A DNA stretch of 64,000 nt. Origin: Candidatus Terrybacteria bacterium RIFCSPHIGHO2_01_FULL_43_35. Lineage in GTDB: Bacteria > Patescibacteriota > Minisyncoccia > Terrybacterales > GWB1-40-14. The position numbers and the translations under genes were made by a program. Location of the stretch: the NCBI GenBank assembly GCA_001822815.1, contig MHSR01000013.1:18808-82807 (forward strand), given 5' to 3'. The notes beneath the pieces were generated by a model. That model saw only the letters and a list, made by a program, of their open reading frames with translations. It made no database searches and was not told the DNA's origin. Positions 1 through 64,000 of this stretch are shown here, piece after piece; the stretch's first letter is position 1, and each line of letters starts with the position of its first letter.

Positions 1-511
1 AGTTGATTTGAAATTCACCGCCACCATGGAAGAAGATTTGGATAAGATAGCCGGAGGCAAGATGGCCTGGGTGCCGGTAATCAAGGAATTTTACGACCCG
101 TTTTCAAAACACCTGGCTGAAAAATACGAGACGGTTGAGAAAAAAGAATTGGTTACGGAAACTACGGACGAAATATGTGAAAAATGCGGCAAGCCTATGA
201 TCATCCGTTTCGGCAGGTTCGGAAAATTCATGGCTTGCTCCGGTTTTCCTGAATGTCGCAATACCAAAACGCTTAAGAAAGGATTGGGCGTTTCGTGCCC
301 ATCATGTCTCAAAGGAGAAATTATTGAACGCAAAAGCAAGCGCGGAAGATTCTTTTATGGATGTTCCAGCTATCCAGACTGCACTTTTGCCTTGTGGGAA
401 AAACCAACCGGAGAAAAGTGTCCTACCTGCGGCTCGCTTTTGGTACAGAATAAATCGGGAAAAAGATGTTCCAATAAAGAGTGTCTGAATGCTAAAGGTT
501 TGGAGAAGTAA
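1..511 (+). CDS. topA: DNA topoisomerase I, C-terminal zinc-ribbon region. The 5' end is truncated by the window edge.
   Basis: Repeated C4 zinc-ribbon motifs (CEKCGKPMIIRFGRFGKFMACSGFPEC; CPSC..C; CPTC..C) typical of the TopA C-terminus. The ORF is open to the window start. Confidence 0.7.
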   Translation, partial: VDLKFTATMEEDLDKIAGGKMAWVPVIKEFYDPFSKHLAEKYETVEKKELVTETTDEICEKCGKPMIIRFGRFGKFMACSGFPECRNTKTLKKGLGVSCPSCLKGEIIERKSKRGRFFYGCSSYPDCTFALWEKPTGEKCPTCGSLLVQNKSGKRCSNKECLNAKGLEK

Positions 512-787
512 AGCAGGAATGGACCACACAAGCGCAGTCCGTACAAGTGGGATCCGTCCCCACTAAACATGTACTACGATAGTGGTTAGCTTTTAGTTAA
601 AAGAAAAGCCTCATCATAAGATGAGGATATTATTAATCATTCATTGCGGCTGAAATAAACGCCATAAAACGAATAAACACAGTAACAAGAGAATAACTGC
701 AACAGCAAGAAAGACGGTTGCAACCAATATCATTTCTATCTCCTTTAAAAGAGCTTGTCGAGTAGTAGGGCATAGCAAACTACCCGA

Positions 788-812
788 TTGCGGCGGATAG
801 CGTCTGCTATCC
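788..812 (+). promoter_or_regulatory. Perfect 9-bp-stem hairpin (GCGGATAGC gtct GCTATCCGC) in the relA leader
   Basis: Inverted repeat read directly, about 45 nt upstream of the relA ATG. Confidence 0.35.
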
Positions 813-854
813 GCCTTGTTTGTTGTCTTAGTGTATAGCATAATCCCATATATA

Positions 855-2558
855 ATGTCCAGAGCTGATTTAGAAAAATTAATAACAACCGTCCAACAAA
901 ATAACCCCAATGCCGATGTCGGGTTAATTGAACGCGCCTATACATTTGCCGAAACGGCGCATAGCGAACAGACGCGCTCTTCCGGCGATCCCTACATAAT
1001 CCATCCGGTGGCCGCGGCGCAAACATTGGCGGAAATGAAACTGGACGATTCAACTATTGCCGCAGCGCTCTTGCACGACGTGGTTGATGACACGCCTTTC
1101 ACTGTTGAAGACATCAAAAATGAATTCGGCGAAGAAATAGCTTTTTTGGTTGACGGCGTGACCAAACTGGGCAAAATAAAATACCGAGGTGAGGAACGGC
1201 ATGTTGAAAATCTACGCAAGATGTTTTTGGCCATGGCGCAAGATATAAGAGTGGTTTTGATAAAACTTGCTGATCGCATGCACAATATGGAGACCCTCTC
1301 GGCCCTGCCAGAACAAAAGCAATACCGCATAGCGCTTGAAACTTTGGAGGTTTACGCACCGCTGGCTTCGCGCCTTGGTATGGGCGAACTCAAAAGCCGC
1401 CTTGACGATCTAGCATTCCCTTATGTGTACCCCGAAGAATACAAACTCCTGCTCAGTAAGATAGGCGATCTTTATGAAAAACGCGAGGCTTATCTGGAAA
1501 AAGTGAAGCCTATTCTTTACGCCATACTTGATAAAGAAAATGTCCATCCCCTAGCCGTGCATGCCAGAGCCAAACATTACTATAGTCTGTGGCAAAAAAT
1601 GCATAGGCTGAATATGGAGATAGACAAAATATATGATTTGGTTGCCTTAAGGATAATAGTAAAAGATATCCCTGCCTGCTATGAAACCCTGGGCATAATC
1701 CACAAATATTGGAAGCCATTGCCTGGAAGAATTAAGGACTATATCGCTCTGCCCAAGCCAAACGGTTATCGCTCCCTGCACACCACGGTATTTTGTGAGG
1801 ATGGAGTAATAACCGAACTGCAAATACGAACACAGGAAATGCACCAAGAAGCGGAATACGGCATCGTCGCGCACTGGAATTATGAGGAAGAGGGCAAACC
1901 CGATCATGGTTCAATAACCTCAAGAAAACTGCGCTGGGTCAAACAGCTATCCGAATGGCAGCATGAAACGCAAGGAACGGATGAATTTCTGGACGCGTTA
2001 AAAATAGATTTTTTCCGCGAAAGGATTTTTGTCTTCACGCCCAAAGGCGATGTCATTGAACTACCCGAGGGCGCAACGCCCTTAGATTTTGCCTTTGCCA
2101 TACATTCACAGATCGGTGAGCAGGCTTCCGGCGCCAGAATTAACGATAAATTCGTGGGACTTGATACTCCGCTCCGCAACGGCGACGTAGTTGAAATCAT
2201 CGTCCAGAAAGGTAAAAAACCTTCGCAACAATTAATGGAGGTTGCCAAAACAACTGCGGCGCGCTCGCATTTGCGCAAATCTTTGCGTTCACAAGGTATT
2301 GAATTAGCGCCTAAAAAAGAGCCGGTGCGTGTAGAGATGATCTTGGGCGTAGAAAACCGCGTGGGCCTACTTAAAGACGTAACCGCAACCTTAGCTAAAT
2401 TCGGCGTAAATATAATAAAAATTGAAGGGTCGGAAAAGAAAAATTTAGCCGAAATAAATATTGTAGCCAATATATCCTCAAAACAAGACTTGCCGCGTAT
2501 AATCGTGCGGCTCAAGAAAATAAACGGCGTAGCTGATATTAAATCGCGATTCGTATAA
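855..2558 (+). CDS. relA: Bifunctional (p)ppGpp synthetase/hydrolase (RelA/SpoT family)
   Basis: HD hydrolase motif (HPVAAA...LHDVVDDT), RelA_SpoT synthetase region, and TGS and ACT-like C-terminal domains. ATG at 855. Confidence 0.85.
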   Translation: MSRADLEKLITTVQQNNPNADVGLIERAYTFAETAHSEQTRSSGDPYIIHPVAAAQTLAEMKLDDSTIAAALLHDVVDDTPFTVEDIKNEFGEEIAFLVDGVTKLGKIKYRGEERHVENLRKMFLAMAQDIRVVLIKLADRMHNMETLSALPEQKQYRIALETLEVYAPLASRLGMGELKSRLDDLAFPYVYPEEYKLLLSKIGDLYEKREAYLEKVKPILYAILDKENVHPLAVHARAKHYYSLWQKMHRLNMEIDKIYDLVALRIIVKDIPACYETLGIIHKYWKPLPGRIKDYIALPKPNGYRSLHTTVFCEDGVITELQIRTQEMHQEAEYGIVAHWNYEEEGKPDHGSITSRKLRWVKQLSEWQHETQGTDEFLDALKIDFFRERIFVFTPKGDVIELPEGATPLDFAFAIHSQIGEQASGARINDKFVGLDTPLRNGDVVEIIVQKGKKPSQQLMEVAKTTAARSHLRKSLRSQGIELAPKKEPVRVEMILGVENRVGLLKDVTATLAKFGVNIIKIEGSEKKNLAEINIVANISSKQDLPRIIVRLKKINGVADIKSRFV

Positions 2559-2614
2559 TCCAAAGCCAAGAAAAAACAGCCCTTTAAATCAGGACTGTTA
2601 TGCTTTATTGTATT

Positions 2615-3433
2615 CTAAGTCATTTCCCAGATCTTCTCTTCTGTTTTAGCAAGCGCTAGATTGAGTTGAGCAACATCAGTGGGATGAAAACCCTCCCTAA
2701 TCTCAGAGCCAGTAACCCATTTTGGATGATATTTGATAGCCACTCGTTCTTCGTAAACGATCTTACCTTTGCTGTTGTAGACTTGAATCAACCACTCCAG
2801 CGGTTCAAACCCGCTTATAGGTGAAAACACTTTAATTTTGAAATTGCTTACTTGCTTTTCGCTGTAAGGAAAAACTGGGTTCTTCCTATTACGGCGCGCG
2901 TCGTGGGGTATAAGAATTCCAGCCCATGAGGCTCCGGTGCCGGTGCCCGAAGCAAGTTTGCCTTCGCATTCAAGCATATTAACAGCGGTCCATACATGTT
3001 CCATATCTGCGCCAAATTCCATTGCGTTTTCTAGAATGGCGGATACAAGTGTGCCTGGAAGGTAGTTTGTATTACCGCCCAACCACTCATTGTTCTGTGA
3101 TCGCGTGAACAGTTCAAATACGGCATTCTTGAATGCATCGCTGATATAAGGAAACTTGCTTTCATGACTATCCAAATCGTGTTTTCCAGCAAGCTCTTGG
3201 CTGATTTCGTATCGCCGCAAAAACATTGCGGCGTTTATATATTTACAATCCCAACCATGCCAGGGATCAAATTCCCCGGATTGTTTATTTAGACCGCATT
3301 CGCACGCAACCATATATTCAACATAATCGATTTTTGCCGTCGTCTTAACCCAGACCACTTCGTGTCCATCAATAATAATCTTACTGATAACTTCAACTTT
3401 GTAATAGTCGTTTTCGTATGCATCCGGTAGCAT
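2615..3433 (-). CDS. Hypothetical protein (272 aa, cytoplasmic, no recognisable motif)
   Basis: Long ORF with good coding appearance, adjacent to parB. No family recognised. Confidence 0.5.
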   Translation of the reverse strand: MLPDAYENDYYKVEVISKIIIDGHEVVWVKTTAKIDYVEYMVACECGLNKQSGEFDPWHGWDCKYINAAMFLRRYEISQELAGKHDLDSHESKFPYISDAFKNAVFELFTRSQNNEWLGGNTNYLPGTLVSAILENAMEFGADMEHVWTAVNMLECEGKLASGTGTGASWAGILIPHDARRNRKNPVFPYSEKQVSNFKIKVFSPISGFEPLEWLIQVYNSKGKIVYEERVAIKYHPKWVTGSEIREGFHPTDVAQLNLALAKTEEKIWEMT

Positions 3434-3529
3434 ACAACAACTCCTTTTTGTAAAAGTTCTAATTTATAGCTTAAATGAATGGAGTTTGGATGTCAAAAAT
3501 GAAAAATCCCGCTTTCGCAGGATTAATTT

Positions 3530-4411
3530 TTATCCAAGAAGCGTTTTTAGCACCCTATCCATTTCTTCTTTACTGCTGAAACTTATTGATATAGAGCCAC
3601 GTTTGCCGTTTTTTAATATGCGCACCGGAACGCCAAGTTTAGCTTTAATTTTATCTTCCAACTCCCCTCTTTGCGCACTGGCTTCACGTTGCGGGATCCT
3701 GCGGATACGCGATATCAACAGTCGCGCTGTTTCTTCTGCGCCGCGCACAGATAATTTTTCTTTCTGGATTTTTGAGAAAAGAAGTCTTTGAGCCTTTTCG
3801 GTTTTCAATGCCAGAATAGCCCGTGCGTGCCCCTCGCTTATGGCACCGCGAGAAATACCTTCCTGAATAAGCGAAGGCAGGCTCAATAAACGCAAGGTGT
3901 TGGTGACAAATTCGCGGCTTTTGCCCACGCGCGCGGCGATTTCTTCATGCGTAAGTTTAAAATCTCCAAGGAGCCGCTTAAAGGCCATGGCCCGTTCAAG
4001 CGCATTTAAATTTTCTCGTTGAACATTCTCTATTAAAGATAAGAGTAGGTTGTGATGTTCGCTTTTTGTCTCTCTGATGATAACCGGCACGCGCGGCAGA
4101 CCGGCTATTTTTGCTGCGCGCCAGCGCCTTTCACCGGCAATAATCTCATACACAACATTGGCGCCTCTTTCTGAAGTTTTTTCCTTTTTATGGACAACCA
4201 AAGGCAGTAAAACGCCGTGTTCTCTTATTGATGAAGCCAGTTCGTACAAGGCATCTTTATCAAATTCACGTCTGGGCTGATTTGGATTTGGCTGAATGTC
4301 CTTAATATCCAGCAAATAAAGAATCTCTTGGTTTTTACCAGATTTTTTAGATACCTTTTTGTTTTCTTTTCTGGCCGGAATCAGCGATTCAAGGCCTTTA
4401 CCTGATTTCAT
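3530..4411 (-). CDS. parB: Chromosome partitioning protein ParB/Spo0J
   Basis: ParB N-terminal box (IIAGERRWRAAKIAGL) plus an HTH region. Immediately downstream of parA. Confidence 0.85.
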   Translation of the reverse strand: MKSGKGLESLIPARKENKKVSKKSGKNQEILYLLDIKDIQPNPNQPRREFDKDALYELASSIREHGVLLPLVVHKKEKTSERGANVVYEIIAGERRWRAAKIAGLPRVPVIIRETKSEHHNLLLSLIENVQRENLNALERAMAFKRLLGDFKLTHEEIAARVGKSREFVTNTLRLLSLPSLIQEGISRGAISEGHARAILALKTEKAQRLLFSKIQKEKLSVRGAEETARLLISRIRRIPQREASAQRGELEDKIKAKLGVPVRILKNGKRGSISISFSSKEEMDRVLKTLLG

Positions 4412-4418
4412 TTTGATT

Positions 4419-5237
4419 TTATTCTTCGCTAATATCCTCTTCCAAATCCTTTTCTTCGTTGTCGTTTAAAATGCCTCCATGAATGTTCAATATTTCCTGC
4501 GCAAGTTGTTTGTAGGCAGTCGCGCCTGGTGAGTCGGGGGCCGCGTGGTATATTGTTTGTCCTCGTCCTGGCGCATCTGCCAATGCCACGCTTCGTGGAA
4601 TCACGGTATCAAAAACTCTGCCTTCAAAAGAGCGCCGCAGATCCTTAGCGATATTTCGCGCCGAAACATTCCTCCTATCATACAATGTTATCAGCGCGCC
4701 CAGAATATCTAACTTTGTTCCGATGTTGTCACGTATAAGATTTATGGTGTCTTGAAGCTGATTTAAACCCTGTATGGAAAAGAATTCGCACTGAACTGGG
4801 ATCAAGACTTCATCTGCGGCTACCAAACCGTTTATAGTAAGCAAACCCAAACTCGGCGGACAGTCTATAATTATGTAATCGTAGTCGGCCGCAAGATTAT
4901 GAAGCAGGTTTTTAAGCTTAAATTCCCTCTCGGGCAAATCAACCAATTCAACGGTTGCGCCAGCGAGGTCAGGCGCGGCAGGAAGAAGGTCGTAACCGAA
5001 AAATCCTGCTGAGCGCATAACATCCCGGGCAGGAACCTTTTCAAAAAGGGCATGATATATATGAACGGCTAAATTTTCCGGTTTGATTCCCACCCCTCCG
5101 GTTGCGTTACCTTGCGGGTCAAGATCAGCAAGTAGAACTTTCTTGCCCAATACCGCAAGATAAATACCGAGATTCATCGCTGTTGTGGTCTTGCCGGTGC
5201 CGCCTTTTTGATTTGCTATAGCAATAATTTTAGCCAC
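4419..5237 (-). CDS. parA: Chromosome partitioning ATPase ParA/Soj
   Basis: Deviant Walker A (IANQKGGTGKTTTAMNLG). GTG start read at 5235-5237. Confidence 0.85.
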   Translation of the reverse strand: MAKIIAIANQKGGTGKTTTAMNLGIYLAVLGKKVLLADLDPQGNATGGVGIKPENLAVHIYHALFEKVPARDVMRSAGFFGYDLLPAAPDLAGATVELVDLPEREFKLKNLLHNLAADYDYIIIDCPPSLGLLTINGLVAADEVLIPVQCEFFSIQGLNQLQDTINLIRDNIGTKLDILGALITLYDRRNVSARNIAKDLRRSFEGRVFDTVIPRSVALADAPGRGQTIYHAAPDSPGATAYKQLAQEILNIHGGILNDNEEKDLEEDISEE

Positions 5238-5344
5238 AAATCCAAATTAACACGAGCGTTTGGGCTTGGCAACGAACAAAAAAGGCTATATTATTTTTGT
5301 GGGCATGCGGCAGAACAGTATATTTGCCCTCACTCATCAATTTT

Positions 5345-5425
5345 GCCGAAGTGGCGGAATGGCAGACGCGCACGACTCAAAATCGTGTGAGGAAACTCAT
5401 GAGGGTTCGACTCCCTCCTTCGGCA
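5345..5425 (+). tRNA. tRNA-Leu (anticodon CAA), long variable arm, no encoded CCA
   Basis: Manual cloverleaf: acceptor GCCGAAG/CTTCGGC, D-arm, anticodon stem CACGA/TCGTG with loop CTCAAAA, long variable arm, T-arm GAGGG-TTCGACT-CCCTC. Confidence 0.85.
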
Positions 5426-5480
5426 CAAACGCAAAATTTAGTGCTGGGGCGCGCACCGACTTCTAGCACCAGAATGAATT

Positions 5481-5543
5481 CGGTGCGGTACAGGCAAAAT
5501 CGTGTGGAGAAATCCATGAGAGTTTGACTCTCTCCTCGCTCAC
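5481..5543 (+). pseudogene. Degenerate partial copy of the 3' half of tRNA-Leu (anticodon-stem remnant, variable arm, T-arm, acceptor 3' strand). It cannot form an acceptor stem.
   Basis: CAAAATCGTGTGGAGAAATCCATGAGAGTTTGACTCTCTCCTCGCTCACA is about 80% identical to the 3' half of the upstream tRNA-Leu. No complementary 5' acceptor strand lies upstream. Confidence 0.6.
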
Positions 5544-5557
5544 ATAGCATAAAAAGC

Positions 5558-5585
5558 AAAAATCCCGCAAACTACGGGATTTTTG
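5558..5585. terminator. Bidirectional intrinsic terminator (AAAAATCCCG-loop-CGGGATTTTT)
   Basis: Perfect 10-bp stem flanked by an A-run and a T-run. It lies between the tRNA-Leu locus (+) and the hup 3' end (-). Confidence 0.7.
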
Positions 5586-5610
5586 ACTTGTTTCTAGAAA
5601 CAAAGGATAT

Positions 5611-5883
5611 CTATTTAACCGCGTCCTTCAAAGCTTTCCCGGCTGAAAATCGAGGCACTTTGGTAGCTGGGATCTGTACTGCGGCGCCAGTCTTTGGGTT
5701 GCGTCCGGTGCGGGCCTTTCTGTGCGCAACTTTGAATTTACCGAATCCAGAAACGGCTACATCCTCGCCGCTACTCAAAGATTTAGTGATGGTGTCAAAA
5801 ACGCCATCAACAACTCGTCCTGCTTCAGCACGAGAGCCGCCAAGCATTTTTTGTACTGCCTCAACGATTCCGTCTTTTGTCAT
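5611..5883 (-). CDS. hup: DNA-binding protein HU
   Basis: HU/IHF signature (GFGKFKVAHRKARTGRNPKTGAAVQIPA). About 90 aa from the internal Met at 5883. Confidence 0.85.
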   Translation of the reverse strand: MTKDGIVEAVQKMLGGSRAEAGRVVDGVFDTITKSLSSGEDVAVSGFGKFKVAHRKARTGRNPKTGAAVQIPATKVPRFSAGKALKDAVK

Positions 5884-6183
5884 ATATTTCACCTCCTTTG
5901 AAAAACCTTGGAAAAGGCTTATTTTTTCTTGTTCTATTGTACCAATTCGCTCCAAATGAGCCAAAAACGTTGTCCACAGGGCTATTTTTAAACTTTCTTT
6001 AAAAAATTAAGTGGGTTTTGGGGTTGGGCGACTTAGCGAAAGCATTTGTCTGCAAAACGTAATTAAGCGCACAAGTGAAAACGAGGAAAAGGCTTATATT
6101 TATTGGCCGTTACGTGTTTTCACGCAGTGCGAAATGCGTTTTGCCAAGTGCTGAAGCGTCAAGCGAAACCCAAAAATTCACTT

Positions 6184-7713
6184 CTACTTTGCGTACTCTA
6201 TCGCCCTGGTTTCCCGTATAACATTCACCTTTATTTCACCGGGGTACTTTAAGGTCGCTTCAATCTGATCGGCTATTGATCGCGCCAATTTCTGAGCCGC
6301 CCAATCATCAATATCTTTGGGCGTAACAAAAACGCGCAACTCTCTGCCAGCTTGAATGGCAAAAGATTTCTCAACTCCTGGGAATTCGTTGGCGATGCGT
6401 TCAAGATCCTCAAGGCGCTTGATATAATTCTCAACAGTGTCGCGGCGGGCTCCTGGTCGTGCGGCCGAAATACCTTCGGCAACTTTAACGATAATGGATT
6501 CTGGGTTTTCAAATGGATATTCTTCGTGATGCGACTGCATAGCTTTAATTACCTCTTCATCTACGCCGAACCGGGCCAATAGCTTACGACCTATTTCAAC
6601 ATGCGTGCCTTCTACTTCATGATCAATAGACTTACCGATGTCGTGAAACAGGGCTCCTTTTTTAGCCACGCCAACACTAGCACCGACTTCGGCGGCAATC
6701 ATGCCGGCAACATGCGCGGCTTCAATTGAATGCAAAAGGACGTTTTGACCGTAACTTGTCCTGAATTTCAAGCGGCCCAGTAAATAAATCAACCGCGGAT
6801 CAATGCCGATAATGCCCACGTCTGTTACTGCGGCTTCACCGGCACGTCTGATTTCAGCTTCAATCTGCGATTTGGCCTGTTCTACAACCTCTTCGATACG
6901 CGCAGGCTGAATACGGCCGTCGGAAATCAATTTTTCTAAAGCTATTTTTGCCACCTGACGCCTTATGGGATCAAACCCTGAAATAACGATTGCTCCGGGA
7001 GAATCGTCAACCAAAACCTCACAACCCGTGGCTCGCTCCAGAGCCTTGATATTCCTTCCTTCTTTGCCGATGATACGGCCTTTTAAATCTTCGTTTGGTA
7101 AAGCCACAACGCTTGTAGTCACATCGGAAGAATGCGACCCGGCATAGCGCTGAAGGGCCGTAACTATTATGTCGCGCGCGCGCTCGGCAAAACGTTCTTC
7201 GCCTTCAGCGATTATTTTCTGAGTTCTCCGTGCCAAATCATCACTGATACTGGTCTCAATGCGATTAAAAAGTTCGGCTCTTGCTTCATCAAGCGATAGA
7301 CCGGCAATTGTTGCAAGTCTTTTTATTTCTTCTTCTTTCAACTGTTCAAGTTCCGCGCGCAAGCCAGAAACGCGCTCGGCTTTTTGGGTCAAAGCTTCTT
7401 CCTCGTGGGCTAACTTTACCGCTCGCTCATCAAGCTTTTGTTCTATGCGCTGAATGCGCTCTTCGGCCGCACTTAAACTGCGTTCGCGCTCGCGCGCCTC
7501 GCTCTTAGCCTCGGAAATGAGCTTGACGGATTTATCTTGCGATTCGAGAAGCGACTTATTGGCCTCTTCCTTTGCTGCATTGATTATCCGCTTGGCTTCG
7601 GATTCAGCCGAAGACACTTGCTGAAGAGCCAAGTATCTACGGAGTATGAAGCCTATTGTGGCCCCAAGAATGATGAGTACTAAACCAAAAATCGTCTGTA
7701 CATAAGACGCCAT
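6184..7713 (-). CDS. rny: Ribonuclease Y
   Basis: N-terminal TM helix, long coiled coil, KH domain (GRIIGKEGRNIKALE), HD domain (HDIGK...). Confidence 0.85.
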   Translation of the reverse strand: MASYVQTIFGLVLIILGATIGFILRRYLALQQVSSAESEAKRIINAAKEEANKSLLESQDKSVKLISEAKSEARERERSLSAAEERIQRIEQKLDERAVKLAHEEEALTQKAERVSGLRAELEQLKEEEIKRLATIAGLSLDEARAELFNRIETSISDDLARRTQKIIAEGEERFAERARDIIVTALQRYAGSHSSDVTTSVVALPNEDLKGRIIGKEGRNIKALERATGCEVLVDDSPGAIVISGFDPIRRQVAKIALEKLISDGRIQPARIEEVVEQAKSQIEAEIRRAGEAAVTDVGIIGIDPRLIYLLGRLKFRTSYGQNVLLHSIEAAHVAGMIAAEVGASVGVAKKGALFHDIGKSIDHEVEGTHVEIGRKLLARFGVDEEVIKAMQSHHEEYPFENPESIIVKVAEGISAARPGARRDTVENYIKRLEDLERIANEFPGVEKSFAIQAGRELRVFVTPKDIDDWAAQKLARSIADQIEATLKYPGEIKVNVIRETRAIEYAK

Positions 7714-8047
7714 AAATTAATATTTGTGTATGCGTTCTCCCAACCATCGCTTTTAGACTTTAAGTGCGCGTTGGGCTAAACAAAAATGCGCAATATATTT
7801 TTGTTCAAACCCAGCTCCAGTTTCTTAGAACCCTTTGGCTTATTTTCTTACCGATAAACGTGGTTCTACTAAATAAATCACTAATTTAAAAACTGGGGCT
7901 GGGGAAAGATCAATAAATGGTATATTGCCGCACTCCCTTGGTTTAGCATAACGCGGCAGAAAGCAACACAAGTGCTAAAAAACAAAAACCAGAATACTCG
8001 ATATTCTGATTTTAAGGATACAACGTGTGGGCTTAGTAGTCAATATA

Positions 8048-9883
8048 TTATTCAACTGTCACCGACTTCGCTAAATTACGCGGTTTGTCTACATCGCACC
8101 CTCGCGCTACGGCGGTGTGATAGGCCAAAAGGTGCAGGGGAACGGTGGTCAAAATAGGCGAAAGTGGTTCCAAAACCTTCGGGATGAATATCGCGGTATC
8201 GGCGACTTTCAAAATATGCTCGTCCCCTTCGGTAGCAATGGCCAGAATAGGTCCGCCGCGGGCTTTTATCTCTTCTAGATTAGAAATGGTTTTCTCATAC
8301 ACGGAATCTTGCGGCACTATAGCTATTGTTGGGAAAGAAGAATCTATCAAGGCTATAGGCCCGTGCTTCATTTCCGCGGCGTTATACCCTTCGGCATGAA
8401 GATAGGATACTTCCTTAAGTTTCAAAGCCCCTTCTAAGGCGACTGGGAAATTGTATTTGCGGCCTAGGAAAAATATGTGCTCGGCGTCTTTGAGCCAGTT
8501 AGCCAATTGCGCGAAAAATTGCTCCTGCGCCAATATCTGGTTTATTTTTTCGGGTATGGTTATAAGTTCATTCAGTAGTTCTTTAGCGCGCGATACTTCA
8601 AGATTCCTCATGCGCCCCATGAAAACTGCGAGCATGTTCAAAACAATAAGCTGGGACAAAAAGGCTTTAGTTGAAGCTACGGCAATTTCTGGTCCAGCGT
8701 GGTTATATATTCCGGCATCAGTTTCGCGGGCCACCGATGAACCCACAACATTAACTATGCCCATGGTAAGTACGTTGCGTCTTTTGGCTTCGCGTACTGC
8801 GGCAAGCGTATCTGCGGTTTCGCCGGATTGCGAAACAGCGATTAGAACGGTGTGACTGCGGTCATTTAAAATGGGATTGCGGTATCTAAATTCAGCCGCG
8901 TATTCAACTTCGCATGGAACACCGGCCAACTCTTCAAAAAGATACTCGCCTATCAAAGCGGCGTGATAAGCCGTACCCATGCCGGTAAGAATTATTCGGT
9001 TGGTTTCGGAAAGACGCTTGGCGATATCTTCCAAGCCGCCTAATTTCACTAAGCCCTGATCCGCCATGACGCGTCCGCGCATGGTGTTTTGAATAACTTC
9101 GGGGCCTTCAAAAATTTCTTTGTGCATAAAATGCGGGTGACCTGATTTTTCCGCTTCTTCAAGCGTCCAGGGAATTTCCACCAGACGCTTAACCAAGTCT
9201 TCTCCGCCAAGATCTTTAATACGGAACCCTTCACTGGTTAATGTAGCCATTTCGCCGTCTTCAATAAAGATAACTTTTTTTGTAGCGGCAATAACCGCCG
9301 ATGGATCGGAAGCCAGCAAAGTTTCGCCATCGCCTATTCCTATAAGCAGGGGCGAAGAATTACGCGCGGCAACTATTTTTTGTGGGTCGCCTTCTGAAAT
9401 CACTGCCAGCGCGTATGTACCTCGAACGCGGGCCAAAGCTTGGGCAATAGCATCTTCAAGCGTACCTCGAAACAAACTTTCTATTAAATGCGCCAAAACT
9501 TCGGTATCGGTATCCGAAGAAAACTTATGACCTGAGGCCATAAGTTCATTTTTTATGGGGATATAATTTTCTATTATGCCGTTATGAACAATAAAAATTT
9601 TGCCGGTGCAATCGGTGTGAGGATGCGCATTAATATCATTTGGCACACCGTGCGTCGCCCACCTGGTATGCCCTATCGCTACGGTTCCCAATGGGACGCT
9701 TTTGTTAACTTCGCTTTCAAGTTTGGCTACGCGACCGGCGTTCTTCAGAAATTTTATCGGCTCGCCGATGTTGTGTACCGCGATGCCTGCGGAATCGTAG
9801 CCTCGATATTCGAGCCGTTTCAAACCATCCATTACAATGGGTGTAGCTTGTTTATTACCTATGTAACCAACAATTCCGCACAT
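8048..9883 (-). CDS. glmS: Glutamine--fructose-6-phosphate aminotransferase
   Basis: MCGIVGY N-terminal nucleophile, two SIS domains, C-terminal ...VTVE. Confidence 0.9.
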   Translation of the reverse strand: MCGIVGYIGNKQATPIVMDGLKRLEYRGYDSAGIAVHNIGEPIKFLKNAGRVAKLESEVNKSVPLGTVAIGHTRWATHGVPNDINAHPHTDCTGKIFIVHNGIIENYIPIKNELMASGHKFSSDTDTEVLAHLIESLFRGTLEDAIAQALARVRGTYALAVISEGDPQKIVAARNSSPLLIGIGDGETLLASDPSAVIAATKKVIFIEDGEMATLTSEGFRIKDLGGEDLVKRLVEIPWTLEEAEKSGHPHFMHKEIFEGPEVIQNTMRGRVMADQGLVKLGGLEDIAKRLSETNRIILTGMGTAYHAALIGEYLFEELAGVPCEVEYAAEFRYRNPILNDRSHTVLIAVSQSGETADTLAAVREAKRRNVLTMGIVNVVGSSVARETDAGIYNHAGPEIAVASTKAFLSQLIVLNMLAVFMGRMRNLEVSRAKELLNELITIPEKINQILAQEQFFAQLANWLKDAEHIFFLGRKYNFPVALEGALKLKEVSYLHAEGYNAAEMKHGPIALIDSSFPTIAIVPQDSVYEKTISNLEEIKARGGPILAIATEGDEHILKVADTAIFIPKVLEPLSPILTTVPLHLLAYHTAVARGCDVDKPRNLAKSVTVE

Positions 9884-10130
9884 GCTAGTTGTTGCTCCCG
9901 AACCTTGCGAGGGATTGCAACAACTGCATCCCGAGCGCAGCGAGGGAGTACCTTAATGACGCTTGCCCACGAGCCGCGCGAGTGTTCCGACGATACGTCG
10001 GGACTAAAGCGCAACCGATGGATTACCTGTTAATGTTGGTGTTGCCCACACCATGCGTGGATGCAATTTCGTGCATCCCGACGCACGGTAAGGACTACTC
10101 TAACAACTTATTACTTCTATCATATCACCT
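9884..10130. repeat. Dispersed intergenic repeat element (family A) directly abutting the glmS start codon
   Basis: A 49-nt block (TTGCCCACGAGCCGCGCGAGTGTTCCGACGATACGTCGGGACTAAAGCG) is 48/49 identical to the reverse complement of 38772-38820. It shares the CTAGTTGTTGC start-proximal box with copies at 34581, 38858 and 39694. Confidence 0.7.
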
Positions 10131-10178
10131 ATCATTTATTGCCCAAACATCTAAAAATCGCCTGTTTTGAAGGCGATT

Positions 10179-12641
10179 TTAAACCACTATATTCAACAGT
10201 TTATCCTGCACATAAACGATCCGGTGTATTTTCTTATCCTTGGTGTACTTGAAAACATTTTCAAGATTAAGTGCTTTGGCCACAACCACGTCTTCAGCCA
10301 AACCGCTTGGCACTTTAAAAGTAGCACGCATTTTACCGTTAATCTGAACAACAACCAAAACCTCGTTCTGTTCTAAGGCAACTGGATCATAAACGGGCCA
10401 TCTTTCTTGTTGCACAGAATTATTATGCCCCAATTTTTCTTGCCAAAGTTCTTCGGCTAAATGAGGCGCGAAAGGAGAAACTAAAAGCACCAAGGTTTTG
10501 GCATCTGCTAAACTAACATTTTGCCTGTCCGCGTCATGGAGCGCGTTTACATACTCCATCAGTGAGCTGATAGCGGTATTAAATGAAAAATTCTCTATAT
10601 CTTTAGTGACCACTTTTATGGCCATGTTGCGCGCAAAATGAGTAGCGGCACTTCTGGTATTATCTTCGTTTAGAATTTTGCCGTCGTTTATCAAATTATA
10701 TATACGGCTCAAGAAACGCCATAAACCTATAATACCGCGCGTATCCCATGGTTTCTGATCTTCAAACGGTCCCAGAAAAAGCTCGTACATTCTTAAAGAA
10801 TCCGCGCCGTATAAATCTACAAGTTCATCCGGGTTGATTATATTACCTCTGGATTTAGACATTTTTTGTCCGTCCTGGCCCAAGATCAGACCCTGATTGA
10901 TCAATTTAGTGAAAGGTTCTTTGGTTGAAACCAGGCCAAGATCAAAAAGGAATTTATGCCAAAATCTTGCATAAAGCAGATGCAAAACGGCGTGCTCGAC
11001 ACCGCCGACATACAAATCAACGCCCATCCAATATTTTTCTTTTCTCTCGTCAACAATAGCCTTGTTGTTTTCTGGATCAATGAAACGCAGATAATACCAG
11101 CAGGAACCAGCCCACTGCGGCATAGTATTTGTTTCGCGTTTGGCTTTTGTACCGCAACGCGGGCATTCGGTGTTGACCCAACTGTCGATTTTTGCCAATG
11201 GCGATTCTCCGGTTCCGGTAGGTTCGTAACTTAAAATTTCTGGCAGCGTGAGAGGCAATGCCTCTTCTGGCAATGGCACAGCTCCGCATTTTGGACAATG
11301 AACTATCGGGATTGGCTCACCCCAATATCGCTGGCGGGAAAAAATCCAGTCGCGTAATTTATAGTTGACCATACCTCTGGCCAAACCATGCGCCTGCAGC
11401 CAGACAATAATCCTTGCTCGGGCATCTTCATTCCAAAGACCGTTGAATTCTCCCGAGTCTACCATGATGCCCTCGTGCGTGTGGGCTTCTTTTAACAAAC
11501 GATGTTTTTTGTTGTCTGGAGTAATAACCTCATTTATAGGCAGGTCATATTTCTTGGCAAAATCAAAATCTCTCTGATCGTGAGCCGGAACGGCCATTAT
11601 GGCTCCAGTTCCGTAATGCTCAAGGACATAGTCGGCCACAAAAACAGGTATTTTCTTTTTATCGGCGGGATTTATAGCCACTACACCCTCTAATTTAACG
11701 CCGGTTTTTTCGCCCGCCCCCCCCTGCCGCTCGCGGTCGCTTTTCTTTTTAGCCGCCTCTATATACTTTTCAACTTCGGACTTATTAGCAATGTGGCCTT
11801 CAAGCTTGTGCATCAGGGCGTGTTCCGGAGCCATGACAACATAGGTGGCGCCGAAAACAGTATCTGCCCTGGTAGTAAATACGGGCAATTCTAATTTCAA
11901 AGCAGATTTTTTGCCGGTCTTTTCAAGTTTAAAAATTATTTCTGCGCCATCAGATCTCCCAATCCAATTGCGCTGCATTTCTTTTATGTTTTCTGGCCAA
12001 TCAAGTTCGTCCAGATTATTAAGCAAACGGTCGGCATAAGCAGTAATCTTAAGCAGCCATTGTCTTATATTTTTTTTGATCACTGGCGTGCCGCAACGTT
12101 CACACTTGCCATCCACAACCTCTTCATTGGCCAGACCAGTGCCATCTTTTGGACAGAAGTTTATAGGCGCTTCAGATTCATAGGCCAATCCTTTTTCAAA
12201 AAGCTTTAAAAATATCCATTGCGTCCAGCGATAATACTCTGGATCGGTGGTATTTATTTCACGCTGCCAATCGTAAGAAAAACCCAAACTTTTAAGCTGG
12301 CTTCGGAAGCGCGTAATATTTTCCCCAACAGATTTTGAGGGGTGAGTTTTGCTTTTTATGGCGTAATTCTCTGCTGGTAAGCCAAAAGCGTCCCAACCCA
12401 TGGGATGCAAAACGTTTTTGCCGCGCATGCGCCAGTAACGACTCAAAACATCTGTAGCCGTGTATCCCTCGACATGACCGACATGCAAACCTTCGCCGGA
12501 TGGGTACGGAAACATGTCCAGAACATAATACTTGGATTTTTCATATCCGACATCCGGCAGATCTTGCGCGGCAAAAAGTTCTGGATGTTCTTCCCAGTAT
12601 TTCTGCCATCGCGCTTCAATTTTTTTAGGATTGTAGGGCAC
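10179..12641 (-). CDS. leuS: Leucyl-tRNA synthetase
   Basis: HVGH and KMSKS motifs, CP1 editing domain, 820 aa. Confidence 0.9.
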   Translation of the reverse strand: MPYNPKKIEARWQKYWEEHPELFAAQDLPDVGYEKSKYYVLDMFPYPSGEGLHVGHVEGYTATDVLSRYWRMRGKNVLHPMGWDAFGLPAENYAIKSKTHPSKSVGENITRFRSQLKSLGFSYDWQREINTTDPEYYRWTQWIFLKLFEKGLAYESEAPINFCPKDGTGLANEEVVDGKCERCGTPVIKKNIRQWLLKITAYADRLLNNLDELDWPENIKEMQRNWIGRSDGAEIIFKLEKTGKKSALKLELPVFTTRADTVFGATYVVMAPEHALMHKLEGHIANKSEVEKYIEAAKKKSDRERQGGAGEKTGVKLEGVVAINPADKKKIPVFVADYVLEHYGTGAIMAVPAHDQRDFDFAKKYDLPINEVITPDNKKHRLLKEAHTHEGIMVDSGEFNGLWNEDARARIIVWLQAHGLARGMVNYKLRDWIFSRQRYWGEPIPIVHCPKCGAVPLPEEALPLTLPEILSYEPTGTGESPLAKIDSWVNTECPRCGTKAKRETNTMPQWAGSCWYYLRFIDPENNKAIVDERKEKYWMGVDLYVGGVEHAVLHLLYARFWHKFLFDLGLVSTKEPFTKLINQGLILGQDGQKMSKSRGNIINPDELVDLYGADSLRMYELFLGPFEDQKPWDTRGIIGLWRFLSRIYNLINDGKILNEDNTRSAATHFARNMAIKVVTKDIENFSFNTAISSLMEYVNALHDADRQNVSLADAKTLVLLVSPFAPHLAEELWQEKLGHNNSVQQERWPVYDPVALEQNEVLVVVQINGKMRATFKVPSGLAEDVVVAKALNLENVFKYTKDKKIHRIVYVQDKLLNIVV

Positions 12642-12677
12642 AGTAAAAGTTAAAAATTTAAAGCGAAAAATGTAAAA

Positions 12678-13115
12678 TTAATCCAAGATTTCTTGCATTT
12701 TAGATAATACTATAGATCGCGCGTTGTCTTCGCCAAGCATATTAATAAATTTACCAAAAACGCTATCCATATCTAAATCACGTCTAAAAATAGGTTTAAA
12801 ATTAGAATAGGCAACAAAGCCTATCCCGTTTGCTGTTTTATTGCATCGGCATTCTAAAACAACATCGGTGTCATCAATACCACTATCTTTATAAATCCCA
12901 GTGTGATTTGACGATAACCAAATATCGAAATTTTTAGTAACAGCTATTGCAATGGCCTTACCGTCTTCAAGATCTCTTTTTAAATAACTTAAAGAAGAAC
13001 CTTCTCCAATTTTTACGCGCAAAATGCTAGACAGCTCTTCTGCGGAATATCTTTCTTTGTCTTCATCTACCTCTTTAATTTCGGCATGTGAAGTTGGTTT
13101 TTCTCTGGGGCCCAT
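12678..13115 (-). CDS. Hypothetical protein (145 aa)
   Basis: ORF in an operon-like array downstream of tatD. No motif recognised. Confidence 0.45.
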   Translation of the reverse strand: MGPREKPTSHAEIKEVDEDKERYSAEELSSILRVKIGEGSSLSYLKRDLEDGKAIAIAVTKNFDIWLSSNHTGIYKDSGIDDTDVVLECRCNKTANGIGFVAYSNFKPIFRRDLDMDSVFGKFINMLGEDNARSIVLSKMQEILD

Positions 13116-13171
13116 GTTTCAAATTAAAAATTCAAAACTAAAAATGGAAAAACGCGGTGTAAAAATTAAAA

Positions 13172-13537
13172 TTATTTCAATGCTTCTTGAATTTTTTCTG
13201 TAACGATTTCAACAAATTTGTGCGGAAATATTGCTCCAAAATATTTTGAAATTCCGACTTCCATATCGCCGTTTAAATCTTCATCATATACAAATATCAT
13301 TCGGCCTTTGTCTTTTATAAATCTTCCCCTGAAAATAACTTCTTCGCCTATTTCTACCGTTGTTGTAGGCAAAAGCGTGATGCTGAAATCATTTTTTACC
13401 TCGGTTATAATGCCGGATTCGTTTTCCTCCAGTCCTCGCAAAATTTCCAGTTCTCCACGCACAAAAGATTTTTGCTTAAAATCTTCGAGGGTGTATATAT
13501 TCTCTGATGTAGAACTAAATTCTGATCTCTCGTGCAT
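13172..13537 (-). CDS. Hypothetical protein (121 aa)
   Basis: ORF 2 bp downstream of the tatD stop. No motif recognised. Confidence 0.45.
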   Translation of the reverse strand: MHERSEFSSTSENIYTLEDFKQKSFVRGELEILRGLEENESGIITEVKNDFSITLLPTTTVEIGEEVIFRGRFIKDKGRMIFVYDEDLNGDMEVGISKYFGAIFPHKFVEIVTEKIQEALK

Positions 13538-13538
13538 G

Positions 13539-14402
13539 CTATTGAATAGGTAAATTAAACATTTTTTTAGCGTTAAGAACAGTTTGCTCCGCTACTTCTT
13601 CAAATGATGTGTTTTTGACTCCCGCTATGTGCTCAACAACATATTTTACGTTGACGGGTTCGTTGCGTTCGTCCCTATGCGGAACCGGCGTTAAATACGG
13701 AGAGTCGGTTTCGGTAAAAAGCTTATAAAGCGGCGCATCTTTAATAATTCTATCCCACGCGCCGTTATAAGTAATCATACCCGTAAAAGATAATCCGAAG
13801 CCTAACTGCATATATTCCTGGGCCTGAGCTTTGTTGCCGGAAAAACAGTGGCTCACGCCGCGCAGGCCTCGAGGCACATATTCCTTTAGTATAGCAAGCA
13901 TATCTTGATGCGCATTACGCTTGAGACCATCAACCTGGCCATCGCGGCAATGCAATATAACCGGCTTGGTAACTTCAAGTGCAAGTTCAAGCTGCTGCCG
14001 CAGTATATTTTCCTGATGTTTTCTATCGTCTTCAGTAATTTCAAGGCGTTTTACATAATCAAGACCAGTTTCGCCTATGGCCACTACAAGCGGATGCTTG
14101 GCAAGTAGCAACCATTCATTCATTTCAAATGTCTCATTGCTGGTTCTGGAGGCGTGATCGCCCCCCGCTTCTTCTTCATCGGGATCAAAAATTGTTGGCT
14201 TTGTGTGTATAGGGTGCAAACCGATCGCCGGAAACACAAGACCGCGATATTTTTCGCCAAATTCAATTGCGCGGCGCGAGATAGCAAGTTTGGTTGATGG
14301 CGCAACCATAAAAACGCCCGCTTCTTGCGCGCGGCGTATAACCTCATCGGCATCATCCTTAAAAATATTGAAGTGAATATGGGCGTGTAAATCAACTAAC
14401 AT
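13539..14402 (-). CDS. tatD: TatD-family metal-dependent DNase/hydrolase
   Basis: N-terminal LVDLHAHI TIM-barrel metal site. Conserved metG-tatD synteny. Confidence 0.8.
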   Translation of the reverse strand: MLVDLHAHIHFNIFKDDADEVIRRAQEAGVFMVAPSTKLAISRRAIEFGEKYRGLVFPAIGLHPIHTKPTIFDPDEEEAGGDHASRTSNETFEMNEWLLLAKHPLVVAIGETGLDYVKRLEITEDDRKHQENILRQQLELALEVTKPVILHCRDGQVDGLKRNAHQDMLAILKEYVPRGLRGVSHCFSGNKAQAQEYMQLGFGLSFTGMITYNGAWDRIIKDAPLYKLFTETDSPYLTPVPHRDERNEPVNVKYVVEHIAGVKNTSFEEVAEQTVLNAKKMFNLPIQ

Positions 14403-14463
14403 GCGTTAGAATTTGACATTTTGAATTTGGGATCTAGAAATAGTAAAATCTAATTTCAACATT

Positions 14464-15936
14464 CTAAATTCTAGGGAACAACGGCTCGCCTTTGTGTGGT
14501 TTGAGCCCTTGCTCCTCCCATGAACCCTGGGCCGATTTATCCAAACCTATCTGCTTAAAAATCTTTTCGGCGGTTTGCGGCAAAAACGGCTCAAGCATCC
14601 AGCCCATATTGACAATTAAATAGAGAAGGTTTGGAATGGCTTTTTGCCAATTATCACCTTGCCACGGCTTTTCGCGGTCAATATAAAGATTGCCTTCACG
14701 CGCAAGCTCATAGATGCGACTTAATGCCTCGCTGAAGCGAAATCTGGCCATAGCCGAGCCGTAAAAATCCCAGGCGTCGTTAACCGAAATTTCGAAATCG
14801 GCTGAAGACATTTTTAATGGTTTGGGGGATTTCTCCGCCAAAGCGCATACTCGCGCAACTAAGTTACCCAGACCATTGGCCAGTTCTGCGGAATAAACAT
14901 CAGCCATGCGCTCAGGGGTCATGTCGCCGTCTTCCATGGCAGGAATTTCCTTAAGCAAAAAATAGCGCACGGCGTCAGCTCCGTATTTGGCTATGAGCCC
15001 AAATGGATCAATAACATTGCCCAAAGACTTAGACATTTTTTGGCCGCCGGATTGAATATGACCATGCACCAGAATAGTTTTGGGTAGAGGTAATTTAACG
15101 ACCATAAGCATGGCCGGCCAAATTATGGCGTGAAAACGCATAATGTCCTTCCCTATCACATGTGCATCTGCGGGCCAGAACTTTTTGAACAGTTCGTCTT
15201 CGCTGCGGCCGAAACCCAAAGCGCTAATATAATTGACCAGCGCGTCGGCCCAAACATAAATAGTATGTTTTTTATCGCCAGGAACAGGTATGCCCCATTT
15301 TAAATCCTTGCTTGGCCGCGAAAAACTAACGTCTTCCAAGCCCTGGTTTATAAAATTCAATACTTCTGTTCGGCGATGTTCCGGAATTATTTTAATAATT
15401 CCCTGTTCATAAATATTAGCCAGCTTTTCTTGGAAATCAGAAAGCTTAAAAAAATAATTCTCTTCTTTTATGATTTCTGGTTTCCTATTATGATCCGAGC
15501 ACAAACCATTTACCAAATCGCTTGGCACTTTGAAAGCCTCGCAACCAGAACAGTAAAGGCCTTCGTAATATTTTTTGTATAAAACCTCTGCCGCGTTTAA
15601 ATTTTGCCACATTTCCTGCGCCCCTGGCCAATGAACCTTCTTATCTGATGTGCGGATAAATGAATCATTGCTTATGTTTAAGTCTTTGGCTAAATCACGG
15701 AAACGCTGGCTTACCTCATCAGCGAAAACCTGTGGGTCTTTGTCCGCTTCTTGCGCGGCTTTAACAATTTTCTGCCCGTGTTCGTCCGTTCCCGTTAGAT
15801 AATAGACGTCGTCTCCCAAAAGCCTTCTGTATCTTGCGATAACATCGGCTTGGCACAATTCCAAAGCAAAACCAACGTGTGGCGGCGCGTTAACATAGGC
15901 AATTGCGGTTGTAATGTAAAATTTTGATTTATTCAT
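14464..15936 (-). CDS. metG: Methionyl-tRNA synthetase (short form)
   Basis: N-terminal class I motif region (PPHVGFALE) and KMSKSLGN motif. Start at 15936. Confidence 0.9.
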   Translation of the reverse strand: MNKSKFYITTAIAYVNAPPHVGFALELCQADVIARYRRLLGDDVYYLTGTDEHGQKIVKAAQEADKDPQVFADEVSQRFRDLAKDLNISNDSFIRTSDKKVHWPGAQEMWQNLNAAEVLYKKYYEGLYCSGCEAFKVPSDLVNGLCSDHNRKPEIIKEENYFFKLSDFQEKLANIYEQGIIKIIPEHRRTEVLNFINQGLEDVSFSRPSKDLKWGIPVPGDKKHTIYVWADALVNYISALGFGRSEDELFKKFWPADAHVIGKDIMRFHAIIWPAMLMVVKLPLPKTILVHGHIQSGGQKMSKSLGNVIDPFGLIAKYGADAVRYFLLKEIPAMEDGDMTPERMADVYSAELANGLGNLVARVCALAEKSPKPLKMSSADFEISVNDAWDFYGSAMARFRFSEALSRIYELAREGNLYIDREKPWQGDNWQKAIPNLLYLIVNMGWMLEPFLPQTAEKIFKQIGLDKSAQGSWEEQGLKPHKGEPLFPRI

Positions 15937-15944
15937 TATCTTTA

Positions 15945-16182
15945 GGACTTACGCGCTTGCCGTTTTTCTCGCTCATCGGTAAGTATGCACTAGTTGTTTT
16001 CGCTCCTATCTGCGGGGACGATTATTGGCACTGCCACAAATTGGTCATCTTCCGGCAAACTCGCTCGCTTTCGCTCGCTCAAACAGTGCCTCACTACGAC
16101 CAATTCGTGGCGCCAATGTACGTCTCCTCGAATGTCGCGAAAATCAACTAGTGCATACAAAAAGTCAAGCGCGTAAGGTCCT
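15945..16182. mobile_element. MITE-like element with terminal inverted repeats in the metG leader
   Basis: The 15945-15990 end (GGACTTACGCGCTTG...GTATGCACTAGTTG) pairs with the 16145-16182 end (CAACTAGTGCATAC...CAAGCGCGTAAGGTCC). The internal sequence is homologous to 18045-18245. The left TIR begins 9 nt from the metG start codon. Confidence 0.65.
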
Positions 16183-16244
16183 AATCATTGAAAAATCTTA
16201 GAAAAAGTGGGTTGGCGTTAATATTTAAATTATACCTTAAAATA

Positions 16245-16952
16245 TTAATAAAAGATTATCGTGTATTCGCCGCGCGGCTTTTCTTTATTGATGTTCTCTA
16301 TCGCCTGTTCAAGCGTGCCGCGGAAAATGGTTTCAAATTTTTTAGTTAGTTCTCTGCCCACAATCACTTTGGCGTTGTCACCCAAAACGGCTCTGGCTTC
16401 CATGAGTGTTTTGGCGACGCGGTAAGGAGATTCGTAAATAATTTTTGGCATATCTTTAAAGACGGCCAGGTTATTGAAAAAAGTCTTTCTGCCTTTTTTG
16501 GTCGGCGGATATCCCAAGAATACGAAATTCTGCATCGGCAAACCAGAAACCGAAGCAAGTGCCGTCAGGGCGCTTGGACCAGGTATTGGCACAACTCTAA
16601 GCTCCATGCCAAGTATGCCATAAAGTCTGGCTACCAGTTCATTGCCTGGATCGGAAATGCCGGGCGTGCCGGCATCGGTGACCAGCGCGCAATTTTTGCC
16701 TTCGCGCAGCAATTGAGCAATATGAAAAGTTGCTTTCTCGCTACTGTGCTGATGGTACGCCTCAAGAAACGTGTTAATGTTATAATGTTTCAAAAGCGTT
16801 TTGGTTACGCGCGTGTCTTCGGCAAATATAAAATCGGCTTCCTTTAATATGCGGAGCGCGCGCAAAGAAATGTCTTCCAAATTACCTATTGGAGTAGCTA
16901 CAATATAAAGGTTTCCATACATACCTTTTATTTGTACTCGCAATAAAGACAA
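16245..16952 (-). CDS. rsmI: 16S rRNA (cytidine1402-2'-O)-methyltransferase
   Basis: Tetrapyrrole-methylase fold N-terminus (LYIVATPIGNLEDISLRALRIL...FAEDTR). Confidence 0.8.
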   Translation of the reverse strand: MSLLRVQIKGMYGNLYIVATPIGNLEDISLRALRILKEADFIFAEDTRVTKTLLKHYNINTFLEAYHQHSSEKATFHIAQLLREGKNCALVTDAGTPGISDPGNELVARLYGILGMELRVVPIPGPSALTALASVSGLPMQNFVFLGYPPTKKGRKTFFNNLAVFKDMPKIIYESPYRVAKTLMEARAVLGDNAKVIVGRELTKKFETIFRGTLEQAIENINKEKPRGEYTIIFY

Positions 16953-16974
16953 AAAGCAAAACCGTTATGATAGC

Positions 16975-17040
16975 TGGTAGTTAGTAGATGGTAGATAGAG
17001 ACGACTTTTCCTAACTACTAACTACAATCTACTATCTTCT
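16975..17040. promoter_or_regulatory. Imperfect palindrome in the rsmI / membrane-protein divergent intergenic region. A candidate operator.
   Basis: GGTAGTTAGTAGATGGTAGATAG...CTAACTACTAACTACAATCTACTATC arranged around a central gacgactttt. Confidence 0.35.
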
Positions 17041-17044
17041 AATT

Positions 17045-17530
17045 ATGATTTTAGCCGTCCACATCCTTTTTGGCGCCGCTGTCGGCAATGCTGTTGGTAA
17101 TCCCGCACTCGGGCTGCCAACTGCTTTCGTGAGCCACTATTTACTCGATTCGCTCCCCCACCGCGAGTATGATATTGACCGCGTAGAAAATCTCTCACGC
17201 ACCGGATGGCGCCGCGCCGCAATAGATTTTATAAAAATATTCATTGATTTTTTCGGCGGGATGGCAATACTCGTATTCATCGCGCCAGCCTCTATTCCGC
17301 TCCCATGGCTTCTTTTGTGGGGCTTTTTTGCCGCGCTGCCAGACGGTATATCTTTCTTGCATTATTTATGGCCAGATAATAAACCGCTTGCAGCTCAACA
17401 ACGCTTCCACAAACTTATCCATATAAAACAGGATAAAAAAGAAACTCCATGGCGTCTCGGGATTCCTTTTCAAATTGCCGTTGCCCTTGCGGCTATAGTA
17501 CTTTTGAACAGCCATTCGCTCGTGCACTAA
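17045..17530 (+). CDS. Membrane-bound metal-dependent hydrolase-like protein (YdjM/DUF457-like)
   Basis: Multi-TM protein with an HxxLD...PH motif. Assignment is tentative. Confidence 0.45.
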   Translation: MILAVHILFGAAVGNAVGNPALGLPTAFVSHYLLDSLPHREYDIDRVENLSRTGWRRAAIDFIKIFIDFFGGMAILVFIAPASIPLPWLLLWGFFAALPDGISFLHYLWPDNKPLAAQQRFHKLIHIKQDKKETPWRLGIPFQIAVALAAIVLLNSHSLVH

Positions 17531-17608
17531 ACAAAAAGTGTCCGTAAAGGACGCCGAACTCAATTTATTATTGATCGCGAGAACGAGAATCTCCCCCGCT
17601 GGAGTTGT

Positions 17609-17902
17609 TTATTGATTTTTTTCAGTCGAATCTTTTTCGGTCGAATCTGGCGATGGATCAGGATCTGCTATGCTAGACAAACCAATCATAACCGCGCTCA
17701 CAGAAATCACAGAGAGGCCCATTGTAATTGCTAAGATTGCAAACGGGTCCGCGTCCGCGTAGAGGGTAGCGTAGAGGATAGGTAGAACAAGATTACTGAT
17801 CGCTGAAACGACTTGCACCATAAAAAAGGCAATCACGACCATCACAAAGAAACTAACTGCAGTAACGATGCCAAATCTAGCGAGCTTAACGAGATACCGC
17901 AT
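17609..17902 (-). CDS. Small hydrophobic membrane protein (97 aa), hypothetical
   Basis: Two to three predicted TM helices. No motif recognised. Confidence 0.4.
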   Translation of the reverse strand: MRYLVKLARFGIVTAVSFFVMVVIAFFMVQVVSAISNLVLPILYATLYADADPFAILAITMGLSVISVSAVMIGLSSIADPDPSPDSTEKDSTEKNQ

Positions 17903-18044
17903 TTTCTTGTCCCCTTTCTCGGGTTTTCAAAGGGATTCTTTGTGAATCCCGTACTATGTATGTTTATACACTGTTATTGTATTTCTGTCAAGCTCTTCGG
18001 CTAAAACTAAAAGGTCGCCGCAGGCGACCTTCATTATCTTCTTT

Positions 18045-18245
18045 TTTAGTTCTAGAAAAACGTGTCCGCCTGAACGATTTCCGAGGAAACGTAAATTGGC
18101 GCCACGAATCGGACGCCATGAGGCACTGTTTGACCCAGCCCCAGTTTTGCATTAACAAATCTATTTTTATCAAACGGACTGTTAGACAAAACTGGGGCTG
18201 AGGAGTTTGCCGGAAGGTGTCTGATTCGCAGCAATGCCAATAATC
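18045..18245. mobile_element. Second copy (opposite orientation) of the 15945-16182 element, with a nested hairpin element inserted
   Basis: The reverse complement matches blocks of the metG-leader element (ctgcggggacgattattggca, cttccggcaaactc, tcaaacagtgcctca, cgtggcgccaat). The CCCAGCCCCAGTTTT/AAAACTGGGGCTG hairpin at 18134-18203 is present only in this copy. Confidence 0.6.
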
Positions 18246-18281
18246 GTCCCCGCAGACGTGAGCGAAAGCATGACTGCGCTT

Positions 18282-19322
18282 TTACACCTTTACTTTCCCT
18301 TGGCTAAAATCGCTGAAAAATTCTATAAGCACGGCCGCAACTGGAACGGCCAGCAAAATTCCGGGAATGCCGCCGAGGCGGGCGCCTATTAACAACGAAA
18401 AGATGACGATGATAGGATGCAAACCTAATACCCTTTTGAATATTATAGGCACAAGTACATTGCCCTCAAGCTGCTGCAAAACAAAGAAAAACAAACCAAT
18501 CAAGATTGCCATGGCCGGATTCTGGAAAAATGCGATGGAAATCGCGATTATGGCTGTTGCAATAGGACCGACTATGGGAACAATCTCTAAAATACCGGCG
18601 ATTATGGCTATTATAAGAGCGTAATGGATCTGCTCACCCAAAAACAACCCTATCGCAATAAGACCAACATATGTAGCAACGCCGATAAGCACGGCCAATA
18701 CGACCTGCCCCTGGAACCATTGGCCTATTTTTTTCTGCGCGCGCTTCCAGAGATCAACCACATAAGGCTCTTCCGATTGACTAAGCATCCGCAAGAATTT
18801 CTCTTCGCCATCCCTCTGTAAGGCCAGATAGAACGACGCCAAGAATACCGTGATTATTTGAAGGCTCCTGCCGACTACTCCCGTAAAAATACCCGGAAGC
18901 GTGGGTATAAACTGAGCAATATGCGTGTTGATCTCTTCAAAATAAACCTCAAAACCTCCGAATGCTGGGTTGCTCGGATTTATGCCGTATCTGGAGAGAG
19001 AATTTAATATGCCGGTGGCGTAAAATGAAAAATTGGTTGCAAAATCCGTAAGTTCACTGGCTAAAGGAGGCAGGATGGTCCACAAGAAAATAGCCAAGCC
19101 AATGATCGCGGTGAAGTAAACAGTCAAAAGAGCCACGATGCGCGGAATGTGCTTATTTTCCATGCGCGTAGCTAAAGGATCGATAGCCGCAGCTATGACT
19201 ATAGCGAAAAGCAAAAGTATTATTATATCGCGTAAGATAAAAATGGATAAAACAATAACTATAGCCAGCATCACTCTGACGATAGTTGAAGAAGGTATGT
19301 GTATGTAAACGTTATTGTTCAT
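18282..19322 (-). CDS. AI-2E family transporter (UPF0118/PerM-like permease)
   Basis: Eight predicted TM segments and the AI-2E-like topology. Family assignment from overall pattern. Confidence 0.55.
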   Translation of the reverse strand: MNNNVYIHIPSSTIVRVMLAIVIVLSIFILRDIIILLLFAIVIAAAIDPLATRMENKHIPRIVALLTVYFTAIIGLAIFLWTILPPLASELTDFATNFSFYATGILNSLSRYGINPSNPAFGGFEVYFEEINTHIAQFIPTLPGIFTGVVGRSLQIITVFLASFYLALQRDGEEKFLRMLSQSEEPYVVDLWKRAQKKIGQWFQGQVVLAVLIGVATYVGLIAIGLFLGEQIHYALIIAIIAGILEIVPIVGPIATAIIAISIAFFQNPAMAILIGLFFFVLQQLEGNVLVPIIFKRVLGLHPIIVIFSLLIGARLGGIPGILLAVPVAAVLIEFFSDFSQGKVKV

Positions 19323-19452
19323 CCCGTTAGAAGCAGATCGCGATCAATGATCTCAATCTGCAAAATTATTTGTATGGATACTATAATATGACATAGGTAT
19401 TTTTACTGCTAATCTATTGCGATCGCGGCTTCTAACGGGATTCATGATTGGT

Positions 19453-20727
19453 TTATCGTGAAAGTATTCTCATTATACCATCTTTATTCTTATGCGGGCC
19501 AATCAAGGCTAGATTAAAGCGCGATGGTTTAAAAACGTCCTGGGCTACGGAAATTACATCACTGGAAGAAACTTCGCGTATTTTTTCAATGTAGTGTTCC
19601 GGTTTCTCAATAACATTCTTCAATAGCTCCTGCGTAGCAAGATAAGAGGCTACTTCATCCGTTTCCTCAAGACCAAGAAGAAAGCGACCAACTAGATAAT
19701 CCTTGGCTTTCAACAATTCTTTATGGTTGACTGGTTTTTTGGCTATCAAATCATATTCCCGGCGTATGGCCTCCAAGGCCCTAAGAACTTCGGAGTTCTT
19801 AATGCCGGCGTGCGACATGATGTATCCAGAATCGGTATCAAGAGAGGGCGAGGTGCCTATATAATAGGCCAATCCCAAATGATCGCGCACGTTCAAAAAC
19901 AGACGCGAACTCATGTTGCCGCCCAAAATTGTGGCAAGCACCAACAATGCGAACCTTCGCGGATCACGATGATTAAAAGCTCTGGCCCCGAAAGCGATGT
20001 GCGTCTGGTCGGTCGGCTTGAAAGAAAGCGTTACTTTCGGTTTGGTTTGATCTTCGTAAACCGGCGGTTTAACCGAAGATTCTCTTTTGGGTAAGGTGGA
20101 AAAGCGCCTGCTTATTTCGCGCGTAGTGTGTTTTGGGTCAATATTCCCCGCTACGCAAACAACCGTCCCTAGTGTACCGTAATATTTCTTAAAATAAGCG
20201 AGAATGTCTTTGCGGGTTATATGACTCACGGATTCTTTGGTGCCGCCCACGTACCATCCTGCCGGCTGATCGCCCCAGACAGTCTCTTCAAAAAGATCTT
20301 CGACGAAACGCGTTGGCGTATCAAAATAGAGATTGAGTTCTTCAAAGATTACTCGTCTTTCTTTTTCTATCTCTTTGCCTTCAAAAAGCGGGCTGGTGAG
20401 CATATCTGAAACTATATCCAGAGCCAAGTCGGTGTGTTGAGCTGAGGCTTTAACCCAATAGCCGGTATACTCTTTGGAAGTGAAGGCGTTATGTTCTGCG
20501 CCCACCCCATCCAAAACAGCAGCCACGGCTTCTGTTGTTGGCCGGTGACGTGTACCTTTAAAAAAGAGGTGTTCTAAAAAATGAGAAATGCCGTTTATTC
20601 TTTTCTGTTCGTATTTTGATCCGGCGGCCACGAGAACAAGCACTGTTACGGCTTGAGTTTGCTTCATAGGCGCCAAAATAACACGTAAGCCACTGGGCAA
20701 TTTAGTAAACTTGTATGGCAACATCAT
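19453..20727 (-). CDS. M16-family zinc peptidase (insulinase-like)
   Basis: Inverted zinc motif HxxEH (ISHFLEHLFFKGT) near the N-terminus. 424 aa. Confidence 0.75.
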   Translation of the reverse strand: MMLPYKFTKLPSGLRVILAPMKQTQAVTVLVLVAAGSKYEQKRINGISHFLEHLFFKGTRHRPTTEAVAAVLDGVGAEHNAFTSKEYTGYWVKASAQHTDLALDIVSDMLTSPLFEGKEIEKERRVIFEELNLYFDTPTRFVEDLFEETVWGDQPAGWYVGGTKESVSHITRKDILAYFKKYYGTLGTVVCVAGNIDPKHTTREISRRFSTLPKRESSVKPPVYEDQTKPKVTLSFKPTDQTHIAFGARAFNHRDPRRFALLVLATILGGNMSSRLFLNVRDHLGLAYYIGTSPSLDTDSGYIMSHAGIKNSEVLRALEAIRREYDLIAKKPVNHKELLKAKDYLVGRFLLGLEETDEVASYLATQELLKNVIEKPEHYIEKIREVSSSDVISVAQDVFKPSRFNLALIGPHKNKDGIMRILSR

Positions 20728-20799
20728 AACAAATTTTAAATTTCTAATTTCAAATTAATCATCCGCTTTAATAAACGCCCCAGTGCTATATCGGTGTAT

Positions 20800-21183
20800 T
20801 TAAACATAAGATGGTTTGGGTATAATTTCAAAATATTGGGCCAGCAGAATAAGCACAACAATAATTACAAAAATTATGAAATTAACTATTACAGCTACCC
20901 GAAAAGCCTTGAGCCAAAGACGGGGGTTTTTAAAAATGACTTTAAGATATGCCCCCAAAATAACTGCAAGAATAACTAAGGACGCGGCCAAATTCAGGGC
21001 TTTCTGTAAATCATTATGAACCGTGCCTTGCTTATCGGTGAAATCAAAAAGGAACTTGTGTTCTATAAGAAAACCTCTATTGAGATAAAAAAGTGAAGTA
21101 AGAACAAGGGCAAATATTATAAGCTTGTTTTTAATGACGACTTTTTTAAAATAGTCAACAATTTGCTGTAATAATCTAACCAT
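20800..21183 (-). CDS. Small membrane protein (127 aa), hypothetical
   Basis: Three predicted TM helices. Start overlaps the glyQS stop. Confidence 0.4.
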   Translation of the reverse strand: MVRLLQQIVDYFKKVVIKNKLIIFALVLTSLFYLNRGFLIEHKFLFDFTDKQGTVHNDLQKALNLAASLVILAVILGAYLKVIFKNPRLWLKAFRVAVIVNFIIFVIIVVLILLAQYFEIIPKPSYV

Positions 21184-22478
21184 TAAAATTGTTCGGAAAA
21201 ATAACTTATTAGCTCAGAAATAGGTTTCCGTATCTGCTCCATTGTATCACGCATGCGTATGGTTACGGCATTATCTTGCAAGGTGTCAAAGTCTATCGTT
21301 ACGCAGAAAGGCGTACCTATCTCGTCCTGACGACGGTACCTGCGGCCCACGGTTCCGGCCTCATCATATTGTATTAACCAACGACCGCGTAAACTTTCAG
21401 CCACGCCACGGGCTTTTGCAACCACGTCTTCTTTATTTTTAACCAGCGGCAAGATCGCTATTTTTACCGGCGCCACCTTAGGGTTGAAGGAAAAGAAAAC
21501 GCGCTCCTCTCCCTTCACCTCTTCTTTGCGATAAGCGTCTATGAGCGCCACCAACGAGCAACGGTCCACTCCGCCCGAAGTTTCAATAACGTGAGGCATT
21601 GTACTTTCTTTTGTTTCTTCATCAAAAATGCGCATGTCTTGGCCGCTATATTTTGCGTGATTGCTTAAATCCCAATCCCCGCGATTGTGGATACCTTCAA
21701 GCTCTCCCCAACCCCAAGGATATTCATATTCAATATCTGCTGCAGATTTTGCGTAATGTGCTAGCTCGTCTTTTGCGTGGGGATGAAATTTTAACTTATC
21801 TATGCTTATGCCGATCGTCTCATACCAACTCATGCGTTGTTTTTTCCAATATTCAAACCATTCCGTGTCATCTTTGGGATCGTAAAACCACTGCATTTCC
21901 ATTTGCTCAAATTCCCTCATGCGAAAAGTGAACGGCCCAGGGGTTATTTCATTCCGGAAAGCCTTCCCTATCTGAGCGATACCAAACGGTAATTTTTTAC
22001 GACTTGATTGGGCAACAGAAGAAAAATTAACGAAAATGCCTTGCGCGGTTTCGGGACGCAGATACGCTAAACTTGAATCATCTTCAACTGGCCCCAAGTG
22101 AGTGCTGACCAATAAGTTGAATTTCTTGGCTTCGCCAAGCTGGCCGCCACAATCGGGACAAGCCTCACCGGCATGGTCTTTACGCCAACGCTTGTGACAA
22201 GATTTGCATTCGGCAAGCAAATCGGCAAATCCGGCCGAGGTATGACCGGAAGCTTCCCACACTTTTGAGGACATCATTATGGCGGCATCCAACCCAACAA
22301 CATCGTCGCGTTTATAGACCATTTCGCGCCACCATAAACGCTTAATATTGTTCTTCAATTCAACGCCCAGCGGTCCATAATCATAAGAAGACTTAAAGCC
22401 GCCGTAGATTTCCGAAGATGGAAAAATAAAACCACGGTGTTTAGCCAAAGAAATTATTGTTTCTAAATTCATATCCAT
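21183..22478 (-). CDS. glyQS: Glycyl-tRNA synthetase (class II, alpha2 type)
   Basis: The N-terminus LAKHRGFIFPSSEIYGG...YDYGPLG is diagnostic of GlyQS. Confidence 0.8.
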   Translation of the reverse strand: MDMNLETIISLAKHRGFIFPSSEIYGGFKSSYDYGPLGVELKNNIKRLWWREMVYKRDDVVGLDAAIMMSSKVWEASGHTSAGFADLLAECKSCHKRWRKDHAGEACPDCGGQLGEAKKFNLLVSTHLGPVEDDSSLAYLRPETAQGIFVNFSSVAQSSRKKLPFGIAQIGKAFRNEITPGPFTFRMREFEQMEMQWFYDPKDDTEWFEYWKKQRMSWYETIGISIDKLKFHPHAKDELAHYAKSAADIEYEYPWGWGELEGIHNRGDWDLSNHAKYSGQDMRIFDEETKESTMPHVIETSGGVDRCSLVALIDAYRKEEVKGEERVFFSFNPKVAPVKIAILPLVKNKEDVVAKARGVAESLRGRWLIQYDEAGTVGRRYRRQDEIGTPFCVTIDFDTLQDNAVTIRMRDTMEQIRKPISELISYFSEQF

Positions 22479-22561
22479 GTGTGACTTGAATCTATGATTG
22501 TATCTTGCTTAACAAAAATAGCGTCTTAATAATAAAAAGGTGCTCGAGGGCAATGTAATAA

Positions 22562-24262
22562 TTACGGCTGAACCTTGCCGCCTGAAGATGTATCGTCTGG
22601 AAGTTGCGTGGTTACCTCATCTACTTCAAATTCGCGCATTACACTCGTGAAAACATCCCGTCCGGTAACCTTGGCGCTCAAAACCAGCGGCACAAATTTA
22701 TCTATATCTTGAAAGCTGGGTATAAAACTTATCCTGAAGGAGAGTTCTCGTGGTTCACTTTTAATACCGATTCCCGCAGGCAGATCCCCGATGTTCCAGC
22801 GCAACTCGCGAGTGTTTTGATCCCAGATGATGGGTTCGTCTTCCGGGAAAAGTACGGCCACAAAATTTACTTCAGGAGCCAAAACTCCTCGCACGGTAAC
22901 ATTCTGCATGCCATTGGTGCCGCCGATAACATCCCAAACAACCGTATAGGTTGTGGTTTGTCCGACTCGCGGAGGCACGGGACCAGAATTTTGTCCGCCC
23001 GGAGCGTTGTTATACAGCACGCCCTGATTCAATATAAGCTTGCCGTTTATCCTGACCTCGTTGTTGGTGTCACCTAATTTTAATCCTCCGCTTTCGGCGT
23101 AAGAGCGGACGATAAACTTAGGGTTACGATCGTCTAAGGTGTTGAAGGGCGGGTTATTCAATATTCTACCTTGGAATATGAACTCTTTTTGCGCACCGGG
23201 ATTTATTGATCTCAAATCTAAAACCGTCGTTCCGTCAAAAATCCATTTTTCGCTGTCTTGCGATACCGATGTTTCTGTGGCGCGCAAACTGTTTATCTGA
23301 AAATATTTATCTGGTAAGAAGACGGTTAAAACCGTATTTTTAATAACTGTATTCGTGGTGTTGGTAATAAGCACCTTAAGATCAAAAGTCTCGCCAGGGT
23401 CAATTGCGGTGACTGCCGGATTGATAGCGCCCTGGAGGCGCTGGGATATTAAAAGCGATGAAATTGTCGGCCTTATTGTCTGGTTTTCTTCTTTGAAGGT
23501 TTGTATCAATCTTGAATGATCTTCACTTAATTGTCCCACCTTGAGTACGAAATCTCCGCCGGGCGCGCCGGGAGTAAATTTGCCCGTTATTGATATTTCT
23601 CCGGTGCTTACGGGATCAATAGTACCTAAATCCCAAAGACGGTAATTTTCGGAGGTTGTTTCTGGGGTACTGGAAACAAATTCAAACCCTTCTGGCTCAT
23701 CAAGCTGAAGGCCGATATTGGAGATAGGAATCTGCGCTTTGGATTCCCATGAAACTCTAAGGGTAAATTCTTTTCCTGGTGAAGGAACTTCGGGTATAGA
23801 AAGAGCTATATCAATCGGCAAAGACACGATTTTTATAGTTCTAGTTGCCTCTTTGCTGAATCTAAGCGACACAGCTTGCGTGCGGAAAGATAGTTCCGCT
23901 TTGGGCGTTATATCCCCACCGGGCAAAGTCGTGATCACCATACTAAAAGCAAAGGTTTTCTTTTCTCCAGGTGCCAATGCCGCAACACCGTCATTTTTTA
24001 CCCGTATGTTTGGGTCATCAGGGGCTTCGGTGCCGCTTGGATAAATAAAGGCCACGCGTACGTCTTGGAGCGCGGTGTCGGAGTTATTGATAACCACGGC
24101 ATAAATATCATGCTTCTCGCTGGAATCCACCGCCTGCTCGCTGACAATACTGAAGTCTATGCGATCTGTGCTAAAAAAAAGAAGCTGCGAGGCCGTAAAG
24201 GCGCCGCCGATAAACAATGAAACTATGCCTATAATTAATAAGGTTTTTGTCCGAGAGAACAT
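22562..24262 (-). CDS. Large secreted or cell-surface protein, hypothetical (signal peptide, beta-rich)
   Basis: N-terminal signal/anchor (MFSRTKTLLIIGIVSLFIGGAFTASQ). An alternative upstream start exists at 24289. Confidence 0.5.
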   Translation of the reverse strand: MFSRTKTLLIIGIVSLFIGGAFTASQLLFFSTDRIDFSIVSEQAVDSSEKHDIYAVVINNSDTALQDVRVAFIYPSGTEAPDDPNIRVKNDGVAALAPGEKKTFAFSMVITTLPGGDITPKAELSFRTQAVSLRFSKEATRTIKIVSLPIDIALSIPEVPSPGKEFTLRVSWESKAQIPISNIGLQLDEPEGFEFVSSTPETTSENYRLWDLGTIDPVSTGEISITGKFTPGAPGGDFVLKVGQLSEDHSRLIQTFKEENQTIRPTISSLLISQRLQGAINPAVTAIDPGETFDLKVLITNTTNTVIKNTVLTVFLPDKYFQINSLRATETSVSQDSEKWIFDGTTVLDLRSINPGAQKEFIFQGRILNNPPFNTLDDRNPKFIVRSYAESGGLKLGDTNNEVRINGKLILNQGVLYNNAPGGQNSGPVPPRVGQTTTYTVVWDVIGGTNGMQNVTVRGVLAPEVNFVAVLFPEDEPIIWDQNTRELRWNIGDLPAGIGIKSEPRELSFRISFIPSFQDIDKFVPLVLSAKVTGRDVFTSVMREFEVDEVTTQLPDDTSSGGKVQP

Positions 24263-24387
24263 GATGGAAGCTAAAAACGTAAAGTGCAAAACGAAAAATA
24301 ACTAAACGCGCGAAACGCTTTTGGCTATGCTTTAATTTTTTCGATATTCTTTTGCGCTTTTCGCTTTAAGCTTTACGCTATTGTAGA

Positions 24388-25149
24388 TTATACCACACGC
24401 TCTAAAAACCATGACACCGCAACTGGATTTGCTTCAACAAAGAAATCTTCTTTAAAAAGAAAGGTTATTAAGACTTTGTCCAAATGCTCGTAAACATGCT
24501 CCGGGATCTGGCCCGATATCCCTTCGTCCATAATGCGTTGAAGCGCGTATAGATCCTCTTTATCCAGTAAACATGAAGACGATTTCTCGCAGGAGCGACA
24601 TAAAATCTCGCCTGAAAAGTTAAAAACCGCACCGTCTTCAAATGATTGTTGGCACTGCGGGCATTTTTCAGATAAAACAAAGACCCCGGACATTTTAAGC
24701 ATTGACCAGAAAAACCTCTGCACGATTACCCAACATTTACGATCGCCTTGCCCGGCTTCAGTTCCAGAAAAAAACTGGGGCTGGGTGATCGCCCGAAAAG
24801 AAGCCAAAATGGTCAAAAACATGCGCTCGTCTTTTTCCGGCTGGACAACCAAAACGTCAATGATAAATGTTAAAAGTGTTGCGGCAAAAATATCTTTATA
24901 GCCAGACTCGCGCGTTATGAATGTCTCGATAGTTTTGGCGCCAGTAAGCAAAAGGTTGTTTTTGCCGCGCACAAAAGATAGTTCAACCAAAGAATAGGGC
25001 TGAAGGTCGGGGCGCAATTTCGCTTCCATCTTGCGTGCGCCTTTAGCCATAAAAGTCATTTTACCGAAAAGTTCAGTGTAGACGGTGGCCAAAATATCCG
25101 CTTCGCCGGATGTTTCGATTTTAATTATTATTGCGCGCGTTGAATCCAT
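24388..25149 (-). CDS. recO: DNA repair protein RecO
   Basis: N-terminal OB-fold-like region and a C-terminal CxxC...CxxC zinc finger (CPQCQQ...CRSC). Start taken at the internal Met (MDSTRAIIIKIE). Confidence 0.6.
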   Translation of the reverse strand: MDSTRAIIIKIETSGEADILATVYTELFGKMTFMAKGARKMEAKLRPDLQPYSLVELSFVRGKNNLLLTGAKTIETFITRESGYKDIFAATLLTFIIDVLVVQPEKDERMFLTILASFRAITQPQFFSGTEAGQGDRKCWVIVQRFFWSMLKMSGVFVLSEKCPQCQQSFEDGAVFNFSGEILCRSCEKSSSCLLDKEDLYALQRIMDEGISGQIPEHVYEHLDKVLITFLFKEDFFVEANPVAVSWFLERVV

Positions 25150-25468
25150 AAGAAAAGCGTAAAGTGTAAAACGAAAAGCGCAAAACAACAATGCAAAACT
25201 CAAAATAGATTAGTAAATCTACCGTTACCACTAATTTTCTTATATTTCTATACAAATTGAAAGGCCTCGCGTAGAAGAATTCTGTTTTGGTTGAGCGCTG
25301 TAATGGAAGCCGGTTAGCTGGCGGGCGAGTTCGTGAGCGTCATTAAGGCGAAGACCGAATTGGCCGGAACGGCTGTATAAATGGAGGGATCCCTTGCAGA
25401 CGCGAACGAATACGCCCGCCTGATAATTTATTTTCCTTAATACGTGAGCGTTAAGCGAAACCAAAATC

Positions 25469-28400
25469 TTATTTCGTCTTTCTAATCCCAATCCATATTT
25501 TACTGTCGCCAAGTGAAAACTCCCGTTCAATGATAAATGTTTCGTTCTTGCGCTTCTCCCCCGTCTCCACCCGTTTGGCATAAACATCTTCTTTTATTTC
25601 CTGCGCGCGCTCCATAATATCGCGTCCAAAGTTTTCACTGGCCCAAATGCGTAAAGTTATCCTCTCTTTTGGTTTCAAACCGGCATCTTTGCGAGTGTTT
25701 TGTATCTGCCGTACAAGCTCGCGCATGGCGCCAAGCAACATGAGGGTAGGCGTTATGTGTATATTCAGAGCCATACCTTGTTCGGTATCACGAAGCCATT
25801 CTTGCCCATCTGGCAAAGAAGAAAGTATAGCCACGCTGCCAACGTTCATTTCTTCACAAAGAACTCTAAAAAGACCCTTATCTAATTTTTCTTTATTGGC
25901 GACTTTGGCCGTAAGAACCAGGGACGAAAGCGGCTGGCGCACTTTATGTCCGCTTTGAGCCCTTAGTTTAAGCGCAATCTGAATTTTGGCGCGCAAAGCC
26001 TCCATACTTTTTTCAAGTTTGGAATTTTGGGTTTTTTTATTTATTTGAGGCATGCGCTCAAGATGCACCGAAGCCTTAAGCCCCAAGCCCAGCCATAACT
26101 GCTCGGCAACAAACGGAGCAAACGGGGCGGCCAGCAAAGCGGTTTGTTTCAAAACAAAACTAAGAACTTCTGTCACCTGGACAAGCTCTTTTTTATTTTT
26201 GGGATGCTGAAATCTTTCGCGCGAGCGTCTAATATACCAGTTGGACAGGTCATCAATCACAAAAGCGCTTAAAGCACGTGTGGCGGCGGTGATATCATAA
26301 TTATCCATGCGCTTAATAATCTGTTCGCTTGCGGTGGCAAGACGCGATAATATCCATTTATCAAGAATATCGGTTGACGCTGGCGCTTTCGTATTTTTTA
26401 GCGCGCTAGCGGCGTAAAGCTTAAAAAAGGATAGAGAATTCCAGAGCGTACCCAAAAATTTCTGCTGCGCGTCTTTAAGTTCTTCTTCGTTGAAGCGCTT
26501 AGTGTCTGACGGGTGATTCATGGTGTAGAAATACCAACGTACGGCATCGGCCCCGTAAAGATCGGTCATATCCCACGGGCTTATCGCATTGCCCAGAGAC
26601 TTGGACATTTTTTTGCCATTTTTATCTACCACGTGACCGGTCACAACAACATTCTTATACGGCGTGCTTTTGCCGAGCAAAACAGAAACAGCCATGAGGG
26701 TATAAAACCATCCGCGCGTTTGATCTACGGCCTCGCAGATGAAATCAGCCGGGAAAGAAAGAGCTTTTTTATTTCCGCTCTTCTCAACGCGGTTTTTATT
26801 TTCAAAAGGATAATGCCACTGGGCAAAAGGCATGGCACCGGAATCAAACCAGACATCAATTACTTCACTCACCCGTTTCATAGGATGCGCGCACTTTTTA
26901 CACGCAAAAGTCAGGTCATCAACAAAAGGACGGTGCAGATCCAAACGGCCAGTATCGTCTGAAGGCGGCATTGAAGAAAGGATTTTTTCTTCTTTAGCAA
27001 AATCGGGATATGTCAGTTTGGGCGTACCGGCTTTTTTTGTCTTGAGATACGGCTCAACATATTCTTTATCCTCCGCGCCAAGCAAAATACCCTTAAGCAG
27101 CAGTAAGGGATCGCCGTGCCCAACCAACACAATGGTTTTATCGTTATAGATTTTCTCGAGATTCTGTATAAAATAATACATGCGGTTTCTAAGATCGAAC
27201 CAATTTTCGCCATTTAATGGCTTTTTGTGCCAGCGTTCGCCTGGCTTGTGTTCCAGGAAATCGTGATATTCTTTTATCGGCATGCTGTTGAATGCTCCCA
27301 AATCAAACTCGCGCAGTTCTGTTTCTTTTTTGGGCTTGATACCGCACGCTTTCCCCATAATTTCCGCCGTATCATTTGCCCTTTGAAGTGGTGAGGTGAA
27401 AATAATATCTGGTTTGATCCGCGCAATTCTTTTTGCGGCAGCGCGAGCCTGTTTTATACCGCGAGCGGTCAATGGATTACGTTTGTTTTCGGGCCAAGAA
27501 GAAACCCAACCCTGTACATTAGCCCTGGCTTGGGCATGACGAACCAAAATATATTTATTTTTTGTCTGTGAACGGGACAAAAGCTCTTTTATTGAGCCGA
27601 TGACTTCAGTTTGACCACATTGTTCGCATTTCCAAACAGGCAGTGGTATGCCCCAGTAGCGCTCGCGCGATATTGCCCAATCCTTAACTTCGTTCAGCCA
27701 CTCTCCGAATCTACCTCTTTTTATGTGTTCCGGTACCCAATTTACTTTTTCATTAGCTTCGCGGAGCTGTTTGCGCAATGCCGACATGCGTATGAACCAA
27801 CTTTGGCGGGCGTAATAAAGTAGTGGAGTTTTGCATCGCCAACAGAAAGGATAATCGTGAGTATAAAGTTCTTCCTTTAAAATAAGGTTGCGCTGATGTA
27901 AATATGAATTTATCACTATTTCTGCTTCTTTTGATTTGACCGGCAAGCCCGCCAGACCAGCATTAACCGTGTTCAAAAATCTTCCGTCCTCGCCTACTGT
28001 ATGGACTTTCGGCAAGCCAATCTTTGAGCCCAAATTATAATCGTCCTCGCCATACATGACCGCGGTATGAACTACGCCGGTGCCGTCTTCAGTGGTCACG
28101 AAATCGGCGGCATAAACTTTATGACTTTTTTCGTTTTTGGTTTCTGGGATATCAAAAAGGGGTTCATATTCAAGCCCCACTAACCTTGAACCCTTAATTT
28201 CGGCTAAAATATTTAACGGCTCTTTAAATAAACGCGCTGCGGCATCTTTAGCCAAAATATAAACTTCACCGCTGCCAACCTGCGCTTGTACGTAATCTAT
28301 GTCGTTGTTTACAGCCAAAGCCACGTTACCCGGCAAGGTCCAAGGAGTTGTAGTCCAACTTAATATGTAAGTATGTTTTTTGTCTTTTATTCTAAATTTA

Positions 28401-28999
28401 ATATAAACCGAATTTTCGGTGACCGATTCATATCCTTGAGCAACTTCGTGCGAAGCCAAAGCCGTACCACAGCGCGTACAATAAGGCACGACCTTAAAAT
28501 CCTGCTCCAATAATTTTTTATTCCATATCTCTTTTATTATTCGCCAAACGCTTTCTATGTAAGAATTATCGTAAGTAACGTATGGATCTGTAAGATCCAA
28601 CCATAAGCCTATACGCTCGGTTAAGCGCTGCCATTCATCTTTATAGCGCCATACGGATGCTTTGGCTTTCGCGTTAAACTCGGCAATGCCATAATCTTCA
28701 ATTTCTTGCTTGGTTTTGAAGCCCAATTCTTTCTCAACTCCAATTTCAACCGGCAAGCCATGTGTATCCCAACCGGCTTTACGCTCAACCAAAAAACCTT
28801 GCATGGTTTTGTAACGCAAAAAAGCATCTTTGATTGCGCGAACCAAAACATGATGTATACCTGGCTGGCCGTTGGCTGTGGGCGGACCTTCAAAAAAAAC
28901 AAAACGCGGTGCGCGGGCGCGCCTCTTTAAACTTTTGGCAAAGATTTTATTATCTTCCCAATATCTAAGTATTTCTTTTTCTTGTTCGGCAAAGTTCAT
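25469..28999 (-). CDS. ileS: Isoleucyl-tRNA synthetase with an inserted histidine-phosphatase-like domain
   Basis: The N-terminal class I signature region reads ...GIHHV..., and WAISRERYWG, KMSKSLGN and the anticodon-binding domain are all present. Total length is 1176 aa, including an extra domain at aa 482-660. Confidence 0.9.
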   Translation of the reverse strand: MNFAEQEKEILRYWEDNKIFAKSLKRRARAPRFVFFEGPPTANGQPGIHHVLVRAIKDAFLRYKTMQGFLVERKAGWDTHGLPVEIGVEKELGFKTKQEIEDYGIAEFNAKAKASVWRYKDEWQRLTERIGLWLDLTDPYVTYDNSYIESVWRIIKEIWNKKLLEQDFKVVPYCTRCGTALASHEVAQGYESVTENSVYIKFRIKDKKHTYILSWTTTPWTLPGNVALAVNNDIDYVQAQVGSGEVYILAKDAAARLFKEPLNILAEIKGSRLVGLEYEPLFDIPETKNEKSHKVYAADFVTTEDGTGVVHTAVMYGEDDYNLGSKIGLPKVHTVGEDGRFLNTVNAGLAGLPVKSKEAEIVINSYLHQRNLILKEELYTHDYPFCWRCKTPLLYYARQSWFIRMSALRKQLREANEKVNWVPEHIKRGRFGEWLNEVKDWAISRERYWGIPLPVWKCEQCGQTEVIGSIKELLSRSQTKNKYILVRHAQARANVQGWVSSWPENKRNPLTARGIKQARAAAKRIARIKPDIIFTSPLQRANDTAEIMGKACGIKPKKETELREFDLGAFNSMPIKEYHDFLEHKPGERWHKKPLNGENWFDLRNRMYYFIQNLEKIYNDKTIVLVGHGDPLLLLKGILLGAEDKEYVEPYLKTKKAGTPKLTYPDFAKEEKILSSMPPSDDTGRLDLHRPFVDDLTFACKKCAHPMKRVSEVIDVWFDSGAMPFAQWHYPFENKNRVEKSGNKKALSFPADFICEAVDQTRGWFYTLMAVSVLLGKSTPYKNVVVTGHVVDKNGKKMSKSLGNAISPWDMTDLYGADAVRWYFYTMNHPSDTKRFNEEELKDAQQKFLGTLWNSLSFFKLYAASALKNTKAPASTDILDKWILSRLATASEQIIKRMDNYDITAATRALSAFVIDDLSNWYIRRSRERFQHPKNKKELVQVTEVLSFVLKQTALLAAPFAPFVAEQLWLGLGLKASVHLERMPQINKKTQNSKLEKSMEALRAKIQIALKLRAQSGHKVRQPLSSLVLTAKVANKEKLDKGLFRVLCEEMNVGSVAILSSLPDGQEWLRDTEQGMALNIHITPTLMLLGAMRELVRQIQNTRKDAGLKPKERITLRIWASENFGRDIMERAQEIKEDVYAKRVETGEKRKNETFIIEREFSLGDSKIWIGIRKTK

Positions 29000-29192
29000 A
29001 TCAGACCTATTATTGTAATAATTTTACCATACTAGGTAGTAGAAGTTCGACTAAAAATTAGTGGGGTTAAAGAATTGATCAATAAGAGCGTTGGTTTTTA
29101 TCTTTACTGTTAACAGTGAATTATAGCTCAATAACGCGCTGTTCGCACTTGGCGAACGGTCGAACTTTCACTACCTGGCACAGAAAGCAAAA

Positions 29193-29215
29193 AGCCTGGT
29201 ATTGTCAGGCTTTAT
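29193..29215. terminator. Intrinsic terminator downstream of the lipoprotein gene (minus strand)
   Basis: AAGCCTG-loop-CAGGCTT followed by a T-run on the minus strand. Confidence 0.55.
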
Positions 29216-29233
29216 TATTAATAGGCTAAATTA

Positions 29234-29824
29234 TTAGTTTCTCCACCCGCTTTTTGGACGAGATTCAATGGTTATAAGATCATCTGGCGCCACAAGATAG
29301 TATGTGGAATAACGCTGAAGATTTGCATTGAAGCTGTATATCGAAACAGAAGTCATCTCTAAAACAGAATCGCTAAAAGAGGTGTTGGCCCAAATAGAAC
29401 GCGGTTGGTGGTGAGTGTAAAAAACTGTTTTGGTTCCGTCTTCATGGATCCAGGTTACGCGCCATTCAAAATCATTTGGATCGCTGGCATCGCCAGAAGC
29501 TGGCTGCTTATTGATCTCAACGCTGTGGGTGGGATCTACATTAATAGTAAGGGTATTGTAAATATTATTTGTAAGCACTACGCCGTTGGCTTCGCGCGCG
29601 TTGGCCAGAACAACTTGCGGGTCTCTACCCTGCACAAAAACCGGTTCGCTATCGGTATAGTAATCAAATGCCTGAACGTTGCCTTGATTGTAATAAACGT
29701 GCCAAGTATATTCTTGGGCGCTAGAATGCTGACCGTCACCTAACTCAATATCTCCTACGCCAGAGGCACATGAAGCCACCAGAAAAGTTAGCGGTATAAC
29801 TAACAAGGCCGCAATCCGTTTCAT
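29234..29824 (-). CDS. Lipoprotein, hypothetical
   Basis: Lipobox LVASC after a signal peptide (MKRIAALLVIPLTFLVASCASG). Confidence 0.55.
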   Translation of the reverse strand: MKRIAALLVIPLTFLVASCASGVGDIELGDGQHSSAQEYTWHVYYNQGNVQAFDYYTDSEPVFVQGRDPQVVLANAREANGVVLTNNIYNTLTINVDPTHSVEINKQPASGDASDPNDFEWRVTWIHEDGTKTVFYTHHQPRSIWANTSFSDSVLEMTSVSIYSFNANLQRYSTYYLVAPDDLITIESRPKSGWRN

Positions 29825-29826
29825 TA

Positions 29827-30081
29827 TTACCTTCCTCCTTGCGTTGCGTGCGCCAAATATCTAGGCGCGATTTCGTGGGCAAAAACGACTTCGGGCAATG
29901 CCCTATACTTCTTAATTATTTCTGCAATAAACGCGTCGGGTACAAGGCTTAGCAAATAAAGGTCAGTCGCAATGACAAATTCAAAGGTGGCACCTAAATT
30001 CTTATTAATATCGGTGATGCGATCTAAAGAAGCGGACCGGAGAAACTTAACGGCTATAAACTTATGAGCGCGCAAAGCCAT
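29827..30081 (-). CDS. Hypothetical small protein (84 aa)
   Basis: ORF sits 2 bp upstream of the lipoprotein gene. No motif recognised. Confidence 0.35.
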   Translation of the reverse strand: MALRAHKFIAVKFLRSASLDRITDINKNLGATFEFVIATDLYLLSLVPDAFIAEIIKKYRALPEVVFAHEIAPRYLAHATQGGR

Positions 30082-30256
30082 ACTCCTTAGCTCTTTGAAA
30101 CCATTGGATTATTGACAAAAAGCTTTAACTAAAATTTAACCCCGCTAGAAGTCGCTGTCAAATGTATAAAAAAATTGCCCAAATTTTTTATACCGAAGAC
30201 TTCTAAGGGGGTCAATGATTAAAAATGACGAGTATTTATTGATTAACAAAACTGCC

Positions 30257-31285
30257 TTATTTATTTTCGGTACCACCAGTATCGGCGGTTTCTTCGCCAA
30301 GCCGCCGGAAAGAACCTTTGCCAAAAATACTCTCTATTAGACGCGCCAACGGAATTAAATTGCCGCTGAAATTTGCTCGCGCAAATATATCAAAAACCTC
30401 TTGCCTATTCTCAAATCGGCCGTGACTTTTTTCTATAATTTCATCTATCAATCTCCAAAGTTTATCACGTTCATTCTTGCGCCCAACAAATACATCTCTT
30501 CCTTTAGTTTTCGGTGGAAATTCAGCAACTATAGTAGCGATGGTTTCTTTGTCTGGTTCTATTTTCTCAAAAATCGTGAGTATTTCTCTGGCAGAAGGTA
30601 TAGAATATACTTCTTCCATGGCTTCCCGCTCATTCTGCTCTTGTGTTGGATTAAAGCGGTGAACAATATGCAATAATGATTCTTTCAATTTGTTTGTGGC
30701 TTCTATCTCTTCACTATATAATGGATTATTTTGCATTTCCTCGTCGTAAAATTTCTTGGCCAATATTTCGGCAATAGCCTCTTCTATATCTGAAAAGTGT
30801 TTTATGCGACTCTCTCGATCTGATACGATAATGCCGCTTCTATACATACGGTGCTTCTTTTGCGCATCTATTTGCGCAGCTTTGTAGGACAATTGGTGGA
30901 ACATTTCATGCACAAGCGTTGTGGCTACATCTACATTCGACTCCAGATCGCGATCCACTACTATCTCTTGTGCCAAAGACCTGTGTATACCGCCGTAGAA
31001 TTCCCCGTTGGTGAGTTCGGATGCTCCTCCTGATCTTACAAAATGTATTTTATGTGGCGGTATTGGCTTAGGGTCTCCGCCGTAAAACTTTGCCATTCTA
31101 TATGCAAATTCTTCTGCGTTTTGAATAATCGTCTTGTCCTGTTCAGTAAGCCGTATTTCGTACTTGGCAATATCTTGATCGCCAATTTGCAGAAGTTCCT
31201 CTTGTAATTCGTGCTTAAGTCTAGCTCGCTCTCCCTCTGTTCCGCCCACCACTCTTTCAAATTGTGTTTCAAAATTTTCTAGCAT
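30257..31285 (-). CDS. Hypothetical cytoplasmic protein with an HExxH zinc-metallopeptidase-like motif
   Basis: A single HEMFH motif in a 342-aa acidic protein. No signal peptide. Confidence 0.45.
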   Translation of the reverse strand: MLENFETQFERVVGGTEGERARLKHELQEELLQIGDQDIAKYEIRLTEQDKTIIQNAEEFAYRMAKFYGGDPKPIPPHKIHFVRSGGASELTNGEFYGGIHRSLAQEIVVDRDLESNVDVATTLVHEMFHQLSYKAAQIDAQKKHRMYRSGIIVSDRESRIKHFSDIEEAIAEILAKKFYDEEMQNNPLYSEEIEATNKLKESLLHIVHRFNPTQEQNEREAMEEVYSIPSAREILTIFEKIEPDKETIATIVAEFPPKTKGRDVFVGRKNERDKLWRLIDEIIEKSHGRFENRQEVFDIFARANFSGNLIPLARLIESIFGKGSFRRLGEETADTGGTENK

Positions 31286-31519
31286 GATTCCATAAAACCA
31301 TGGATTTATTGCTTGCGCAAACCTTTCGATTTACTCGGGTCTTCGACTCCCGCGGGACTGAGTCCTCGGGACGAACGTCTGAGAGTCTCAGACTCGTTGA
31401 GGTAAACAAAAACAGCTCTATCTAAAACAGAACTGCTTTTGCGCCAAATATCTTTAACAAAAAGTATTTGAGCGTGGAACGAATTTACTTATCTTTTCTT
31501 ATTTTCAAAGTTGGTGTTG

Positions 31520-31750
31520 GTGGTGGAACTAGCCTTGACCTGGCCTAGGCTGGCTCGCGAGACGAACGGGGTTGGGCTTTCAGCCTGGTTGGGAACAGCT
31601 CTCGTTGTATCCCGTACCTATTTCTACCACCCGCTTTTATCCCTCTAGGGGATCCGATCTTCCGGTATCAGACAAACCGTCGTATTAAGGAAATCGGATG
31701 AGCTGTCAATCCGAAACCTTTTTCCACCACCAACCAAAAACGAATTTTTA
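31520..31750. repeat. Copy 1 of a roughly 230-nt structured repeat in a GC-rich islet
   Basis: Shares ordered blocks with 32595-32830: GGGCTTTC(A/G)GCCTG, TACCACCC, GATCTT(C/G)CGGTATCAG(A/G)AAACCGTC, CCACCACCAACCAAAA. Confidence 0.6.
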
Positions 31751-31866
31751 TAAACGCGCTTTTGGCTAATGACGAGATTTATACATGTTTGAAAATATTT
31801 TTGAGATTAACCAGCCCTAATTTCAGATTTGCTAAAATCAGGGCTGGACTGACTTTTGTCGAGGTT

Positions 31867-32073
31867 TCACTTCTCCGCCTCGACCTTCGGATCTTCCAGC
31901 TCGACACCGAGCTCACGCGCCGCGCCTTCGGCCAGCTCGCGCTTCTCCGCGGGCGAGAGCTTGTCGATCTCGACCTTGAACCCGGCCATGTCCTGGCCAG
32001 AGAGCTTGCCGAAGTACTTCCAGAGCACCACGAGCTCGGTCGCCTTGGCGGCTTTGGCGCCAGAGGTGTCCAT
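31867..32073 (-). CDS. Small GC-rich protein (68 aa) with a strong Shine-Dalgarno, hypothetical
   Basis: About 62% GC with high GC3. GAAGGAG lies 8 nt upstream of the ATG. A hairpin overlaps the stop codon. Confidence 0.55.
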   Translation of the reverse strand: MDTSGAKAAKATELVVLWKYFGKLSGQDMAGFKVEIDKLSPAEKRELAEGAARELGVELEDPKVEAEK

Positions 32074-32274
32074 CTTTGGACTCCTTCATTGCTTGATACG
32101 GCTTAAACAATCTCTACTAATTGCAAGAGTTGTTGCCGCGCCTCAACAAACTTCCTGTATTAGAAATTTGCTCAAGTGCGGAACTACTGGTTTTTTCTTT
32201 AAATATGGTGAAGCGAGGGGAAATTCTTACTTGAGTTCCCCTCGCTTACTTAACGATCCTTGTGGATCTGGTGA

Positions 32275-32544
32275 CTAGAGCAGTGCGAGGCGGACGCGTT
32301 CAAGTTTCGCGTGCCAAGCCCCTGAACCACCAGAGATGCGTGTCTCGCGCGTCGCAAGATCAGCCATCTCACGATCCCGCACCACAGCCACGCTGACGGT
32401 GGGCGCCTGATTGCTCGATCCGTGGTTGTAGGCGAAACCTTTCTGGCGTGCCACCTTGCGGATGTAGGTAAGCTTCCTGCTGCGCAGGAAGGAATTTGGG
32501 TCTGCCTTGACCTGGTTCTTCTTGGTGTGGCCTTCTGAGCTCAC
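32275..32544 (-). CDS. Small GC-rich basic protein (89 aa), GTG start with a strong Shine-Dalgarno, hypothetical
   Basis: TAAGGAGGAGAC-GTG start context. GC-rich stem terminator (AGCGAGGGGAA/TTCCCCTCGCT) downstream. Confidence 0.55.
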   Translation of the reverse strand: MSSEGHTKKNQVKADPNSFLRSRKLTYIRKVARQKGFAYNHGSSNQAPTVSVAVVRDREMADLATRETRISGGSGAWHAKLERVRLALL

Positions 32545-32594
32545 GTCTCCTCCTTACTTGGCTTTTGCCTGCCCGCTTCTTTGGTTTTAGTTAT

Positions 32595-32830
32595 TTAAAG
32601 GTGCGGATGGTGATGGGACTGGTATAGCGTAAGACGCCGAACGGCGTCACGTGCTTAACCGATGAATGGGACTGGGCTTTCGGCCTGCTCGTTTCAGAGT
32701 AGCTCTACTCCAGTAGCTTTCAGTACCACCCATATTTATCAACACGCTCTTTTTGCCTGAGGCATGGCCTGATCTTGCGGTATCAGGAAACCGTCATCTT
32801 CCCCATCACCACCAACCAAAACAAACATGT
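32595..32830. repeat. Copy 2 of the roughly 230-nt structured repeat
   Basis: See copy 1. Located immediately 5' (minus-strand sense) of the 89-aa gene. Confidence 0.6.
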
Positions 32831-33397
32831 TGTTGATGCAAACTTGCTTTGGTTGATGGCAATCAATGATTTAGTTTTTAAAAAACATTCTCATACAAGA
32901 CGAGACCCTCGGGCATGATCTTTTAGAAGATCACACCAGGGAGTCTCCTCTCGGAGTCTTACCTTCACCGCATCACGCTTAGCCCGCCAAAATTTTAAAA
33001 TAAAATTTGTATGTTTGCGGGGGTTGATGCGTTTTGACAGATGCTACACGCCAAACCGACGCTTCGGTTAAATCGCGGATGCCTCTGACACTGCAAATCA
33101 TTATACAAACCTATTGCATCCGCTCACGAAAGAATCAGTAAGGCGGTGACGACACCAAGCCTCCCAAGCTACTTGATGTCCTGCCTATGCATAGAAACTG
33201 TCAATGCATACTGTCAATAACTAAAGTATATCATATAAGTTTTAACTTGTCAAGAGCAAGAGGGTTGCTTTAGGCTTGTTTTGGATATTTTCTTTATTCT
33301 AAAAGGGTTATATTAAATTGTGATTTGTCAGAATATGCTGACATGTATGGGTTGAGTATGGTACTTCTAATTCAAACTTCGATATCGCCAGGCACTA

Positions 33398-33426
33398 TTG
33401 ACATTTATACCACATAATGATATAAT
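33398..33426 (+). promoter_or_regulatory. Consensus sigma70 promoter (TTGACA-17-TATAAT)
   Basis: TTGACA at 33398-33403, a 17-nt spacer, and TATAAT at 33421-33426, read directly. Confidence 0.7.
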
Positions 33427-33432
33427 TTTATT

Positions 33433-33797
33433 GTGCGGCATAAATGACCGCATGAAAACAAGCTCTCTTGAAGGAAGAGAGCAAGGAGTAGCGTTATGGG
33501 CAACGGGTAGGTAGCGTCTGAAGCAAAAGAATGTGGTATGCAAAACAAAGGCGCAAGGTAACTATTTACTAGACGCGCCCAAGATGAAAGCGGTACCAAT
33601 GGCTCTAGATCAAGCGCTGCCTTAACCCTCGGTTGTCAAACAGAGGATCGCAGAGCGATAAGAGCCCTAAAGACAAGCTTCAACGTTAACCCCTGGAAAA
33701 GGCCGCGCCTATCCAGACAAAAAACCCAAATCAAGCTCTCTTTGTTCTTTCTTCACCAAGGCCGCCACTCTACTCGAGAGGCGGCCTAAACTTTTAT
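33433..33797 (+). ncRNA. Candidate roughly 365-nt non-coding RNA of unknown class
   Basis: Bounded by the consensus promoter and an intrinsic terminator (GGCCGCC-13-GGCGGCC followed by TAAACTTTTAT, 33757-33797). No ORF longer than 20 codons. Internal hairpins are present, e.g. CTCTCTTgaaggAAGAGAG. Confidence 0.5.
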
Positions 33798-33851
33798 ACA
33801 AAAACTGCTTTTTATGCAGAGTTTAAAAGACGGAGCACTGCTTTCTGTTAT

Positions 33852-34580
33852 TTATTTCCAAGCCAGAGAAAACAAGGCTCTCAACGTTTCAGCAATTTCC
33901 TTACTTTCAATAATGATGCCCATGGGTTTCCCGCGAAAGACGGCCATGGCTACTTTGTTACCATAAATAATCAAGTCGCTAGCAATACCCGCTTTGAGAG
34001 GCAAATATTTTGTTTCAACTCCCTGCGCATATTTCGCAATCGGTCCGGCTTTATGCGTATAGAATGTCTGTCCGCGAACATGTTTCTTGGAGCGACGCAA
34101 ACGGTAAACTTCACGCTCACTTTCAGAAAATAGCTCTTCATATTCGTCTCGTGGGAATATTTCCACTATAGAACTAGTCTTGGTGCGCAGAAAATCTTCC
34201 TGCATGGCCTTCAGGCCTTCCTTGCCCTCGAAAAAACGCACGCGCGGATGTTCCCTGGCCTGATCATAAAGGGCTTTAAGACGAGGAAGAATTTTTTCGG
34301 TTTCGGTTCGTTTAATTTTTAATTCCTGCTCGTTGCGATCTAGAAGTCGCATCAGCCTTTCGGGAAATTCTGCTGAAAGCAATCTCTTGCTTCCCTGTTC
34401 GTGCCAACTAACCAAACCAAGCTTAGCTAATTCTTCAAGAGCCAAATATGCCGTGGGTCTTCGTATGCCAGATTTCTTGGCGATATCTTGTACAGTTGCC
34501 TGACCCAGTTCCAAAACCGCCAAATAAACTCTGGCTTCCTTATCCGAAAGTCCTATGCTTTTTAGTTCTGGCTCGAACAT
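33852..34580 (-). CDS. TrmB-family transcriptional regulator
   Basis: N-terminal winged-helix TrmB signature (LSDKEARVYLAVLELGQATVQDIAKKSGIRRPTAYLALEELAKLGLV). Confidence 0.55.
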   Translation of the reverse strand: MFEPELKSIGLSDKEARVYLAVLELGQATVQDIAKKSGIRRPTAYLALEELAKLGLVSWHEQGSKRLLSAEFPERLMRLLDRNEQELKIKRTETEKILPRLKALYDQAREHPRVRFFEGKEGLKAMQEDFLRTKTSSIVEIFPRDEYEELFSESEREVYRLRRSKKHVRGQTFYTHKAGPIAKYAQGVETKYLPLKAGIASDLIIYGNKVAMAVFRGKPMGIIIESKEIAETLRALFSLAWK

Positions 34581-34900
34581 GTGCTAGTTGTTGCCCACGA
34601 CCCAGCTCTAATTTCTGAGCGTTTGGGCATTTCTAAAATTATAATGTATAATTTTATCTTGGTTTAAAACTTTTATCGAATTGTTTTTGGTAAATTAGGG
34701 CTGGATCGCGGTTGCAACGACGTGCATCTCTTCGAGTTCATCGAATCTGAGATTCTCTGAATCGAATGATCTGAAGACTCATCAGACGTTCGTCTCTTCG
34801 AGCCTGAGGGCTCCGCAGAGCCTGAACGGCCCGAGGACTCAGTCCCGAGGGAGTCTGAACGACCTAAGGAGCAAAGCGACGAGGGATTACTTTTCATTTA
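34581..34900. repeat. Composite repeat region (family A start-box plus degenerate serine-codon-like tandem units) abutting the TrmB-like gene start
   Basis: GTGCTAGTTGTTGCCCACGA lies directly after the start codon on the + strand. The 34700-34890 stretch resembles 39720-39800 and 31330-31400 (gcatctcttcgag..ctgaagactc..cgagggattac). Confidence 0.6.
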
Positions 34901-34977
34901 TTATAGCATTAAAAAGATTGAGCCCGGCCCGAGTTTTATCTAAAACTGGAGCTGGGCTCTTTGTTTTGGCTTAGCGG

Positions 34978-35151
34978 TTAAAACCAGATGACGGCCTGCG
35001 TTCTACCAGACGAACCTGCACCGGAACAGGAACCAGAATCAGGCGCGGCGCTGGTCTAGGTGACACGCGATCCAGAACGCTTGCGCCGAAATTCTTGGCT
35101 ATCCGCGAGAGCTTGGCTCCGCGGGATGAACGATTCACCATGGAATGTATC
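34978..35151 (-). CDS. Small GC-rich ORF (57 aa) with a perfect Shine-Dalgarno, hypothetical
   Basis: AAGGAGGATACATTCC-ATG context and about 58% GC. Below the ORF-track length cutoff. Confidence 0.4.
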
Positions 35152-35315
35152 CTCCTTACGGCTTGCTGATATGAAAAGTTCTGTTGGGGATAACGAGAAC
35201 TACTAAATACTATAAGTTTAAGGACTAAGTTTAAGAGTCTCGTTACCCCACTAATTACATTATAACACTAAAATAATGTTTGTCAAGAATTCGCCTCGCC
35301 TCCGTTTATCTGTTT

Positions 35316-37058
35316 TTACATTCTTTCCGGAGCATGAATTCCCATTAGGCGCATGGTGTTGGCCAAAACTATTTTTGTGGCGCGCACCAATGCTAAACGC
35401 GCAAGAGTTAAATCCTTATCCTCGCCTATAACTTGGCAATCGCGATAAAAAGCCGAAAAAACCGTGGCCACATCCGTGGCATAAACTGGCAGACGGCTGA
35501 CTTCATATTTGGAGGCAATATCTTCTACTAATTCCGGCAGAATAATTAACTTCTTTATCAACTGCGTTTCTGAAGGGTGCGCCAATTTTAAAAGCAAGTT
35601 ATTTCTTGCCGACCCCTCAACAATCCCCTCTTGTTTGGCTTGCCCTGAGCCAGCCGAACTGGCTTTGGCCAGAATGCTTGCACATCTCGCATGAGCATAC
35701 TGCACATAATAGACCGGGTTTTTGTCGGATTGTTCGCGTGCCAAAGTCATATCAAAATCCATATGGCTATTTGGTTCGCGCATCAAAAAGAAGAAGCGCG
35801 CAGCATCCAAGCCTACAGTATCAACTAATTCTTCAAGGGTTATGAATGTTCCGGTACGCTTGGACATGCGCACTTCTTGCCCGTTTTCCATCAAACGCAC
35901 AAGCTGAACCAAAATAAAATCGAATTTTCTTGAGCTCGAAACAAGCCCCAAGGATGCAAAAACTCTGTTCAACGTAAACATATGGGCATGGTGGTCGGCG
36001 CCGACAATATCTATGACTTTATCAAAACGGCGCCGCTTAAATTTATCCCAGTGATAAGCTATATCCGGAAGCAAATATGTGGGCTCGCCGTTTGATTTAA
36101 TCAGAACTCTTTCGTTAATATTGTCGTTTTCTTTAAGTCGCAACCATTGGGCTCCTTCCTTTTTTTCGATCAAATGTTTTTTCTGAAGAGCTTCATAAGC
36201 CTCCTTAATAAGCCCCTGGCGATGTAGGCTTTTCTCCGAAAACCACACGTCGAAACGTATTTTAAGTTTTTTTGTTATTCTTTTTATATCTTCCAATATC
36301 ATCTTTGAAGCCGTGCGGCTTATTGCTTCCGGGTTCAATTCCTCCGGCTTAAACTTGGAAATTTGCAGTTTATAAGCCAGTTCCTGTACGTATCCTCCGG
36401 GATAAAGCTCTTCGGGCGGATAAGGAATTTTGTAATCCCCGCCCGAAACCTTACCGGCTGCAATTACCGACCAGCCCAATTTTTTTATCTGCTCCCCGGC
36501 ATCATTTACATAATATTCACGAGTAATTTTGTATCCGGCAAAATCTAAAACGTTAGACAGAGCATCACCCAAAAACCCTCCACGTCCGTTTCCCAAAGTA
36601 GGCGGACCGGTAGGATTTGCTGATATAAATTCTACCTGCACATTTTGCTTATGTCCGATATCTATACGGCCATAATTGTTTTTAGCGCTTAAAATATTCT
36701 TAATTTGTTTGGCTAGATATTCAGGAGAGAGTGAAAAATTTATAAACCCCGGTCCGGCAACTTTTACGCTTTTTACTACGGCATTAAAGCGCTTATTTGT
36801 TTCAAGTCCGGTAATAATATTTTCGGCTACGGCATGAGGAGATTTTTTGCCTATTGCGGCCAAAACCATGGCGATATTTGAAGCGTAATCGCCGTATTGG
36901 ATATTGCTGGCTGGTTCAACGGTAAAATTTATTTTTTCCATGTGAAAGCCGGCATTTTGAGACGCCGCAATAATACTCTTTATCAAAAATTGCTTGGTTG
37001 TGGCTACCTCGCCGGATCCTTTAGTAAATATCTTGTCCTTGGGTGATTTTGTGGCCAT
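35316..37058 (-). CDS. argS: Arginyl-tRNA synthetase
   Basis: SANPTGP signature region, DALS-type anticodon-binding C-terminus. 580 aa. Confidence 0.85.
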   Translation of the reverse strand: MATKSPKDKIFTKGSGEVATTKQFLIKSIIAASQNAGFHMEKINFTVEPASNIQYGDYASNIAMVLAAIGKKSPHAVAENIITGLETNKRFNAVVKSVKVAGPGFINFSLSPEYLAKQIKNILSAKNNYGRIDIGHKQNVQVEFISANPTGPPTLGNGRGGFLGDALSNVLDFAGYKITREYYVNDAGEQIKKLGWSVIAAGKVSGGDYKIPYPPEELYPGGYVQELAYKLQISKFKPEELNPEAISRTASKMILEDIKRITKKLKIRFDVWFSEKSLHRQGLIKEAYEALQKKHLIEKKEGAQWLRLKENDNINERVLIKSNGEPTYLLPDIAYHWDKFKRRRFDKVIDIVGADHHAHMFTLNRVFASLGLVSSSRKFDFILVQLVRLMENGQEVRMSKRTGTFITLEELVDTVGLDAARFFFLMREPNSHMDFDMTLAREQSDKNPVYYVQYAHARCASILAKASSAGSGQAKQEGIVEGSARNNLLLKLAHPSETQLIKKLIILPELVEDIASKYEVSRLPVYATDVATVFSAFYRDCQVIGEDKDLTLARLALVRATKIVLANTMRLMGIHAPERM

Positions 37059-37104
37059 AACTGTATATTTATTATAATACCATGCTAAATTGGGATTAGA
37101 GATT

Positions 37105-37548
37105 ATGACAACCCTTGCCGAAAATAAACGGGCTGGATTCGATTATGAAATCCTCGAAAAAATGGAGGCTGGTATTGTGTTAAACGGACAGGAAACCAAG
37201 TCTATAAGAGCTGGGCAAGCGTCTCTGGGCGGAGCGTTTGTAACGGTTAAAAACAATGAACTCTGGCTGACTAATATGAATGTAGCCCCGTGGCAACCCA
37301 AGAATATATCGCACAATTACGATGAAGCCCGTCCAAGAAAACTATTGATGCATAAAAATGAGATCGCATCGCTCATAGGCAAAATCAAAACCCGCGGCTT
37401 GACGGCCCTGCCCTTGCGATTATATACTCACCACGGTAAGATTAAAGTCGAAATAGGCGTTGTTAAATATAGGAAAAAGCACGACAAAAGAGAATTGATA
37501 AAGAAACGCGACGCCCAACGGGATATTGCCAGAACCTTAGCAGAATAA
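37105..37548 (+). CDS. smpB: SsrA-binding protein SmpB
   Basis: KRAGFDYEILEKMEAGIVLNGQETKSIRAG matches the SmpB N-terminus. tmRNA gene follows directly. Confidence 0.85.
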   Translation: MTTLAENKRAGFDYEILEKMEAGIVLNGQETKSIRAGQASLGGAFVTVKNNELWLTNMNVAPWQPKNISHNYDEARPRKLLMHKNEIASLIGKIKTRGLTALPLRLYTHHGKIKVEIGVVKYRKKHDKRELIKKRDAQRDIARTLAE

Positions 37549-37552
37549 AAAT

Positions 37553-37935
37553 GGGGATGCCGGGCTTCGAAAAGGAAAAGTGTAGCGCGCGCAGGACGAG
37601 GCCGATCAACAACCTCGAAAAAAGTTGATCACTTACAAGTGCAAACTTGTTCGCAAAAGTGCAGAACGCTTTCCGCGTTCCAGCATTTGCTCTTGCTTAA
37701 ATTAGCTTGAGCCATCCGGCCCTGATGCTCGATAAGGAAACGCCGGGTGCCATACATCGAGCTTGACTAGCATAAGGACCTCGCTTGCGCTACGCGACTC
37801 AAACAGGGGTAGGAATATCTGAAATTCTGCCGTTCTTTGACCGGATATTCTGACAAAACATTACAGAATGGCTAATCCTGTAGAAGCGTGCCGCATAATT
37901 TTTCTTTGACGTGGGTTCAACTCCCACCATCTCCA
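37553..37935 (+). ncRNA. ssrA: tmRNA (SsrA)
   Basis: 5' GGGGATGCCGGGCTTCGA... pairs with 3' ...GACGTGGGTTCAACTCCCACCATCTCCA (tRNA-like domain). An internal tag frame at 37640-37699 ends ...AFALA-TAA. Located immediately after smpB. Confidence 0.8.
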
Positions 37936-38026
37936 CAAACCATGCCGACAATTTATAAATAGTTTTAACTATCTGCAAAAGTTTAATTATTATCAGCGCC
38001 GTCCGCAGTTTCAACGAGGACCGCGC

Positions 38027-38518
38027 ATGAACAATCAAATCAAGGCTTCGCCTGTGCGCGTTATAGATGAACAGGGTAAAAACCTAGGCGAAATGGATAC
38101 CCAAGAAGCTATTCGCTTGGCCTCCAGCCGTGCCTTAGATTTAATAGAGGTTTCTCCAGATGCTATACCGCCCGTGTGCCGAATAGTTAACCTTGGGAAA
38201 TGGAAATACGAACAGGCCAAAAAACAGCGGGCCCAAAAGGCGCACCAAAAACAGGTTGAGTTAAAAGGCATACGGATAACGATGCGTTCTTCCCTTCATG
38301 ATCTTGGAACTAGGGCGCGGCAAGCTGAAAAATTTTTAAACGAAGGCAACAAAGTGCGCGTGGAAATGCTGCTCAAGGGACGGGAGAGAGCAAACGAAAC
38401 ATTCGCCAGAGGCAAATTTGCGGAGTTCACTTCCCTCCTTTCTGTATCTTATAAAATGGAGCAGGATATAAAACGCGAGCCCAGGGGCTTGTCATTAATC
38501 ATAGTCAAGGGCAAATAA
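38027..38518 (+). CDS. infC: Translation initiation factor IF-3
   Basis: The IF-3 N- and C-domain sequence, followed by rpmI-rplT. Confidence 0.85.
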   Translation: MNNQIKASPVRVIDEQGKNLGEMDTQEAIRLASSRALDLIEVSPDAIPPVCRIVNLGKWKYEQAKKQRAQKAHQKQVELKGIRITMRSSLHDLGTRARQAEKFLNEGNKVRVEMLLKGRERANETFARGKFAEFTSLLSVSYKMEQDIKREPRGLSLIIVKGK

Positions 38519-38521
38519 TTC

Positions 38522-38734
38522 ATGAGTAAACTTAAAACAAGAAAGGCCGTGTCTTCGCGCTTCAAATTTACCAAAAGCGGCAAAATACTCTATAGACCAA
38601 TGCGCCAAGGGCACTTTCATGCCAAGGCAACCGGAAAGGCGCGCAGAAAGAAAACTAAGCTTATGGTACTATCCAAAAGCGATGCGCGGGCATTGAAAAA
38701 ATACGCGCGTTATGCGAGAAAGTGGGGGCACTAA
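38522..38734 (+). CDS. rpmI: 50S ribosomal protein L35
   Basis: MSKLKTRKAVSSRFKFTKSGKI... matches L35. Confidence 0.85.
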   Translation: MSKLKTRKAVSSRFKFTKSGKILYRPMRQGHFHAKATGKARRKKTKLMVLSKSDARALKKYARYARKWGH

Positions 38735-38741
38735 TTACCTT

Positions 38742-38871
38742 AAATTAAAATAATGTAATCCTTCGACTACGCTTTAGTCCCGACGTATCGTCGGGACACT
38801 CGCGCGGCTCGTGGGCAATCCTTCGATAAACTCAGGATTGTCCTGAGCAAAGTCGAAGGACAACAACTAGC
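38742..38871. repeat. Family A repeat element inserted between rpmI and rplT
   Basis: Contains the 49-nt block that is the reverse complement of 9962-10010 (1 mismatch). It ends in CAACAACTAGC immediately before the rplT ATG. Confidence 0.7.
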
Positions 38872-39219
38872 ATGTCTAGAGTAAAACGCGGAAAAACAAG
38901 AAACGCCAAGCGAGGGCGACTACTTAAACAGACCAAGGGTTTCCGTTGGGGGCGCAAATCCAAAAAACTTGCAGCAAAACAGGCCTTAATGAAGGCGTGG
39001 TCTTACAGCACGCGCGACCGCAAACGTAGAAAGGGCGAATTTAGAAAACTTTGGCAGATAAGAATAAACGCCGCGTCGCGCCAAAATGGATTAAGTTATA
39101 GCCAATTAATGAATCTGATACACAAAAAAAACGTGGCTCTGGATCGTAAAATCCTATCCGAAATCGCAGAAAAATATCCTGATGTTTTCAAATCCATAGT
39201 TGAAGAAATAAGAAAGTAG
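38872..39219 (+). CDS. rplT: 50S ribosomal protein L20
   Basis: MSRVKRGKTRNAKRGRLLKQTKGF... matches L20. Confidence 0.9.
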   Translation: MSRVKRGKTRNAKRGRLLKQTKGFRWGRKSKKLAAKQALMKAWSYSTRDRKRRKGEFRKLWQIRINAASRQNGLSYSQLMNLIHKKNVALDRKILSEIAEKYPDVFKSIVEEIRK

Positions 39220-39227
39220 TGTTTCAA

Positions 39228-39258
39228 AAAACCCCGCTTCAAAGCGGAGTTTTTATTA
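39228..39258. terminator. Bidirectional intrinsic terminator (AAAACCCCGCTT-caa-AGCGGAGTTTTT)
   Basis: Stem-loop flanked by an A-run and a T-run, between the rplT (+) end and the NUDIX (-) end. Confidence 0.7.
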
Positions 39259-39693
39259 GTGTTTAGCAAGAAACGCCTCGGCTTTCTTTATCAGATCTTT
39301 AGCGTTCTTGTATGTAGCAAGTTTAACGGCTTCATTATACGGCAACCATACATAACCGGTATGTTCGTGCGATAAACGGACATTACCGCCATAAGCTTCA
39401 CCCAAGAAAAATGTTACTGTTTTTAAGGTTCGGGTAGGCCGGCCACGTTTTTTTTGAGCATAAGACCACATCCAATATTGCATAACCTCTCTAAAATTAT
39501 TAAAGAGTTTAATGTTTTTTAAGCCAGTTTCTTCAAATATTTCTCGGCGCGCGGCTTGTTCTGCCTTCTCCCCCGCCTCAAGATGGCCTTTGGCAAAATC
39601 CCAGTGTCCGGCTTCGTAATGCAGAAGCAGATACTGCCTTATTTTTTTATAGCGCCGGAAGATAATCGCACCGGCTGAAATTTCTGGTCTCAT
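39256..39693 (-). CDS. NUDIX hydrolase
   Basis: Nudix box GHLEAGEKAEQAARREIFEETGL. Confidence 0.8.
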   Translation of the reverse strand: MRPEISAGAIIFRRYKKIRQYLLLHYEAGHWDFAKGHLEAGEKAEQAARREIFEETGLKNIKLFNNFREVMQYWMWSYAQKKRGRPTRTLKTVTFFLGEAYGGNVRLSHEHTGYVWLPYNEAVKLATYKNAKDLIKKAEAFLAKH

Positions 39694-39880
39694 GTGTTAG
39701 TTGTTGCCCGCGAGTTTGCTCGCGGATGCAACATGCATCTCTTCGAGTCTGAAGACTCTTCAGAGTCTGAACGACCCGAGCGAAGTCGAGGGATTACCTG
39801 CCAATTTTGCCCTCGCGGCAGCGGGGTGCAAAATTGTGCATCCTGAGCGGAGCGAAGGATTACCTAAAATTATACCATCA
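39694..39880. repeat. Family A repeat element abutting the NUDIX start codon
   Basis: GTGTTAGTTGTTGCCCGCGAG start-box. Internal units gcatctcttcgagtctgaagactcttcagagtctgaacgac, and CGAGGGATTACCT / CGAAGGATTACCT ends. Confidence 0.65.
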
Positions 39881-39955
39881 ATTGACTGCAGATAAATTGT
39901 TTGATATTTTACCACTGCCTCTTGAGAAGGAAGTCCGCGCCTGTCCCAAGAGAAG

Positions 39956-40480
39956 ATGGCCAGTAATTGGCCCAAAGGAGACACAATGAGCAGTACATCG
40001 ACAAAACCGTATCGCGAAACCCTCCCCGCCAATAGGAAACTTGCTCTGCATATGCTAGAACAGCTTCATGAATTAAAGTTAATCCCGCGTTCAACCTATG
40101 ATGCGGCAGAGTGGGGTCCCATCTCCGTCCTATACACAGACCCTGGTTATTTGGACGACAAAATTACCAGAGAGAGAGAAGTAACCTTTACCTTCGAACC
40201 TGCTCGCAAGGACACAAGCCGAGGTACCAAAGTAACCTTGCGTTTGGTTGGCGAGCATGGCGCCTACAAAGACGACAAAAATCGTCGCGATCTTGCTACT
40301 CGTGTTATTTCTGATGATGAAGACATTTACAATATGCACGATCCCAAGCGCTTATACATCAACTGGTGGGTTAAACGTATTCAAATAGTCTGGGCTAACT
40401 ATACTGTCACGTTTGAAGATACTAGTTCTTCGTTCCGAGGAAATGTTGGACCGTTAATTAATCATTTTGCTGAACGTTAA
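39956..40480 (+). CDS. Hypothetical protein (174 aa)
   Basis: ORF with plausible coding composition. No motif recognised. Confidence 0.4.
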   Translation: MASNWPKGDTMSSTSTKPYRETLPANRKLALHMLEQLHELKLIPRSTYDAAEWGPISVLYTDPGYLDDKITREREVTFTFEPARKDTSRGTKVTLRLVGEHGAYKDDKNRRDLATRVISDDEDIYNMHDPKRLYINWWVKRIQIVWANYTVTFEDTSSSFRGNVGPLINHFAER

Positions 40481-40595
40481 TAACGTTTAAGCGCTAATCA
40501 TCCGTTGCGGACCGGGTGATTTTTATTTGACATTATTAACAATTTGTTGTATTATTTATATAATTGCGATCCCGCAATCACTACAGGAGACAATA

Positions 40596-41510
40596 ATGAA
40601 TCGTCGTATTTGGCTCCTAGGACTGCTCTTTGTCATTCTCGTGTTTGTTATAAGCGGTAACCTATTCCCCTTTTTGGTATTCGCGTCAATTATCTTTGCT
40701 TTAGCGATCCATGAAGCGGGTCATGCAGTAAAACTCATAAAATACGGTATCACCATAAGAGAGTTCGGGCTTGGAATCGACGTGATAAGTCTAATTAAAA
40801 AGCGTCCTGCAGGCCCCGGCATCCTAACTATCGGCCCACATTCCCTTGCCCTGGGAACTCGGCGCATAAGGATTCCGCGTCTTGTCCTCCATCCCTTGCT
40901 CATCGGAGCATATGTTGACCATCCTGAAAGCGAACGCGAAAAACTTGATGCCCTGCCTACGGCTGCAAAATTAGAGATTTATAGCTCTGGAGCATACACA
41001 AATCTCTTGATGGCGGCCATCTTATTCCTTATGATCTTCTGGCTTCTTTTTACGCTATATATTGCCCATGGCATCTATCCTTCAAAGTTCCTCCTGCTTC
41101 ATTTACTGGCAGGCACCGTTACGTTTGCTATACTGGTCGCCTGGCGCGCATTCTTTATGCGCATAATGGCCAGTCTCACCGCTGTAATAGGAACTATTGC
41201 GCTTCCCGCAATTTTCATTCTACTAGGGCCGGCTGTACTTACTGGAATAATTGGCATTGTGGTATTGGCGTTCAATGCCAAAAATATTTTTGACGTGCTC
41301 ATGATTGCTTTTGCCATTAACCTATCAATGGGAATTATAAATCTCATACCGCTAGGTATTACTGACGGCCAACAGATTTTGCACACGCTATCTGAACGAG
41401 TCGGCGCTCCGCCGCGAATAAACCTATTGATGCGCCGCATGGGTCTGATAATGCTCGTAGTCGTGCTTGCTGTTTCTATTGCCAACGATCTTGCGACGTA
41501 TATATTCTAA
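40596..41510 (+). CDS. M50-family (site-2 protease-like) membrane metalloprotease
   Basis: HEAGH motif inside a TM helix (ALAIHEAGHAV), multiple TM segments. AGGAGA SD 6 nt upstream of the ATG at 40596. Confidence 0.65.
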   Translation: MNRRIWLLGLLFVILVFVISGNLFPFLVFASIIFALAIHEAGHAVKLIKYGITIREFGLGIDVISLIKKRPAGPGILTIGPHSLALGTRRIRIPRLVLHPLLIGAYVDHPESEREKLDALPTAAKLEIYSSGAYTNLLMAAILFLMIFWLLFTLYIAHGIYPSKFLLLHLLAGTVTFAILVAWRAFFMRIMASLTAVIGTIALPAIFILLGPAVLTGIIGIVVLAFNAKNIFDVLMIAFAINLSMGIINLIPLGITDGQQILHTLSERVGAPPRINLLMRRMGLIMLVVVLAVSIANDLATYIF

Positions 41511-41655
41511 AAAACAAAGCGCCTTGCCTTACGCAAAGCGCTTATTTCTTTAAAAAGAATTTTATCTTACCCAACGGCCAGGCGTTAATAACGTCGTTTT
41601 TCAATGCCCAACTGCGCCTTGTCCTTCGGCGAGCTCAGGACGCGCCGCGGCTGCA

Positions 41656-43440
41656 TTATTTATCTTTTAATGCTTTTAGCATCTGTTTAAGGGGATAAGT
41701 ATTGATTACGCTCCTCTTTTCAGTCCAACCTCGTCGTGCCTGCGCAATGCCGTAATGCAAAACATTAAGACCGGCTATTGAATGCGCATCTGAATCTATG
41801 GCTATTTTTACTCCGGCGGAAACGGCTTTGCGTATATATTCGTCTTTAAGATCAAGACGCTGCCAATAGGCGTTGGCCTCCAAAACCGTGCCGGTTCTCT
41901 TTGCGGCGGCAATAACTTCATCCATATCAACCTCATAAGGGGCGCGTTTATTTATTATTCTGCCGGTGGGATGGAAAAATATATCAACGTGCGGATTTGA
42001 TATGGCTTTTATGATACGTTTGGTCATATCGTGTCTGGACATATTGAAATAAGAATGTACTGACACGCCAACCACATCTAATTTAGCCAAAATTTTATTA
42101 GGCAAATCCAATGAACCGTCTTTCAAAATATCACATTCTGTTCCTTTAAGTATGCTGATGTCTTTGAACTTTGTGTTAATACGATCAATTTCAGCCATTT
42201 GCTTTAAGAGACGCCGCTCATCGAGCCCATGAGTCATGGCCAGGCGTTTGGTGTGATCAGTAATGGCAATATATTTGTGGCCGAGCTTAAGCGCTGCGCG
42301 AGCCAAATCTTCAATTGAATCTTCGCCGTCAGTCCAGTTGGATTGAACTTGCAAATCTCCCATCAAATCATCGTAGCCTACAAGCTTTGGCAATTTGGCT
42401 TGCCGCGCTGCTTCAATTTCGCCGGTGCTTTCTCGTAATTCAGGTTCTATATACTCAAGATCCAATATCTTATAGATTTCTTCCTCGGTTCTGCCGCAAA
42501 TATATTTATCTCCTTTTTTGCCTCCAAAAACCCCGTATTCGCTTAGCTTTAACCCCCTTTTTATAGCCAATTGCCTCAAAGTCACATTGTGGTCTTTATT
42601 GCCTGTAAAATAGTTAAGTGCTGCGCCAAAGGACTCGCGCGGCACGACACGCAAATCCAGATCGAGGCCATTTTTTAAACGAACCATAGTTTTTGTTCCG
42701 CCTTTGGCGTAAACATGGATGACCTCGGGCATGCTGACAAAATAATCCATGACCTTATCTGGAGAAGAAGAGACAACCAAAAAGTCTCCGTCCCCTACTG
42801 TTTCTTTTCTGCGCCTGATAGAGCCGACTATCTCAATCAATTCAACTTGGGATAATTTTCTTAGGCGATCTCTTATACTTAAAGCTAAGGGTAAAACTTC
42901 GCCCAACAAAAACCTTCCGCCGTGCTTTTTGTGGAATTCTATGCCCTTAACTATTTTTTGCTCGGTTTTTTCACCGAAGTGCTCCAATTTTCTTATCTTT
43001 CCGGTCTTAGCTGCTTTTTCAAGATCGGCAACATTTCTGATCCCGAGTTTTTTGTATAAAGTAATAATCATTTTAGGACCCACGCCTTCAATGGCCGACA
43101 ACGCCTCTACATCAACCGGTATTTCTTTCTTTAATTCCTGGTAATATTTCAGGTGGCCAGTTTTTACTAACTCCACCACTTTTGAGGCAATAGAAATGCC
43201 CACCCCCGGTATTTCTTCAAGGCCTTTTAATCCTGACTTTTTATATATTTCTTCAACCGGTTCCTCTAATGATTCAACGACCCGTGCGGATTTTTCATAA
43301 GCACGGGGCTTAAATGGCACGTTCTTCATCTCAAGGAATTCGGCTATCTGGTAAAGGATGCGAGCAATTTCTTGGTTAGTAACCATGCTCGATATATTAT
43401 TTATGGTCTTGGTTATTTCCGTTAACGCCTCTCCAGGCAT
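41656..43440 (-). CDS. polX: DNA polymerase X family protein with C-terminal PHP domain (PolX)
   Basis: N-terminal Pol-beta-like HhH region, C-terminal PHP histidines (ITDHTKRL..., HSYF..., DSDAH). Confidence 0.75.
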   Translation of the reverse strand: MPGEALTEITKTINNISSMVTNQEIARILYQIAEFLEMKNVPFKPRAYEKSARVVESLEEPVEEIYKKSGLKGLEEIPGVGISIASKVVELVKTGHLKYYQELKKEIPVDVEALSAIEGVGPKMIITLYKKLGIRNVADLEKAAKTGKIRKLEHFGEKTEQKIVKGIEFHKKHGGRFLLGEVLPLALSIRDRLRKLSQVELIEIVGSIRRRKETVGDGDFLVVSSSPDKVMDYFVSMPEVIHVYAKGGTKTMVRLKNGLDLDLRVVPRESFGAALNYFTGNKDHNVTLRQLAIKRGLKLSEYGVFGGKKGDKYICGRTEEEIYKILDLEYIEPELRESTGEIEAARQAKLPKLVGYDDLMGDLQVQSNWTDGEDSIEDLARAALKLGHKYIAITDHTKRLAMTHGLDERRLLKQMAEIDRINTKFKDISILKGTECDILKDGSLDLPNKILAKLDVVGVSVHSYFNMSRHDMTKRIIKAISNPHVDIFFHPTGRIINKRAPYEVDMDEVIAAAKRTGTVLEANAYWQRLDLKDEYIRKAVSAGVKIAIDSDAHSIAGLNVLHYGIAQARRGWTEKRSVINTYPLKQMLKALKDK

Positions 43441-43897
43441 TAAGCGCTTTTGAAAATTCGGTGAAGAGGAAATAAGCTAGTGTTTCGTAACAAAGCGCGG
43501 TCATACTTTCGGGAACATTCCAGCGTGGAGTCAAATAGCTAGCAATAAACATAATCAATAATGTGCCCCACCAGATATAAACGAATATTTCTCCGCGTCT
43601 TACGCGCGGAGCAACGCCGGTCCAACGCAATGTTTCCTTATGAACTATATAAGCGCCCAACAAAACAATATAACCTGCTTGTATTGTATGCGGCGTGGCC
43701 ATGTCAAAGAAAAACTCGGTCCACTCCATAAGCAGGATGACAAACGTCCATAGCATCAAAAACCAAAACATCCAGTCCTTAACCTGGACTAATTCTTTTT
43801 CATAACGAAGACATATCTGAGCCAGTTTATTTGGGGGTATAGATAAATATTCCTTATCAGGATCAGATGAATTTTGATTATTGCTCGTGTTTTCCAT
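43397..43897 (-). CDS. Membrane protein, hypothetical (166 aa)
   Basis: Three to four predicted TM helices. 3' end overlaps the polX start by about 44 bp. Confidence 0.4.
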   Translation of the reverse strand: MENTSNNQNSSDPDKEYLSIPPNKLAQICLRYEKELVQVKDWMFWFLMLWTFVILLMEWTEFFFDMATPHTIQAGYIVLLGAYIVHKETLRWTGVAPRVRRGEIFVYIWWGTLLIMFIASYLTPRWNVPESMTALCYETLAYFLFTEFSKALNAWRGVNGNNQDHK

Positions 43898-44099
43898 ATA
43901 TTTATTATACCTTGGCCAAACGCATACCCCAACTTTATTGGATTTTTATATTGTTGTTAACGAAAAGGTTATTTTTCTAGATGGCTCTTAGAGTTATCGG
44001 GGTTCACAAAAATATTTAAATCTGCTTGAGCCAACATTTGGGATACTGAACCAAAAACACCCCTTGAGGGGTGTTTTGTCGAGTGATACCGCGCTGAAT

Positions 44100-44951
44100 T
44101 TAATTCGCCCAGATAACAAAGGTAAACAGCTTATTCCCATTACCTAAGTCACGTTCAAACAAAGACGGCTTGCCATCCGAAGAGGCGCGAATAGCCTTGC
44201 CCCATTCCGCAGAATTCTCAAGATCGTCGTTGTTTCTGCCATGCGCTGCTCCAGAAATTGATTGGGAGATGGTGATACCCGAATCGAGATGGGTGTAGAT
44301 TGCTTTAAGCTGATCGTAGTCATGCTGATTTGGATGCTCGTTTGAAGGATCGTTGTCAACCGCTCCACCCACGCCGCCATCCGGGTCATTGGTGTAATCC
44401 ATACAGCTGCCTAAATTGGCATTGTTAAAAGTTTCGTCCTGATGAGCGAGACCGAAATCATGAGCAACTTCCTGACACATAACGAGCCTTCGCCAGGCAG
44501 GAGTGTTATAAGGAATGGTATTAAAATACGTATCGTTCACCTTGGCTGTGCCCGCAACTATATGGTCTCCGCTAGCCCAAATTTGGGCTAAGCCAAGCCA
44601 GCCGTTACGCCCATATTTAGCACTACAAACCTCAACGCGACCGCTCGTGGGTACGCAGTTCTTGGGTGTAAGTCTGCCCTTGGTATTATTGGTGCCGCCA
44701 GCGACAATAGTTGTATCAAGTACGGACGACACGTTCCAGTCAGATGAGGCTCCAGTAAGGTAAGCGTCCCAAGTGTTTGAAACGTTATCACCGAGCTTCA
44801 GAGTAACGGTGTTGCTTGTGCGCGACCAGTGATAGGCGCCCCAAGAATGATCTGCGTATGCAACGGCCGCAAACGCGCCGACTAGCGACACAAACGCAAC
44901 GGCCAAGAGGACGCGGTAACGAGAACAAAAGATGTGAAGAATCTTATTCAT
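44100..44951 (-). CDS. Secreted protein, hypothetical (signal peptide, His-rich putative metal site AHDFGLAHQDE)
   Basis: N-terminal signal peptide. The HDFGLAH motif is noted but is not a canonical HExxH. Confidence 0.45.
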   Translation of the reverse strand: MNKILHIFCSRYRVLLAVAFVSLVGAFAAVAYADHSWGAYHWSRTSNTVTLKLGDNVSNTWDAYLTGASSDWNVSSVLDTTIVAGGTNNTKGRLTPKNCVPTSGRVEVCSAKYGRNGWLGLAQIWASGDHIVAGTAKVNDTYFNTIPYNTPAWRRLVMCQEVAHDFGLAHQDETFNNANLGSCMDYTNDPDGGVGGAVDNDPSNEHPNQHDYDQLKAIYTHLDSGITISQSISGAAHGRNNDDLENSAEWGKAIRASSDGKPSLFERDLGNGNKLFTFVIWAN

Positions 44952-45068
44952 AATATTCGATGTTTTGAATTAATTGTGCTTAATATCTATGCCCATCTTA
45001 CCACTTACTGCTGAAAATTGCAAGTCCACTGTGAGTGCGTTGATTAGTTGCAAAAAATCATATGCTGG

Positions 45069-45581
45069 TTAAAAGCGGGTGACGCCAGGTGTCTCCGCAT
45101 TCGCCGAAATAGTAAAAATCGTGTACATGATATTTCCGGCCGCGTCTCTCAAGGGATGATCGTCTGCCATATGAAACACTCCGTCCCCGTTATCGTTGTG
45201 AAGCATGGCGATCAACTCTTCTCCATCTTGAGTAGGACGCGTAAGCGTAATCTGAATTTTTTCTGTTGCGCCCGGGGCTAACATATTACTGTTGCCAATT
45301 ATTGCTCCGGCTGTTTCACCAACGCTTTCGTGTATCACCACAAACCCGCCCCCAGAAACGTCAACAAAATCTACTACGACAATATCAGATGGCTTTTGCT
45401 CGGAAACGTAAATCGCGTTTTCGCCGATGCGGAATCCGGTATTTGTATCGGTATTTTTTAAAACGTTTTTATTTGCCGCCCGTTCAAATCCGCTATCGTA
45501 ACCAAAGTAATACCCGAGCATAACGCCTAAAACAAACGCAATAATTATAAAAGGTACGGTTATTTTCATTTGGTATATCAT
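45069..45581 (-). CDS. Membrane-anchored or secreted protein, hypothetical (170 aa)
   Basis: N-terminal TM/signal anchor. No motif recognised. Confidence 0.4.
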   Translation of the reverse strand: MIYQMKITVPFIIIAFVLGVMLGYYFGYDSGFERAANKNVLKNTDTNTGFRIGENAIYVSEQKPSDIVVVDFVDVSGGGFVVIHESVGETAGAIIGNSNMLAPGATEKIQITLTRPTQDGEELIAMLHNDNGDGVFHMADDHPLRDAAGNIMYTIFTISANAETPGVTRF

Positions 45582-45599
45582 AAAGTGTATTAAGGATTT

Positions 45600-46913
45600 T
45601 CAGAATAATTTGTCCTGGACAGCACTTCCTTGATTGCCGCTCAAAAAAATCTTACGTTCATCTTCAGAAAAAATCTCTACTTTACCGAACTCGCCGTCAT
45701 ATCCCGGTTCAATATGCAATTTGCCTTCGCGTATTCTTTTCAATCCCTCCCCTATTATAGGCAAGCTCTCCTGTGCCACTTCTGTAGTATCGGTATTAAG
45801 CAGAATTTCAAACTCATTGCCAAAAGATTTCAATAATTTTTCATACAGTTCGCTTACTTTTTTTGAAGCCGTGCCAACGCCAAAACATGAGGCTATTATT
45901 TCTTCAAGCGGCACAAATGACTTGAATTCTGGCGCGCCTGCCGGCTTGGCACCATCTTCCCTATTTGATAGATCGTTAACCCTAGACACCACCCCGACCG
46001 TAACTCTACGGCCGCAAACACTGCATATACCGCTATGTTCTTTGGTCTCTTTGGGATGCCATGATACTTTACAAAGCCTATGCCCGTCGTAATGATATTT
46101 TCCTTCTTGAGGGAAAAACTCTATTGTTCCGACTAACTTTGTTTTATTTCCTTCTCGCAAAGCGGCTTTTGAGGGCGCGCCATTTTTTATTGCTTCATGC
46201 ATGGCGGCGTACCCCATTTCGCCCTCAAAAATATTGGCTTCGCGGCCGATTTTTCGGCCGGAATGGCTATCGGAGTTTGAAATCAAGGTCACGGAATCAA
46301 GTTTAGAAACGCGCCAGTTCATCAACGGGTCGGAGGACAGACCGGTTTCTATGGCATATATTTTGGGCGTCATTTCATCAAAACATTCTTCTAGGGAATC
46401 AAAGCCTGACATGGAGCCAAAAACTGAAAACCAAGGCGTCCAAGCGTGCGCCGGAATGACCATACATTGATCGGAAACGGAAAAAACTATTTTAGCCAGC
46501 TCCTTAACATCCAAACCCAAAATTGGCCGGCCATCGGAATGAAGATTGCCCCGCCACCCTAATTGCTTATTTATTCCCTCTGCCGCTTCAAACGAAGGAG
46601 CAAAAATAAGGGTGTGGATTTTTCTGACTTTTGCGTTTTTGGAATAAATACTGGATACCTCAACTGTAAGCAAAAAACGTGTGGCGGTTTTTATATCTGC
46701 TGTGTTTTTTAAAACAAACAACCCATCTTCAGGCGCTGGCTCAAGCTGCTGTTTTAACTCTGAAATCCACTCTGGATGCGTAAAATCCCCCGTGCCCATA
46801 ACGGCAATCCCCTTTTTGACAGCCCATTTATCCAACTCGGCAATATTCATATCCTTGGAAACGGCGCGCGAGTAGTGGGAATGTATATGAAAATCAGCTA
46901 TAAATTTAGACAT
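45600..46913 (-). CDS. PHP-domain protein with CxxC zinc finger, endonuclease Q-like (TIGR00375-like)
   Basis: N-terminal DFHIHSHYS PHP motif, later GICSVCGRRVTVG zinc-finger-like motif. About 437 aa, as for EndoQ homologues. Confidence 0.5.
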   Translation of the reverse strand: MSKFIADFHIHSHYSRAVSKDMNIAELDKWAVKKGIAVMGTGDFTHPEWISELKQQLEPAPEDGLFVLKNTADIKTATRFLLTVEVSSIYSKNAKVRKIHTLIFAPSFEAAEGINKQLGWRGNLHSDGRPILGLDVKELAKIVFSVSDQCMVIPAHAWTPWFSVFGSMSGFDSLEECFDEMTPKIYAIETGLSSDPLMNWRVSKLDSVTLISNSDSHSGRKIGREANIFEGEMGYAAMHEAIKNGAPSKAALREGNKTKLVGTIEFFPQEGKYHYDGHRLCKVSWHPKETKEHSGICSVCGRRVTVGVVSRVNDLSNREDGAKPAGAPEFKSFVPLEEIIASCFGVGTASKKVSELYEKLLKSFGNEFEILLNTDTTEVAQESLPIIGEGLKRIREGKLHIEPGYDGEFGKVEIFSEDERKIFLSGNQGSAVQDKLF

Positions 46914-47050
46914 AATCTGCAGAATTATCTTTTATAAGCGTATCGCAACGTGTCAACGCATGCAAATAATATTGACGTAATAAATTTTTTGTGCCATGAT
47001 ATAAATAATGCGTTGCTTGATGTACGGACAACGCAAAAAGGAGGCAGAGG

Positions 47051-47338
47051 ATGCGAGAAGACCGGAAGATTAGCGAGCAAGAGGCTGATCGCCTTATCGC
47101 TGAAGGAGCAGGCACGATGTTTGATGTGCGTGATCCGGATGCGCAGATACCACCCTCCTACTTCGAGCCGAAAAACGGCAACCCGCACATCGTCGTCATA
47201 GCTGACGATACCTACTATGTGCGGAGCATCGAGGATCTAGAAAGCGGTCCCGATGGGGTCATTGTTCGCTTTCTAGATGAAAGCGACGGCAGGCCCCTGC
47301 CTTCGGCAGATGAAGTGTTCAAGTTTAGACAGCTGTAA
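47051..47338 (+). CDS. Small acidic protein (95 aa) with a perfect Shine-Dalgarno, hypothetical
   Basis: AAAGGAGGCAGAGG-ATG start context. Moderately GC-rich. Confidence 0.5.
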   Translation: MREDRKISEQEADRLIAEGAGTMFDVRDPDAQIPPSYFEPKNGNPHIVVIADDTYYVRSIEDLESGPDGVIVRFLDESDGRPLPSADEVFKFRQL

Positions 47339-47585
47339 TCAAACAGCAGTTTAAACCAACAACGGCTCGATCTTCGATCGGGCTGTTTTTCTACGTACTA
47401 ACATTACGATATACTATTGCCAAATTAGTTAATATATAGCTCTTCGCAGCAATACTATTTGGCGGGCGGCCTTGTGAGCAACATGAGGGCCAAGGACCCT
47501 TTGTCGGTACGACTTTATAAATGGAAAGGTCCCCTACAGTTGCGAACAAGGGCGCGCGCCAATAACTTAATACGACCCCGCTGTA

Positions 47586-47614
47586 TTGACAATACAAAAA
47601 TTATGTGCTAATAT
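47586..47614 (+). promoter_or_regulatory. Near-consensus sigma70 promoter (TTGACA-17-TAATAT)
   Basis: TTGACA at 47586-47591, a 17-nt spacer, and TAATAT at 47609-47614, read directly. Confidence 0.65.
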
Positions 47615-47620
47615 ATACAC

Positions 47621-48030
47621 ACTGAAGCTGATCTCCCCCTATACCATGAAGGTCAAGGGAGCTCTCAGCCAAACCGAACCTTGAGCCGGGCTGAAAGGCT
47701 TTACGGCTCAAAGCTAAGGCAGGAATAGGTGGCGCTGACAATAAAACAAGGATGTGTACATACTCCTTGCTTTACCCAGCACCACCGGGGTCAATGTTAC
47801 CGGCATGCGGAACATCCTGTCCGGGGGTCCGAGCCATGATCAGCTTGGATTGCAACCAGGAAAAGACCTCCAAAAAGCTCTTTCGTAACCGCCCCACGTT
47901 CTCTGACGCCTGGTCCGGGCTACTGGACCTTCTGTTTACTAACTGTCAGGGGCGGCAAATAAGGTGCGGGGAGGATCCATTCGGATCCTCCCCAAACCCC
48001 GACATCGTTTGTCGGGGTCGTTATTTTTTA
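47621..48030 (+). ncRNA. Candidate roughly 410-nt non-coding RNA of unknown class
   Basis: Strong promoter upstream. Two 3' hairpins (GGGGAGGATCC-attc-GGATCCTCCCC, then CCCCGACA-tcgttt-GTCGGGG followed by a T-run). The only overlapping ORF (93 aa) is low-complexity and runs through the terminator hairpins. No same-strand gene lies downstream. Confidence 0.5.
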
Positions 48031-48038
48031 TAGAAACA

Positions 48039-49499
48039 CTATGACGGTTCACCGAACCGTTTATCTTTTAATCCATGACTGGCCAGAATTCCAAGCAACA
48101 ACCAAAACAGTAAACGTCCTTGCTGCAAAGTCCAGGAGAAATGGTCAAAAAAACCGACAAATAAAATTAGCCCCAAAGAAATCCCGGCGGCTAAAACAAA
48201 ATTGTTGTTTTGCCAAGATAAATTCTTAATCTTTGAGGCTGTGCGATAAAAAACAGAAAGCACAAGACATATAAATATAAAAAGAGATATTAAACCGTTC
48301 TCCGCGGCTATTAAAAGATAGATATTGTGCGCCGGCTGGTAAACCCAGTCCTTTAATTTAAATCTAGGGGTGGGTTGACCGATATTTTCAACAAAGTCTC
48401 CTGGCCCAACCCCAACAAGCGGTTTGGCTTCAATCAATTCAATGGCGGTTTGATTATAAAAAAGCCTGAAGCCAACGGCCTGCTCTTCTCTCGCCACGGA
48501 AACTCTGGGCACAATAAAAGGAAAAAGGGCCAATAATACCAATACAGCTGCAACCGCATTAACAGATATGGTGAAAATAATCATACGCAAAACATCAGAA
48601 CGCGGTCTTATAGTTATTTTAGCCTTTTCCACTATGCCGGCGTGAAAATATTTTGCGATAAGGAACCCAAAAAAGATGGTTTCTCCAGCCAGTAATCCGA
48701 CCCATACAGCTCGGGAACCGCTAAGCGCTAAAGCAAAAAAAGATAGCAGCAGAAAAGAGCCAAATATTATTTTAATTAAAATTGCTCTTTTATTATCCCG
48801 ATTGTCTTTCAAGTAATTTAACAAAAGGGCGTTAATAATGAGAACGGCTACGGCCAAATATGCCGCCAAAACGTTGGGGTGAGGCGTTGTGCCATAAACA
48901 CGTATTACTGTCGCTCCCGCAACGTGCATTTTTGCAACTCCGTTTATCAACATACCCAATGGCGATTCGCCAAGCAACCGCAAGCCTAGATCACTTTGGA
49001 ATTTGAACTGTAAAAGAGCTATTAAAGATTGCGCGATCGCTCCAAGACCCATGCCCACTGCAAGAACCTTAAATAAGACATCGGGCTTAAGAAATCGCGG
49101 GATAAAAAATAGAATAAACAATTCAAGAAATTTAATAAAGGTCCAGGCGGCAATGTGCTTATTGGCCGCAAAAGCTAAAGAGGTAACGATAGTTATCAAA
49201 AATCCCAACAGAAATATTTCAACAATTACTTCTGAAAGACTCTTTTTGAATTCCTGGGTTACCTCTGCAGGATAAAATGATTGTCTCGCGATGATCAGAA
49301 AAGCGACCGCCGCAAGCAATATATCCGTTCCCCACAACCAGGCGCTTGAATATTCGTTGCCTTCAAGGCCGTGACCTAAATCGGCAAGAAAAATCCGCGT
49401 TTGAAAAGGTATGGCTAAAATAAAAAACGTAAACGCGATGGCCAAAAGGCTATCGTATTTTTTTTGTTTGCCGATAATTTTAGTTGTGCGGTCTGCCAT
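48039..49499 (-). CDS. O-antigen ligase/polymerase-like (Wzy/WaaL family) membrane protein
   Basis: About 12 TM helices with a large periplasmic loop. Family assigned by topology only. Confidence 0.45.
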   Translation of the reverse strand: MADRTTKIIGKQKKYDSLLAIAFTFFILAIPFQTRIFLADLGHGLEGNEYSSAWLWGTDILLAAVAFLIIARQSFYPAEVTQEFKKSLSEVIVEIFLLGFLITIVTSLAFAANKHIAAWTFIKFLELFILFFIPRFLKPDVLFKVLAVGMGLGAIAQSLIALLQFKFQSDLGLRLLGESPLGMLINGVAKMHVAGATVIRVYGTTPHPNVLAAYLAVAVLIINALLLNYLKDNRDNKRAILIKIIFGSFLLLSFFALALSGSRAVWVGLLAGETIFFGFLIAKYFHAGIVEKAKITIRPRSDVLRMIIFTISVNAVAAVLVLLALFPFIVPRVSVAREEQAVGFRLFYNQTAIELIEAKPLVGVGPGDFVENIGQPTPRFKLKDWVYQPAHNIYLLIAAENGLISLFIFICLVLSVFYRTASKIKNLSWQNNNFVLAAGISLGLILFVGFFDHFSWTLQQGRLLFWLLLGILASHGLKDKRFGEPS

Positions 49500-49500
49500 A

Positions 49501-50643
49501 TCAATGTGTTAGAAATACTATAGCCTCTCCTGCGATGCCGAATAAAAAAATGGTTATTAAAATCAACGGAGCAAGCTTGTTGACCCTTATAAGCGATTCA
49601 AATTCGCTCCGCTTACTAAGTTTCAAGAAAATCGCTGCTATCAATATACCGTCGACTCCGCCCAATAACGAACCAACGAAACCGATAACTGTGTTAAAAC
49701 TGCGTATACCTATCAAAAAAAGCAGCAGCGGAATAAATACCGCCGTAAATCCAGCACTGATCTTTTGGAATTTCAAATCATAATTTAGAGTATCAGCAAG
49801 ATACAGGCCGATGCTAACGAACGATGTTGCTATGGCCAAAAAACCTATTGCAAGGGCTAATTTTATAACCCACGGGTTAAGTAACAAAATGAGGCCCGTT
49901 ATGGCCTCAGTAGATGTATTTTCTCCGCTCAAGCTCAAAACAGCAAAAGTGAATAAAATATAGCTTATAAGCGGTAATGTAGAACCCAATAATATAGCTT
50001 GGCGCAGTTTATTCTTTTTGGACGTAAGTATTTCTGCCGCCTTCGGAATTGCATTTGCTCCGTAAAGTGAAAATAAAATGACTCCATATGGCAAGAAGGA
50101 ATTTTCTGGCGAACCTTGCGGAATATGCGCCAAGGCACCTTTATCCAAGAGAGCGGCTACCAAAACGCCAAGACCCAAAAACATAGCAATACTGGCTAAA
50201 ATTTCAAAACTGGCAACGGACCTTATGCCCAAAAGCACCATTGTGGAAAGTATGGCCCAAATTATAATTGCGGCTTTTTCAGGAGAAATATCTATTATGC
50301 CTTCAAGAAAAAGTGAGGTGAATTTCCCGCCGACTATCAAATAAACCAATAGTGCTCCGGAAGTTCCAATGATGGTACTGATAAAAGGAATAAATTTGAA
50401 TTTTTCGCCTAAATTATTTTCTACCAAACCGATAAGTCGTCTATGGCTGTTGCCGTTAATTTGGATGGAACCGTATAAAAGATGCAGAAACAATATAGCA
50501 CTACCCAAAATAACAAACCAAAAAAGCCCCGCCGCGGGGCCCGAACGTGCAATGGTATGAGGTAGAGCAAAAACTCCTACCCCGAATATGGTACCGGCTA
50601 TTGTGGCCGTAGCGCCCCAAAAACGCCGTTGTTCCTCGGTCAT
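49501..50643 (-). CDS. Amino acid permease-like transporter
   Basis: About 11 TM helices. The N-terminal GATATIAGTIFGVGVFALP resembles the aromatic/APC-type amino acid transporter signature. Confidence 0.5.
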   Translation of the reverse strand: MTEEQRRFWGATATIAGTIFGVGVFALPHTIARSGPAAGLFWFVILGSAILFLHLLYGSIQINGNSHRRLIGLVENNLGEKFKFIPFISTIIGTSGALLVYLIVGGKFTSLFLEGIIDISPEKAAIIIWAILSTMVLLGIRSVASFEILASIAMFLGLGVLVAALLDKGALAHIPQGSPENSFLPYGVILFSLYGANAIPKAAEILTSKKNKLRQAILLGSTLPLISYILFTFAVLSLSGENTSTEAITGLILLLNPWVIKLALAIGFLAIATSFVSIGLYLADTLNYDLKFQKISAGFTAVFIPLLLFLIGIRSFNTVIGFVGSLLGGVDGILIAAIFLKLSKRSEFESLIRVNKLAPLILITIFLFGIAGEAIVFLTH

Positions 50644-51149
50644 AACGACTCGTGGTGATCTGGTGGTTTATTATGAACAACCCAGTGTTCCGGCTCAACA
50701 CGTTTCAGAAAAAAGAAGATTAGAACGACCAAAACTGCGGTTACAACGCCTATTAAATACATACCGAAACCTATAGCCGTGCCTATGGCGGCAACAACCC
50801 AAAGTCCGGCCGACGTAGTTAAACCCTCAACACGGAAGCCTCTAAAAACTATTAATCCCGCGCCCAAAAAACCTATGCCAACAACTATCTGCGAAACTAT
50901 GCGGGTTGGATCATAATTATAACGGAAAGTGGGATCTGCTGTTTCGCTTAATGGAACCAGGTGGTTAATTCCGAGCAACGACACTATGGTAAAAAGGCAT
51001 GCGCCAAGCGAAACAAAAGAAAATGTTCTCAAGCCTGCGGATTTGCCGACAATTTCACGTTCTATACCAACGATTGCTCCGAGGCCTGCGGCAAGCAACA
51101 GACGGAAAACCGATTCTACTTCAGGAACATTATGGAAAATATCAATCAT
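50640..51149 (-). CDS. MgtC/SapB family membrane protein
   Basis: RLLLAAGLGAIVGIEREIVGKSAGLRTF matches the MgtC signature. Confidence 0.7.
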   Translation of the reverse strand: MIDIFHNVPEVESVFRLLLAAGLGAIVGIEREIVGKSAGLRTFSFVSLGACLFTIVSLLGINHLVPLSETADPTFRYNYDPTRIVSQIVVGIGFLGAGLIVFRGFRVEGLTTSAGLWVVAAIGTAIGFGMYLIGVVTAVLVVLIFFFLKRVEPEHWVVHNKPPDHHESL

Positions 51150-51169
51150 GGATAAAAATTATATTGCGT

Positions 51170-51421
51170 CTAATTAGCTAAAAATACCTTGTCTCCGGCT
51201 TTTGTTTTCTGGTCAAGTTTCATGCCTATTTCATCTCCGGTGCTAGCGCTTGCTATTGCCTTATGATCGACTTCCATAGAGGAAACTTGTTGGATGAAAT
51301 CGGCACTTGCGCCTTTAACGTGTATACTATCCCCTATTTTAAGTGGTCCTGAGAGCTTAAGTACGGCAACTCCGATATTGCCGTAAAAGTGTGTTATGGT
51401 AGCAATTTGTTTCTCTTCCAT
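51170..51421 (-). CDS. Small beta-barrel protein (83 aa), EF-Tu domain-2-like, hypothetical
   Basis: Short ORF preceding the LOG-family gene. Assignment is tentative. Confidence 0.35.
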   Translation of the reverse strand: MEEKQIATITHFYGNIGVAVLKLSGPLKIGDSIHVKGASADFIQQVSSMEVDHKAIASASTGDEIGMKLDQKTKAGDKVFLAN

Positions 51422-51425
51422 ATAT

Positions 51426-52034
51426 TTATTTTATGCGTCTTCTATTTTTTTGCGAAGACGTATTACTTCTAATATTCTTGGTTTGACTTTCTTCTAGCAA
51501 TTTTATAACTTTGGCAACTAGGCGCTTGGGATTGCTATCGTAACATATGGCTCCCGTGCCGCGATGGGCTCTGGCTACCAAGCTTTTAATAATTTCGGTT
51601 ACTCCGCCAGAACCCACCAAAACACCTATAGGTTTTTTATCCTCAAATGCAATAGTGAATTCATTGAGAGTTCCCATCCTACCGCAAATCAAAATTACGG
51701 CATCGGCGGCGCGCGTAAGCAAGAGATTGCGCCCGGAATAATCAAAACCCGTATAGACTATTATATCAAAATAATCTGTAGGTAGCCTATAAGTTTTCAC
51801 ATGAGCTTCTTCAGAGGCTGCTGGCGATAAGCCTATGGAAAGACCTCCGGCTTCTTTTGCGCCTATAGCTGCCCAATAAGGAATGCCGTTGGTCGCACCA
51901 GTAACCAAAACCCCTCCTTGCAATATTATTTCTCGTCCAACTTCTTTGGCAAATTCTGTCGCCTTAGGTGAACACCAATCTGTCTCGGCGGCTCCGGAAA
52001 CGCAAATCTTATATTTTTGATACTTATTAGACAT
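51426..52034 (-). CDS. LOG-family protein (TIGR00725-like Rossmann-fold nucleotide-binding protein)
   Basis: GGVLVTGATNGIPYWAAIGAKEAGGLSIGL...PIGVLVGSGGV motifs. ATG taken at the internal Met; the ORF track begins at an upstream TTG. Confidence 0.6.
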   Translation of the reverse strand: MSNKYQKYKICVSGAAETDWCSPKATEFAKEVGREIILQGGVLVTGATNGIPYWAAIGAKEAGGLSIGLSPAASEEAHVKTYRLPTDYFDIIVYTGFDYSGRNLLLTRAADAVILICGRMGTLNEFTIAFEDKKPIGVLVGSGGVTEIIKSLVARAHRGTGAICYDSNPKRLVAKVIKLLEESQTKNIRSNTSSQKNRRRIK

Positions 52035-52279
52035 AAAGAAGTGCAAAACGTAAAACTAAAGGCGCAAAACAAAAACCCAAGCCCTTAATATACTTTAACT
52101 CTGGATTGCTTTTACTTTTTCGCTTTGCACTTTACGCTTTTATTATACCTCGCTAGATAAATTGTGTGAAATTATTATAGAAATAAGATTAGATTAAATC
52201 ACCAAACAGCCCCGGCAACCAAAAAGTCTTGATGGACTTTTTGGTTCTCGGCTTTATCGTAATTTTCTAACGGGACAGG

Positions 52280-53644
52280 CTACAACTCGTGCTTATCGTC
52301 CATAAACGGCGCCTGCGCATCAAGATTCAAAAATTCTTTTATATGGCTGACTAAAGCCAAGGAAGCGGCTTCTTCGCCGTGGGTAACAAAAATATTTTTG
52401 GGTGGGTTTTTTATTTTGTCTAGCCAGGCTACCAAGCCTTCTTGATCGGCATGCGAAGAATAGGCTCCCAAACCCTTCACTAGGGCATTAACTCTGACGG
52501 ATTGGCCCAAAATGCGCACCGAACGCGCGCCGTCAAAAAGTCTACGGCCCAAAGAGCCGGCTGCCTGATAGCCCATAAAAAGAAGTACGGAGTTGGAGTC
52601 GGAAAGATATCGAACGGCGTGGTGCAAAATGCGCCCACCTATCATCATGCCCGAACCAGCAATGATGATTTTGGGCGGCGGTACGCCATTGATTTGTTTT
52701 GATTCGGCAACCGTCGGAGTCATAACCATACCAGGGAAGCTGAATAATTTGTCTCCTGAAGCGATCAGCTTCTTGGCTTCAACGTTATAATAATCAGGAT
52801 ATCTTTCATAAATTTTTGTAGCGTGAATGGCCAAAGGACTATCAATAAATACCGGGATGGGCGTAATTTGTTTTTGTTCAACAAATTTATCTATCTCAAA
52901 TAAAATTTCTTGTTCTTTTTCAAAAGCGAATACAGGCATCATCAATACGCCTTTGTTAGCTATAACTTTTTCTATTATCGTTTCCAGTTTTTTATTACGC
53001 TCATCTCTTACTTCGTGTATTTTATTTCCATAAGTAGACTCGATTATCACGTAATCGGCTTGTTCAACTGCTTCCGTGGGTTTCAGTAGAGGCGTAGGCG
53101 GATTACCTAAATCCCCGGAAAAAACTATTGTCTTCCCTTCTATCTTTAATTCTATTATTGATGAGCCCAGGACGTGCCCCGCATCAAGTAACCTGAAGGA
53201 TATATCGGGGGCCAGCTTAGTCTCTTCTCTATAATTGACGGTTTTGAATTGCCTAATGGTCTCAGTAACATCGGCGTCAAAATACAACGGTTTTCCGCCG
53301 ATATCCTGGGATTCTTGGAGCATCAGCTCGGCTGCGTCGCGCAAAAGTATCTCGGCAAAATCTTTTGTCGGAGGCGTAGAATAAATAGATCCGCGATAAC
53401 CTTCCTTTACCAACTTTGGTAATTTGCCCGTATGATCCATGTGGGCATGAGTTATCAGCACTGCGTCCAGTTCACTTGGCTCAAAAACAAATGGCTTAAT
53501 GTTTGCGCCCTCATAGAAACGACAATCTTGGGACATTCCACAATCGACCAAAATCTTTTGGCCTTCGGTTTCAATTAAATACTGTGAGCCGGTAACCTTG
53601 CGCGCCGCTCCCAAAAAAGAAAGGGTCACTGACATATGACCCAT
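52280..53644 (-). CDS. Beta-CASP MBL-fold RNA-metabolising hydrolase (RNase J/CPSF-like)
   Basis: HAHMDHTG metallo-beta-lactamase motif plus beta-CASP-like and RNA-specificity regions. 454 aa. Confidence 0.65.
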   Translation of the reverse strand: MGHMSVTLSFLGAARKVTGSQYLIETEGQKILVDCGMSQDCRFYEGANIKPFVFEPSELDAVLITHAHMDHTGKLPKLVKEGYRGSIYSTPPTKDFAEILLRDAAELMLQESQDIGGKPLYFDADVTETIRQFKTVNYREETKLAPDISFRLLDAGHVLGSSIIELKIEGKTIVFSGDLGNPPTPLLKPTEAVEQADYVIIESTYGNKIHEVRDERNKKLETIIEKVIANKGVLMMPVFAFEKEQEILFEIDKFVEQKQITPIPVFIDSPLAIHATKIYERYPDYYNVEAKKLIASGDKLFSFPGMVMTPTVAESKQINGVPPPKIIIAGSGMMIGGRILHHAVRYLSDSNSVLLFMGYQAAGSLGRRLFDGARSVRILGQSVRVNALVKGLGAYSSHADQEGLVAWLDKIKNPPKNIFVTHGEEAASLALVSHIKEFLNLDAQAPFMDDKHEL

Positions 53645-53676
53645 TATACATTGAAATTCTGTTTTTAAACTAACTG

Positions 53677-53916
53677 CTAAGTCTTGATCTTACGGGCTTT
53701 AAGTCTTCGGTAAAAAAGGCTTAAAAAAATCATGGCCGATAAACTAAAAAACACAAAACTGCCGGCGTTGGCAAGCGCCGGATCCACGTAAGGCAGGGTC
53801 CAATGCCAAAAATTGACCCACAGAGCCTTGTCTCCCTGAGCCTGAAGAAAATCCCTTACTGCATGGTAAAAGGATAGTACCGCGGCTGTAAGATACACGA
53901 AATTTATACTGTCCAT
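53677..53916 (-). CDS. Small membrane protein (79 aa), hypothetical
   Basis: Two predicted TM helices. Confidence 0.35.
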   Translation of the reverse strand: MDSINFVYLTAAVLSFYHAVRDFLQAQGDKALWVNFWHWTLPYVDPALANAGSFVFFSLSAMIFLSLFYRRLKARKIKT

Positions 53917-53967
53917 ATAGAATGTATAAGTTATATAATAAGATTTACTTTTAAAATAATCAATGCT

Positions 53968-54020
53968 GTGCCCCCGCGAGGAATTGAACCCCGATTTCAG
54001 CCTCCGGCTTGCCCCGCGCT
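53968..54020 (-). pseudogene. Degenerate partial copy of the 3' half of tRNA-Arg (T-arm plus acceptor 3' strand). It cannot form a complete cloverleaf.
   Basis: The minus-strand sequence CCGGAGGCTGAAATCGGGGTTCAATTCCTCGCGGGGGCACA parallels the tRNA-Arg 3' half (CCGGAGGAGGAGACTGGGGGTTCGATTCCTCTCGAGGACA). No matching 5' acceptor strand. Confidence 0.55.
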
Positions 54021-54040
54021 AAATTTGTATTACCTGTGCG

Positions 54041-54113
54041 TGTCCTCGAGAGGAATCGAACCCCCAGTCTCCTCCTCCGGAGGGAGGCGTTTTATCCATT
54101 AAACTACGAGGAC
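54041..54113 (-). tRNA. tRNA-Arg (anticodon CCG), no encoded CCA
   Basis: Manual cloverleaf on the minus strand: acceptor GTCCTCG/CGAGGAC, D-stem GTTT/AAAC, anticodon stem CCTCC/GGAGG with loop CTCCGGA, T-loop TTCGATT. Confidence 0.8.
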
Positions 54114-54481
54114 AAATTTTAGTGCGAGGGCGTTGTCAGCCACCTTATGATAAAGTCGCGTGCGATTTTTGCCACGCCGTAGCGTGATCCCACCTTCTTA
54201 AAAAATTAAATAACTGTGACAGAAAAATGCGAATCCGCCTGTGGCGGAAACTATAAGCGCATTATACATCTATAACTACCTTTGAAAAGTTTATTTGTTC
54301 AACGATAGTACCCGCCGCATGCGCTTTTCTTTGATTGTTTTTGACATAGATATAGCCATTTCTCATTGTGGAGAAAACCGCCATATGTGTCTGCACATTA
54401 CCACTATGTATTGACTTTTTCTATAATAAGTATATACTATATTTACTCAGTTCTCACCAGCATACCAAAAAGGAGCTCTCC

Positions 54482-54712
54482 ATGTTTCGGCTATTCGCCT
54501 GGCTCCAATCACACAACTCCTTTAAGACAAGTGATAGACAATGTCGGCTTTGTCGTCTCAATCCCGGACGATGCCCCGTGTGTAGGGGGTCCCGCATCGT
54601 ACCAGGCCTCCTTTTGGGCTACCCGTGTTTGTTATGTAAAAACTCCTCGGGAATCTGTCCGGACTGCGACGGCAACGGCGTCCGCGAAGAGGCGCCTGCA
54701 AACGGTGGCTAA
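54482..54712 (+). CDS. Small cysteine-rich protein (76 aa) with four CxxC repeats resembling a DnaJ-type zinc-finger (CxxCxGxG) domain
   Basis: CRLC, CPVCRGSR, CLLC and CPDCDGNG motifs. AAAGGAG SD 7 nt upstream of the ATG. GC-rich relative to its flanks. Terminator hairpin at 54925-54955. Confidence 0.55.
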   Translation: MFRLFAWLQSHNSFKTSDRQCRLCRLNPGRCPVCRGSRIVPGLLLGYPCLLCKNSSGICPDCDGNGVREEAPANGG

Positions 54713-55139
54713 AAAGCTTCATTGCTTCAAAATCTCCGGTTCGATAGAAACCCCTCGTGCGCATATCCCAGACGAGTACACGACCGCCCATTCTGCGGCA
54801 CGGGCAATGCGAAATGTTGCGAGGCGCTTAGAGGAACGGTATGGACTCGCCGAAGGCGCTCTTTATACTGGAAACCTCAGGGCGGTCCCGTGCAACGAGG
54901 ACCAACCCAACGATAAAAAAATCCCGTAGCAATACGGGATATTATTACGCCAGCGAAACGTGGCGTTCGTTGAATGTTTCCGGCCCCATGTTGGCTTCGC
55001 TACATCTTTATCCGCCCGTTCTGCGCGTTGCGAAGCCGGCGCTGAAACAAAAACTTTTCCCGCACGAAACGCCCGCGAAACGCGCTGGGTGTTCTATACG
55101 CAACTTTGTCACGTTTTGCCGCTTTCATTGAGTATTTTT

Positions 55140-55379
55140 TCATAATCTTAAACTCGGCAATATGGCCCCTCGTTGTTCAATCCATCCACGGTGATATATT
55201 TCTATACCATCCTGCAATATGAGCAAAAACCAGAATATGGCAATTAACAACGCGATCTTGAACCAATTTTCTTTCGCGAAGTTTACTATTTTTTTTGAGT
55301 AGTGTTGATTTTCCCATATAAAGTTAATAAAAAATATAAGACTTACGCGCTTACCTTTTTGAGCGGATTCCGAGGCCAT
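55140..55379 (-). CDS. Small membrane protein (79 aa), hypothetical
   Basis: Central hydrophobic helix (IALLIAIFWFLLIL). Confidence 0.35.
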   Translation of the reverse strand: MASESAQKGKRVSLIFFINFIWENQHYSKKIVNFAKENWFKIALLIAIFWFLLILQDGIEIYHRGWIEQRGAILPSLRL

Positions 55380-55481
55380 TTTGGCATGGTTCCCGAGCGC
55401 GAGCGAGGGACAAAATGGCCAAGGCCTCGGAGCCCCGCGCTGGCGGGGCGAGAATGAGTGAGAAAAGAGTAAGCGTGTAAG

Positions 55482-56003
55482 TCAAATATACCTATCCGCC
55501 ACTACTGACGCGGCTATAGACTCTGGCTTCCATTTAATATTTTCCAAAGGAAAACCGTAACCCAAAAGCATGCCAATTATTTCACGCATAATAACCGAGG
55601 TGCGGCCCGACTCCCCCACATCGGCATGCACTTCAATATTATTAGATATGTCTTCACCTAAAATCTGCTTGAGTCGCGATCTTAATTCTACCGTCAAGGT
55701 TCCGGTCAAAATAACCTCTTGATAAATCCTTTTGGGGTGGAAACCGCCGCTTTTATATTCTTTACCCTTGCCCCAGGTTATAGTTCTCCAGGCTCGCGCG
55801 CCGTGGCCAACTCGCCAAAGAACAATCGCGGAGACAAATTTGACTTCGCCGTTTATTTCTTCTGAATCCGTGCCGACCGAAACTTTAAAATTATCTCCTG
55901 GCATTGAGCTGTATGAGGCGACAATAAAATCAACTACTTCCAAGAAGGAGCAGGATCCGCTGGTTATGCTCAAAAATGGCTGTTCGGATAAATTATTATC
56001 CAT
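55482..56003 (-). CDS. Hypothetical protein (DUF458/YkuK-like, possible RNase H-like fold), last gene of the Bat-like operon
   Basis: ORF immediately downstream of the batA-like gene. Family assignment is tentative. An alternative start exists at 56039. Confidence 0.4.
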   Translation of the reverse strand: MDNNLSEQPFLSITSGSCSFLEVVDFIVASYSSMPGDNFKVSVGTDSEEINGEVKFVSAIVLWRVGHGARAWRTITWGKGKEYKSGGFHPKRIYQEVILTGTLTVELRSRLKQILGEDISNNIEVHADVGESGRTSVIMREIIGMLLGYGFPLENIKWKPESIAASVVADRYI

Positions 56004-56051
56004 GTTGGGCACTTTAACAAAAGAATAACCTCCATGCAAACGCGTGGAGGT

Positions 56052-57101
56052 TTATTTAACTTTACTTGGTTTTTGTGAAATTCTTTTGCCGATTAATCGA
56101 AACGGGTTAAAAACATCTATTCTTTCGATATAAAGAGTGAAATATGCCAGCAGAGCCAGTATCGCTATCAGGAAAAATGGCGCAGATATGTTCTCATAAA
56201 CCTTGACAACAATCATGGCGTCAACAGGACCTTGACCAATGACGTCTTTCAATGCCCCGGCTAAATTCTCGGCATTATTCTCGGTAAAGAATTGTCCGCC
56301 TGTTTCTGAAGCCAAATAGCGAAGTTCCGTGTCATAGACCAGCAGAGGTTTCGGATCATATCCTGTTACCTGTCTGGTTTTTTTGTCGCGCAACCAGATA
56401 TGCTCTGAATTGTCGCCGATATTTACGGCAAAAACCTTGATGCTTTGGTTCTTTAAGTAACGGATGGAATCCGGGGTGTGGGGCTCGACGATGTCGCCAT
56501 CGCTAATCACAACAATGATCTTCTTTTGGGTTTTAGGTGTAAACTCGGTCGGCAATCTATACATGGCTTGCCAGACTTCGCTACAGTTATCTCTGTTGGT
56601 GCATGCCTTCTGCAAAGAGCCGGCAACGAGATTCACATTCAACATGTCATCCAAAGTCGAAAAGGATGTGGTGAACGGCACTTGCGGCACTGTTATGTTC
56701 GTAAAAGCATAAACTGCTATCGGAATGCCGGGTAATTCACCAGCAACTTCTCTGATTAGATCCTTGGCTCTGTCTATACGAAGTAGTGAATCGGCCTGTT
56801 TGGATCCGGCCATGCTGGCTGAAAGATCAACCGCAAACATGATTTGCACGTCAGATCTGGCAGGCACGGACTTTACGGTCTTTTCGGTATTGATTTGCGG
56901 CTGAGCCAAACCCGTCGCCATGGCAGATATAAATACCAGGCCCAAGATTAGTTGTCCGCGTATAGAAAGACTCTTGGGTTCTTGGCTGAAGCCAATTTTC
57001 TTGCCCAAACTAATCTTAAACGCACGGTCTTTGACTAACACGACAACGAAAGGGATTAACAACAGTATGAGCAGAAAGGCATGAGGCTCCAATAGAGTCA
57101 T
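56052..57101 (-). CDS. VWA domain protein, BatA-like (N-terminal TM anchor)
   Basis: MTLLEPHAFLLILLLIPFVV N-terminus. vWA MIDAS region (FAVDLSASM). Confidence 0.65.
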   Translation of the reverse strand: MTLLEPHAFLLILLLIPFVVVLVKDRAFKISLGKKIGFSQEPKSLSIRGQLILGLVFISAMATGLAQPQINTEKTVKSVPARSDVQIMFAVDLSASMAGSKQADSLLRIDRAKDLIREVAGELPGIPIAVYAFTNITVPQVPFTTSFSTLDDMLNVNLVAGSLQKACTNRDNCSEVWQAMYRLPTEFTPKTQKKIIVVISDGDIVEPHTPDSIRYLKNQSIKVFAVNIGDNSEHIWLRDKKTRQVTGYDPKPLLVYDTELRYLASETGGQFFTENNAENLAGALKDVIGQGPVDAMIVVKVYENISAPFFLIAILALLAYFTLYIERIDVFNPFRLIGKRISQKPSKVK

Positions 57102-57102
57102 C

Positions 57103-57720
57103 TTAATACCCTCCTTGCCCAGGATCTATGCCGCCTGGCCCTTCATCCTGCCCTCCTCCAGGATCGACTCCAGAAGGCGCGGACGACATTCCGTTGTCGG
57201 TATAGAACCTGCGCAGTAATTCCAAATTCCATTTGGCATCAACATTATTAGGATCTATATCAAGAACTTCTTCATAGAATTGTTCAGCGGCTTCTAGGGC
57301 TTGAGCGTTCTTATACAACATGCCCTGTTCAAGCAAAATTGTAGCTATGGCGAATGCTGAACGGCTAAGAACGTAATCATTACCCTCCTTTTTGGCTTCA
57401 TCATAGGCTGCAGCAAACCCATCCAACGCGTCACCCAACCAAAATGAATATTTATTGAGCGTAAAGTAAAGATGGTATTTACTCAAAGCGTCGTTATAAA
57501 GGGACGTCTCTTTGTTCTGTTGGCTGACAATCGGGGATAGAGATTTCCAAGCAATAGCTTTGGTTTGGCCTGCAGAAAATGCTATCGCGTCGCGCCTAGC
57601 CTGTATTTCATCATGCGACATGGTGAGGCTCCAAAAAATGAGTATGACACCGAGTATAGCCGCCAAAAGTATAGGCGGAACAGCCATCCCTTTCTTGAAT
57701 ACCAGAACTGGTCTGTTCAT
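57103..57720 (-). CDS. TPR-repeat membrane protein, BatC-like
   Basis: N-terminal TM helix, TPR-like helical repeats, Gly/Pro-rich C-terminus. Confidence 0.5.
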   Translation of the reverse strand: MNRPVLVFKKGMAVPPILLAAILGVILIFWSLTMSHDEIQARRDAIAFSAGQTKAIAWKSLSPIVSQQNKETSLYNDALSKYHLYFTLNKYSFWLGDALDGFAAAYDEAKKEGNDYVLSRSAFAIATILLEQGMLYKNAQALEAAEQFYEEVLDIDPNNVDAKWNLELLRRFYTDNGMSSAPSGVDPGGGQDEGPGGIDPGQGGY

Positions 57721-58685
57721 TTGCTTCTCCTGAAGATCAGCGGTCGGCGGATGTAGATATTAAACGCAATGACAGCAATAGTTACAATCAAAGCAAGCAA
57801 TGCCGCGTATATCTTATCCTGCGTCATGACCGAAGATAAAGATAATTCATCATAGGAGTAAAGCTGTTCTGGTAATGGTCCGATCACCTCTGTGTCATTT
57901 TGATTATTAACCGAAATGAATTTTATGTTATTAATGACCGCAAAGGCTAACACTTTAGCAGAAGACCATCTACCACCTTTTATAGCGATCAATTCTATAG
58001 CAATACCCTTATCGTGGGCTTTCTGCAGAGAATCCAGAAATCTTGTTTCGGAATTATCTTCCATATCGCCTATGAAGACGATACGTTTGGCCTTAGAGTT
58101 AGTATGAACGAGGGTTCTTGTTGCGTATTCAACACCGTTGGCGCCGTCTGTTCCTCCGGTTAGGGGGCCCATAAGTGGGGTTGTAAGAAAACCGTATTTC
58201 AGAAACGGAGCAAAAAGTGCGTGGCTATCTGTGGGTACGGATATTGGTGAGAAGGCATAGGTGGCAAAAAATACCAGACCTATGTTTTCGTTTGGATTCG
58301 CCCCCAGAGTCCGCAATATAGCCTGCTGAGCTAACTGGTATTTATCACCCGTAGTCATGCTTCCGGAAATATCAACAACAATCATGGTGTCGCGACGATC
58401 GCTCGTCTGCGGATTAGAGCTATTAGATGCAGAATATCTAGGGTTGCCGGATGCGGCATAACTTAGCAATGCCGTTACCGCAAAAACCGCAGCAACCATC
58501 ATCAAACGGATGCGCTCGGCTCTTTTAGCATGTGGCCTTAACTCTTCAAGGGTTGCGTATTTCATTCCGGAAAGATTCTTCTTACGCAAGAAAAGTAAAA
58601 TAAGAACCGCGCCGACAAAGAAAAATACTCCTAGCGTCACCTCTAAAGAAGAGAGGACGCGTAAAAGATCGTAATCGTAGATCAT
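57717..58685 (-). CDS. VWA domain protein, BatB-like
   Basis: Two N-terminal TM helices. vWA MIDAS (MIVVDISGSM). Start/stop overlaps with its neighbours. Confidence 0.65.
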   Translation of the reverse strand: MIYDYDLLRVLSSLEVTLGVFFFVGAVLILLFLRKKNLSGMKYATLEELRPHAKRAERIRLMMVAAVFAVTALLSYAASGNPRYSASNSSNPQTSDRRDTMIVVDISGSMTTGDKYQLAQQAILRTLGANPNENIGLVFFATYAFSPISVPTDSHALFAPFLKYGFLTTPLMGPLTGGTDGANGVEYATRTLVHTNSKAKRIVFIGDMEDNSETRFLDSLQKAHDKGIAIELIAIKGGRWSSAKVLAFAVINNIKFISVNNQNDTEVIGPLPEQLYSYDELSLSSVMTQDKIYAALLALIVTIAVIAFNIYIRRPLIFRRSK

Positions 58686-59593
58686 TTAACGTCCTCCTTT
58701 CCATTATCGTGGTTTATGATGCGACAGAACTCATCAAGAATAGCCAAGACATCGCCCTTTTGCGGCAATGTTTCCTGAAAGGCGACTCTTTCGGCTCGCC
58801 ATCTTAGTTTGTTCAAAAGGCTACGTTGCTCATGGTCGTACTCTGCTTTGCGGCTTTCGTCTTCAAGTAAACCGGCGCAAGCCGCGAGGATCTTTCGGTG
58901 ATTAACACCTGGCGCAGAAAGTTTGCTACGCAACAGGTCAAGTTTTCTTAGAAGTTCGTTTTCGTAAACAAGCGGCTCCGCCGTTTGTTTGACGTCGCTG
59001 GTTTGCTCACCGCGCCACATGCGCCTGAGAGCAAAAACTCCCGTGCCAATAAGAAGAAGACCCAACAAAAGTATGCCGGCCCAAAACTCAAGACGAGAGA
59101 GCACTATAGGTTCATTCGGCCTGCGCATAACAACGTCTTCAGTTTTGACTTTGGGATCTATTTGCTGAGAAACAAAGATCGGTTCCTGTTTAACAACTAA
59201 ATCCTTGTCCGCGCCTAATTCCTTATAGGGAACGTGTATGTCGGGCAAAGAATAGCTGTTGCCCGGGAAACACGAAACGCACTGCACGCGCCAATAGATG
59301 GTAATTTCTCCGGGACGAGTCTCTATTCTGGGCTCGCCGCGCGCAAAGAATGGGTCGAATGAAGCAATTACTTTTTGCGGGTCAATGCTGATGGCATTTC
59401 TTGGATAACGCACATTAAGTTTAATTTGCAATTCATCGCCTAGGAAATTACCTCTTGGTGAAGTTTGTACTTGAGCGATTATGGAATCTGGATCTTGATT
59501 TTCCACTATTGGTCCAAAGAAAGCGATCAACCCAACAGTTGCTGTCAGGAGGATCGCCGGGATTGAGATCTTGAATAGGTTTCGCTTTCCCAT
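58682..59593 (-). CDS. Membrane protein of the Bat/DUF58 operon, hypothetical (possibly BatD/DUF4381-like)
   Basis: Signal/TM at the N-terminus and one central TM helix. Translationally coupled within the operon. Confidence 0.45.
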   Translation of the reverse strand: MGKRNLFKISIPAILLTATVGLIAFFGPIVENQDPDSIIAQVQTSPRGNFLGDELQIKLNVRYPRNAISIDPQKVIASFDPFFARGEPRIETRPGEITIYWRVQCVSCFPGNSYSLPDIHVPYKELGADKDLVVKQEPIFVSQQIDPKVKTEDVVMRRPNEPIVLSRLEFWAGILLLGLLLIGTGVFALRRMWRGEQTSDVKQTAEPLVYENELLRKLDLLRSKLSAPGVNHRKILAACAGLLEDESRKAEYDHEQRSLLNKLRWRAERVAFQETLPQKGDVLAILDEFCRIINHDNGKEDVK

Positions 59594-59622
59594 TTCATCC
59601 TCCTTTTTTTGTTGTTTGTTAG

Positions 59623-60537
59623 TTATCTGTTACCTTTACGCAAACGGGAGTCTGCCCATTCCAGAAAAACTTCTTCGCAGTATTCTTCATCGCTAGAAAC
59701 GAAGGTCAAGGGATCAACGCCTAAAGATCTAAAGAACGCAACGGCGTCTTGATAGTTATGCTCATGCTGATTGTGCAGACGCCTGGCTTCACTTTTGGTG
59801 ATAAATATTTCTCTCACGACACCGTTAGTTGCATCACGTAAGGGGATGGTAATACTATCTTGCGGAAAGGTCATTTCCCACTGCGGATGACGAATTATTA
59901 CTGGTTGTAGATTAAAACGGTCAATGGCGTCACCCAACAAATCTTCTGATGGTAACACGAAGAAATCCGAGAGGATAAAAACCAAACTACCGCGGGGTAA
60001 ATTGTGCTTAAGAGTAAAAAGTCTTTCTAGACATTCGCTTACATTATCCTCGTCTCCAAGAAAATTTTCGTTGCTAGAGGAGCGTCGTATACGCGCGATG
60101 CCCTCGTCGCCTTCTTCGGGCTTTCGGAAGTGTTCTTCGCCTTTGGCAAAATCGATGTAACCAATGGTCAGATGATTCTTAACGGCTCCATTAATTATGG
60201 CACCTGAAACCACTTTCATAATCTTGTGCTTATAAGATTCCCACTTTTCTGTTTCTGGGTTAAAAACATCACAAGCGCCCATTTTTGGCGAGCGGTCAAA
60301 AACCAAAAATACCGTTGGGTTGCGCTCGGCGTAATTCACTCGCACCATTACTTCTCCATGATGCGCGCTGGCCTTACGAGCTATTTTGCGAGCATCATCA
60401 CCGTGTTGATAAGGCCTGATGCCCTCAAGATCATATCCCTCTCCACGGAAAACGCTTCCCCAGGTACCAAGATGCGAACTGTGCACTCTTTCCAGCGGCG
60501 AAAGATCAACGTAGAAATCAGGAATGATTATTTCCAT
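59623..60537 (-). CDS. DUF58 family protein (vWA-like; usually partnered with a MoxR ATPase)
   Basis: DUF58 hallmark IRPYQHGDDARKIARKAS (the R-x-Y-x-x-GDD-x-R-x-I motif). Confidence 0.65.
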   Translation of the reverse strand: MEIIIPDFYVDLSPLERVHSSHLGTWGSVFRGEGYDLEGIRPYQHGDDARKIARKASAHHGEVMVRVNYAERNPTVFLVFDRSPKMGACDVFNPETEKWESYKHKIMKVVSGAIINGAVKNHLTIGYIDFAKGEEHFRKPEEGDEGIARIRRSSSNENFLGDEDNVSECLERLFTLKHNLPRGSLVFILSDFFVLPSEDLLGDAIDRFNLQPVIIRHPQWEMTFPQDSITIPLRDATNGVVREIFITKSEARRLHNQHEHNYQDAVAFFRSLGVDPLTFVSSDEEYCEEVFLEWADSRLRKGNR

Positions 60538-60795
60538 GGCTTAGCTCCTTTGATTTTCAAGGCGCTATCCTTGTAAAGGCAATAGTGATGCCTTTCTGTT
60601 AGGTATCGCTATATAACATTAATCCTTATGTGTCAAGCCAGTTCGAGAATTACGGAAAAAATTAACGGCTAAAGAAGTTTTGTGTCTTTAGCCGATGTAT
60701 ATGTTTATTTGCTTGAAAAATGGCGGCGATCCTCTAATAATATTTCTTGGTTTGTGGTATGACTGTTGATTTTTAAAATAAATCGATTGGAGACG

Positions 60796-60984
60796 TTAAT
60801 CGTGGTGCGCCATGGTTAAATCTTCCTTGTTTTTATTAGCAAATGTCGAGACAAATTCACGGATTTTTTTATCCGTTTCTTCCTGCGATAAGCCGTCCCT
60901 TCTTATCCGTGCTTTTTGGCCGCGTATATATTTTCTTAGGCCTGCTGGTAATCTCTTTTTCATAGCAGGAGAAGGATAGCTCAA
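60796..60984 (-). CDS. Small basic protein (62 aa), hypothetical
   Basis: Lys/Arg-rich ORF upstream of the DUF58 operon. Confidence 0.35.
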   Translation of the reverse strand: MSYPSPAMKKRLPAGLRKYIRGQKARIRRDGLSQEETDKKIREFVSTFANKNKEDLTMAHHD

Positions 60985-61029
60985 AAAAATACTCTTGGCA
61001 ACTGGGCCATTAAATCATCGAGGGATAAA

Positions 61030-62334
61030 TCATTTATCTGCTTCTCTGAGGGCCTTAACTGCTATTTGCCGGTCATCCCATGAAATTTTTTTGCCTGCGG
61101 CCACAGCCATTAAAGATTCGGAACCCTTACCGGTAATAATTACGGTTTCCCCGCTCCGAGCGATAGAAATAGCTTTTACGATGGCCGCTTTACGATCGAT
61201 CATTATTTCATAATTCTCTTTTTTGAAATTACTCTCCTTTAAGCCGGCTTCGATCTCGGCAATAATTTTAACGGGGTCTTCGTCATAAGGATCTTCGTTA
61301 GTCAAAATAATTTTTTGACAATAACGCACGGCAATCTTACCCATCTCTGGCCTTTTCCATTTATCCCGGCCGCCGCCAGCCGCTCCCAAAACGCATATTA
61401 AAACCGAGTTGGCGCCTAGCGCTTGGTAGACCGATTCAAGCGCTGCAGGCGTATGAGCATAATCAACAAAGACATTAATGCCTTTTTTATTTGGTATTTG
61501 TTCAAGCCTGCCTGGTATTTCTTTTATTTCCTGCAAGATTTTAGCCATGCTGTCCAACGACAAACCCTCGCTTATGCCGGCCGAAATAACAGCCAGCATA
61601 TTTTCGATATTTAAATCACCTCGTAGAGAAGATTGATATTTGGTGGTCGCAATATTAAAATCAATGCCGCTAGCATTTACTTGCTCATTTTGAGAAATAA
61701 CCTCTTGAGCCGCTTGGGGGATAGCCGCTCTTGGTTCTTGATCGTGTTTTCTGTAGACAAAAATTCTGTCGGCTCCAAACGACAAAAAGTATTGGGCTTT
61801 AGGATCAGCTAAATTAATGATTGATGTTTTTATTTTTTTATTGCTTTTAGCTAGCGCTCTAAACAAAACGCCTTTGGCTTCACGATACTTAACATATCCG
61901 CCGTGACGCTCAATGTGCTCTGGAGACAGATTGGTAAAAATTGCTGTATCAAAATCTACAAAGGCGTGGCGGTTTTGTACCAGACCTTCGCTCGTAACTT
62001 CAATTACGACGTGGGTGCAGCCGGCTTTAACTGCTTTGGCTAAAAAACTCTGCAGAAAAGCACGGCCCGGCATAGTCATTTTAAATTCATTCGGCCATAC
62101 TTTATCTCCTATTTGGAATTCTATGGAAGAGGAACTGGCAACTTTATAACCCGCCGCGGTAAGCATTTTAGCTAAAAGATAAACAACCGTAGATTTGCCG
62201 TTCGTGCCGGTCACGCCGATTACCTTCAATTTTCTTGATGGAAATCTAAAAAAAATGGCTCCGCTCATGGCCAGTAAATAATGGTACTTATTAATTACTA
62301 TTTCTGGAATTAACTTTCTTAGTACACCTCTCAT
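61030..62334 (-). CDS. murE: Mur ligase family protein (MurE-like UDP-N-acetylmuramoyl-tripeptide synthetase)
   Basis: ATP-binding P-loop VIGVTGTNGKSTV, then the Mur ligase middle and C-terminal domains. Specificity is not resolvable by eye. Confidence 0.6.
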   Translation of the reverse strand: MRGVLRKLIPEIVINKYHYLLAMSGAIFFRFPSRKLKVIGVTGTNGKSTVVYLLAKMLTAAGYKVASSSSIEFQIGDKVWPNEFKMTMPGRAFLQSFLAKAVKAGCTHVVIEVTSEGLVQNRHAFVDFDTAIFTNLSPEHIERHGGYVKYREAKGVLFRALAKSNKKIKTSIINLADPKAQYFLSFGADRIFVYRKHDQEPRAAIPQAAQEVISQNEQVNASGIDFNIATTKYQSSLRGDLNIENMLAVISAGISEGLSLDSMAKILQEIKEIPGRLEQIPNKKGINVFVDYAHTPAALESVYQALGANSVLICVLGAAGGGRDKWKRPEMGKIAVRYCQKIILTNEDPYDEDPVKIIAEIEAGLKESNFKKENYEIMIDRKAAIVKAISIARSGETVIITGKGSESLMAVAAGKKISWDDRQIAVKALREADK

Positions 62335-63368
62335 GAACGTAAAATTTTCCTTATGTTCTGATATAAGACATAACCAAAACGAGCAAGCGGCAAATCAAAA
62401 GCGTTTTCGTATTCTTCCTCATACCCACCGAAGCCTTTTTTAAAACGCGTTATACCTTGCCACTTAATATTATCTATCCCCCCCAAATCGTAAAGCAAGA
62501 AACCGTTCTCCTTTGCACTAGATAATATACGCCAATGCAGCAAATACGGAGCCATGACATCCCTGTGGTCCAAAACAGTTCCGCCGTGAATATAAACGGC
62601 TCTTGCGCCAAAATAGATGACAAGAGCCGCAGCCAGTGCGGTATTGTTATATTCGGCAAAATACAGTTCGCCAAAAGCTTTTTGCTTGAGGTGTTTTATG
62701 CCCGAATCAGTGCAAAAATAATCTATTAACTTATCGTAATATCCTTGGGCATAGCCCTTAATACCTTGACGCTTGGCGGTTGAAAATATTAATTTAGAGA
62801 AAATCTTTTTGTCTGAATCGCGAGAGGCGGCTTCTGATCTTCTTATTATAACGCCTCTCTTTAGGGCGATGCGTATATTATATCTTGTTTTTGGATGCAT
62901 TTTTGTCTGCAATTCTTGCTCGCTTAGGCTTAAATCCACAACCAAATTCTTGGCTGGCTGCAACGCCCTACCGATATTAATAAATCCCATACTGCCCAGA
63001 AAAGACATTTGGTTTTTTTGCTGCCCTTTTAAAAAAGACGGCTCCAGACGCAGAAAAGTTGATTTTTGCTGTTTGCCTATATTTACGGCCTGGTCCAAAA
63101 AATCCTTCCACAAATATAAAATATCGCCGGCAAAAATCGGTCCGCGAGGCACATAAATATAATTCTTGCCGAAGGGAAGATTATGTTTTATTAATGAGGC
63201 CCGAAATCCGCTGGGTGGCGAGGAATTACCTCTGTTATCGCATATGGCCCAGGTCTTTCTTCCGCATAATTCTTGAAATTTCGCCCATTCCAGTGATTGC
63301 AAAAAGGAGCCGCCACGGGCGGACACAAAAGCGTTCCAGTCTTTTTTGCATAAATCCTGTTCAGACAT
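62331..63368 (-). CDS. FemAB-family peptidoglycan interpeptide-bridge transferase
   Basis: FemAB/GNAT-like N-terminus (SFLQSLEWAKFQ...). Adjacent to and overlapping the Mur ligase gene. Confidence 0.6.
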   Translation of the reverse strand: MSEQDLCKKDWNAFVSARGGSFLQSLEWAKFQELCGRKTWAICDNRGNSSPPSGFRASLIKHNLPFGKNYIYVPRGPIFAGDILYLWKDFLDQAVNIGKQQKSTFLRLEPSFLKGQQKNQMSFLGSMGFINIGRALQPAKNLVVDLSLSEQELQTKMHPKTRYNIRIALKRGVIIRRSEAASRDSDKKIFSKLIFSTAKRQGIKGYAQGYYDKLIDYFCTDSGIKHLKQKAFGELYFAEYNNTALAAALVIYFGARAVYIHGGTVLDHRDVMAPYLLHWRILSSAKENGFLLYDLGGIDNIKWQGITRFKKGFGGYEEEYENAFDLPLARFGYVLYQNIRKILRS

Positions 63369-63376
63369 AGCCTGTC

Positions 63377-63958
63377 TTATTTTCCGCCTAGAATTTTTAA
63401 TGCCGCCTTGACCTTTTCTTCAAGATTCATATCGGTACCTAGCGGAATGTTTCTTAGGGCATCACGAGATTCTTTTTCCGAATAACCCAGCTTTTTTAAA
63501 ACATCCAGAACATCGGCCGAGATCTGCGGAAACTCTCCCATGACCAAAGCCAAGCCTTCATATTTTTCTTTTAGTTCTATAAGTATTTTTAGGGCTTTCT
63601 TCTTACCGATACCGGCAACTTTGGTCAAAACCTCATCGTCACCTGAGGCAATAGCTCGCTCTATATCTTCGACTGAAGCTTCGCCCAAAATAGCCAAAGC
63701 GCTTTTGGGGCCCACGCCAGGCACTTCAATGAGAAGATCAAAGAAAGCGAGTTCTTTGGCGCTTAAAAACCCATATAGTTCCACTGTCTTATTTTCGCGA
63801 AGAAAGAGGTGGGTAAAAATTTCCGTATCCGAGTTATCGACTGGTAAGCGCAGTAGGGTTTCTTTGGAAAGAAATGTTTTGTAGCCTACGCCTTGTACGT
63901 CTAAAACAATATATTTGTCTGTTTTTAAAATAATTTTGCCGTTTAACCAAGAAATCAT
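63377..63958 (-). CDS. ruvA: Holliday junction DNA helicase RuvA
   Basis: MISWLNGKI...LDVQGVGYKTFLS N-terminal OB domain. HhH motifs (PGVGPKSALAIL). C-terminal RuvB-interaction domain. Confidence 0.85.
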   Translation of the reverse strand: MISWLNGKIILKTDKYIVLDVQGVGYKTFLSKETLLRLPVDNSDTEIFTHLFLRENKTVELYGFLSAKELAFFDLLIEVPGVGPKSALAILGEASVEDIERAIASGDDEVLTKVAGIGKKKALKILIELKEKYEGLALVMGEFPQISADVLDVLKKLGYSEKESRDALRNIPLGTDMNLEEKVKAALKILGGK

Positions 63959-64000
63959 AAATTAGAAATTAGACATTAGAAATTAGTCATTATAAGTATA

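What the first reader, a model, noticed from the sequence alone, without database searches (positions are those of the whole stretch)
54400..54960. GC-rich monocistronic islet encoding a 76-aa four-times-CxxC (DnaJ-CR-like) zinc-finger protein, with a roughly 240-nt structured 3' region and its own promoter and terminator
A promoter-like TTGACT-16-TATACT at about 54411-54445 is followed by a perfect SD (AAAGGAG) and an ORF. The ORF carries CRLC...CPVCRGSR...CLLC...CPDCDGNG, i.e. the CxxCxGxG repeats of DnaJ-type zinc fingers.

A long GC-rich untranslated tail ends at a terminator hairpin (ATCCCGTA-gcaa-TACGGGAT, 54925-54955).

The unit lies next to the tRNA-Arg attachment-scar locus. This is consistent with horizontally acquired cargo.

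Other small SD-perfect GC-rich ORFs (47051-47338; 34978-35151) share this style.
Basis: partly seen in the sequence, partly recalled or inferred. Interest (0 to 1): 0.5.

Follow-up and report, generated by a model that had tools for sequence, protein, structure and literature searches.

The report
Two-gene small-protein operon, not one
The zinc-finger mini-gene is real and conserved, but its supposed structured RNA tail is a second small gene; the pair is an uncharacterised two-gene operon in a few groundwater Parcubacteria and is mis-annotated in public gene calls.

Summary
The 76-aa ORF with four CxxC motifs exists (54482-54712, +). It has a promoter-like site, a strong Shine-Dalgarno sequence (SD) and a hairpin downstream, and the region is GC-rich (0.55 against 0.44 for the window).

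The "240-nt structured 3' region" is a second coding gene, g2 (54705-54929, 74 aa, GTG start overlapping the zinc-finger stop by 8 nt). Seven Parcubacteria lineages carry the same znf-g2 pair next to tRNA-Arg(CCG), with the promoter, SDs and terminator in the same positions. Both genes show dN/dS of 0.15-0.4 and most variation at third codon positions. Only these two frames stay open in all seven lineages, so the publicly called 180-aa ORF is an artefact.

All eight Cys of the zinc finger are invariant. Its best remote match is the DnaJ cysteine-rich domain (hhalign 90 %), but Pfam PF00684 is not reached.

Nothing supports horizontal acquisition. Function is inferred only: probably a small nucleic-acid-binding protein with a zinc-finger partner.

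The parts
54411..54438 (+). Promoter-like site: -35 TTGACT (54411-54416), 16-nt spacer, -10 TATACT (54433-54438)
   Evidence: TTGACT plus a 16/17-nt spacer and a TAnnnT -10 recur at the equivalent place upstream of the operon in L010, L015, L016, L011 and L013. They also recur upstream of the solitary g2 homologue in L020. The promoter is inferred, not shown by transcript data.
54469..54475 (+). Shine-Dalgarno AAAGGAG, 6 nt before the znf ATG
   Evidence: Equivalent AGGAG/GGAGG lies before the znf start in all lineages.
54482..54712 (+). znf: 76-aa protein with four invariant CxxC pairs (C21/24, C31/34, C49/52, C59/62, then xGxG). It is a contracted DnaJ-CR-like module.
54705..54929 (+). g2: 74-aa basic protein (pI 9.1). 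Its GTG start overlaps the znf stop (GTGGCTAA). Predicted beta-beta-alpha-beta fold. It belongs to an undescribed small-protein family.
54921..54940 (.). Hairpin ATCCCGTA-GCAA-TACGGGAT. The g2 stop TAG (54927-54929) lies in its 5' arm. It has an A-run before and a weak T-tract after on the plus strand, and a strong T-run on the minus strand: a bidirectional terminator shared with the convergent gene 55143..55000.
   Evidence: Hairpins with flanking A/T runs follow g2 at the same position in L010, L015, L016, L011 and L013.
54040..54113 (-). tRNA-Arg(CCG), divergently oriented conserved neighbour of the operon
   Evidence: The adjacency is seen in 8 lineages, including the remote g2 homologues in L020 (tRNA cut by the contig end, read by eye) and L024.

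Best explanation
Window 54411-54940 is a two-gene operon of a Parcubacteria (CPR) chromosome.

One promoter drives two genes:
1. znf (54482-54712), a 76-aa protein. Its eight invariant cysteines form a shortened version of the DnaJ cysteine-rich two-zinc hairpin.
2. g2 (54705-54929), translationally coupled to znf. It is a 74-aa basic beta-beta-alpha-beta protein of a previously undescribed family.

A hairpin shared with a convergent gene ends both transcripts.

Shown here: gene structure, conservation, purifying selection and the family relationships.

Inferred (about 0.3-0.35): g2 is a small nucleic-acid-binding protein, most likely RNA- or ribosome-associated. This rests on its uniform basic charge, its eL20/LX-like fold and its persistent linkage to a tRNA gene. 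Znf would be its clade-specific zinc-finger partner, acting as adaptor or holdase in the way stand-alone DnaJ-CR-like proteins such as anti-TRAP or BSD2 bind one specific client. g2 can act without znf, because more distant lineages have g2 alone.
For: Gene structure:
- Seven lineages (the window, L010/L014, L015, L016, L018, L011/L017 and L013) carry znf followed by g2. In six of them g2 has its own SD and a GTG or TTG start 9-15 nt after the znf stop. In the window the start overlaps the stop by 8 nt.
- All eight Cys plus the final GxG are invariant.

Coding signal:
- dN/dS for znf is 0.23, 0.40 and 0.15. For g2 it is 0.30, 0.18 and 0.16, in pairs where dS is not saturated.
- Mean pairwise difference at codon positions 1/2/3 is 0.46/0.39/0.59 for znf and 0.37/0.30/0.61 for g2.
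- Only these two frames are open in all seven lineages.

Family relationships:
- The exhaustive profile search found 14 proteins at E<=1e-3 among 1.84 billion. Eight of them are 64-102-aa remote relatives sharing the (Y/W)CVxG...E(Y/H)TxAxSxxQA...VAxRL...Y(L/T)GxC pattern.
- One of these (L022) is again preceded by a znf C-terminus. Others stand alone.
- The pI of all 15 g2 proteins is 8.9-10.5.

Structure:
- The AF2 model of g2 has pLDDT 72 with strands 6-14 and 19-28, helix 31-46 and strand 57-62.
- The highest Foldseek TM-scores, 0.63-0.65 on both normalisations, are also archaeal LX.
- The znf profile matches the DnaJ CR: E 2e-4 and hhalign 90 %.

Context:
- tRNA-Arg(CCG) is adjacent in 8 lineages.
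Against: - There are no expression, metal-binding or interaction data.
- The AF2 model of znf is unusable (pLDDT 48), so the zinc topology is untested. Four CxxC motifs do not guarantee two zinc ions: HVO_2753 binds only one (PMC11241148).
- The g2 model rests on a 3-sequence alignment.
- Foldseek E-values are not significant. hhalign of the g2 family against archaeal eL20 gives 1.3 %. The eL20 link is therefore fold-level only, and this small fold is shared with PurS, PaaB, phage portal-vertex proteins and some anti-CRISPRs.
- Both proteins evolve fast: 35-40 % identity where the neighbouring RNase H-like protein is 77 % identical. The family is rare. Both points argue against a core translational role.
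- The tRNA adjacency may be inherited synteny with no functional meaning.
Confidence: 0.8

Rival explanations
1. Regulatory or inhibitor pair. Znf acts like anti-TRAP, a small Zn-protein that binds and neutralises a specific protein. That target is either g2 (a toxin-antitoxin-like or sequestration pair) or an unrelated cellular target. g2 is then not a nucleic-acid binder.
For: - Anti-TRAP is among the weak hits of the znf profile: PDB 3lcz E 0.13 and NCBIfam RtpA E 4.1.
- Tight translational coupling, as seen here, is typical of stoichiometric pairs.
- The fold list for g2 includes small inhibitors: AcrIE2, AcrIC9, T7 Gp2 and Dmd.
Against: - None of these hits is significant.
- g2 occurs without znf in several lineages. 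That is unusual for a toxin needing its antitoxin.
- PADLOC gives nothing for g2 and only a weak Cys-motif hit for znf.
- No mobile-element context was found.
Confidence: 0.15
2. Horizontally acquired cargo of a tRNA-Arg-targeting mobile element or prophage remnant, for example an anti-defence or accessory gene pair.
For: - GC3 of znf (0.59) and g2 (0.55) lies 3-4 sd above the window's genes, which average 0.437 +/- 0.035.
- A degenerate copy of the 3' part of tRNA-Arg lies at 53968-54030.
- Further tRNA fragments occur in L018 and L020.
Against: - The pair is at the same place in all seven related lineages, and g2 is there in still more distant ones.
- It lies on the 5' side of the tRNA, not between the tRNA and the duplicated fragment.
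- No integrase or phage gene is nearby.
- No relative was found in IMG/VR, INPHARED phages or PLSDB plasmids. PHROGs and BFVD give nothing significant.
- GC2 is also raised (0.55 against 0.38), which shows a composition effect of Cys, Gly, Pro, Arg and Ala.
Confidence: 0.05
3. The region downstream of znf (54713-54945) is a structured non-coding RNA or 3' UTR, as first proposed. Alternatively, the single long 180/187-aa frame-0 ORF called by public pipelines is the real gene.
For: - The fold z-score is -2.56.
- Prodigal-type callers chose the 180-aa ORF, P0001. In GW2011_GWB1_40_14 they chose a 113-aa equivalent, P0005.
Against: - There is no Rfam hit even at E<=10.
- The conservation is at the protein level. 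Third codon positions vary most, dN/dS is 0.16-0.30, and each lineage has its own SD and start.
- The long frame has stops within the znf region in L016, L018, L011 and L013. It also runs through the AT-rich promoter.
Confidence: 0.02

Closest known systems
DnaJ/Hsp40 cysteine-rich domain (Pfam PF00684; PDB 1exk)
   Same: - Four CxxC pairs in the same order.
- Motifs 2, 3 and 4 align in register with those of E. coli DnaJ.
- The last motif is a full CxxCxGxG.
- A hydrophobic hairpin lies between motifs 2 and 3.
   Different: - It is a stand-alone protein of 57-83 aa with no J domain or C-terminal domains.
- Spacers are much shorter: 3-6 residues between motifs 1-2 and 3-4, and about 14 between motifs 2-3, against 13, 10 and 18 in DnaJ.
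- Motifs 1-3 lack the GxG.
- The Pfam gathering score is not reached.
Stand-alone DnaJ-CR-like or CxxC mini-proteins: anti-TRAP (RtpA), BSD2, and Haloferax C(P)XCG zinc-finger micro-proteins such as HVO_2753
   Same: - Small size and Cys4 knuckles.
- They act, where known, by binding one specific partner.
- HVO_2753 likewise has four CxxC-type motifs in 59 aa (PMC11241148).
   Different: - There is no significant sequence match: RtpA E 4.1, BSD2_CRD E 2.7.
- Anti-TRAP has a single Cys4 site and T-box control.
- HVO_2753 binds only one Zn.
- None of these is encoded with a g2-like partner.
Ribosomal protein eL20 / LX / L18Ae (archaea and eukaryotes; Pfam PF01775)
   Same: - Same size as archaeal LX (57-78 aa) and the same beta-beta-alpha-beta order.
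- Basic charge.
- A Gly closes strand 1 in both.
   Different: - No sequence or profile similarity: no Pfam hit and hhalign 1.3 %.
- The eL20 GSKH motif is absent.
- g2 is bacterial, rare and fast-evolving, and does not lie in a ribosomal-protein operon.

Membership tests
DnaJ cysteine-rich domain (PF00684 DnaJ_CXXCXGXG) | Score above the Pfam gathering threshold | tested here: not met
   There is no PF00684 hit for the window protein at E<=1. The best E is 0.092, in 2 of 6 family members.
DnaJ cysteine-rich domain (PF00684 DnaJ_CXXCXGXG) | Four CxxCxGxG repeats | tested here: not met
   Four CxxC pairs are invariant. Only motif 4 is CxxCxGxG in all lineages, motif 2 is CxxCxG in most, and motifs 1 and 3 lack the Gly pattern.
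DnaJ cysteine-rich domain (PF00684 DnaJ_CXXCXGXG) | Profile-level similarity to a solved DnaJ CR with motifs in register | tested here: met
   The best hit of the PDB profile search is 1exk_A, E 2.1e-4. hhalign gives probability 90 %, E 1.6e-6, with motifs 2-4 aligned. Cys-rich composition may inflate these scores.
DnaJ cysteine-rich domain (PF00684 DnaJ_CXXCXGXG) | Two Zn ions bound by motifs 1+4 and 2+3 in a V-shaped hairpin | not testable with these tools
   The AF2 model of znf has pLDDT 48. Metal analysis or an NMR structure is needed. The HVO_2753 precedent shows that one site can be empty (PMC11241148).
DnaJ cysteine-rich domain (PF00684 DnaJ_CXXCXGXG) | Embedded in a type I Hsp40 (J domain, G/F region, C-terminal domains) | tested here: not met
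   The protein is 76 aa and stands alone, with no other domain.
Anti-TRAP (RtpA, NF058604 / PF15777) | Family HMM hit | tested here: not met
   NCBIfam E 4.1 against a cutoff of 65 bits. Pfam Anti-TRAP E 5.7 in 1 of 6 members.
Ribosomal protein eL20/LX (PF01775) | Sequence or profile similarity to the family | tested here: not met
   No Pfam hit in 13 members. The PDB profile search lists no eL20. hhalign of A7 against four archaeal LX sequences gives 1.3 %.
Ribosomal protein eL20/LX (PF01775) | Same fold and topology | tested here: met
Ribosomal protein eL20/LX (PF01775) | Bound to the large ribosomal subunit | not testable with these tools
   This needs ribosome purification or cryo-EM from these uncultivated bacteria, or binding assays with rRNA.
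tRNA-targeted genomic island or prophage cargo | Lies between the tRNA and a direct repeat of its 3' end, with an integrase, and is variably present among relatives | tested here: not met
   The repeat of the tRNA 3' part is at 53968-54030, on the other side of the tRNA. There is no integrase in the called genes. The operon is present in all related loci. There are no phage or plasmid relatives.
Rho-independent terminator for the plus-strand operon | GC-rich hairpin followed by a U-tract on the transcribed strand | tested here: inconclusive
   The hairpin is present. The plus-strand tail ATTATTACG is weak and the minus-strand tail TTTTTTT is strong. Equivalent hairpins in relatives have T-runs on both sides.

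The most novel reading that the evidence does not exclude
g2 is a bacterial counterpart of the archaeal/eukaryotic ribosomal protein eL20/LX, either very divergent or convergent. On this reading it is a lineage-specific rRNA- or tRNA-binding accessory protein of Parcubacteria ribosomes, and znf is a zinc-finger partner recruited in one sub-clade. It would be the first eL20-type protein found in Bacteria. It would also hint that CPR ribosomes, which lack several bacterial proteins, have gained replacements.
Probability: 0.07. Interest if true: 0.8.

Novelty: new variant of a known kind. Interest (0 to 1): 0.35.

Why it matters
- It corrects an annotation error. Public gene calls for this locus report a fused 180-aa ORF (113 aa in a relative) and miss both real small genes. 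These two small-protein families are therefore almost invisible in protein databases.
- It adds a contracted, stand-alone version of the DnaJ cysteine-rich module.
- It adds a new family of basic proteins of about 70 aa, with an eL20/LX-like fold, that is linked to tRNA-Arg(CCG) in uncultivated CPR bacteria.
- If g2 proved to be ribosome- or RNA-associated, it would bear on how reduced CPR translation systems are built. Otherwise this is an ordinary lineage-specific small-protein operon.

Tried and rejected
Searches that gave nothing significant:
- Pfam, NCBIfam, PHROGs and PADLOC on znf, g2 and the neighbouring small ORFs.
- Word-indexed homologue searches with the 76-aa and 180-aa sequences. 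They returned nothing, or only the query itself. The 76-aa protein is not a called gene anywhere in the collection.
- Rfam at gathering score and at E<=10. It found only the tRNA.
- Viral and plasmid searches.

Leads that did not hold:
- Near-identical strains (L001-L009) gave no informative variation. The two mismatches inside znf are within 35 nt of a contig end and are probably assembly errors.
- The PDB profile search for g2 gave the MS2 coat protein as top hit at E 0.9. I rejected this as chance, because the aligned segment is beta-strand in MS2 and helix in g2.
- The giant repeat proteins P0006 and P0009 in the exhaustive search were rejected as summed weak repeat hits.
- hhalign of g2 against eL20 gave no support for homology.
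- The znf AF2 model was too poor to use for a fold search.

Not available: the afdb50 library could not be searched.

Full report
**What is in the sequence**

The window is a chromosome segment of a Parcubacteria (Candidate Phyla Radiation, CPR) bacterium.
- Its beta-CASP and RNase H-like genes are found unchanged on 5-196-kb contigs of groundwater metagenomes.
- The nearest named genome is Parcubacteria GW2011_GWB1_40_14, whose RNase H-like protein is 77 % identical.

The 76-aa ORF is at 54482-54712 on the plus strand.
- AAAGGAG lies 6 nt upstream of the ATG.
- TTGACT-16-TATACT lies at 54411-54438.
- GC is 0.55 between 54500 and 55100, against 0.44 for the window.
- The hairpin ATCCCGTA-GCAA-TACGGGAT is at 54921-54940. 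Its long T-run is on the minus strand, and on the plus strand it is followed by ATTATTACG.

**The '3' structured region' is a gene**

Public gene callers did not call the 76-aa ORF. They called a 180-aa ORF in another frame instead (54387-54929).

I fetched the syntenic locus of GW2011_GWB1_40_14 (L010), six more metagenome loci (L011-L017) and one Logan contig (L018). Together with the window these give seven lineages. In every lineage:
- An ORF with four CxxC motifs is followed at once by a second ORF of 69-74 aa.
- In six lineages the second ORF has its own AGGAG/GGAGG and a GTG or TTG start 9-15 nt after the first stop.
- In the window its GTG (54705) overlaps the stop (GTGGCTAA).

The N-termini align at M-x3-L-(H/Y/W)-C. 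The proteins share L(Y/W/H)C..G, E(H/Y)T.A.S..(Q)A, VA.(R)(L) and (Y/F)TG. I call this gene g2.

The coding signal is clear.
- dN/dS is 0.18-0.30 for g2 and 0.23-0.40 for znf in the two pairs with unsaturated dS. It is 0.15-0.16 for both genes in L016-L018.
- Mean pairwise differences at codon positions 1/2/3 are 0.37/0.30/0.61 for g2 and 0.46/0.39/0.59 for znf.
- Only these two frames are free of stops in all seven lineages.
- The frame of the 180/187-aa ORF has stops within the znf region in four lineages.

The RNA-structure reading has little support. The fold z-score of 54713-54945 is -2.56, terminator hairpin included. Rfam finds nothing there even at E<=10.

**Regulatory signals**

TTGACT, a 16/17-nt spacer and a TAnnnT box recur upstream of the operon in the other lineages. 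They also recur upstream of a solitary g2 homologue in L020.

A hairpin flanked by A- and T-runs follows g2 in each lineage. In the window it is shared with a convergent conserved 47-aa ORF at 55143..55000.

The promoter and terminator are therefore inferred from conserved position, not from transcript data.

**The zinc-finger protein**

- All eight Cys and the final GxG are invariant. The N- and C-terminal tails are variable.
- Pfam gives no hit for the window protein. PF00684 reaches only E 0.09 in 2 of 6 members, and DUF7895 reaches E 0.0015 in 5 of 6, below its cutoff.
- A family profile finds the E. coli DnaJ cysteine-rich domain as best PDB match (1exk, E 2e-4). Anti-TRAP follows at E 0.13.
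- hhalign against the DnaJ CR gives 90 % with motifs 2-4 in register.
- The spacers are much shorter than in DnaJ, and only motif 4 is a full CxxCxGxG.

'DnaJ-CR-like' is thus a fair description of what znf resembles. Formal membership is not met.

The AF2 model is unusable (pLDDT 48). Four CxxC motifs do not prove two zinc ions: HVO_2753 binds only one (PMC11241148).

**The g2 family**

- Word-indexed search with a znf+g2 alignment found only three more proteins.
- The exhaustive profile search of 1.84 billion representatives found 14 hits at E<=1e-3.
- Two of these are giant repeat proteins that I regard as spurious. Eight are 64-102-aa proteins with the same motif pattern.
- No Pfam, NCBIfam, PHROG or PADLOC family matches.
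- All members are basic, with pI 8.9-10.5.

Contexts of the remote members:
- One (L022) is preceded by the C-terminal half of a znf-like ORF.
- Others stand alone among housekeeping genes such as ruvA, thiI and rtcB.
- L020 and L024 again lie beside tRNA-Arg(CCG), as do all seven operon lineages.

g2 is therefore the older and wider component. Znf is an addition in one sub-clade.

**Fold of g2**

- AF2 (3-sequence alignment, pLDDT 72) predicts beta(6-14)-beta(19-28)-alpha(31-46)-beta(57-62).
- Foldseek gives no significant E-value. Its highest TM-scores (0.63-0.65) are again archaeal LX.
- I took archaeal LX sequences from PDB alignments. A profile-profile comparison gave 1.3 %.

The relation to eL20 is a fold resemblance, not demonstrated homology.

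**Is it foreign DNA?**

- GC3 of znf (0.59) and g2 (0.55) is 3-4 sd above the window's genes. GC2 of znf is also raised (0.55 against 0.38), which reflects Cys/Gly/Pro/Arg/Ala content.
- The operon is at the same place in all relatives.
- It lies on the 5' side of the tRNA, whereas the duplicated tRNA 3' fragment lies on the other side.
- There is no integrase nearby.
- No relatives were found in IMG/VR, phage or plasmid collections or in BFVD.

Horizontal acquisition is not supported.

**Function**

Nothing here shows function. My best inference, at about one in three, is that g2 is a small RNA- or ribosome-associated binding protein. Znf would be a zinc-finger partner translated with it in fixed proportion.

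The main rival is an anti-TRAP-like inhibitor or regulator pair. The fast evolution and rarity of both proteins argue against a core role in translation.

**Verdict**

The locus is a real, conserved and mis-annotated two-gene operon encoding two small proteins of unknown function. It is a modestly interesting new variant, not a new kind of system.

Noticed in passing
window 55000-55143 (-): A 47-aa very basic ORF (pI 11.9): MKKYSMKAAKRDKVAYRTPSAFRGRFVREK... It is conserved in all related loci, with 53-67 % identity over the first 30 residues (tblastn E 1e-8 to 1e-16). It follows the RNase H-like gene directly in L011 and L013. It has no Pfam or NCBIfam hit and converges on the same hairpin as g2.
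   Followed up: partly
window 55325-55495 (-): A 171-nt nested inverted repeat between the RNase H-like gene and the 47-aa ORF. It folds at -73 kcal/mol (z-score -7.4) and ends in a T-run. It is single-copy in the window and has no Rfam hit. It is not alignable to the equally GC-rich spacers of L010 and L016, and is absent in L011 and L013. Its nature is unknown (large terminator, ncRNA or element remnant).
   Followed up: partly
window 53968-54030 (-); L018 176-240: A degenerate copy of the 3' part of tRNA-Arg (T-arm and acceptor, 84 % identical over 25 nt) lies just downstream of the intact tRNA-Arg(CCG). A similar fragment is conserved in L018, and L018 and L020 hold further tRNA-like pieces. 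ARAGORN and Rfam do not call it. It may be an old integration scar or a tandem duplication.
   Followed up: partly
window 54234-54248; L010 about 8435-8455: A short hairpin TCCGCC-TGT-GGCGGA in the spacer between tRNA-Arg and the operon promoter. It is nearly identical in L010 (GGATCCGCCTTTGGCGGAAAC). Its T-rich tail is on the minus strand. Its role is unknown.
   Followed up: no
L024 980-1174; L020 1-110: Remote g2 homologues (28-34 % identical to the window protein) are again divergently adjacent to tRNA-Arg(CCG). In L024 ARAGORN also calls a 'tRNA-Pyl (CTA)' between the two, which may be a suppressor-like tRNA or a miscall.
   Followed up: no
L022 100-228: Between a znf-like ORF end (...CPLCGGSRVCQTCHGTGE) and the g2 homologue P0011 lies a 25-aa mini-ORF with CLMCNSSGKCQLC. 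It resembles half a znf and may be a decayed duplicate.
   Followed up: no
window 54387-54929 (+); L010 7669-8010 (-): Public gene calls fuse the out-of-frame znf region with g2 into a 180-aa protein (P0001) and a 113-aa protein (P0005). The real small genes are therefore missing from, or misrepresented in, protein databases.
   Followed up: yes
L010 7013-7627; L018 1093-1449: A CYTH-domain gene (Pfam E 1.8e-4, just below the cutoff) lies convergent to g2 in L010, L014, L015 and L018. It is absent at this position in the window, so the neighbourhood downstream of g2 varies.
   Followed up: no
It is called as a gene in public data (95 aa in L001) and has no Pfam domain. At the second coordinates there is no plus-strand ORF of at least 40 aa, only a 56-aa minus-strand ORF at 34971-35141.
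   Followed up: partly
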